This document shows, in pieces, positions 1 through 24,694 of a stretch of DNA of 24,694 nt (position 1 is the first letter of the stretch; every line of letters begins with the position of its first letter). The notes under the pieces were generated by a model. It did not search any database, was not told where the DNA came from, and saw nothing but the letters and a program-made list of their open reading frames with translations. The stretch is from a virus (lineage: Duplodnaviria; Caudoviricetes): positions 1 through 24,694 of the IMG/VR virus record IMGVR_UViG_3300007541_000205; one strand, 5' to 3'. Position numbers and translations under genes: made by a program.

Positions 1-15
1 CACCCCCCCCAACTA

Positions 16-24
16 TGGTATGAT
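16..24 (+). promoter_or_regulatory. Extended -10 element (TGgTATGAT) of a sigma70-like early promoter; the -35 falls largely outside the window
   Basis: TG-n-TATGAT at 16-24, identical to the extended -10 of the clear promoter at 2499-2527. The predicted TSS near 31 is followed by a hairpin and an ATG at 50. Confidence 0.65.
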
Positions 25-49
25 TATCTCAGTTCACACCACTGAACCC

Positions 50-241
50 ATGACCTTCCCCACCTTCCCTGAGATCCTCTGGAATTGCACTGACCCGGCC
101 AATGGGACCATCCGATGGTCCACTGCTTGCCAAGCAGCAAAGGACCACGGTCTATGGGATGACTTCCGCACAGACTATGGAACCACTGCCCACTTCGGAC
201 CCGTAGACACGGGTGAGTTCCTGGTCTGGTTAGGTTACTGA
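50..241 (+). CDS. Small hypothetical phage protein, 63 aa (MTFPTFPEIL...EFLVWLGY)
   Basis: In frame with track ORF 20..241. The ATG at 20 lies inside the -10 box, so ATG 50 is preferred. GC-rich codon usage, followed by a hairpin. Confidence 0.75.
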   Translation: MTFPTFPEILWNCTDPANGTIRWSTACQAAKDHGLWDDFRTDYGTTAHFGPVDTGEFLVWLGY

Positions 242-252
242 ATGTAACGATC

Positions 253-283
253 GGGCATCTGACTCACGGGTGCCCCTTTCTCT
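253..283 (+). terminator. Stem-loop, possibly a weak intrinsic terminator
   Basis: GGGCATCTG (253-261) / ACTCA loop / CGGGTGCCC (267-275), a 9-bp stem with 2 G-U pairs, followed by pyrimidine-rich CTTTCTCT just after the stop codon. Confidence 0.55.
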
Positions 284-287
284 CCTG

Positions 288-293
288 TAGAAT
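288..293 (+). promoter_or_regulatory. Putative -10 box (TAGAAT) for the 317..523 gene
   Basis: TAGAAT ends 23 nt before the ATG, with the same -10 / leader hairpin / ATG layout as the first gene. No good -35 is visible. Confidence 0.45.
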
Positions 294-316
294 TCAGAAG
301 TCAACTACCACTGACA

Positions 317-523
317 ATGATCAACGCAACCTCTCACCTCTCTTGGGCAGTCTGGGACGCCAAACGTGCCAATGGCGATCGTGACGTTTGGGACTTAATC
401 GACGCCACCGAGCGCGGCGAGCATGGCGGATTCGCTCAAAGGATCGTTGCTGCTTGGCACCGTGCCGATGGCAGAAATCAGAAGCGCCTTTATGACGCCT
501 TCCCTGAGATTTTTGACCGTTAA
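317..523 (+). CDS. Small hypothetical phage protein, 68 aa (GGF..RI..AW..AD..N..RL..AFPEIF motif)
   Basis: ORF track. The C-terminal motif resembles small uncharacterised phage proteins, and the gene has its own -10 box and leader. Confidence 0.75.
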   Translation: MINATSHLSWAVWDAKRANGDRDVWDLIDATERGEHGGFAQRIVAAWHRADGRNQKRLYDAFPEIFDR

Positions 524-564
524 TCTTCAAATCTCGACTAGTATACACAAGCACATTCAAAACA

Positions 565-726
565 ATGAACAACCAACAACAAATCAATTCAATCGGTTTC
601 ACAATTACTTATCAGACGCCATACAATAATTGTGAATGGCGCACACAATCATTCACCACAAAAGAAGAGGCAGAAAGAATGATTTCATTCTATCAGTCTT
701 GTGGTTCTCCTGCGAGGTTTGTGTAA
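565..726 (+). CDS. Small hypothetical cyanophage-type protein, 53 aa (MNNQQQINSIGFTITYQTPYNNCEWRTQSFTTKEEAERMISFYQSCGSPARFV)
   Basis: Translated by hand (below the track cutoff), ATG 565 to TAA 724-726. It has a beta-beta-helix-like F.T.EEA..M pattern, and its stop overlaps the next start (TAATG). Confidence 0.75.
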   Translation: MNNQQQINSIGFTITYQTPYNNCEWRTQSFTTKEEAERMISFYQSCGSPARFV

Positions 727-833
727 TGGGACGCTGGATTCACAAGGGTGGCAAATCCCGCCCTGATAAAAGATTTAAGAACATCCTAACACCAAAGAAA
801 GGAGCAGCAAAGAATAAAAGAAAGAAGAAATAA
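726..833 (+). CDS. Very basic 35-aa peptide (MGRWIHKGGKSRPDKRFKNILTPKKGAAKNKRKKK)
   Basis: 3' part of track ORF 636..833. The ATG at 726 is translationally coupled to the upstream stop via TAATG. Confidence 0.55.
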   Translation: MGRWIHKGGKSRPDKRFKNILTPKKGAAKNKRKKK

Positions 834-839
834 TTCTTT

Positions 840-980
840 ATTCTTTATACTTACCACTGAGTATAAAGAATTACTCAGGGTTGAATGTAAACTATCGGTC
901 AGTGGTGTGGTTTATTCTTTACATTCAGTCCTGTCTAATTCTTTATACTTAGCACTGTTTGAGTTCTTCATACTAACTGC
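840..980 (+). ncRNA. Candidate structured non-coding RNA or repeat element (alternative hairpins, complementary loops)
   Basis: Hairpin A is 840-851/860-871 (12 bp perfect). Hairpin B is 857-891/918-952 (30 WC, 3 G-U, 2 mismatches). The direct repeat 840-859 vs 938-957 is 19/20 identical. No credible ORF overlaps it. Confidence 0.5.
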
Positions 981-1065
981 CTGCTGCTGCGATTCCAACC
1001 ACACAGACGCCCGATCCGTCAAGCGTTTGCCCATAGGCGTTGCTGATCAGTCGGATTTGCTTTTT

Positions 1066-1081
1066 GGTATCTTGCGATACC
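1066..1081. promoter_or_regulatory. Palindromic operator GGTATC-N4-GATACC containing an NtcA-type box (GTA-N8-TAC)
   Basis: GTA 1067-1069 and TAC 1078-1080, ending 10 bp upstream of the -35 at 1091. Confidence 0.45.
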
Positions 1082-1090
1082 GTTTGCCCC

Positions 1091-1119
1091 TTGTGGGATC
1101 GGGGTCGGTCGGTTAATGT
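1091..1119 (+). promoter_or_regulatory. Sigma70-like early promoter TTGTGG-N17-TAATGT
   Basis: -35 at 1091-1096, 17-bp spacer, TAnnnT -10 at 1114-1119, followed by a leader stem-loop and ATG 1170. Confidence 0.55.
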
Positions 1120-1127
1120 TGTTTCAA

Positions 1128-1157
1128 CGGATCGGAAACGACCTTTCACCCGATCCG
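1128..1157 (+). promoter_or_regulatory. 5' leader stem-loop (promoter plus stem-loop cassette)
   Basis: CGGATCGG (1128-1135) pairs perfectly with CCGATCCG (1150-1157) and begins about 2 nt after the predicted TSS. Confidence 0.6.
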
Positions 1158-1169
1158 CACCCCAGACAA

Positions 1170-1508
1170 ATGGCACAATCCTACGATCTGCCCGCCGCCA
1201 TCGTTTCGGATACGCTTGAGACCCTTATGGGGCATCTTGCCACCGCTGACGCTAAGTGTAAGGAAGCGGAGGCAGAATTGAAGCGCCTGCGTGATGAGAT
1301 CGCGGGCATTATGATCGCCGCCGATGTAACCTCCGAGCGCACAGTGTGGGGGTTGGTATCATTAACCTCCCGCGATAAAGTTACCTATTCTCCCGCGATT
1401 AAGGTTCTTGAAATTAACCTTAAGGCAGAAAAGGATAAAGAGGTTGCAACTGGAATCGCTAAAGTTGCAGAGGGCGATAAGTTTATCCGCGTAACTTGGG
1501 CGAAGTAA
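1170..1508 (+). CDS. Hypothetical protein, 112 aa; N-terminal coiled coil followed by a beta-rich segment
   Basis: In frame with track ORF 1116..1508. ATG 1116 lies in the -10 box, so ATG 1170 is preferred. Heptad-like helix LATADAKCKEAEAELKRLRDEI. Confidence 0.8.
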   Translation: MAQSYDLPAAIVSDTLETLMGHLATADAKCKEAEAELKRLRDEIAGIMIAADVTSERTVWGLVSLTSRDKVTYSPAIKVLEINLKAEKDKEVATGIAKVAEGDKFIRVTWAK

Positions 1509-1517
1509 GTTACATTC

Positions 1518-1546
1518 AGGGGGGACAATCCTCCCCCCTTTCTTTC
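1518..1546 (+). terminator. Stem-loop, intrinsic terminator-like
   Basis: AGGGGGGA (1518-1525) / CAATCC / TCCCCCCT (1532-1539), then TTCTTTC. Confidence 0.6.
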
Positions 1547-1570
1547 CACTTTACCATTGCAACTTTCGCC

Positions 1571-1876
1571 ATGACCGCTACACTTTCCAAGCAAATCCGC
1601 ATCCGTTGGGAATACTCTGGACTAGAAGATACAGTCAACGTGTTGATGCAAATCAACCGCAATGGTTCACCTAACGCGGAAAGTAAGGCAGCATACATTA
1701 GAACAATTGCCTACAATTATGCTGTGGCATGTGAACTTAAAGGTGAGATGCCTACGATAACAGGAACTGGCGGATGGTATGTTACATTTTTCCCTGCAGA
1801 GTCTGAGGAGTTCGATTATGGCGTGGAGGTTACTTTAATGCCCTACGTTGTAGCGAAACACCTAGGATTACGCTAG
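1571..1876 (+). CDS. Hypothetical protein, 101 aa (MTATLSKQIRIRWEY...TGTGGWYVTF...)
   Basis: In frame with track ORF 1496..1876. ATG 1571 lies after the hairpin and has an MTAT start similar to the MTFPT start of the first gene. Confidence 0.75.
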   Translation: MTATLSKQIRIRWEYSGLEDTVNVLMQINRNGSPNAESKAAYIRTIAYNYAVACELKGEMPTITGTGGWYVTFFPAESEEFDYGVEVTLMPYVVAKHLGLR

Positions 1877-1890
1877 GTTAGTTACATTTA

Positions 1891-1918
1891 AGGGGTAGCA
1901 ATCGCTGCCCCTCTTTAT
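1891..1918 (+). terminator. Stem-loop, intrinsic terminator-like
   Basis: AGGGGTAGC (1891-1899) / AATC / GCTGCCCCT (1904-1912), then CTTTAT. Confidence 0.6.
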
Positions 1919-1920
1919 AC

Positions 1921-2060
1921 CTATCAGCAGTGCTGATCAGTTGCGGGTTCGTGATTGGCAGTCCTTATGGGTCCCCCCCCCTCCCCGCCGAGGGCCATGG
2001 CCCCCCCCCTTAACTAAAATCAATGGGTCCCTGTAGTCTACAAAGTGTTACGGACGCCCA
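1921..2060. other. Non-coding GC-rich boundary element with C-tracts, palindromes and direct repeats
   Basis: C9 at 1973-1981, C4 at 1983-1986, C9 at 2001-2009. Palindromes at 1923-1937, 1992-2003 and 2032-2042. ATGGGTCCC at 1967 and 2023. Confidence 0.55.
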
Positions 2061-2134
2061 TAAGATACAAGACTCAAAGGATTCTCCCACAAGAATCAAA
2101 ATTGATATATAATTCAAAGAAAGAATCAAATGAT

Positions 2135-2311
2135 ATGCAAAAAAATCCGGACAAAAATTTTGTGACCGTAGAGGTTGATCCAGCAACCGATGATTATTAT
2201 GTTACAATACCTGAGTGGATCATCAATGATCTTGGATGGTATGAAGGCACTGAGGTTGAATGGGTCATTGATGGTGACGAACTAATATTGAAAGAGGTTG
2301 TAAATGACTGA
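2135..2311 (+). CDS. AbrB/MazE/SpoVT-family DNA-binding domain protein, 58 aa
   Basis: YYVTIPEWIINDLGWYEGTEVEWVIDGDELIL matches the swapped-hairpin pattern (V.IP..I...LG...G..V......G.LIL). ATG 2135 lies downstream of TATAAT at 2108-2113. Confidence 0.85.
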   Translation: MQKNPDKNFVTVEVDPATDDYYVTIPEWIINDLGWYEGTEVEWVIDGDELILKEVVND

Positions 2312-2498
2312 CACAATGTATCACATCTATGCAAGAGATAAATGCATATATTACGGATTAACGGAAGAAGAATTTTTAAAGGCTTGGGAGACTGCCAAGG
2401 GAATGATAGGTCTCATGAAAACCGAGTACACGATTGATGACCTGAGTTATGAGAAACTCAACTACTCAAGGACGGCAACACTCGACTCATCACATTGA
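2304..2498 (+). CDS. Hypothetical T4-like cyanophage protein, 64 aa
   Basis: ORF track; 8-nt overlap with the AbrB-like gene; YHIY...LTEEEF motif. Confidence 0.8.
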   Translation: MTDTMYHIYARDKCIYYGLTEEEFLKAWETAKGMIGLMKTEYTIDDLSYEKLNYSRTATLDSSH

Positions 2499-2527
2499 TT
2501 GACGAACCACTATATAAGTGGTATGAT
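2499..2527 (+). promoter_or_regulatory. Strong sigma70-like promoter TTGACG-N17-TATGAT with extended TG
   Basis: -35 at 2499-2504, TG at 2519-2520, -10 at 2522-2527, ending 23 nt before ATG 2551. Confidence 0.8.
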
Positions 2528-2550
2528 ACTGAAGTAAAAATCATTCGATT

Positions 2551-3309
2551 ATGACAAAGGGATTCACTGTAAAAGCAAAGGCACCCATTCCACAAAAATC
2601 AGAGCAAGAGTGGGATTATGATCTTGCAAAGCAAATGATTCGAGGAAAGACAGTTGTATTCTGTCTACCTGGAAGGGGTGTTTCATATACATATCTAAAA
2701 AGTTTTGTACAATTATGTTTTGATCTTGTACAAGCAGGTGCAAGTATTCAGATTAGTCAAGACTATAGTTCCATGGTGAACTTTGCACGTTGTAAGTGTC
2801 TCGGTGCAAATGTTCTAAGGGGGCCAGACCAAAAACCATGGGACGGCAAATTGGAGTATGACTATCAACTATGGATTGATAGTGACATCGTATTCAATAC
2901 TCAAAAGTTCTGGCAAATTCTTTTAATGGATAAAGACATTGCCGCTGGTTGGTATGCAACAGAAGATGGATCAACTACATCCGTTGCACATTGGTTAGAC
3001 GAAGACGATTTCCGTGGTAATGGTGGTGTAATGAATCACGAAACGGTTGACAGTATTTCAAAGCGTCGTAAACCATTTACCGTTGATTACACTGGATTCG
3101 GATGGCTTCTCATCAAAAACGGTGTCTTTGAGCACTCTGAGATGAAGTATCCATGGTTTGCACCAAAGATGCAAGTCTTTGAGTCTGGTGAAGTTCAAGA
3201 CATGTGTGGTGAGGACGTTTCATTCTGTCTCGATGCCAAGGAAGCAGGTTTTGAGATCTGGTGTGATCCTCGTGTTCGTGTTGGTCACGAAAAGACTCGT
3301 ATCATCTGA
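2551..3309 (+). CDS. Glycosyltransferase-like protein (GT-A fold, GT2-like), 252 aa
   Basis: N-terminal beta strand VVFCLPG, ARCK, DXD motif in YQLWIDSDIVF, YTGFGWLLI, GEDVSFC (ED motif) and GHEK, all typical GT-A hallmarks. Confidence 0.75.
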   Translation: MTKGFTVKAKAPIPQKSEQEWDYDLAKQMIRGKTVVFCLPGRGVSYTYLKSFVQLCFDLVQAGASIQISQDYSSMVNFARCKCLGANVLRGPDQKPWDGKLEYDYQLWIDSDIVFNTQKFWQILLMDKDIAAGWYATEDGSTTSVAHWLDEDDFRGNGGVMNHETVDSISKRRKPFTVDYTGFGWLLIKNGVFEHSEMKYPWFAPKMQVFESGEVQDMCGEDVSFCLDAKEAGFEIWCDPRVRVGHEKTRII

Positions 3310-3314
3310 GTCTT

Positions 3315-3482
3315 ATGAGCAAAGAAGAATTTTACACCGTCTATGTCGATGGTGTTGAAACTCATAAAAATCTTACAGAAGATGAATATTTTGATCTGAT
3401 GGAAGACTTTGCGATAAAATACTATGAGTCGGGAGGTACAAATCCCGTCAAGGTTACTTTTAAAATCACTCAAGGAGATTAA
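3315..3482 (+). CDS. Small acidic hypothetical protein, 55 aa (MSKEEFYTVYVDGVETHKNLTEDEYFDLMEDFAIKYYESGGTNPVKVTFKITQGD)
   Basis: Translated by hand, ATG 3315 to TAA 3480-3482. It fills the gap between its neighbours almost exactly. Confidence 0.8.
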   Translation: MSKEEFYTVYVDGVETHKNLTEDEYFDLMEDFAIKYYESGGTNPVKVTFKITQGD

Positions 3483-3487
3483 TTCTT

Positions 3488-3625
3488 ATGGCAATGCGTA
3501 AAGGTGGTGGGTATGTCAAGGGCGCACCCAAAAAATCTCGTCAAGGCTGTGGCATGAATACCAAATATGCCGCATCTTCTCGTAATAAAGCGCGAAAGAA
3601 GTATCGTGGTCAAGGTAAAGGTTAA
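3488..3625 (+). CDS. Small basic protein, 45 aa (MAMRKGGGYVKGAPKKSRQGCGMNTKYAASSRNKARKKYRGQGKG)
   Basis: Translated by hand. SD AGGAG at 3473-3477, a KKYRGQG C-terminal motif that I recognise from T4-like phages of aquatic bacteria, and a terminator immediately after. Confidence 0.8.
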   Translation: MAMRKGGGYVKGAPKKSRQGCGMNTKYAASSRNKARKKYRGQGKG

Positions 3626-3637
3626 TTAATACTACAC

Positions 3638-3662
3638 GGGCGGGTTTATTACCCGCCTTTTT
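3638..3662 (+). terminator. Rho-independent terminator
   Basis: GGCGGGT (3639-3645) / TTATT / ACCCGCC (3651-3657) plus TTTTT. Confidence 0.85.
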
Positions 3663-3668
3663 ACTAAA

Positions 3669-3676
3669 AATAAATA
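3669..3676 (+). promoter_or_regulatory. T4-type late promoter (AATAAATA; consensus TATAAATA)
   Basis: 7/8 match just downstream of the terminator and upstream of gene 3742. Confidence 0.6.
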
Positions 3677-3741
3677 CGATTTAGGGATAGGAACCCCTTA
3701 AAAAGTTCTGTTTTGTCGAAAAAAGACCGAACAGGAGAAAA

Positions 3742-3990
3742 ATGTACTACAAACAAGTAGACAGGGATGTCAATTACATGTATCAAATGTGGGGAACGAC
3801 CAGTTTAATCACTGGTTATTGGTCACATCCGCAACAATCCAATGATCCAGAAGAATTTACAACCGAAGAATTAGAAAAACAACAGCATAATCTTAAAAAA
3901 CAGTCGGAATTGCATCAAAAAATAAGAAATGATGACGATTATGATGACTGGTCATATGGAACGGAACCAAATTATGGGGTTTCCTGGTAA
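3742..3990 (+). CDS. Hypothetical T4-like cyanophage protein, 82 aa, acidic C-terminus (DDDYDDWSYGTEP)
   Basis: ORF track; SD AGGAG at 3733-3737. Confidence 0.8.
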   Translation: MYYKQVDRDVNYMYQMWGTTSLITGYWSHPQQSNDPEEFTTEELEKQQHNLKKQSELHQKIRNDDDYDDWSYGTEPNYGVSW

Positions 3991-3994
3991 TACT

Positions 3995-4002
3995 CATAAA
4001 TA
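3995..4002 (+). promoter_or_regulatory. T4-type late promoter (CATAAATA)
   Basis: 7/8 match in the intergenic gap before gp25. Confidence 0.7.
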
Positions 4003-4025
4003 AATGCAGAAAAAAGTCCTTTCCA

Positions 4026-4427
4026 ATGTCCATTAAAAGGGTATCGAGATCATTTAAGGATATTAGTTTATCATTTGAACCACATCCAGTCACTAAAGAC
4101 TTACCTATTCTTAAAAATGAGCGGGCAATCATTCGATCTGTTCGAAATATTGTAGAAACTATACCTTCTGAGCGATTTTTTAACTTAGATTTTGGAAGTG
4201 ATGCAAGATCTTCACTATTTTCAATCATTGACTATGGAACAATCGCAGTTATTGAAGATCAAATCATAAGATCAATCAACAATTATGAACCAAGAGTCGA
4301 AAATGTAAGAGTTAATGTGAATTCTACTTATGATGATAACACTGTTGAAGTAGAAGTAATCTTTGATATTATTGGACAGGACTTTCCAACACAAGAGTTT
4401 ACATTTATTCTAGAGGCAACGAGATAA
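4026..4427 (+). CDS. gp25: Baseplate wedge subunit / sheath initiator gp25 (GPW/gp25 family)
   Basis: FKDISLSF.PHPVT.DL, AI.RSV.NIV.T...ER.F...FGS and YEPRV motifs; 133 aa; directly precedes gp6. Confidence 0.95.
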   Translation: MSIKRVSRSFKDISLSFEPHPVTKDLPILKNERAIIRSVRNIVETIPSERFFNLDFGSDARSSLFSIIDYGTIAVIEDQIIRSINNYEPRVENVRVNVNSTYDDNTVEVEVIFDIIGQDFPTQEFTFILEATR

Positions 4428-4428
4428 A

Positions 4429-6348
4429 ATGCCTTTTACAAATTACACAAATCTAGATTTTGATCAGATAAAAACCTCGATCAAAGATTATCTTAGAGCA
4501 AATTCAAATTTCACAGATTTTGATTTTGAAGGATCAAATTTTTCTGTATTGATTGATGTACTAGCATACAATACTTACATCAATGCATTCAATACAAATT
4601 TGACCATAAATGAAGCCTTCTTAGATTCTGCAACTGTAAGAGAGAATGTAGTATCACTGGCAAGAAATATTGGATATGTGCCCAGATCTAGAAAGTGCTC
4701 TACGGCAACAGTTTCTTTTAATATTGAAACAAATGAAACTGGATTATTATATCTGCAACCAGAACTATTGTGTGTTGGTTCAGTCAAAGATTCTTCATAC
4801 ATATTCTCAATTGCAGATGAAATATCTGCATCCATTGTTGATGGAGTAGCATCATTTAACAATATCACAATTTATCAAGGAAGACATATAAAACAAACTT
4901 TTAATGTTGATGCTTCCTTAGATCAGAGATTCATTCTACCAAACTCCTTTATAGATACTTCCACAATTAGAGTCCATGTCAAAGGTCCAAATGACAGTGG
5001 GACTGGTAAGAAATATTCTTTAATCGATAATATTATTACAGTAGATCAAAATTCTGAAATTTTCTTGATTCAAGAAGTTAAAGATGAGAGATATGAATTA
5101 TTATTTGGAGATGGTATAATTGGTAAAAAACTAGAAAATGGATCGAGAATCATCGTTACTTATATTGTAACTGATGGTCGTGAAGGAAATGGAGCTTCTG
5201 AGTTTTCTTTTGCAGGATCTATAAAAAATTCGAATGGTGTTTTAGTAGTACCAACGAATGAAACCATCACAATTACCACAGTACAAGAATCCAAAGATGG
5301 ATCCGAAATTGAAACTGTAGATTCAATTAAATATTATGCCCCAAGAATATATTCATCTCAATATAGAGCAGTTACCGCTAGTGATTATGAATCTTTAATT
5401 AAAACAGAGATCTATCCAAACGCAGATATTGTGACCGTAGTTGGTGGAGAAGAACTAGATCCACCAGAATATGGTTCTGTATCTATATCAATTAAACCAA
5501 AAAATGGTTTATACATCTCCGACTTTGATAAAGAAATTATTTTATCAAAATTAAAGAAATACTCTATCACTGGAATTAATCAAAAATTAATCGATATCAA
5601 AGTTCTCTATGTTGAATTGGATTCTTTTGTTTATTATAATCCTGTCAAATCATCTTCTCCTTTGGCAGTAAAGACAAAAATACAAAAGTCCTTAACAACA
5701 CTTGCGGAATCTTTATATTCAACTAAGATTGGTGGTAGATTCAAATATAGTAAAGTTATTAACTTAATAGATGCGTCTGATAGTTCAATAACATCAAATA
5801 TCACCAAAGTAATCATAAGAAGAAATCTAAACTGTTTATTGAATCAATTTGCTGAATATGAGTTGTGTTATGGAAATAGGTTCCATGTAGATCCTAGTGG
5901 TGGGAACATTAAGTCTACGGGATTTAAAATTCCATCCCAATCTGGATATCTAAATCAAGATGAATATCTTTATTTTACAGATATTCCAAATGCAGATAAA
6001 AAAACAGGTATTATTGCAGTCATCAAACCATCACTAGTACCTGATGTAAAACCACAAACAATAATTAAGTCTGCAGGAACTGTTGATTATGTAACTGGTG
6101 AGATACGTTTAAATGCATTAAATATCACTTCAACACAAAAGCCAAATGGTGTGGTTGAGATACAGGCTTTCCCAGAATCAAATGATGTAATAGGATTGAA
6201 AGATTTGTATCTATCAATCGATATTGAAAAAAGTAAAATAAATATGGCTAAAGATGTTATTACATCTGGAGAGAATACTTCTGGTGTTCTTTTCACTTCA
6301 GATTATTACCAATCAAGTTATTCTAACGGAAGTCTAATAAGGAATTAA
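4429..6348 (+). CDS. gp6: Baseplate wedge subunit gp6
   Basis: LDFDQIK..IKDYL, DFDFEGSN, LAYNTY, FLDSAT.RENVVSLA..IGY.PRS, FGDG and Q.RAVT..DY motifs; 639 aa, similar in size to T4 gp6. Confidence 0.96.
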   Translation: MPFTNYTNLDFDQIKTSIKDYLRANSNFTDFDFEGSNFSVLIDVLAYNTYINAFNTNLTINEAFLDSATVRENVVSLARNIGYVPRSRKCSTATVSFNIETNETGLLYLQPELLCVGSVKDSSYIFSIADEISASIVDGVASFNNITIYQGRHIKQTFNVDASLDQRFILPNSFIDTSTIRVHVKGPNDSGTGKKYSLIDNIITVDQNSEIFLIQEVKDERYELLFGDGIIGKKLENGSRIIVTYIVTDGREGNGASEFSFAGSIKNSNGVLVVPTNETITITTVQESKDGSEIETVDSIKYYAPRIYSSQYRAVTASDYESLIKTEIYPNADIVTVVGGEELDPPEYGSVSISIKPKNGLYISDFDKEIILSKLKKYSITGINQKLIDIKVLYVELDSFVYYNPVKSSSPLAVKTKIQKSLTTLAESLYSTKIGGRFKYSKVINLIDASDSSITSNITKVIIRRNLNCLLNQFAEYELCYGNRFHVDPSGGNIKSTGFKIPSQSGYLNQDEYLYFTDIPNADKKTGIIAVIKPSLVPDVKPQTIIKSAGTVDYVTGEIRLNALNITSTQKPNGVVEIQAFPESNDVIGLKDLYLSIDIEKSKINMAKDVITSGENTSGVLFTSDYYQSSYSNGSLIRN

Positions 6349-6349
6349 T

Positions 6350-9300
6350 ATGATACACGATAGTTTTGAAAATAGAGTTAAGATTCAGGATCTCATAGAA
6401 AATCAGATACCTGAATTTATATCTTCTGAAAACCCCAAATTCTCAGAATTTTTAAAACAGTATTATATTTCTCAAGAAATACAAGGCGGAAATGTGGACC
6501 TTGTAGAAAATCTTATTGATTATTTGAGGTTAGACAATTTAAATAATAGTACTTTAAATCAATCAACAACATTATCTGCAGACGTTTCTTCCACAAATAT
6601 TATTGGTGGAGTAACATCTGAGATTTTTGTCGCTAGTACTAAGGGATTTCCAGCAAAGTATGGTTTGATTCAGATTGGAACTGAAATTATAACATATAAA
6701 TCAAAAACTTCTACAAGTTTTGTAGACTGTGTTAGAGGATTTAGTGGCATAACAGAGTATAAAGATGCATTAAAGTTTTCATCTTCTTCAGTATCCTCAC
6801 ACAATTCAGGAAGTAGTGTAATTAATCTAAGCGTACTATTTCTTCAAGAGTTTTACACTAAAATAAAATCACTAATTTTACCAGAATTACAATCTTCAGA
6901 TCTATATTCAGAACTGAACGTTAATAATTTTTTAAAGAATACTACATCATTATACAAGTCTAAGGGTAGTAAAGAATCATTTAAAATACTTTTTAGAGCA
7001 TTATTTGGAATTACACCTACTATCATTGACTTAGAAAATTATATTGTAAAATCATCAAATGCCGTTTATTTGAGAAGAATTGAACTTTTGGTTCAATTAC
7101 TATCGGAAACTGGTGATCCTTCAAAATTAGTTGGACAGCAAATACAAAAAACAAATAATCCAGATGTATCTGCGTCAGTATCCGAAGTAGAAATTTTAAG
7201 TAGATCTGGAAGAACTTACTATAAAATCTTTTTATATGTTGGAAATGATGATTCCCATATCAACTATGAGGATCTATTTGAAAGTACTCCATCTACTAAA
7301 ACAATAATACCAATTTTATCTTCAGATAATTATGATACAATTACTGTAGATTCTACAATTGGATTTCCTGCTTCTGGTAGTTTTTTATTTGGAACCAATG
7401 AAATATTTTACACCAGTAAAAGTGTAAATCAATTTTTTGGATGTTATACTGTAGGATATTCTCATGTCAATTTAAACATTCCAACAAAATCTATTATAAG
7501 TTCTAAAGATACCTATTTTGGGTATGAAAATGGTGATATTACAAAAAAACTTGAATTTTTATTACTATCAAATATTTCAGATATTATAATTGACAATACT
7601 GCAGAAAATGCCAAGCATATATTTTCAAATGAAGATCTTTATGTTGGTAGTTTAGGAAAACTGATTAGGAATAGAGAAAATATTCCGACAGAAATTTTTT
7701 CGAATAGTTTAGTCTATAATACTAGCGTTAGAATTAAATTATCTAGTTATGATAAACCCTCAGCTTCAGCAATAGTTGATATTGAATTAGATAAAAGTTT
7801 TCTAAAAGTAGGGGATACGGTAGAATTTTTAGAAAGAAATACTGAGATTCTAGTACCGTCACTATCAAACACTACAGTTGAATCAATTAATGGTTCTCAA
7901 ATAAGATTCTCATTATCTCTTGATAGTTTAAATGATTTAAAAACATATGATATTCGCAGAAAATTAAAAACTGCAACTAGTTCATTTGTGCCATTATCTT
8001 TTGATAGTATTACTAGTGATGTATCAAATTTATACTATGAAGATAATAATAACTTATATATTGCGTCCAATTCACTTCCATCATATCAGATTAAAAATAA
8101 TGTTATTAAATCGACAGCATCTTCACTAAAGAATTATGATTCTATAGAGGAAAAATACACTACTTTAGAATTAACTGAGTTATCTTCATTTGTTACTGGG
8201 GATAAAGTATATTATTCATATACTGGTGATCCTATAGGTGGTCTGATAGAAGGTGAATACTATCTTTCAATAACAAATTACAAAGACATAAAATTATATA
8301 CTTCAACATCAAGTATAGTTGTTGATAAGCACATTTATTTTTCATCTTTGCCAAGTGGATCTCATACATTCACATTAGTATCTCAAAAAACTGATGATAA
8401 TAAGTTATATCCAGCAAAGATATTTAAAAAAATATCTTTAAATCATAGTTATCTTGATGGTGGTAATGATGAAATTGGATCAGATACTGTAGGAATTATC
8501 GTTAATGGTGTGGAAATATTGAGTCCAAAATCCACAGATACAATATATTATGGACCATTGGAACGTGTTGATGTAATTAATCAAGGATCTGGATATGATG
8601 TTATAAATCCACCAGTTCTTAAAGTAGAAGGTAATGCTAAATTACAACCTGTGGTTCAAGGTGGTATAGAAAAAGTTTTTGTAGATCCTGTTTATTTTGA
8701 TGTTAAGGAACCATTGGTACTTAAAGTAATTGGTGGAAATGGAAAAAATGCTACATTAAAACCAGTATTAAAAAATAAGTCTAGAGAAATATCTTTCAAT
8801 GCAAGACCAATAGATGATGGTGGCGGTTTAAGTTATGATGATGAGACTATTACATTTTTAACCGACCATAATCTTTATGATGGACAAAAAATTTACTATT
8901 CTTTTGACGAAAATAAAAATCAAAAAATAGGAACATCCCCAGCATATGGCCTAAATCAAAAAACTGGTTACTTAGAAAATAACCAGGGATTCCATGTTGA
9001 AGTAATAAATTCAAAAACAGTAAAACTTTTTACAACATTAAATGATTACAATGCAGGAATAAACACTGTAGGACTTTCAACCGAAGGAAATTTTGGTATA
9101 CACAGATTTAGAACTGAACCGAAAAAAACATTAGATTCTGTAGTAGTGGTAAATCCTGGTGAAGGATATACAAATAGAAAATTAATTGTAAGTCAAAGTG
9201 GTATATCAACTGTATCCGATTCAATTACCTTTAAAAATCATGGATTTTCAACAGGAGAATTGGTAACTTATAATTATGAAACTACTAATATTGGAGGATT

Positions 9301-12300
9301 AACAAGTTCCAATCAATATTATATTTTAAAAATAGATTCAAACTCTTTCAGATTATGTGATGCTGGTCCAAGTGGCACAGATAGTTCAAATTATGATAGG
9401 CAGAAATATGTAGACTTAACTTCTACTGGATCTGGTTATCAGTACTTTAATTATCCTGACATACAGGTAACAGTAACTTATCAACCTGGTCAAAATAATC
9501 AAATTAATCCAATTACGTTAACTCCTGTAGTTAAAGGATCTATAGTAGATACTTATGTGTATGATAATGGTGTTGGATATGGATCAACAATATTGAATGT
9601 AGAAAGTATTCCTTCAATATCTGTTTTACAAGGTAAGGAAGCTTCTTTGAGTGCAATCTTGGTTAATGGAGTAATAGATCGTGTAGTCGTTTTTTATGGT
9701 GGATACGATTTTTATTCTGTACCAGATCTAATAGTTGAAAGTAAAAAAGGAATTGGTGCAATATTAAGAGCAGAAATATCTAATGGAAGAATTACAAATG
9801 TAGTAGTTATAGATGGTGGTAGAGGATATAGTGAAGATGATGTCACAATAAAATTTTCTTTCTCAGGAAAAGATTATTTGCCATATCCAAGAATTAGACC
9901 ATTAACTGTAGACAATTCCTTTAAATATGGAAAACAATATCAAACACGTAGAGATCCTTCATTAGACTTATTATATAAAAATATTAATAATCAACTACAA
10001 TATGTTGTTTGTGGTTACTTTGATGAATTGAGTAAATATTTTAATGAGTCATCAAATGTTCACTCACCAATAATTGGATGGGCTTATGATGGAAATCCAA
10101 TTTATGGTCCTTATGGTTACTCAGATCCTTTAAGACCATCACTAGTAAAACAACTAAAATCCAGTTACATTGAAAGTATTAGTAACGTTGTTAATAGACC
10201 TAGTGGATTTATATCTGGATATTTTATTGATGATTATAAATTTGACGGATCTGGAGATTTAGACATTTATAATGGAAGATGGTGTGTAACCCCAGAATAT
10301 CCAAATGGAATTTATGCATATTTTGCATCAATTAAAATAAATGCAGATAATGAAATTGTTGGAAAGTTTCCATACTTTGTTGGTCCAAAATATAGATCCA
10401 AGAAAATAATAGAAAATAATAGTAATAAATTAAACCAAAGTTATGATTTTAAAAATTCATCTCTATTAAGAAATACTTTACCATTTGGTCCAAATGATCA
10501 AAATTCTATTTACGATTTTTACAGTAGTAATTTAGATAAGCAAATAACAAGAATTACATCAACATCTAAAGGATCTGTGACTGAAATTGAAGTTATTGAT
10601 CCAGGATTAAATTATAAAGTTGGTGATAAGTTAAACTTTAAAAATTATTCTTTAGATAATAAAGGATTTGGAGTAACTGCAACGGTAACGGAACTCAAAG
10701 GTAAAACTATTGATAGTCTCAATAATGAAAGTAAATTATACTTGAATGCAAAGTTATATTCATCTACAGTTGATGGAACTAGAATTTCTATATTACCAAA
10801 TCATGAAATAAAACCAAACACTAGAATAGAAGTTACCGGTTTCACAAGTTCATTTTTAAAATTAAATGGTACTTATGAAGCTAGGGTTAATAACTTTTAT
10901 TCAACATTAGTCGATTCAATACCACAATATAGTGCAGGTATAGTAACAGATATCAAAGTTTCTTCATATCCTAATATAGTTTCTATTGGAAGTTCTATCA
11001 AAATTACAACTAATACCAGTAGTTCAAGTTATGACCAGTATTTCAATATTTTAAATTATTATAAAGATTACTCTATAATAAGATGCAAAAAAGTTGGCGA
11101 TTCTGGATTAAGTACATCTAATTCTACAGTTCATTTCTTACCAAATTTCATAGATATAAATTATGGTGATAGTAACTTTAAATCTTCAACAAACTATAAA
11201 AGATATTTTAATCCTCAACAATCTGTAGGTGTTGGAACTTTTACGGGATCTCAATACAGAAGAAATTTCTATGTTGGAAATAATTTAGTATCAAAAGATA
11301 TACCAATTCAAACAATTTATTTGCCAAATCATGGATTGCGAACAGGACAAAAAGTTCTTTTTGAAAAGCCTACGGCAGGAACTCAATTATTGGTACAAAA
11401 TAGTCCTGATGGATCCTCGTGGAATATTCCAGAAACTGGAAATCAAATAGAGTTATATATTATCAATAAAAATAGTAATCATATTGGACTAACAACTGAA
11501 GTTGGACTTACAACAACCACAAATGGATTGTATTTCCCAAGTGTGTTAAATTCGGGATCAGATAATAATGAATACTCATTTAATACTCTTTATACTGAGG
11601 AATCATGCAAAATATCCCAAAATATAACAACAGTCTCAATTTCAACAGTACACAATTTGAAAGATAATGATAAAATTGAATTGAGTGTAGTTTCAAATCA
11701 AAGTGTTGGTATTGGTACTAGTGGATATCTTAATGTTAAGTATTTTTCAGATACTAAATCCTTATCTTTAAGAGAATTGCAGTTTGATTCTTCGAATGTT
11801 TCTATTAGTGAGAACACACTATCAATACAAGACCACAGATTAAATAATGGTGATAAAGTATATTATATTTCTACTTCTACACCATCGGGAATAACTACTG
11901 GAGTTTATCATGTCAATAGACTTGATGATAATACACTAAGATTGTCGGAAACTTTTAAAGACTCTACAGTTTATCCGTACAATACTTTACAAGTTACAAC
12001 ACAAGGAATTGGTACACAATCCATATTTGTATTACATCCCGAAATCAGTATAATTCGAAATAATGATTTAGTATTTGATGTTTCAGACTCTTCATTACAA
12101 GGATATCAATTAAAATTCTATTATGATGAGGAATTTAAAAATGAATTTAAATCACCATTTATTGTTGGTGTAGGAACAGTTGGAGTAACATCAACAGCTA
12201 GACTGAATTTAAATTATGATGCATCTCTTCCAAAAGAACTTTACTACACAATAGTAGATTCATCTTTGAGTAAAATAACTTCTTCAATATCAAACAATAA

Positions 12301-15300
12301 TAATTCAAAGATCAAATATAGTAATAGCATTTATTCAAATGAATATGACGTATTTGACGTAACTGATACAACATATCAAATTTATCTCCAAGAAAATCCT
12401 GAAATAAACATCTATACTAAAGAAGATTGTGATATTTTAGAGTATACAACAACTTCAACCAATGCAAATGGATCGGTAAACAAAATAACTCTTACCGATG
12501 GTGGAAACATTTATTCAGATTTGCCATATTACTATAACTCCGATAGTGTAAATGGTACAGGACTGGTTGTTAATTTATCTTCAAATAACATTGGTAAAAT
12601 TTTATCAAAAGAAATTTTAAATGGTGGTTTTGAGTATCCTACAGATCCAACTTTATTACCATCATTAAAAGCATCCAAAAATTGTTACATCAATAACTCA
12701 TATTATTTGAAGGATGTTAGTGTAATTTCAGGTGGTTCAAATTATCCAGATGCTCCAAATCTGGTGATTATTGATACTGATACTAGGGAGCTAATTGATC
12801 GGGGGATCTTAATACCAGAAATGTCTGGATCTGGATTTGGAAATTCTAATATATCTGATGTTGCAATCGACAATATTCCATATGGATTGCCAATTACGCC
12901 AGTAACAGTTGTTGCAGTAGACAATTCTAATGGAATAAGAGTTGATAGAGTAACTTCAAGTTCTTCTGGAATTATGACCTGTATACTAAAAACTCCAATT
13001 CTAGGATTCCCAGAAGATCCATTTGCCGTTGGTGATCAAGTTTATGTTGAAAATATTGAAATTATTCCTGATTCTGGTATAGGATTTAATTCGAAAGATC
13101 ATGGATATGTATTATTTGATGTTATTGGGTACACCGCACAGTCAGACCCAGGAGAAATAGAAATTCAAATTCCAAAGTTGTATGGAAATCCTGGCATAGC
13201 AGTAACCTTCCAAATTAATACATTTGCTTCTATAATCAAAAAAGAAAACTATCCAGTATTTAAAGCAACTCATGAGCATTCATCTTTCATTGATGGGGAG
13301 AGTATTTTAATTATTGAATCCGATGAGTCTTTAACCAAAACTGATCTTATTGTTAAAGATTATTCTCAAAACTATGTGAAATTATTTGGATCTACCGATA
13401 TCAGTAAGGGTACAAAAATTAAAGGAAGTACATCTAATTCAATAGCAACTGTGTATGATGTGTCTCAAGTTTCTGGAAGTTATAATGTATCTTCATCAAG
13501 ATTAGTTGAGTATGGGTGGAAGTCTGATTCTGGAAAATTAAATTATGATACTCAATTTATTGCTGATAATGATTATTATCAAAATTTATCATATACAATA
13601 AAGAGTGAAAAAACATGGGAAGAAATAAAGACTCCCGTAAATTCACTTGTTCACCCATTAGGAACCAAGAATTTTGCAGATACACAGATACAAGATAAAG
13701 TAACTGGGATAGTTGATAGTGTTGGTACACATCCAGGTGCTGTAGTAGAAACAACACAGATAATAGATACCCAAGCAAGGGTTGATGTCATAAAAAATTA
13801 TGACATGGTAGTAGATTATGATCCAACAACACAAGCATCAAAACTATTAAAGTTCAATACTGTACAACTTTCGGACTACTTTGGATCAAGATCTAATAGA
13901 GTCTTGAATATTGACAACATTAGTGGACTATTTTCTAGTTCTGATGATGAAAATTTATCAAATAAGTTGACAATTAAGGTTCTTTCGTCAGAAGTATCAT
14001 ATTATAAAGTATTAGTACAAATAAAGAGTAGTCCTGAAAATATACAGAGAGGTATAAATCATCAACAATTAACTGAGGCAGTGCTTTTCCATGATGGTTT
14101 TGAAACTTCATATATTTCCGAAAAAACTGTTTATACAAATAATGAATATGGATATTCTTCTTATGGAAAACTTGATGTAGAGTCTGATGATCTTGGAAAC
14201 TATAATTTATTATTCATTCCAAATGATCCATATAATTATAACTACGAAATTAAAGTATTATCATCATATTTTGGAGTAAATTCAGGAAATTCTGAAGATT
14301 TTTCAGACCTTTATCTTGGACCAGTTTTCATAAGAGGGGCAACAAATTACATTGAAACTGATAATTCAGATATTAATGTATTATCTTTAGAAACATCAAC
14401 ATACAATAGTTTTATTACTGAGGTTTATCTTTATAATAGAACTACTAATATATCAAGATATGTTGAATTATTTGGACTCTATGATGGTATAAGTTCGGAT
14501 GTAATATTAGCAGAGTCTAGTTTTATTGCAAATGATGATGATTTTTCAATATTTACTGGAATTAGTACTTTTGGAGCTTCAATTAATGGGAGCAATCTTG
14601 TTCTTTCTTTTGATAATTATGAAAATAACACTTTTAATATAAAAACAAAAACTTATGCTTTTGGAGATTCATCTGTCGGTGTTGGTACTTATAAATTTTC
14701 TACTTATCTTCAAGATGGAGAATCGGTAAGAACTGTAAGAATTGATACATCAGTATATAATACTGGAACTAACCCAGGAATTTCTACTCTTAGAGAGTAT
14801 GATGGAGATCTATTTAGCTCCATAAAATCTTTAGTGAGAGTAAGTGTGGGTGATACAGTATCACTTCATCAAGTTGCTACACTATATGATGGTGAGAATG
14901 TTTTTATAACTGAGGCACCTTTGGTTTCTACAGGTTCTTCTATTGGACACTTTAGTTCATCACTAGATCAAGAAACTATAAAGTTGGAATTTATTAGAAA
15001 TACAGAATTTTCTAATGAAAATGTGAATATTACACATCTAGACTATTCATTCTATGAATTTTTGGATGAAATAAATGATCCTAGAGAGTTACATATAGGA
15101 AATTTTGTTGAAGATCAATCGGTAGCAAAATATTTTGGATTTAATAGTCAAGAAATTAATAGGTTGAAATTCCCACTTAAGTATCAAAATACTCCCATTT
15201 TTGAAAAATCTTTTAATCCAAATAATAATTTAGTTTTAGATCAAAGTACTGGAATAATTTCGATTGAAGATCATTTCTTTAGTACGGGTGAAAGATTAAT

Positions 15301-18300
15301 TTATAGACCAGATTCATCTTTTATTGGAATTGGAAATAGTTCTATACACATTCAAGATTCTATAAATTCATCTGGTGTGACAACAACCGTTTTACCAGAA
15401 GATGTTTTTGCGATAAGAATTAATAATAATCAGTTTAAACTCGCATCAAATTATGAAAACGCCATGAATGGTATTGGAGTGACAATTACCTACCTTGGAG
15501 AAGGTAATGCTCACAAACTTGAAATGTATAAAAAGAATGAAAAATCACTGATTACTATTAATAATTTAGTTCAGTATCCATTAACATACACGGGCATAGC
15601 TCATTCATTAACTAATAATGGTGGTGGTATTGGTATAGGAAATTCTTTCTTTAACTTGACTGGTATAAGTTCCATTTCTCCAATTGATATATTAAAAATT
15701 GATGATGAATATATGAAGGTTCTTAATGTTGGTATAGGAACAACAGATGGATCTATAACTTATTTAAATGGAGATTTGAATATTGTAGAGGTTGAAAGAG
15801 GATTCTTTGGATCAATATCATCCACACATACAGATCAATCTAAAGTTGACTTATATAAAGGTGCTTACAATATAAGTGGTGATAGTATTTACTTTGCAGA
15901 ACCCCCAAGAGGAAATATTGGTGATCTTGTGACTAAAGATGAAAGAAATCTCTTATATCCAAGAGCATCATTTAGTGGTAGAGTCTTCCTGAAACAAGAT
16001 TATTCGCAAAATGAAATTTATGATGATATTTCATTTGAATTTGATGGTAAAACATCAGAATTTAATTTAACCAGACTGGGAATAAACACTGCAGGATTTA
16101 CTACGACAACTCAAGGTGGAAGCGGTGTTTTATTCATCAATGGAATTTTACAAAACCCACTTACTAATAATTTAACCGATTATTATAATTATAGTCTAGA
16201 TCAAGATGTTCAAACAGGAATAACAACAGTTAGGTTTACTGGTCTTGCAACTGATACTGGAATTTATATAAGTGACTCCGATGTAAATCAAAACCAATTA
16301 CCTAGGGGGGGATTAATTGTTTCTCTTGGTTCAACTTCTGGTCTTGGTTATGCTCCTCTTGTAGGATCTCGGGTCAAGTTAAATGTTGATGAGTATGGAA
16401 CTATAGTAAATCCCGTAGTTTCAATTGCAAGAACTGGAAAGGAAATTGGAATTACTACAGCAGAATATGATCATATCAATGGAATTCTAACCATTGAATC
16501 AGAATCCTCAGAAATTTATAAATTAAGAGAATCTAATTCAAATTATGTTAAATTAGTTGGTCTAGGATTTACTTGCGATAGTCAAGCTGGGATTATATCC
16601 TATTTCCCATACACTCAAAATGAACAAGATCCTTTTGGTGTTGTTGGACTAGGAACAAATACAGTGTCCTTGAATGTTGGTATTAGTACTCTTAAACATT
16701 ATTATGTTGGATATGGTACTGCTTTTGTATGGTTACATGGTCTGACCCCAGGATCTGGATACAGAGAACCACTATCTTATGTGATAAGAGACGCAGCTTC
16801 CGAATATATTCACAGATTTGTTGATGCTGAAGTAGATTCTATCTACACACCAACAAACACTTATGAACCAATATTTGCAGAATATAATCAAAAAACTGGA
16901 GATTTGATTCTTTCTATAGAGGATCATGGACTGACAACTAGTGATACTGTTGGAATCAAAACTGAGTCTATTAGATTTACTTGTTTATCTGATGATCATC
17001 TTGTTCCATATGCATATCCAAGATCAACCGATCCAGTTGCTGGCATATCTACTGAGATTCTTAGTTACACTACAAATTCCATAACAGTTAATGTTGGTGG
17101 AATGGGTGGTTCTGGTGCCGAAATTGATATTGTTGTTGGTGCGGGTGGTACATTAGGATTTACTGTTTCCGCTGGAGGAACGAATTATATAAATCCTGTT
17201 TTAGATATAGAACCACCATCATATGAAAATCTTGAAATGATTGGTGTTTCAAGATTATCTGTGGGTCTTACAACAGAAACTGGAACGGGTATGACTATAA
17301 ATGTGGATGTTGGACCTTCCAGGGTGTATAATGATGATGGTACTGTTGGAATTGGATCTACTTTATTTGAAGTATCTTCATTCGAAGTTTCTAGATATGG
17401 ATATGGATTTAGACGTGGGGATGTTATAAAACCAGTTGGACTAGTTACTGCTGCCGGATTGTCCGAACCAATTGAAGAATTTAAACTATACGTGTTATCC
17501 ACTTATACTGACAACTTTGCTGCTTGGCAATTTGGTCAAATGGACCTTATGGATAATATAAAACCATATCAAAATGGTATTAGAAAACAATTCCCATTAT
17601 TCTACAATGGTGATTTAATATCTTTCCAAAAAGATGTTGATAATATTGAAGAATCACAAAATATTGATTTTAATTCTCTTTTGGTTATATTCGTAAATGG
17701 AATTTTACAAGATCCCGGAATTGCTTATGAGTTTGTTGGTGGAACAACTTTCAGATTCTTAGAAGCACCAAAACCGGAAGATGTGATTCAAGTTTACTTC
17801 TATGTGGGCACCTCTAACGTAGACTCTAGTTTAGTTCTTATTGATGAAACTATTCAACCTGGAGATCAACTTAAAGTCAGAGCTCTTAATAATAGATTAG
17901 ATGAGACTAAGGTACAAAATTCTAGAATGGTGTTTGATATAGTATCTACTGATGTTGTTGAAACTAATTTATACTTTGGGGATGGAATAAATTCTGAAAT
18001 TCTTCGACCCGTTGATTGGATTAAGCAAAAAGAAGATCTTTATATAAATGAAATTTTCTATTCAAAATCTAGAGAGTCCATAGAAGCACAAATTTATCCA
18101 ACAGCAAAGGTAATATATGATTTTAATGAAACAGATGGATCAATATATGTTGATAATGCAGAGTTATTTGCATATGAAGGTGATTCTGCAGTATCTAGTG
18201 ATAAACTAGATTTGATATTAGTTCCATACCAAGACAATGATCAAACTGGAATTGTTACTGCAACTGTTTCAGCAGATGGAACTATTTCAACATTTAACAT

Positions 18301-19084
18301 TGTTAATTCTGGTTTTGGATATACAGCAACAACTAGAATTGATGTTTCAAATCCAATCATAGGAATTGGAACTAATAGAAGTTGGTACAATGTTGGGATT
18401 GGAACTACAGGAGACGTTGGTATTGGTACAACGGCTACGGGTTCAGTTTCTATTGTTGATGGTGCTATTAATAGTGTTAGTGTTGTTAACGCTGGATCTG
18501 GATACACATTTACAAATCCACCACAAGTTATGTTAGATTCTCCACCTTTTGAGTTGGAGTTACTCACTACTGCAAATTCTATAACCGGATTTAATGGTAC
18601 TATTGTTGGTATTGCTACTACTAACGGAGTAGGTTCTACTTTGGCTTTGGAATTTGTCATAAGAACTGAGGGAGATGTCTTTACCGACCTAACAGTAGGA
18701 ACTCCAATTTATGTTTATGATACGCGAATTGGATCTGGGGTAACGTCAATTGAATCTTCTGATACTGATATCATAGGAATATCTACAGAATACTTAAATA
18801 ATGTCTATAAAGTTCATAATATATCTGTTACCAGTCCTACTGCCACGATTAAGTGTAATATTATTGATGATTCAAATCTTTATGGACTTACTGCCACAGG
18901 ATTTTCCACAGATCCTGTTGGAAGATACTCTTTTGGTAAAATTAGTGGTTTTACAAGATCATCTAATCCAATATCAATAGGAGTAACTTCATATACTGTT
19001 AGTGGATTATCAACATATCCAACAATACAACGTAGAGGTAAAACTAGCGGTACTCTTGGAATGAGAAGAACTGGATCCTTGTAA
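6350..19084 (+). CDS. gp7: Baseplate wedge initiator gp7, giant 4244-aa mosaic form
   Basis: Lies between gp6 and gp8. N-terminal Q.PEF......F..FL.QYY and LYKSKGS..SFKILF..LF; internal D.DYYQ.LSY.IKS.....VHP.G; many GxGY and HxLxxGxxVxY repeats. Confidence 0.9.
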   Translation: MIHDSFENRVKIQDLIENQIPEFISSENPKFSEFLKQYYISQEIQGGNVDLVENLIDYLRLDNLNNSTLNQSTTLSADVSSTNIIGGVTSEIFVASTKGFPAKYGLIQIGTEIITYKSKTSTSFVDCVRGFSGITEYKDALKFSSSSVSSHNSGSSVINLSVLFLQEFYTKIKSLILPELQSSDLYSELNVNNFLKNTTSLYKSKGSKESFKILFRALFGITPTIIDLENYIVKSSNAVYLRRIELLVQLLSETGDPSKLVGQQIQKTNNPDVSASVSEVEILSRSGRTYYKIFLYVGNDDSHINYEDLFESTPSTKTIIPILSSDNYDTITVDSTIGFPASGSFLFGTNEIFYTSKSVNQFFGCYTVGYSHVNLNIPTKSIISSKDTYFGYENGDITKKLEFLLLSNISDIIIDNTAENAKHIFSNEDLYVGSLGKLIRNRENIPTEIFSNSLVYNTSVRIKLSSYDKPSASAIVDIELDKSFLKVGDTVEFLERNTEILVPSLSNTTVESINGSQIRFSLSLDSLNDLKTYDIRRKLKTATSSFVPLSFDSITSDVSNLYYEDNNNLYIASNSLPSYQIKNNVIKSTASSLKNYDSIEEKYTTLELTELSSFVTGDKVYYSYTGDPIGGLIEGEYYLSITNYKDIKLYTSTSSIVVDKHIYFSSLPSGSHTFTLVSQKTDDNKLYPAKIFKKISLNHSYLDGGNDEIGSDTVGIIVNGVEILSPKSTDTIYYGPLERVDVINQGSGYDVINPPVLKVEGNAKLQPVVQGGIEKVFVDPVYFDVKEPLVLKVIGGNGKNATLKPVLKNKSREISFNARPIDDGGGLSYDDETITFLTDHNLYDGQKIYYSFDENKNQKIGTSPAYGLNQKTGYLENNQGFHVEVINSKTVKLFTTLNDYNAGINTVGLSTEGNFGIHRFRTEPKKTLDSVVVVNPGEGYTNRKLIVSQSGISTVSDSITFKNHGFSTGELVTYNYETTNIGGLTSSNQYYILKIDSNSFRLCDAGPSGTDSSNYDRQKYVDLTSTGSGYQYFNYPDIQVTVTYQPGQNNQINPITLTPVVKGSIVDTYVYDNGVGYGSTILNVESIPSISVLQGKEASLSAILVNGVIDRVVVFYGGYDFYSVPDLIVESKKGIGAILRAEISNGRITNVVVIDGGRGYSEDDVTIKFSFSGKDYLPYPRIRPLTVDNSFKYGKQYQTRRDPSLDLLYKNINNQLQYVVCGYFDELSKYFNESSNVHSPIIGWAYDGNPIYGPYGYSDPLRPSLVKQLKSSYIESISNVVNRPSGFISGYFIDDYKFDGSGDLDIYNGRWCVTPEYPNGIYAYFASIKINADNEIVGKFPYFVGPKYRSKKIIENNSNKLNQSYDFKNSSLLRNTLPFGPNDQNSIYDFYSSNLDKQITRITSTSKGSVTEIEVIDPGLNYKVGDKLNFKNYSLDNKGFGVTATVTELKGKTIDSLNNESKLYLNAKLYSSTVDGTRISILPNHEIKPNTRIEVTGFTSSFLKLNGTYEARVNNFYSTLVDSIPQYSAGIVTDIKVSSYPNIVSIGSSIKITTNTSSSSYDQYFNILNYYKDYSIIRCKKVGDSGLSTSNSTVHFLPNFIDINYGDSNFKSSTNYKRYFNPQQSVGVGTFTGSQYRRNFYVGNNLVSKDIPIQTIYLPNHGLRTGQKVLFEKPTAGTQLLVQNSPDGSSWNIPETGNQIELYIINKNSNHIGLTTEVGLTTTTNGLYFPSVLNSGSDNNEYSFNTLYTEESCKISQNITTVSISTVHNLKDNDKIELSVVSNQSVGIGTSGYLNVKYFSDTKSLSLRELQFDSSNVSISENTLSIQDHRLNNGDKVYYISTSTPSGITTGVYHVNRLDDNTLRLSETFKDSTVYPYNTLQVTTQGIGTQSIFVLHPEISIIRNNDLVFDVSDSSLQGYQLKFYYDEEFKNEFKSPFIVGVGTVGVTSTARLNLNYDASLPKELYYTIVDSSLSKITSSISNNNNSKIKYSNSIYSNEYDVFDVTDTTYQIYLQENPEINIYTKEDCDILEYTTTSTNANGSVNKITLTDGGNIYSDLPYYYNSDSVNGTGLVVNLSSNNIGKILSKEILNGGFEYPTDPTLLPSLKASKNCYINNSYYLKDVSVISGGSNYPDAPNLVIIDTDTRELIDRGILIPEMSGSGFGNSNISDVAIDNIPYGLPITPVTVVAVDNSNGIRVDRVTSSSSGIMTCILKTPILGFPEDPFAVGDQVYVENIEIIPDSGIGFNSKDHGYVLFDVIGYTAQSDPGEIEIQIPKLYGNPGIAVTFQINTFASIIKKENYPVFKATHEHSSFIDGESILIIESDESLTKTDLIVKDYSQNYVKLFGSTDISKGTKIKGSTSNSIATVYDVSQVSGSYNVSSSRLVEYGWKSDSGKLNYDTQFIADNDYYQNLSYTIKSEKTWEEIKTPVNSLVHPLGTKNFADTQIQDKVTGIVDSVGTHPGAVVETTQIIDTQARVDVIKNYDMVVDYDPTTQASKLLKFNTVQLSDYFGSRSNRVLNIDNISGLFSSSDDENLSNKLTIKVLSSEVSYYKVLVQIKSSPENIQRGINHQQLTEAVLFHDGFETSYISEKTVYTNNEYGYSSYGKLDVESDDLGNYNLLFIPNDPYNYNYEIKVLSSYFGVNSGNSEDFSDLYLGPVFIRGATNYIETDNSDINVLSLETSTYNSFITEVYLYNRTTNISRYVELFGLYDGISSDVILAESSFIANDDDFSIFTGISTFGASINGSNLVLSFDNYENNTFNIKTKTYAFGDSSVGVGTYKFSTYLQDGESVRTVRIDTSVYNTGTNPGISTLREYDGDLFSSIKSLVRVSVGDTVSLHQVATLYDGENVFITEAPLVSTGSSIGHFSSSLDQETIKLEFIRNTEFSNENVNITHLDYSFYEFLDEINDPRELHIGNFVEDQSVAKYFGFNSQEINRLKFPLKYQNTPIFEKSFNPNNNLVLDQSTGIISIEDHFFSTGERLIYRPDSSFIGIGNSSIHIQDSINSSGVTTTVLPEDVFAIRINNNQFKLASNYENAMNGIGVTITYLGEGNAHKLEMYKKNEKSLITINNLVQYPLTYTGIAHSLTNNGGGIGIGNSFFNLTGISSISPIDILKIDDEYMKVLNVGIGTTDGSITYLNGDLNIVEVERGFFGSISSTHTDQSKVDLYKGAYNISGDSIYFAEPPRGNIGDLVTKDERNLLYPRASFSGRVFLKQDYSQNEIYDDISFEFDGKTSEFNLTRLGINTAGFTTTTQGGSGVLFINGILQNPLTNNLTDYYNYSLDQDVQTGITTVRFTGLATDTGIYISDSDVNQNQLPRGGLIVSLGSTSGLGYAPLVGSRVKLNVDEYGTIVNPVVSIARTGKEIGITTAEYDHINGILTIESESSEIYKLRESNSNYVKLVGLGFTCDSQAGIISYFPYTQNEQDPFGVVGLGTNTVSLNVGISTLKHYYVGYGTAFVWLHGLTPGSGYREPLSYVIRDAASEYIHRFVDAEVDSIYTPTNTYEPIFAEYNQKTGDLILSIEDHGLTTSDTVGIKTESIRFTCLSDDHLVPYAYPRSTDPVAGISTEILSYTTNSITVNVGGMGGSGAEIDIVVGAGGTLGFTVSAGGTNYINPVLDIEPPSYENLEMIGVSRLSVGLTTETGTGMTINVDVGPSRVYNDDGTVGIGSTLFEVSSFEVSRYGYGFRRGDVIKPVGLVTAAGLSEPIEEFKLYVLSTYTDNFAAWQFGQMDLMDNIKPYQNGIRKQFPLFYNGDLISFQKDVDNIEESQNIDFNSLLVIFVNGILQDPGIAYEFVGGTTFRFLEAPKPEDVIQVYFYVGTSNVDSSLVLIDETIQPGDQLKVRALNNRLDETKVQNSRMVFDIVSTDVVETNLYFGDGINSEILRPVDWIKQKEDLYINEIFYSKSRESIEAQIYPTAKVIYDFNETDGSIYVDNAELFAYEGDSAVSSDKLDLILVPYQDNDQTGIVTATVSADGTISTFNIVNSGFGYTATTRIDVSNPIIGIGTNRSWYNVGIGTTGDVGIGTTATGSVSIVDGAINSVSVVNAGSGYTFTNPPQVMLDSPPFELELLTTANSITGFNGTIVGIATTNGVGSTLALEFVIRTEGDVFTDLTVGTPIYVYDTRIGSGVTSIESSDTDIIGISTEYLNNVYKVHNISVTSPTATIKCNIIDDSNLYGLTATGFSTDPVGRYSFGKISGFTRSSNPISIGVTSYTVSGLSTYPTIQRRGKTSGTLGMRRTGSL

Positions 19085-19090
19085 AACAAG

Positions 19091-19098
19091 TATAAATA
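19091..19098 (+). promoter_or_regulatory. T4 late promoter TATAAATA
   Basis: Perfect consensus in the 33-bp gap between gp7 and gp8. Confidence 0.85.
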
Positions 19099-19117
19099 GT
19101 AAAAAAAATGGTTTAAA

Positions 19118-20692
19118 ATGTCTGCTTTTGTAACGGATCAATTTAGAATTTTAAATACCAATAATTTTATTGATTCTATTACTAATGAAACTGATTATTA
19201 TTATGTTTTTGTTGGATTGTCTAATCCAAAAGGGTCTCTAATAGGAAGAAACCCTAATTGGGAGGGTGCCGATGGGGTTTTACCTGGGGACGCAGTTGTC
19301 CCCGATCCTGTAGATAATTATGACTATCTTACACATTATGGTGATTTAATTCAATATGGTAAAAGAGTAATACCTCAAAATGTAAGAAGATGTATTAGAA
19401 AAATTGAATGGAAACAAGGTACAAAATATGATATGTACCGACATGATTATAGTGCTACAAATAGAAGTGTGGTTACTGACCGAGCAAGAATTTATGATAC
19501 CAATTACTATGTGATTAATAGTTTATATCAAGTCTATATTTGCATAAGTAACGGATCTAGTGGTACTAATCCAACAGGAAAAGAATCTCAAGATGAACCA
19601 ACATTTACAGATTTAGAACCCTCAAAAGCAGGTGCTAGTGGAGATGGTTATATTTGGAAATATTTGTTTACTGTACCACCAACAGACATTATAAAATTTG
19701 ATTCAATTGAATTTATACCTTTACCAAATGATTGGAGTACTTCAACAAGTACACAAATTGCAAATGTTAGGAATAATGGAAATTCTGATGTAAATAATAA
19801 TCAAATAAAATTTGTTTACATTGATAATTCCGGAAGTGGTGGTTATTCCGATGGTGAAGTTGATATACTGGGTGATGGATCTGGAGCTAGAGTATTCATA
19901 AACACTGATGACAATGGAAAAATTACAAATACTACTGTGACCACTGGTGGGTCTGGATATACTTATGGAATTGTCGATTTAGGACCACTTCAACAAACAC
20001 AAAATTTCACTCAACCAGCAAAATTAATTCCAATAATTCCACCATCTAAGGGACATGGATATGATTTATACAGAGAACTTGGTTCGGATAAAGTTTTAGT
20101 TTATAGTAGATTTGATTCTTCAACGAAGGACTTCCCATCCGATTGTAAGTTTGCACAAATTGGGATAGTAAGAAATCCTTTAAGTTTTATATCTGATAAT
20201 ACATACACAAATTCAACTTTCTCTGGATTATATTCTCTTAAAGTTACTCTTGGCAGTTCAACTGTACCGGTAGTTGGCGAATTGATGCAACAACAAGTGA
20301 CTGGTGGATATGCCTATGGTTATGTTGCCTCATTTGATAGAGAAACATCAATCTTAAAATATTTTAAAGATAGATCATTAGTTTATAACACCAGCACTGC
20401 AGATCAAACAGATTATGTTGGTATTTCTACTTTCTCAAAAAATTTAGAATTCTCTGGTACCAATATAATTTCGGGAGCAGGTGGATTTACTGCTACTATT
20501 GATACGTCATTTAATGCATCAACATTAACTATAAACAATAAAATAATTAATCTAGATTCTAGTTTTATAAGTGGAGCATCAAGTCCTGAAATAAATAAAA
20601 CATCTGGAGATATTATCTTTATCGATAATAGACCTTTAGTAACAAGAAGCTCTAGACAAAAAGAAGATATTAAAATCATTCTAGAATTTTAA
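19118..20692 (+). CDS. gp8: Baseplate wedge subunit gp8
   Basis: MSA.VTDQFRI.N, W..G..YDMYRHDY, YQVYICISN, DGYIWKYLFT motifs and C-terminal R...QKEDIKIILEF. Confidence 0.95.
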   Translation: MSAFVTDQFRILNTNNFIDSITNETDYYYVFVGLSNPKGSLIGRNPNWEGADGVLPGDAVVPDPVDNYDYLTHYGDLIQYGKRVIPQNVRRCIRKIEWKQGTKYDMYRHDYSATNRSVVTDRARIYDTNYYVINSLYQVYICISNGSSGTNPTGKESQDEPTFTDLEPSKAGASGDGYIWKYLFTVPPTDIIKFDSIEFIPLPNDWSTSTSTQIANVRNNGNSDVNNNQIKFVYIDNSGSGGYSDGEVDILGDGSGARVFINTDDNGKITNTTVTTGGSGYTYGIVDLGPLQQTQNFTQPAKLIPIIPPSKGHGYDLYRELGSDKVLVYSRFDSSTKDFPSDCKFAQIGIVRNPLSFISDNTYTNSTFSGLYSLKVTLGSSTVPVVGELMQQQVTGGYAYGYVASFDRETSILKYFKDRSLVYNTSTADQTDYVGISTFSKNLEFSGTNIISGAGGFTATIDTSFNASTLTINNKIINLDSSFISGASSPEINKTSGDIIFIDNRPLVTRSSRQKEDIKIILEF

Positions 20693-20695
20693 AAA

Positions 20696-23600
20696 ATGGC
20701 ACAAAAAACAAATCTCAACATCAATCCATATTTTGATGATTTTAATGCGGACAAAAATTATTACAAGGTTCTTTTTAATCCGGGAAGACCTATACAGTCT
20801 AGAGAATTAAATACAATTCAATCTATTCTACAAAATCAGATTGAATCTTTTGGTAGTCATATTTTTAAAGAAGGATCTATGGTAATTCCTGGCGGAATTC
20901 ACTATGATTCATCATTTCATGCAGTAAAGGTAAATACAACTTCTTTTGGTGTAGATATTAACCAATATATCGAAAAATATGTTGGTAAGAAAATAACAGG
21001 ACAATCTTCTGGTGTAACGGCAGTAGTTAAGAAAGTGGTACTGCCAAATGAACAGATAAATGAGACTACATTATATGTAAAATATTTAACTTCAGGTTCT
21101 AATTTTGATTTTACAACATTTTTAGATGGAGAATCTTTATCATCCACAGAAACTATTACATATGGAATCAATAATACCATAATATCTGATGGTACACCAT
21201 TTGCATCTTTAGTATCATCAAATGCTATCGAAATTGGAAGTTCTGTATCTATTGAGAATGGTATTTATTTTGTAAGGGGATGTTTTGCCTCTGTAGAAAA
21301 ACAAACTTTAATATTAGATTATTATACAAATATATCTTCTTATAGAGTTGGACTAAGTGTTTTAGAGGAAATTGTTACTGCAAAAGATGATTCTACACTT
21401 TATGATAATGCTAGTGGATTTAATAATTTTTCATCGCCTGGAGCAGATAGATTTAGAATTAAGTTAGTTTTATCAAAAAAATCCTTAACTGATTTTAATG
21501 ATACTAACTTTATAGAATTACTTCGTGTAGAAAACGGAGTACTTAGAAAATTAGAAACGAAGACTGATTATAACTTAATCAAAGATTATTTAGCTAAAAG
21601 AACCTATGATGAATCCGGAAATTATACTACAAATAACTTTAGCGTATCTTTAAATTCTTCTTTAAATAATTTACTCGGCAATAATGGAAAATATTATGAT
21701 GGAGATGTAACTACTCAAGGAAATACACCATCTGACGATTTGATGTGTGTTACTGTTGGACCAGGAAAAGCTTATGTTAAAGGTTATGATATTCAAAAAA
21801 ATGTAGGTACAGTACTTGATGTTGAAAAACCAAGAGATACTGAAGAAATTGATAGTGTTCTTGTCCCATTTGATATGGGAAATGTTCTCAAAGTAAATAA
21901 CGTATTTGGATCAGCAGTACTAAAATCTACGGTATCATTTTACACAAGGAGAAGAGGATCTTCAAATCTACCAAGTGGTGATTTAATTGGTAATGCTAGA
22001 GTTTATCTATTTAAATTATCCGATTCTGCATACACGGGAGAAAAATCAATTTGGGATTTGTATCTTTATGATATCAGAATGTACACAGCACTTACTCTGG
22101 GTACCACTTTATCATCCAGTGAAATCAAATCTGGTTCAAGGGTCGTTGGTCAATCTAGTGGTGCAAGTGGATATGCTGTTAGTGATGGTGCTGGAATAAG
22201 TACAATATATGTCAGACAAGAATCCGGAACATTTTTACAAAATGAAACTATAATTATTGATGGAATTGATGCAAACCACAGAAGCATTGTTTCTGTAAAA
22301 ACATATAGTACAAATGATATTAAATGTGTATATAATTCAGATTATGCAACAACTTTCATAGCAGATGCGGTATTGGACAAAGTCCTTGTACCAGGATTTA
22401 ATGCCTTTGATACTGTGACTGTCGCAGTTGGTGGACAGGGTAGTTCACTAGTTGCATCCAAACCCTTATCAGGAATAACTACAGATACTATAATTGCATA
22501 TAGAAAACCAGGAGATATACTAGATACTTATAATAGAGTTTTATCCGTCGGCGCAAACTCACTAACTCTTGCAACTACTGTAGCAACAACTGATGTAAAT
22601 ATTGGAACTTTGAGTGCTGCAGAAACTGAAGTTGGATTTAGAATAGCTAGATCATCCATAAAAAATCCAGAAAAAGGATATCTATATGCAATTCTCCCTA
22701 ATAGTAATATTGCATCTACAAGGTTGAGTGCTTCTGAATACAGTTTTTCTTCTCAAGCACTGTTAAGTATCACCCAAAGTACTTCAGAATTAACATTATC
22801 TACTTCTAATTTTGATCTTCCTGCAGATAGTACATCAGTTAGATTCAATACCTTTTTACCAGAGAGATATTCCATTCACTATAGTGATGGAACTATTGAA
22901 CCATTAACCTCTGATCAAGTTGTTTTTAATTCACAATATACTAGTGTAACTTTTTACAATATCTCAAATAGCAAGACTGTTAGTGTAGTCAATGGATCAT
23001 TTATAAAATCTGGAATACAAAGTAAAGCAAAAGTTCTTAAAAAGAGTAATATTTTAGATATATCTTTATCTAAGTATGAAGGCTCGGGATCAGATGCCAA
23101 TAGTAGTAGAAATGATGGACTCACATATAACAGATATTATGGACTTAGAGTGCAAGATGAAGAAATATGTTTAAGAAATCCTGACGTATCAAAAATTATT
23201 GCCATATATGAAGAAGTTTCAAATGGAATTATCTTTGATAAATTAACATTTTCTTCGACTTACGGTATACAAAGTAATGCAATTATTGGTGAAAATATTA
23301 TTGGTGAGTCATCTCGATCAGTTGCAAGAATTGTTGGGAAATCTGGAGACACAGTTGAATTTGTGTATTTAAATGGATCTAAATTTGCTCTTGGTGAAGT
23401 AATTAAATTCGAAGATTCTAATATTAATGCCGAATTAGAGTCAATCACATTTGGTTCATATAAAAATGTTACTTCTGGTTTTAGATTAAATAAAGGACAA
23501 AAGGATGAGTATTATGACTATTCATCTATAGTGAGAAATAAAAATTATCCGGAACCATCTAGAAAGTTAAAGGTAGTATATGATTATTATAATGTATCTT

Positions 23601-24694
23601 CTCAAGATAATGGTGATGTGTATACTGTGTCTAGTTATACTGAAGAAAATTACGGATTTGATGTGCCAAGGATTGGAAAATATAATATTAGAGCATCTGA
23701 TATTTTAGATTTTAGACCAAGAGTATCAGAATTTACAGGATCTTCTTCATCACCTTTTGATTATGCATCAAGAACTTTCAGTACTTCACTAAAAGTATTC
23801 CCAACACCAAATGAAGCTTCTCTGATTTCATATAATGTATATTTGGCAAGGATTGATACTTTATATCTAGACTATAATGGGAGTTTTGCCTTAGAAAAAG
23901 GTACATCATCATTAAGTCCAAAGAGACCAAGAAAGGGATCGGATTTTCTAGAGGTGGCATCAATTATATTACCACCATATCTTTATGATACCTCTGATGC
24001 TGTTATTCAGATGGTTGATAATAAAAGATTTACTATGAGAGACATAGGTTCTATAGAAAATAGAATCGAAAAACTTGAAAGGGTAACATCACTATCATTG
24101 TTGGAGTTAAGCACACAGGCATTCCAAATTAAAGATTCTGATGGTCTTGATAGATTTAAAACTGGATTTTTCGCAGACTCTTTCAACGACAATTCTTTAA
24201 TAAATGACAAATCTTTATGTCAAGTCAATGAAGACGGTGAAATGACGCCCATAATTAGTGAGTATACTATCTTTAATAAACCACTAACTGAACAAAATAT
24301 TATATCATCTGACTATGACAGTACAACTAATTATAAATTATTAGATCCTAGAGTAAGAATAAACAGAAATGTTGTAACTCTTGATTATACTAATAGTAAT
24401 TGGATTGAACAAAATTTTGCAACTAGAATTGAAAATGTAAACCCATTCCACGTTATTCAATATGTTGGTGATATTAGATTAAATCCATTCAGAGATATTT
24501 GGACTAGAACTGAAAAGTTAGCTGATGAGACAATTAGACACTCATTATCGTTAAATCTTCGATCATCTGTTAATACTTTAGATCTTAATTTGGTTAACCA
24601 AGGTGGTGCCCAAGCAGGAAATCAAGGTTTAGGTGAAAATGAAGTTAGAGATACATTCTTAAATTTAAATCTATCATCTCCACAAATCACACAG
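20696..24694 (+). CDS. vrlC: VrlC-like / DUF4815 large virion structural protein (partial, runs off the window)
   Basis: ATG 20696 reads MAQKTNLNINPYFDDF..DKNYYKVLF.PG..IQSRELN..QS.LQNQIE.FG, later PGADR, LAKRTYDESGNY, DFRPRV and DRFKTGFFAD. It is absent from the track, consistent with being open to the window end (1333 codons). Confidence 0.9.
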   Translation, partial: MAQKTNLNINPYFDDFNADKNYYKVLFNPGRPIQSRELNTIQSILQNQIESFGSHIFKEGSMVIPGGIHYDSSFHAVKVNTTSFGVDINQYIEKYVGKKITGQSSGVTAVVKKVVLPNEQINETTLYVKYLTSGSNFDFTTFLDGESLSSTETITYGINNTIISDGTPFASLVSSNAIEIGSSVSIENGIYFVRGCFASVEKQTLILDYYTNISSYRVGLSVLEEIVTAKDDSTLYDNASGFNNFSSPGADRFRIKLVLSKKSLTDFNDTNFIELLRVENGVLRKLETKTDYNLIKDYLAKRTYDESGNYTTNNFSVSLNSSLNNLLGNNGKYYDGDVTTQGNTPSDDLMCVTVGPGKAYVKGYDIQKNVGTVLDVEKPRDTEEIDSVLVPFDMGNVLKVNNVFGSAVLKSTVSFYTRRRGSSNLPSGDLIGNARVYLFKLSDSAYTGEKSIWDLYLYDIRMYTALTLGTTLSSSEIKSGSRVVGQSSGASGYAVSDGAGISTIYVRQESGTFLQNETIIIDGIDANHRSIVSVKTYSTNDIKCVYNSDYATTFIADAVLDKVLVPGFNAFDTVTVAVGGQGSSLVASKPLSGITTDTIIAYRKPGDILDTYNRVLSVGANSLTLATTVATTDVNIGTLSAAETEVGFRIARSSIKNPEKGYLYAILPNSNIASTRLSASEYSFSSQALLSITQSTSELTLSTSNFDLPADSTSVRFNTFLPERYSIHYSDGTIEPLTSDQVVFNSQYTSVTFYNISNSKTVSVVNGSFIKSGIQSKAKVLKKSNILDISLSKYEGSGSDANSSRNDGLTYNRYYGLRVQDEEICLRNPDVSKIIAIYEEVSNGIIFDKLTFSSTYGIQSNAIIGENIIGESSRSVARIVGKSGDTVEFVYLNGSKFALGEVIKFEDSNINAELESITFGSYKNVTSGFRLNKGQKDEYYDYSSIVRNKNYPEPSRKLKVVYDYYNVSSQDNGDVYTVSSYTEENYGFDVPRIGKYNIRASDILDFRPRVSEFTGSSSSPFDYASRTFSTSLKVFPTPNEASLISYNVYLARIDTLYLDYNGSFALEKGTSSLSPKRPRKGSDFLEVASIILPPYLYDTSDAVIQMVDNKRFTMRDIGSIENRIEKLERVTSLSLLELSTQAFQIKDSDGLDRFKTGFFADSFNDNSLINDKSLCQVNEDGEMTPIISEYTIFNKPLTEQNIISSDYDSTTNYKLLDPRVRINRNVVTLDYTNSNWIEQNFATRIENVNPFHVIQYVGDIRLNPFRDIWTRTEKLADETIRHSLSLNLRSSVNTLDLNLVNQGGAQAGNQGLGENEVRDTFLNLNLSSPQITQ

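Follow-up and report, generated by a model that had tools for sequence, protein, structure and literature searches.

The C4 RNA of P1/P7 and the CI RNA of P4 are structured phage RNAs that pair in trans with leader sites through exposed single-stranded segments. They serve the immunity of temperate phages, act on a single target operon, fold as a cloverleaf and are processed by RNase P. In RsaE/RoxS, RNAIII, the kissing pair RNAI/RNAII and CopA/CopT, a conserved loop seeds the pairing, which then extends into a weak helix; what such a seed recognises is either a Shine-Dalgarno site or a single partner encoded in cis. Cyanophage promoters were reportedly treated by Doron et al. in 2016. In T4, early mRNAs are inactivated by RegB, a protein endonuclease that cuts GGAG in Shine-Dalgarno sites (PMC3014915, accessible part). 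T4-type phages also carry PeSL cassettes, i.e., repeated early promoter/stem-loop units that head small shuffled genes, the stems being GC-rich terminators near sigma-70 boxes that end in a Shine-Dalgarno motif (PMC2839356, accessible part); that part mentions no trans-acting RNA. For T4-like cyanophages, the literature that we reached gave no answer as to how the early genes are shut off, and non-coding RNAs go unmentioned in the accessible parts of PMC3037559 and PMC8557907.

The DNA analysed here (the window) is a 24.7-kb virus record, from a T4-like cyanophage. Bases 1–1900 are made up of cassettes that are small and GC-rich. Behind them come an AbrB/MazE-like gene, a 252-aa gene that is conserved, and genes for the baseplate. 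The best cultured match was Synechococcus phage S-SRM01 (Kyanoviridae), a reservoir isolate with an identical gene order, whose 252-aa protein is 88% identical to that of the window. The cassettes are called early from their promoter-leader-terminator design and position, and all transcription starts in the window are predicted. The features are as follows.

19–24, plus strand: predicted -10 box TATGAT of early cassette 1, from the sequence and a counterpart unit in S-SRM01
32–47, plus strand: leader 1, a weak hairpin with a CACCAC loop; 35–45 is complementary to 899–909
50–241, plus strand: 63-aa early-type ORF without a family, predicted target
253–275, plus strand: terminator-like stem closing cassette 1
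288–315, plus strand: predicted -10 box TAGAAT (288–293) and leader 2 (300–315); 307–315 is complementary to 898–906
317–523, plus strand: 68-aa early-type ORF with a weak phrog_15317 match, predicted target
532–541, plus strand: near-palindromic TCTCGACTAG box, present once in the window; it may control the unit that the hairpin ends
565–726, plus strand: 53-aa conserved ORF without a family and with an untagged leader, found 5' of the hairpin in 41/50 loci
726–833, plus strand: 35-aa Lys/Arg-rich ORF, optional (14/50 loci)
840–871, plus strand: alternative small hairpin with a fourth tag copy in its loop (853–860)
857–952, plus strand: long hairpin (class I), 33 pairs, with a conserved pyrimidine mismatch (874–875/934–935)
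898–912, plus strand: conserved loop core GUCAGUGGUGUGGUU, with the GUGGUG hexaloop (902–907), the predicted seed, atop a weak wobble-rich helix
938–973, plus strand: TTCTTTATAC-type repeats at and beyond the 3' arm, in variable tandem copies in relatives
1170–1508, plus strand: 112-aa early-type ORF with a weak DUF7307 match (below cut-off); leader match not significant
1541–1570, plus strand: leader of gene 1571, of the post-terminator type; weak tag at 1553–1559

The promoter of cassette 1 has lost its upstream portion at the contig end; its type of leader is present twice in S-SRM01 and also in relatives. A family search with the 53-aa protein returned no family. The 35-aa ORF overlaps the stop of the 53-aa gene, and RNA binding by its product is conceivable. 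The small hairpin at 840–871 competes with the outer stem of the long hairpin and is not conserved. Tandem repeats of TTCTTTATAC-containing units were seen 3' of the hairpin (window 938–973; L002:3100–3231; L004/L006), and several contigs terminate near the hairpin. A GTTACATTCAG-like word occurs just 3' of stop codons and 5' of terminators, at 238–248 (minus strand), 918–928, 1509–1519 and 1881–1891, and also within the 3' arm of the hairpin. Between the hairpin and the promoter of gene 1170, a conserved non-coding stretch (1010–1081; L001:7239–7348) is common to the window and S-SRM01. The end of the early cluster is marked by a conserved GTTCGTTCGTG-type stretch and GC-rich stems (window 1940–2050; L004:4790–4870; L207); this stretch is complementary to ACGAAC words in the leaders of phages that lack the CACCAC tag.

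The arms of the long hairpin (857–891 and 918–952) form 30 Watson-Crick pairs and three G-U pairs, with a 2x2 CU/UC mismatch. The fold of 840–970 had an energy of -42.2 kcal/mol (z -6.4), which none of 200 shuffles equalled. When viral loci were searched with a 17-nt loop pattern, 69 of the 72 found were the hairpin. The class I stem-only pattern gave 75 viral loci, 73 of them the hairpin; all of these carried the GTGGTGT loop, and 69 the full 17-mer. A covariance model led to a second class (class II), with a different stem and an identical loop. The class II stem-only pattern gave 23 matches, of which 18 were hairpins, each with the GTGGTGT loop (of the other matches, four were unrelated and one was not displayed). 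In metagenomes, 119/119 matches to a 21-nt loop pattern were class I, class II or close variants, one of them probably being the window's own record. In some class II loci, a second AU-rich hairpin with the loop GAATCACACCTA lies directly upstream (L177:1289–1350; L158:8309–8370).

Pairing held for 97.6% of the cells in 48 distinct rows of class I, and eight of the 29 pairs had changed on both sides. The both-side changes occupied 78 cells as compared with 19.7 for shuffled rows; the count of such pairs taken alone was not above the shuffles (103/500). In class II, 8/31 pairs had changed on both sides. It had been argued in the earlier note that the wobble pairs of the stem favour a plus-strand RNA, and this was borne out in relatives: G-U cells outnumbered A-C cells in 38 stems (49 vs 6; nine types vs two, p 0.03), and the plus-strand fold was the more stable one in 49 of 55 dereplicated loci (92 loci, reduced to 55 via shared 21-mers). 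Because G-U outnumbers A-C and the plus strand folds better, a structured RNA of the plus strand is favoured. Two marks of a structured non-coding RNA, compensatory changes and a G-U strand bias, were present.

Conservation of the loop in relatives had been proposed as a check. In the 55 loci, positions 898–912 were 95–100% conserved, and the 5' side of the loop 42–91%. Both classes keep the C-C mismatch in the stem and the GUGGUG hexaloop on a weak helix. In the helix below the hexaloop, a U-G wobble is kept in 54/55 loci and a G-U wobble in 53/55; they are almost never upgraded, which implies a constraint on the sequence beyond pairing. The unpaired probability of the hexaloop (902–907) was 0.71–0.95, so that it forms a conserved accessible seed. 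A scan of window 1–4100 and five loci with the covariance models of Rfam 15, including C4 and the cyanophage motifs, gave nothing near a gathering score; the best score over a hairpin was that of mir-2763 (28.8 bits against a gathering score of 50). No description of such an RNA was found in the accessible part of the literature searched. The hairpin may be among the unnamed candidates of PMC10690425 (10,006 alignments); the accessible part of its tables, which are not described as containing sequences, gave no match. Judged by its sequence, the hairpin is a real, conserved and uncatalogued RNA structure.

The loop was compared with the leaders of the window. All coordinates of the proposed complementarity were confirmed, 899–909 being the reverse complement of 35–45 and 898–906 that of 307–315. 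Four copies of ACCACTGA are present in the window as against 0.78 expected, a number reached by 1/100 shuffles; the copy at 853–860 (plus strand), at the foot of the hairpin, had previously gone unnoticed. The loop-leader duplex was -23.4 kcal/mol for gene 50 (0/300 shuffled targets) and -18.1 kcal/mol for gene 317 (p 0.027). The word ACCATTG in the leader of gene 1571 had also been expected to pair; its duplex was significant (-18.5 kcal/mol, p 0.01), but there were only five contiguous Watson-Crick matches. Post-terminator leaders like this one matched over 6–11 nt in 9/26 cases across loci. Among sliding windows within the window, 4/4903 paired with the loop better than leader 1 did. From the window alone, the loop-leader pairing is suggestive and not proof. 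Both window leaders fold only weakly, at -3.2 and -3.4 kcal/mol. Pairing of loop with loop, as the earlier note had it, fits both window leaders and one conserved leader fold described below, but only 21/88 tagged leaders are hairpins.

Across phages, complementary sites were enriched at translation starts: of the sites with at least 8 complementary nt, 177/392 (45% vs 8.5% background) were preceded by a -10-like hexamer and followed by a start codon, and these promoter-plus-start sites cover precisely the conserved loop segment. Control sites were seldom in leader context (same-sense 7/162, reversed 5/214). The complement-only control was high (128/333), and is invalid since CACCAC reads almost identically backwards; the tag is also of low complexity. 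When 8-mers were ranked by leader enrichment (55,046 seen; 1,349 with at least five leader hits), the top three were loop complements, and all eight loop-complementary 8-mers ranked within 1–76. The mean duplex was -18.0 kcal/mol vs -11.4 kcal/mol for shuffled leaders, and none of 200 shuffled loops equalled it. Phages with neither element showed no duplex excess (real -9.8 vs shuffled -10.2). Their leaders are equally C/A-rich with other words, and a search for alternative anti-leader hairpins in such phages gave nothing convincing.

Tagged leaders are short (median 19.5 nt), the match ends 0–12 nt 5' of the start codon, and a Shine-Dalgarno-like word was present in 3/125 leaders. In a 175-kb relative (G001, 78% complete), 14/48 sites were on the coding strand of a 6-kb early cluster, among them 7/9 of those in promoter-plus-start context. 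The shared leader tag postulated earlier was found to accompany the hairpin: in loci that are not independent samples, leaders with a match of at least 8 nt numbered 88/125 in 33 hairpin loci, 0/33 in 13 loci without any GUGGUG-loop element and 3/21 in four loci with the sister element only. For these counts, a leader needed a -10 box, C+A richness and one of eight start tetramers, and loci with less than 4.5 kb upstream were excluded. Counted by locus, matched leaders were present in 31/32 hairpin loci, 0/10 with neither RNA and 2/4 with the sister only; the loci are related and early regions move as blocks, so this association may be one at the level of the module.

The hairpin would end a unit of its own. 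In 49/49 loci, the 500 nt upstream of the hairpin held a near-palindromic box, TCT(A/C)G(A/T)C(G/T)AG; the next three 500-nt bins held none (0), and the interval between box and hairpin lacked a terminator in 47/47. In G001, the box occurs in only three clusters (48.5, 52.1 and 54.8 kb), two of which head GUGGUG-loop units. Such TCTCGACGAGA-type boxes (window 532–541) are often arrayed about 25 nt apart. The placement of the hairpin at the 3' end of an early transcript had to be abandoned, as in relatives tagged genes lie on both sides of it and it has its own palindromic box upstream. A conserved promoter or intrinsic terminator belonging to the hairpin itself was not found; a -10-like hexamer stood at the stem foot in only some loci. 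A promoter at the stem foot of the window (TATACT, 846–851) was rejected, being not conserved and part of a repeat. One position of the late promoter consensus TATAAATA is essential. The candidate minus-strand late promoter TATAAAGA was rejected because it deviates at that position from the consensus, as given in the accessible part of PMC3014915.

Nor is the hairpin the single RNA of its kind, since two other scaffolds carry the GUGGUG loop. The second element is non-coding and lies at the head of the early cluster (L010:863–985; L001:4150–4262); it has a terminator hairpin with a GUGGUG loop and a covarying stem. It was found about 2.7–5.2 kb upstream in 30/32 hairpin loci that were long enough, behind the same palindromic box in 28/30; in the window this position is beyond the cut end. 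The third scaffold precedes glutaredoxin in S-SRM01 (L409:143–280, about 10942–11080) and in 19/26 pattern hits (L411–L436). It has a full sigma-70 promoter of the TTGACA-17-TATAAT type, then two hairpins within about 100 nt, the second with the loop GGUGGUGU, as well as a UUGGUGG stretch and a terminator.

On a flanking-gene tree (71 rows; 57 rows of unknown hairpin state excluded), class I, class II and absence were interleaved, with 20 changes vs 28 shuffled, which points to an accessory, exchanged module. In cultured phages, blastn with the hairpin gave no match, and neither did a model search of the matching regions of P-SSM2, S-SM2, B23 and ACG-2014f and of 12 kb at the start of S-SCSM1; the best E was 0.022, without the loop motif. 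Among 16 loop-pattern matches in prokaryote genomes, two were the hairpin, on short contigs of non-cyanobacterial bins; these copies are probably stray viral DNA. That search gave no picocyanobacterial copy.

The hairpin carries a strong multi-target antisense signature in its sequence, and we lean, by a little, towards a trans-acting antisense RNA that would shut off early translation, an RNA counterpart of T4 RegB. What the sequences show is a stem that covaries, an invariant loop and a leader tag that occurs together with them; the transcription, pairing, sign and timing of the hairpin RNA we infer as follows. It would be transcribed from the plus strand as the tail of a unit of palindromic box, 53-aa gene and optional basic peptide; read-through from gene 317 may also occur. 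The long stem would present the GUGGUG hexaloop, which would seed on CACCAC. The G-U-rich helix beneath the loop could then melt, at a predicted cost of about 3.7 kcal/mol, and the pairing grow on either side to 8–13 nt, so as to serve both leader types, GUUCACACCACUGA and GUCAACCACACCAC. The bound 96-nt RNA would occlude 30S entry on many early mRNAs, and these would probably decay faster; occlusion is proposed because leaders of about 20 nt, free of a Shine-Dalgarno motif, have a match that ends 0–12 nt before the start. Separate control by the box would supply the delay that shut-off needs. As an accessory module, the hairpin would work alongside the second GUGGUG-loop RNA, the one that heads the cluster.

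A wider proposal, which we put forward tentatively and with less confidence, is that T4-like cyanophages make the early-to-middle switch by an RNA address code. Every early cassette would bear a CACCAC-type tag on a leader free of Shine-Dalgarno motifs, and up to three interchangeable GUGGUG scaffolds, two of them under one palindromic box, would silence the whole tagged set. If true, an all-RNA system would stand in the place of T4 RegB, and any newly acquired cassette would be captured automatically.

Some observations count against the antisense reading. Phages with an A in the loop had 42 ACCACTGA and 27 ACCACCGA leaders, the latter giving an A-C mismatch; the loci with a G (n=2) had one ACCACTGA leader (TGA) and three ACCACCGA leaders (CGA). 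Covariation of loop and leader could not be called, because loop variants were too few (six loci overall). In S-SRM01, repeated searches, one of them without a positive control, showed the hairpin to be missing genome-wide, and this phage retains two full tags; tags in hairpin-less phages could reflect recent hairpin loss, the sister RNAs or another role of the tag. The place that the hairpin has in relatives is taken in S-SRM01 by a reverse-strand HNH endonuclease gene (L001:6719–7156), with the palindromic box array on one side and the downstream flank on the other. A leader hairpin, CGGCG-CACCACTGA-CGCCG with the loop CACCACUGA, was intact in 25/27 hairpin loci, with one compensatory stem change, and also in 4/4 hairpin-less loci. 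It is the best candidate for a true loop-loop target. It lies 2.5–5.0 kb upstream of the hairpin (L090, L099 and 25 other loci). The UGAC portion of some tags is also accounted for by the leader's own hairpin.

Three metatranscriptome runs (assembled contigs, relatives) shared only 6–7% of words. In two studies, an assembled RNA contig of a relative spanned the unit of box, gene and peptide and stopped near the foot of the hairpin. Positions 876–907 were uncovered in assembled RNA contigs, which is uninformative, there being no DNA control and inverted repeats being prone to break assemblies.

Of the other explanations, the one that survives best, though we regard it as unlikely, takes the GUGGUG hexaloop for a protein-binding site, which would serve an RNA-binding protein of host or phage as decoy or scaffold; the C/A-rich leaders would be unstructured translation enhancers and the complementarity a by-product. 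The occurrence of the hexaloop atop three unrelated scaffolds, the low complexity of the tag and its retention in S-SRM01 would all be expected. This explanation does not account for the equally C/A-rich leaders of RNA-less phages, which have no match (0/33), or for the top leader 8-mers, which run past the hexaloop into its flanks.

Slightly less probable is a cis element, either an RNase III processing site or a 3' stabiliser or terminator, whose determinant would be the conserved C-C mismatch. Such a role would suit the 30-bp helix, its pyrimidine mismatches, which both classes conserve, and its place at the tail of a gene unit with U-rich repeats behind it, but a terminator-like stem followed the hairpin in just 1/47 loci. 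It would also leave unexplained why the loop is conserved above the stem and matches the leaders. RNase III processing could be part of the antisense mechanism.

The pairing may be real and have another sign or level, namely protection of the 5' end, activation by opening of the leader hairpin, or premature termination on nascent RNA; we consider this improbable. In most leaders the tag begins 3–9 nt from the predicted 5' end, and GUCA in the flank of the loop could take the place of the leader's own 5' arm. However, the leader hairpins are weak and a minority (21/88), and the match ends near the start codon, within the generally known size of the initiation footprint.

There is still less room for a role of the other strand or of the DNA, in which a minus-strand mimic of the tag titrates a leader-binding protein or the locus is an origin or operator with AT-rich repeats: the minus strand does display the tag itself, and TTCTTTATAC repeats and the palindromic box array flank the hairpin, but the excess of G-U over A-C and the stabler plus-strand fold in 49/55 loci speak for the plus strand. 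That the loop is a sponge for a host RNA such as Yfr1, with its conserved motif ending in CACAC, is hardly credible, as GUGUGG of the loop can form just six pairs with the ACUCCUCACAC that Yfr1-type RNAs expose (PMC2518516, accessible part), as against 8–13 with the phage's own leaders, and the association with leaders would be left unexplained.

For the antisense reading, hairpin and tag make up a concrete pair of reader and tag, with exact bases to mutate, which can be tested in vitro or in reporters without a cultured phage. If true, a lytic-phage RNA would control a whole gene class via a tag built into mobile promoter cassettes, and would offer a portable RNA repressor for cyanobacterial mRNAs without a Shine-Dalgarno motif.

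The hairpin is a member of none of the known systems with which it was compared. It resembles RegB/S1 of T4, as far as the accessible accounts go, in that one phage factor would meet many early mRNAs at a short motif common to their initiation regions; RegB is a protein, whereas here an RNA would do the reading, on leaders without Shine-Dalgarno motifs. A regB search of four genomes gave no match, but its positive control likewise went undetected. The target cassettes resemble PeSL units, as these are described in the accessible part of that report, while the 96-nt hairpin differs from them in being single-copy with an AU-rich stem. With the C4 and CI RNAs it would share a structured phage RNA that pairs in trans with leader sites through exposed segments; it has no Rfam match, and theirs are an immunity function, one operon, a cloverleaf and RNase P processing. 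It comes close to the loop-seed RNAs in its conserved loop seed and in the proposed extension into a weak helix at many initiation regions, and differs from them and from the kissing RNAs in that its targets would be the phage's own genes, marked with a phage-specific tag.

Follow-up and report, generated by a model that had tools for sequence, protein, structure and literature searches.

A conserved RNA-like hairpin of T4-like cyanophage contigs carries a loop complementary to putative early leaders

The window, i.e. the whole stretch of 24,694 nt that we analysed, is by its sequence a contig of a T4-like phage of cyanobacteria from lake or fresh water. From position 4026 onwards it carries baseplate-type open reading frames (ORFs) in synteny with S-SRM01 and S-SCSM1, while its first 2 kb are part of a GC-rich island of small genes. 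This island extends over ∼10 kb in four long relatives and in S-SRM01, where its GC skew is near zero and no genome-wide skew switch was found at it. It is composed of units of promoter, leader, small gene and stem-loop, an architecture that the PeSL regions described for RB49 and phi1 resemble (PMC2839356). The host-type -10 boxes and the analogy with PeSL regions suggest that the island genes are early genes. Features of the locus are compiled in Table 1. The promoter near 288-293 probably starts the transcript that reads into the hairpin described below, whose targets would then likely include the leader of this same transcript. G/C hairpins between island genes (1509-1545 and 1880-1915 in the window, and also in relatives) have TAnAnT hexamers 4-6 nt upstream, and may thus be 5′ stem-loops of new transcripts in addition to terminators. 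In one relative, G001, the island starts (∼55100-55350) with five to six 22-bp direct repeats that adjoin an AT-rich tract.

Table 1. Features at the left end of the window (positions are those of the window).
Feature	Position	Strand	Remark
Putative early promoter, -10 box	19-24	+	Predicted
Leader with CACACCACTGA	35-45, before ATG 50	+	Predicted target
Putative early promoter, -10 box	288-293	+	Predicted
Leader with ACCACTGAC	307-315, before ATG 317	+	Predicted target
Palindromic box of the TCTCGAC/GTCGAGA type, 5′ of the 53-aa ORF	532-541	.	Possible operator
53-aa ORF, function not assigned	565-726	+	Hairpin lies 3′ of the ORF; conserved linkage
35-aa very basic peptide ORF	726-833	+	Optional; by motif in 14/57 gene-anchored hairpin loci
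Hairpin A0	810-852 (834-852 pairs with 810-829)	+	P about 0.9 in the full-length fold
Hairpin A	840-871	+	Real inverted repeat; transient intermediate, not conserved
Hairpin B	857-952	+	35-bp stem, 857-891/918-952
2 × 2 pyrimidine internal loop of hairpin B	874-875/934-935	+	From the fold
Inner hairpin	876-933	+	Common to both stem families; non-Watson-Crick pairs are G-U on the + strand
Loop core GTCAGTGGTGTGGTT	898-912	+	Reverse complement of the early-leader consensus
GTGGTGTGGTT	902-912	+	Retained even where GTCAG is broken (two variants)
ATTCTTTATACT-type repeat units and right boundary of the AT-rich block	938-979	+	Long tandem arrays in relatives

The hairpin that is the subject of this work (hairpin B) follows a gene for a 53-aa protein at 59 of 67 loci, and a simple pattern search for a GC-rich stem plus U-run found no terminator-like site between the two (0/41 loci). 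The protein has 69 unnamed homologues and a weak SPOR-like lead (score below 0.9); it gave no tblastn match in cultured phages and no Pfam match above cut-off. The basic peptide is conserved in S-SCSM1 and S-T4, where its ORF is unannotated and lies near gp25 instead, and in the window the 3′ end of its ORF supplies the left arm of hairpin A0. At least one TCTCGAC-type box precedes the 53-aa gene at all 40 hairpin loci with enough sequence, compared with one of six loci that lack the hairpin. More generally, certain island genes are preceded by clustered TCTCGACGAGA/TCTAGTCGAGA palindromes that CA-rich spacers separate (window 532-541, the islands of L096 and L118, L509:6570-6850, S-SRM01 and S-T4); these boxes may serve a second class of promoters as operators, or form the arms of RNA hairpins with CA-rich loops. 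In S-SRM01 an HNH gene replaces the cassette, and the leaders are kept. A leftward promoter-like module, TTGACG (window 1022-990, minus strand; site at 1022-1017), accompanies 14 of 67 elements, and in S-SRM01 it faces the HNH gene. Contigs from one RNA run spanned a relative's 53-aa and 130-aa genes and left out 727-1124, a contig gap that by itself proves nothing.

Hairpin B has a long stem and an open loop of 26 nt that is G/U-rich and poor in C, with a computed opening cost of ∼4 kcal/mol. The 16 bp at 876-891/918-933 that the initial annotation had assigned to the upper stem are present and include two G-U pairs. Folding of 840-952 gave z = -7.7, and none of 200 shuffles was as good; the minus strand likewise folds well (z -6.7). 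Provided that the 3′ end of the RNA lies at or beyond 952, the lower stem of B had a probability of 1.0 and hairpin A of 0.0 at both 37 and 20°C, with every 5′ end tried. In the full-length fold the left arm of A is taken up by A0, a partner that had been missed before. The flanks are repetitive: 840-859 and 938-957 are direct repeats with 95% identity, up to 9-10 copies of the motif ATTCTTTATACT lie in either orientation, irregularly spaced at 24, 27 or 34 nt, and the arms of B contain -10-like TAnAnT hexamers. To the right of hairpin B, relatives carry hypervariable tandem arrays built from several unrelated units (L449, L446, L450, L454), some of which fold with G-U pairs; extra TCAGTGGTGT copies lie in the arrays of L448, L449, L453 and L487. 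Inverted repeats of ∼15 nt link the end of the 53-aa ORF (708-726) to the boundary of the AT-rich block (964-979), so that the RNA 3′ end could pair back over the stop codon of this gene. They are common in relatives (L465, L449, L014) and imperfect in several.

Pattern and protein searches recovered at least 108 distinct homologue contexts; among the matches listed, 105 of the 116 with enough flank were hairpins. One stem-pattern search samples only variants other than the commonest stem variant, and its chance matches, which lacked the AT-rich motif, were excluded by eye. Covariation supports the stem: in 41 family-1 homologues, 97.6% of cells were paired (35-43% in slid registers), 8 of 29 stem pairs were altered on both sides, and 62 cells were doubly changed compared with 13.8 in shuffles. 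These homologues are related, so that the cell counts are inflated and do not number independent events, and the number of changed pairs alone did not exceed the shuffles (140/500). A second stem family, to which 26 of the 108 homologues belong, replaces much of the stem, has no inverted lower arm and retains the loop. Within the inner helix, plus-strand non-Watson-Crick pairs were G-T in eight distinct contexts and A-C in none, a bias equally compatible with single-stranded DNA and RNA; the outer helix was strand-neutral (nine G-T, seven A-C).

The loop is nearly invariant. At the 67 loci that were anchored on the 53-aa gene and had room for the element, 57 carried the exact core, two carried variants keeping GTGGTGTGGTT, and eight had none. 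The core was also kept in loci picked by their outer arms or by their stem (with one G>A variant), and hence its conservation is not an artefact of searching for the loop. A covariance model placed a single copy in the window and a single copy in each of G001-G004, and gave none for the whole S-SRM01 record or for 26 kb of S-T4, a phage in which most early starts have no leader motif. G008, an 82% complete relative with the 53-aa gene, has no hairpin either; its absence from S-SRM01 and G008 indicates that the element is dispensable in this group. blastn against cultured phages returned no hairpin match, and Rfam none at gathering score and none near the element at E ≤ 5. Among the matches listed, one comes from a bacterial genome, a family-2 hairpin on L508, a 7.9-kb contig of a Bacteroidetes MAG that is probably a misbinned phage fragment.

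What does this loop match? The initial annotation had called it an anti-leader, a description that the comparison with leaders bears out well. On the strand that carries the loop, CACACCACTGA-like words lie between a -10 box and the ATG, and the commonest 7- and 8-mers before the island ATGs of five long contigs fall within the complement of the loop and are nearly absent outside the island. With island limits drawn from GC content and S-SRM01 among the contigs, pairing at -15 kcal/mol or better was predicted for 60 of 137 island starts compared with 117 of 1209 starts elsewhere; 300 shuffled loops reached a mean of 18 and a maximum of 45 on the island starts. The 11-nt core GUGGUGUGGUU ranked first of 462 words of the same composition as antisense: perfect matches of at least 8 nt were present in 121 of 388 promoter-proximal leader candidates chosen by pattern, the median word matching three. 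For the 15-mer, 131 leaders matched at ≥ 9 nt (2000 shuffles: mean 2.2, maximum 130). Matches mostly end 1-5 nt before the AUG, and only 11 of the 388 leaders contain a Shine-Dalgarno (SD)-like word. Opening costs included, the net pairing energies of three early leaders in the window were -15.7 (leader 19-52), -12.0 and -10.5 kcal/mol (leader 288-319). The island leaders before ATG 565 and ATG 1170 pair poorly (-3.2 and -5.2 net), and three late genes of the window gave -0.3 to -5.6 net.

The loops showed no preference for the leaders of their own contig. Leaders were better fitted by their own loop than by foreign loops in 94 of 213 cases, with a mean difference of +0.14 kcal/mol in the wrong direction (Wilcoxon p 0.078). 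Variation in the leaders had no bias to wobble-compatible changes: C>T was rare, and the T of CACTGA was C or A in 68 of 158. About 167 of 339 leader candidates pair weakly, and 171 reach -18 kcal/mol. An invariant seed aimed at a consensus common to relatives would give this pattern, be its effect on the phage's own genes or on those of a competitor, and so would a protein ligand. Because S-SRM01 keeps its leaders without the cassette, the leader motif serves a purpose independent of the hairpin, which is an accessory.

On balance, and with confidence a little above even, we read hairpin B as a 3′-UTR-borne RNA that would pair with the starts of early mRNAs and damp their translation. The stem covariation, the near-invariant loop core, the same-strand leader match just before the AUG, and the tight linkage between hairpin and 53-aa gene all support this reading. 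The hairpin would be transcribed from the plus strand as the 3′ tail of the 53-aa operon, within a cassette that comprises the boxes, the 53-aa gene, the optional basic peptide and the hairpin itself. Its long stem would protect the 3′ end, stabilize the RNA and keep the loop accessible, and RNase E or RNase III may cut the AU-rich flanks or the stem to yield a free RNA of ∼100 nt. The open 26-nt loop could then capture 8-13 nt of a ∼20-nt leader, the free 5′ end of which would thread the loop, and would pair over enhancer and start codon of many early messages. Since the leaders lack an SD sequence, their CA-rich motif is probably a translation enhancer, and covering it would block initiation. 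Accumulating in the early phase, the RNA would bring that phase to an end by negative feedback, and the early mRNAs of a co-infecting relative would be equally affected. As a tentative extension, which strikes us as possible rather than probable, a lytic phage would end its own early phase and block co-infecting relatives through one RNA loop on a swappable cassette. The loop would in that case be tuned to the consensus of the whole SD-less leader class, and the cassette would bring along operator boxes of its own and a small partner protein.

We consider it unlikely that the hairpin instead serves as a structured 3′ end or protein ligand, in which case it would stabilize or process the 3′ end of the operon while a protein reads the loop; as a variant, a minus-strand RNA would display the loop as a decoy for a leader-binding factor. 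The leader match would then mean that the loop derives from an inverted leader, or that loop and leaders have a ligand in common, rather than that the two RNAs pair. Consistent with this, the leaders show neither cognate covariation nor a wobble signature, and the hairpin closes its operon, all 41 loci examined being free of further terminator-like sites upstream of it. The good fold of the minus strand and the leftward TTGACG site downstream also fit, but this site is absent from 53 of 67 elements, and the inner-stem bias (G-T 8 versus A-C 0) favours the plus strand. Moreover, a relic whose stem was being replaced would not have held on to the word that ranks first of 462 as antisense.

Still less probable is a function at the DNA level, i.e. 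a cruciform or single-strand hairpin with outward AT-rich boxes that would act as a replication or priming site or as a protein-binding array. Such an element could be single copy, as hairpin B is, and could account for ATTCTTTATACT in both orientations and high copy number, for the hypervariable arrays that adjoin the hairpin, and for strand-neutral outer arms holding TAnAnT hexamers. However, there is no GC-skew switch at the hairpin in five long contigs, and the element is missing from S-SRM01 and G008; a skew switch and presence in all relatives, the marks of an iteron-type origin, are thus not found for hairpin B. Repeats are present, although their irregular spacing may speak against it, and the leader match is left unexplained. 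By its sequence, the more iteron-like 22-bp array of G001, ∼7 kb upstream of the hairpin, is a better candidate for a replication origin.

The initial annotation had proposed a bistable fold acting as a timer: hairpin A and a kiss between its loop and that of B (state 1) would mask the anti-leader loop until refolding to full B (state 2) or processing. The pairings exist. The 12-mer at 840-851 recurs at 938-949, and segment 860-871 can pair without mismatch with either copy; the stretch 852-859 matches 900-907 through seven Watson-Crick pairs and one G-U (duplex -10.4 kcal/mol). Hairpin A would also form first in transcription. It was predicted with P 0.97 when the 3′ end lay at 875, and with P 0.0-0.97, set by the 5′ end, when it lay at 935 (equilibrium series), which makes it plausible as a brief co-transcriptional intermediate. 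It would be short-lived because the incoming arm 938-949 is identical to the arm displaced, and conversion of A to B by a 12-bp branch migration between identical arms, beside a toehold, should be fast. The alternative between A and B arises because one AT-rich 12-mer is reused in several hairpins and tandem arrays.

Bistability did not emerge from the calculations, which gave a single dominant fold. State 1 lay 7.8-11 kcal/mol above state 2, and with a kiss of 6-8 bp it lay 2.2-13.6 kcal/mol above, depending on the assumed pseudoknot penalty; the kiss-inclusive values are our own estimate and not the output of a pseudoknot folder. Nor is the 8-nt loop of A freely displayed, because A on its own extends its stem to 14 bp and leaves a loop of 4 nt; A0 moreover competes for the left arm, and the loop sequence of A is one base off the downstream repeat unit 950-957. 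The pairings are not conserved among the 108 distinct homologues: 33 are able to form A, and 12 the kiss, taken as a spacer-loop duplex at or below -8 kcal/mol; 11 of these 12 belong to the lineage with the basic-peptide gene upstream. The left arm of A is absent from 49 of the 108. In a smaller set, A was possible in 22 of 52 and the kiss in 8 of 52; upstream pairing of at least 10 bp was present in the minimum free energy (MFE) fold of 44 of 52, and in most homologues the upstream hairpin uses the same motif. For the timer it can be said that the MFE fold keeps A in L018, L050 and L072, that the arms of A in L018 and L072 share a change absent from lower B, and that 10 of 33 A-capable elements have an identical TTACCACTGA spacer. 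All in all, we find the timer very improbable; judged from these sequences it is a lineage-specific possibility at best.

Least credible is that the hairpin has no function and arose when slippage and template switching acted on an AT-rich spacer. The flanking arrays and perfect outer inverted repeats resemble such products, but this origin accounts neither for an invariant loop in changing stems nor for the G-U bias and rank 1/462.

Several narrower assignments were rejected. The apparent GC-skew flip of the window, which might indicate an origin, is the GC-rich island with its skew near zero. A promoter spanning the loop (-35 and -10 boxes TTGTCA-18-TACATT in the commonest variant) has a spacer of 18-20 nt, and its TT is not kept; TATACT at 846-851 cannot generally be the RNA's own -10 box, as 49 of 108 homologues lack that arm; and a minus-strand copy of the early promoter has a mismatched spacing between -10 box and motif. 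RpaB HLR1 sites, T-box or tRNA-primer pairing and primase sites were considered and dropped, since the other parts that they need appear to be lacking.

Collectively, the sequence comparisons identify hairpin B as a real, conserved and hitherto uncatalogued RNA-like element, whereas the two-state kissing switch is not conserved. T4 shuts off its early genes by means of proteins, RegA and RegB. If the shut-off reading is true, hairpin B would be the RNA counterpart of that control, and lytic phages would use multi-target antisense control of their own genes; it would also offer a portable repressor for any leader-tagged message in cyanobacteria. The literature that we found contains no account of early-gene shut-off in T4-like cyanophages, nor of ribosome recruitment by SD-less early leaders. 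Hairpin B names an 11-nt seed, a target class and a carrier cassette, through which both become testable.

Our literature search, which took in few subscription papers, found no description of hairpin B, and an earlier mention is possible. Known ncRNAs of T4-like cyanophages include CfrI, a cis-antisense RNA at psbA, together with wcaG, manA, glnA, abiF and PhotoRC-II (PMC9964418, PMC12197685), and the cyanophage RNAs listed in the S-CREM1 paper and a review of phage sRNAs are other than hairpin B; the hairpin matches none of the Rfam families of these named ncRNAs. The closest relatives of its genomic setting are the PeSLs of T4-type phages, described as multi-copy linkers of promoter plus terminator with G/C-run stems (PMC2839356). 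As in the PeSL regions described there, small genes follow one another in the island with promoter and stem-loop linkers repeated between them, and the gene content is shuffled; unlike PeSLs, hairpin B is single copy per contig, AT-rich, and has a long conserved loop. The terms 'cyanophage' and 'antisense' do not occur in the PeSL paper (PMC2839356).

Among sRNAs of the host side, ApcZ of Synechocystis arises from an operon 3′ end and is reported to inhibit translation in trans (PMC8136909). Hairpin B shares the cyanobacterial setting and the position at an operon 3′ end with no terminator in between (0/41 loci), whereas ApcZ, in the account cited, has one known host target and a sequence unrelated to hairpin B. 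Enterobacterial GcvB, a multi-target sRNA, is described as silencing ACA-type translation enhancers by pairing (PMC3879156). In a similar manner, the G/U-rich seed of hairpin B fits C/A-rich elements in many 5′ leaders (121/388). GcvB, according to that description, regulates amino-acid genes of the host from sites upstream of the SD sequence, whereas hairpin B faces SD-less phage leaders, presents its seed in the loop of a 35-bp stem and has no match to the GcvB sequence family.

The nearest phage precedent is c4, an antisense RNA of P1 and P7 whose loop carries a complement of the ribosome-binding region in an mRNA of the same phage, and which has been linked to exclusion of co-infecting phage (PMC12197685). 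Hairpin B has no Rfam match to the c4/CI family model. Going by sequence and predicted energy, it resembles c4, as portrayed in that source, in having a loop complementary in trans to the translation-start region of its own phage's mRNA. The context differs, hairpin B lying in a T4-like early island next to baseplate genes and being directed at many small ORFs: where c4 of a temperate phage is reported to control one antirepressor message, the single long hairpin of a T4-like phage would address many early leaders.
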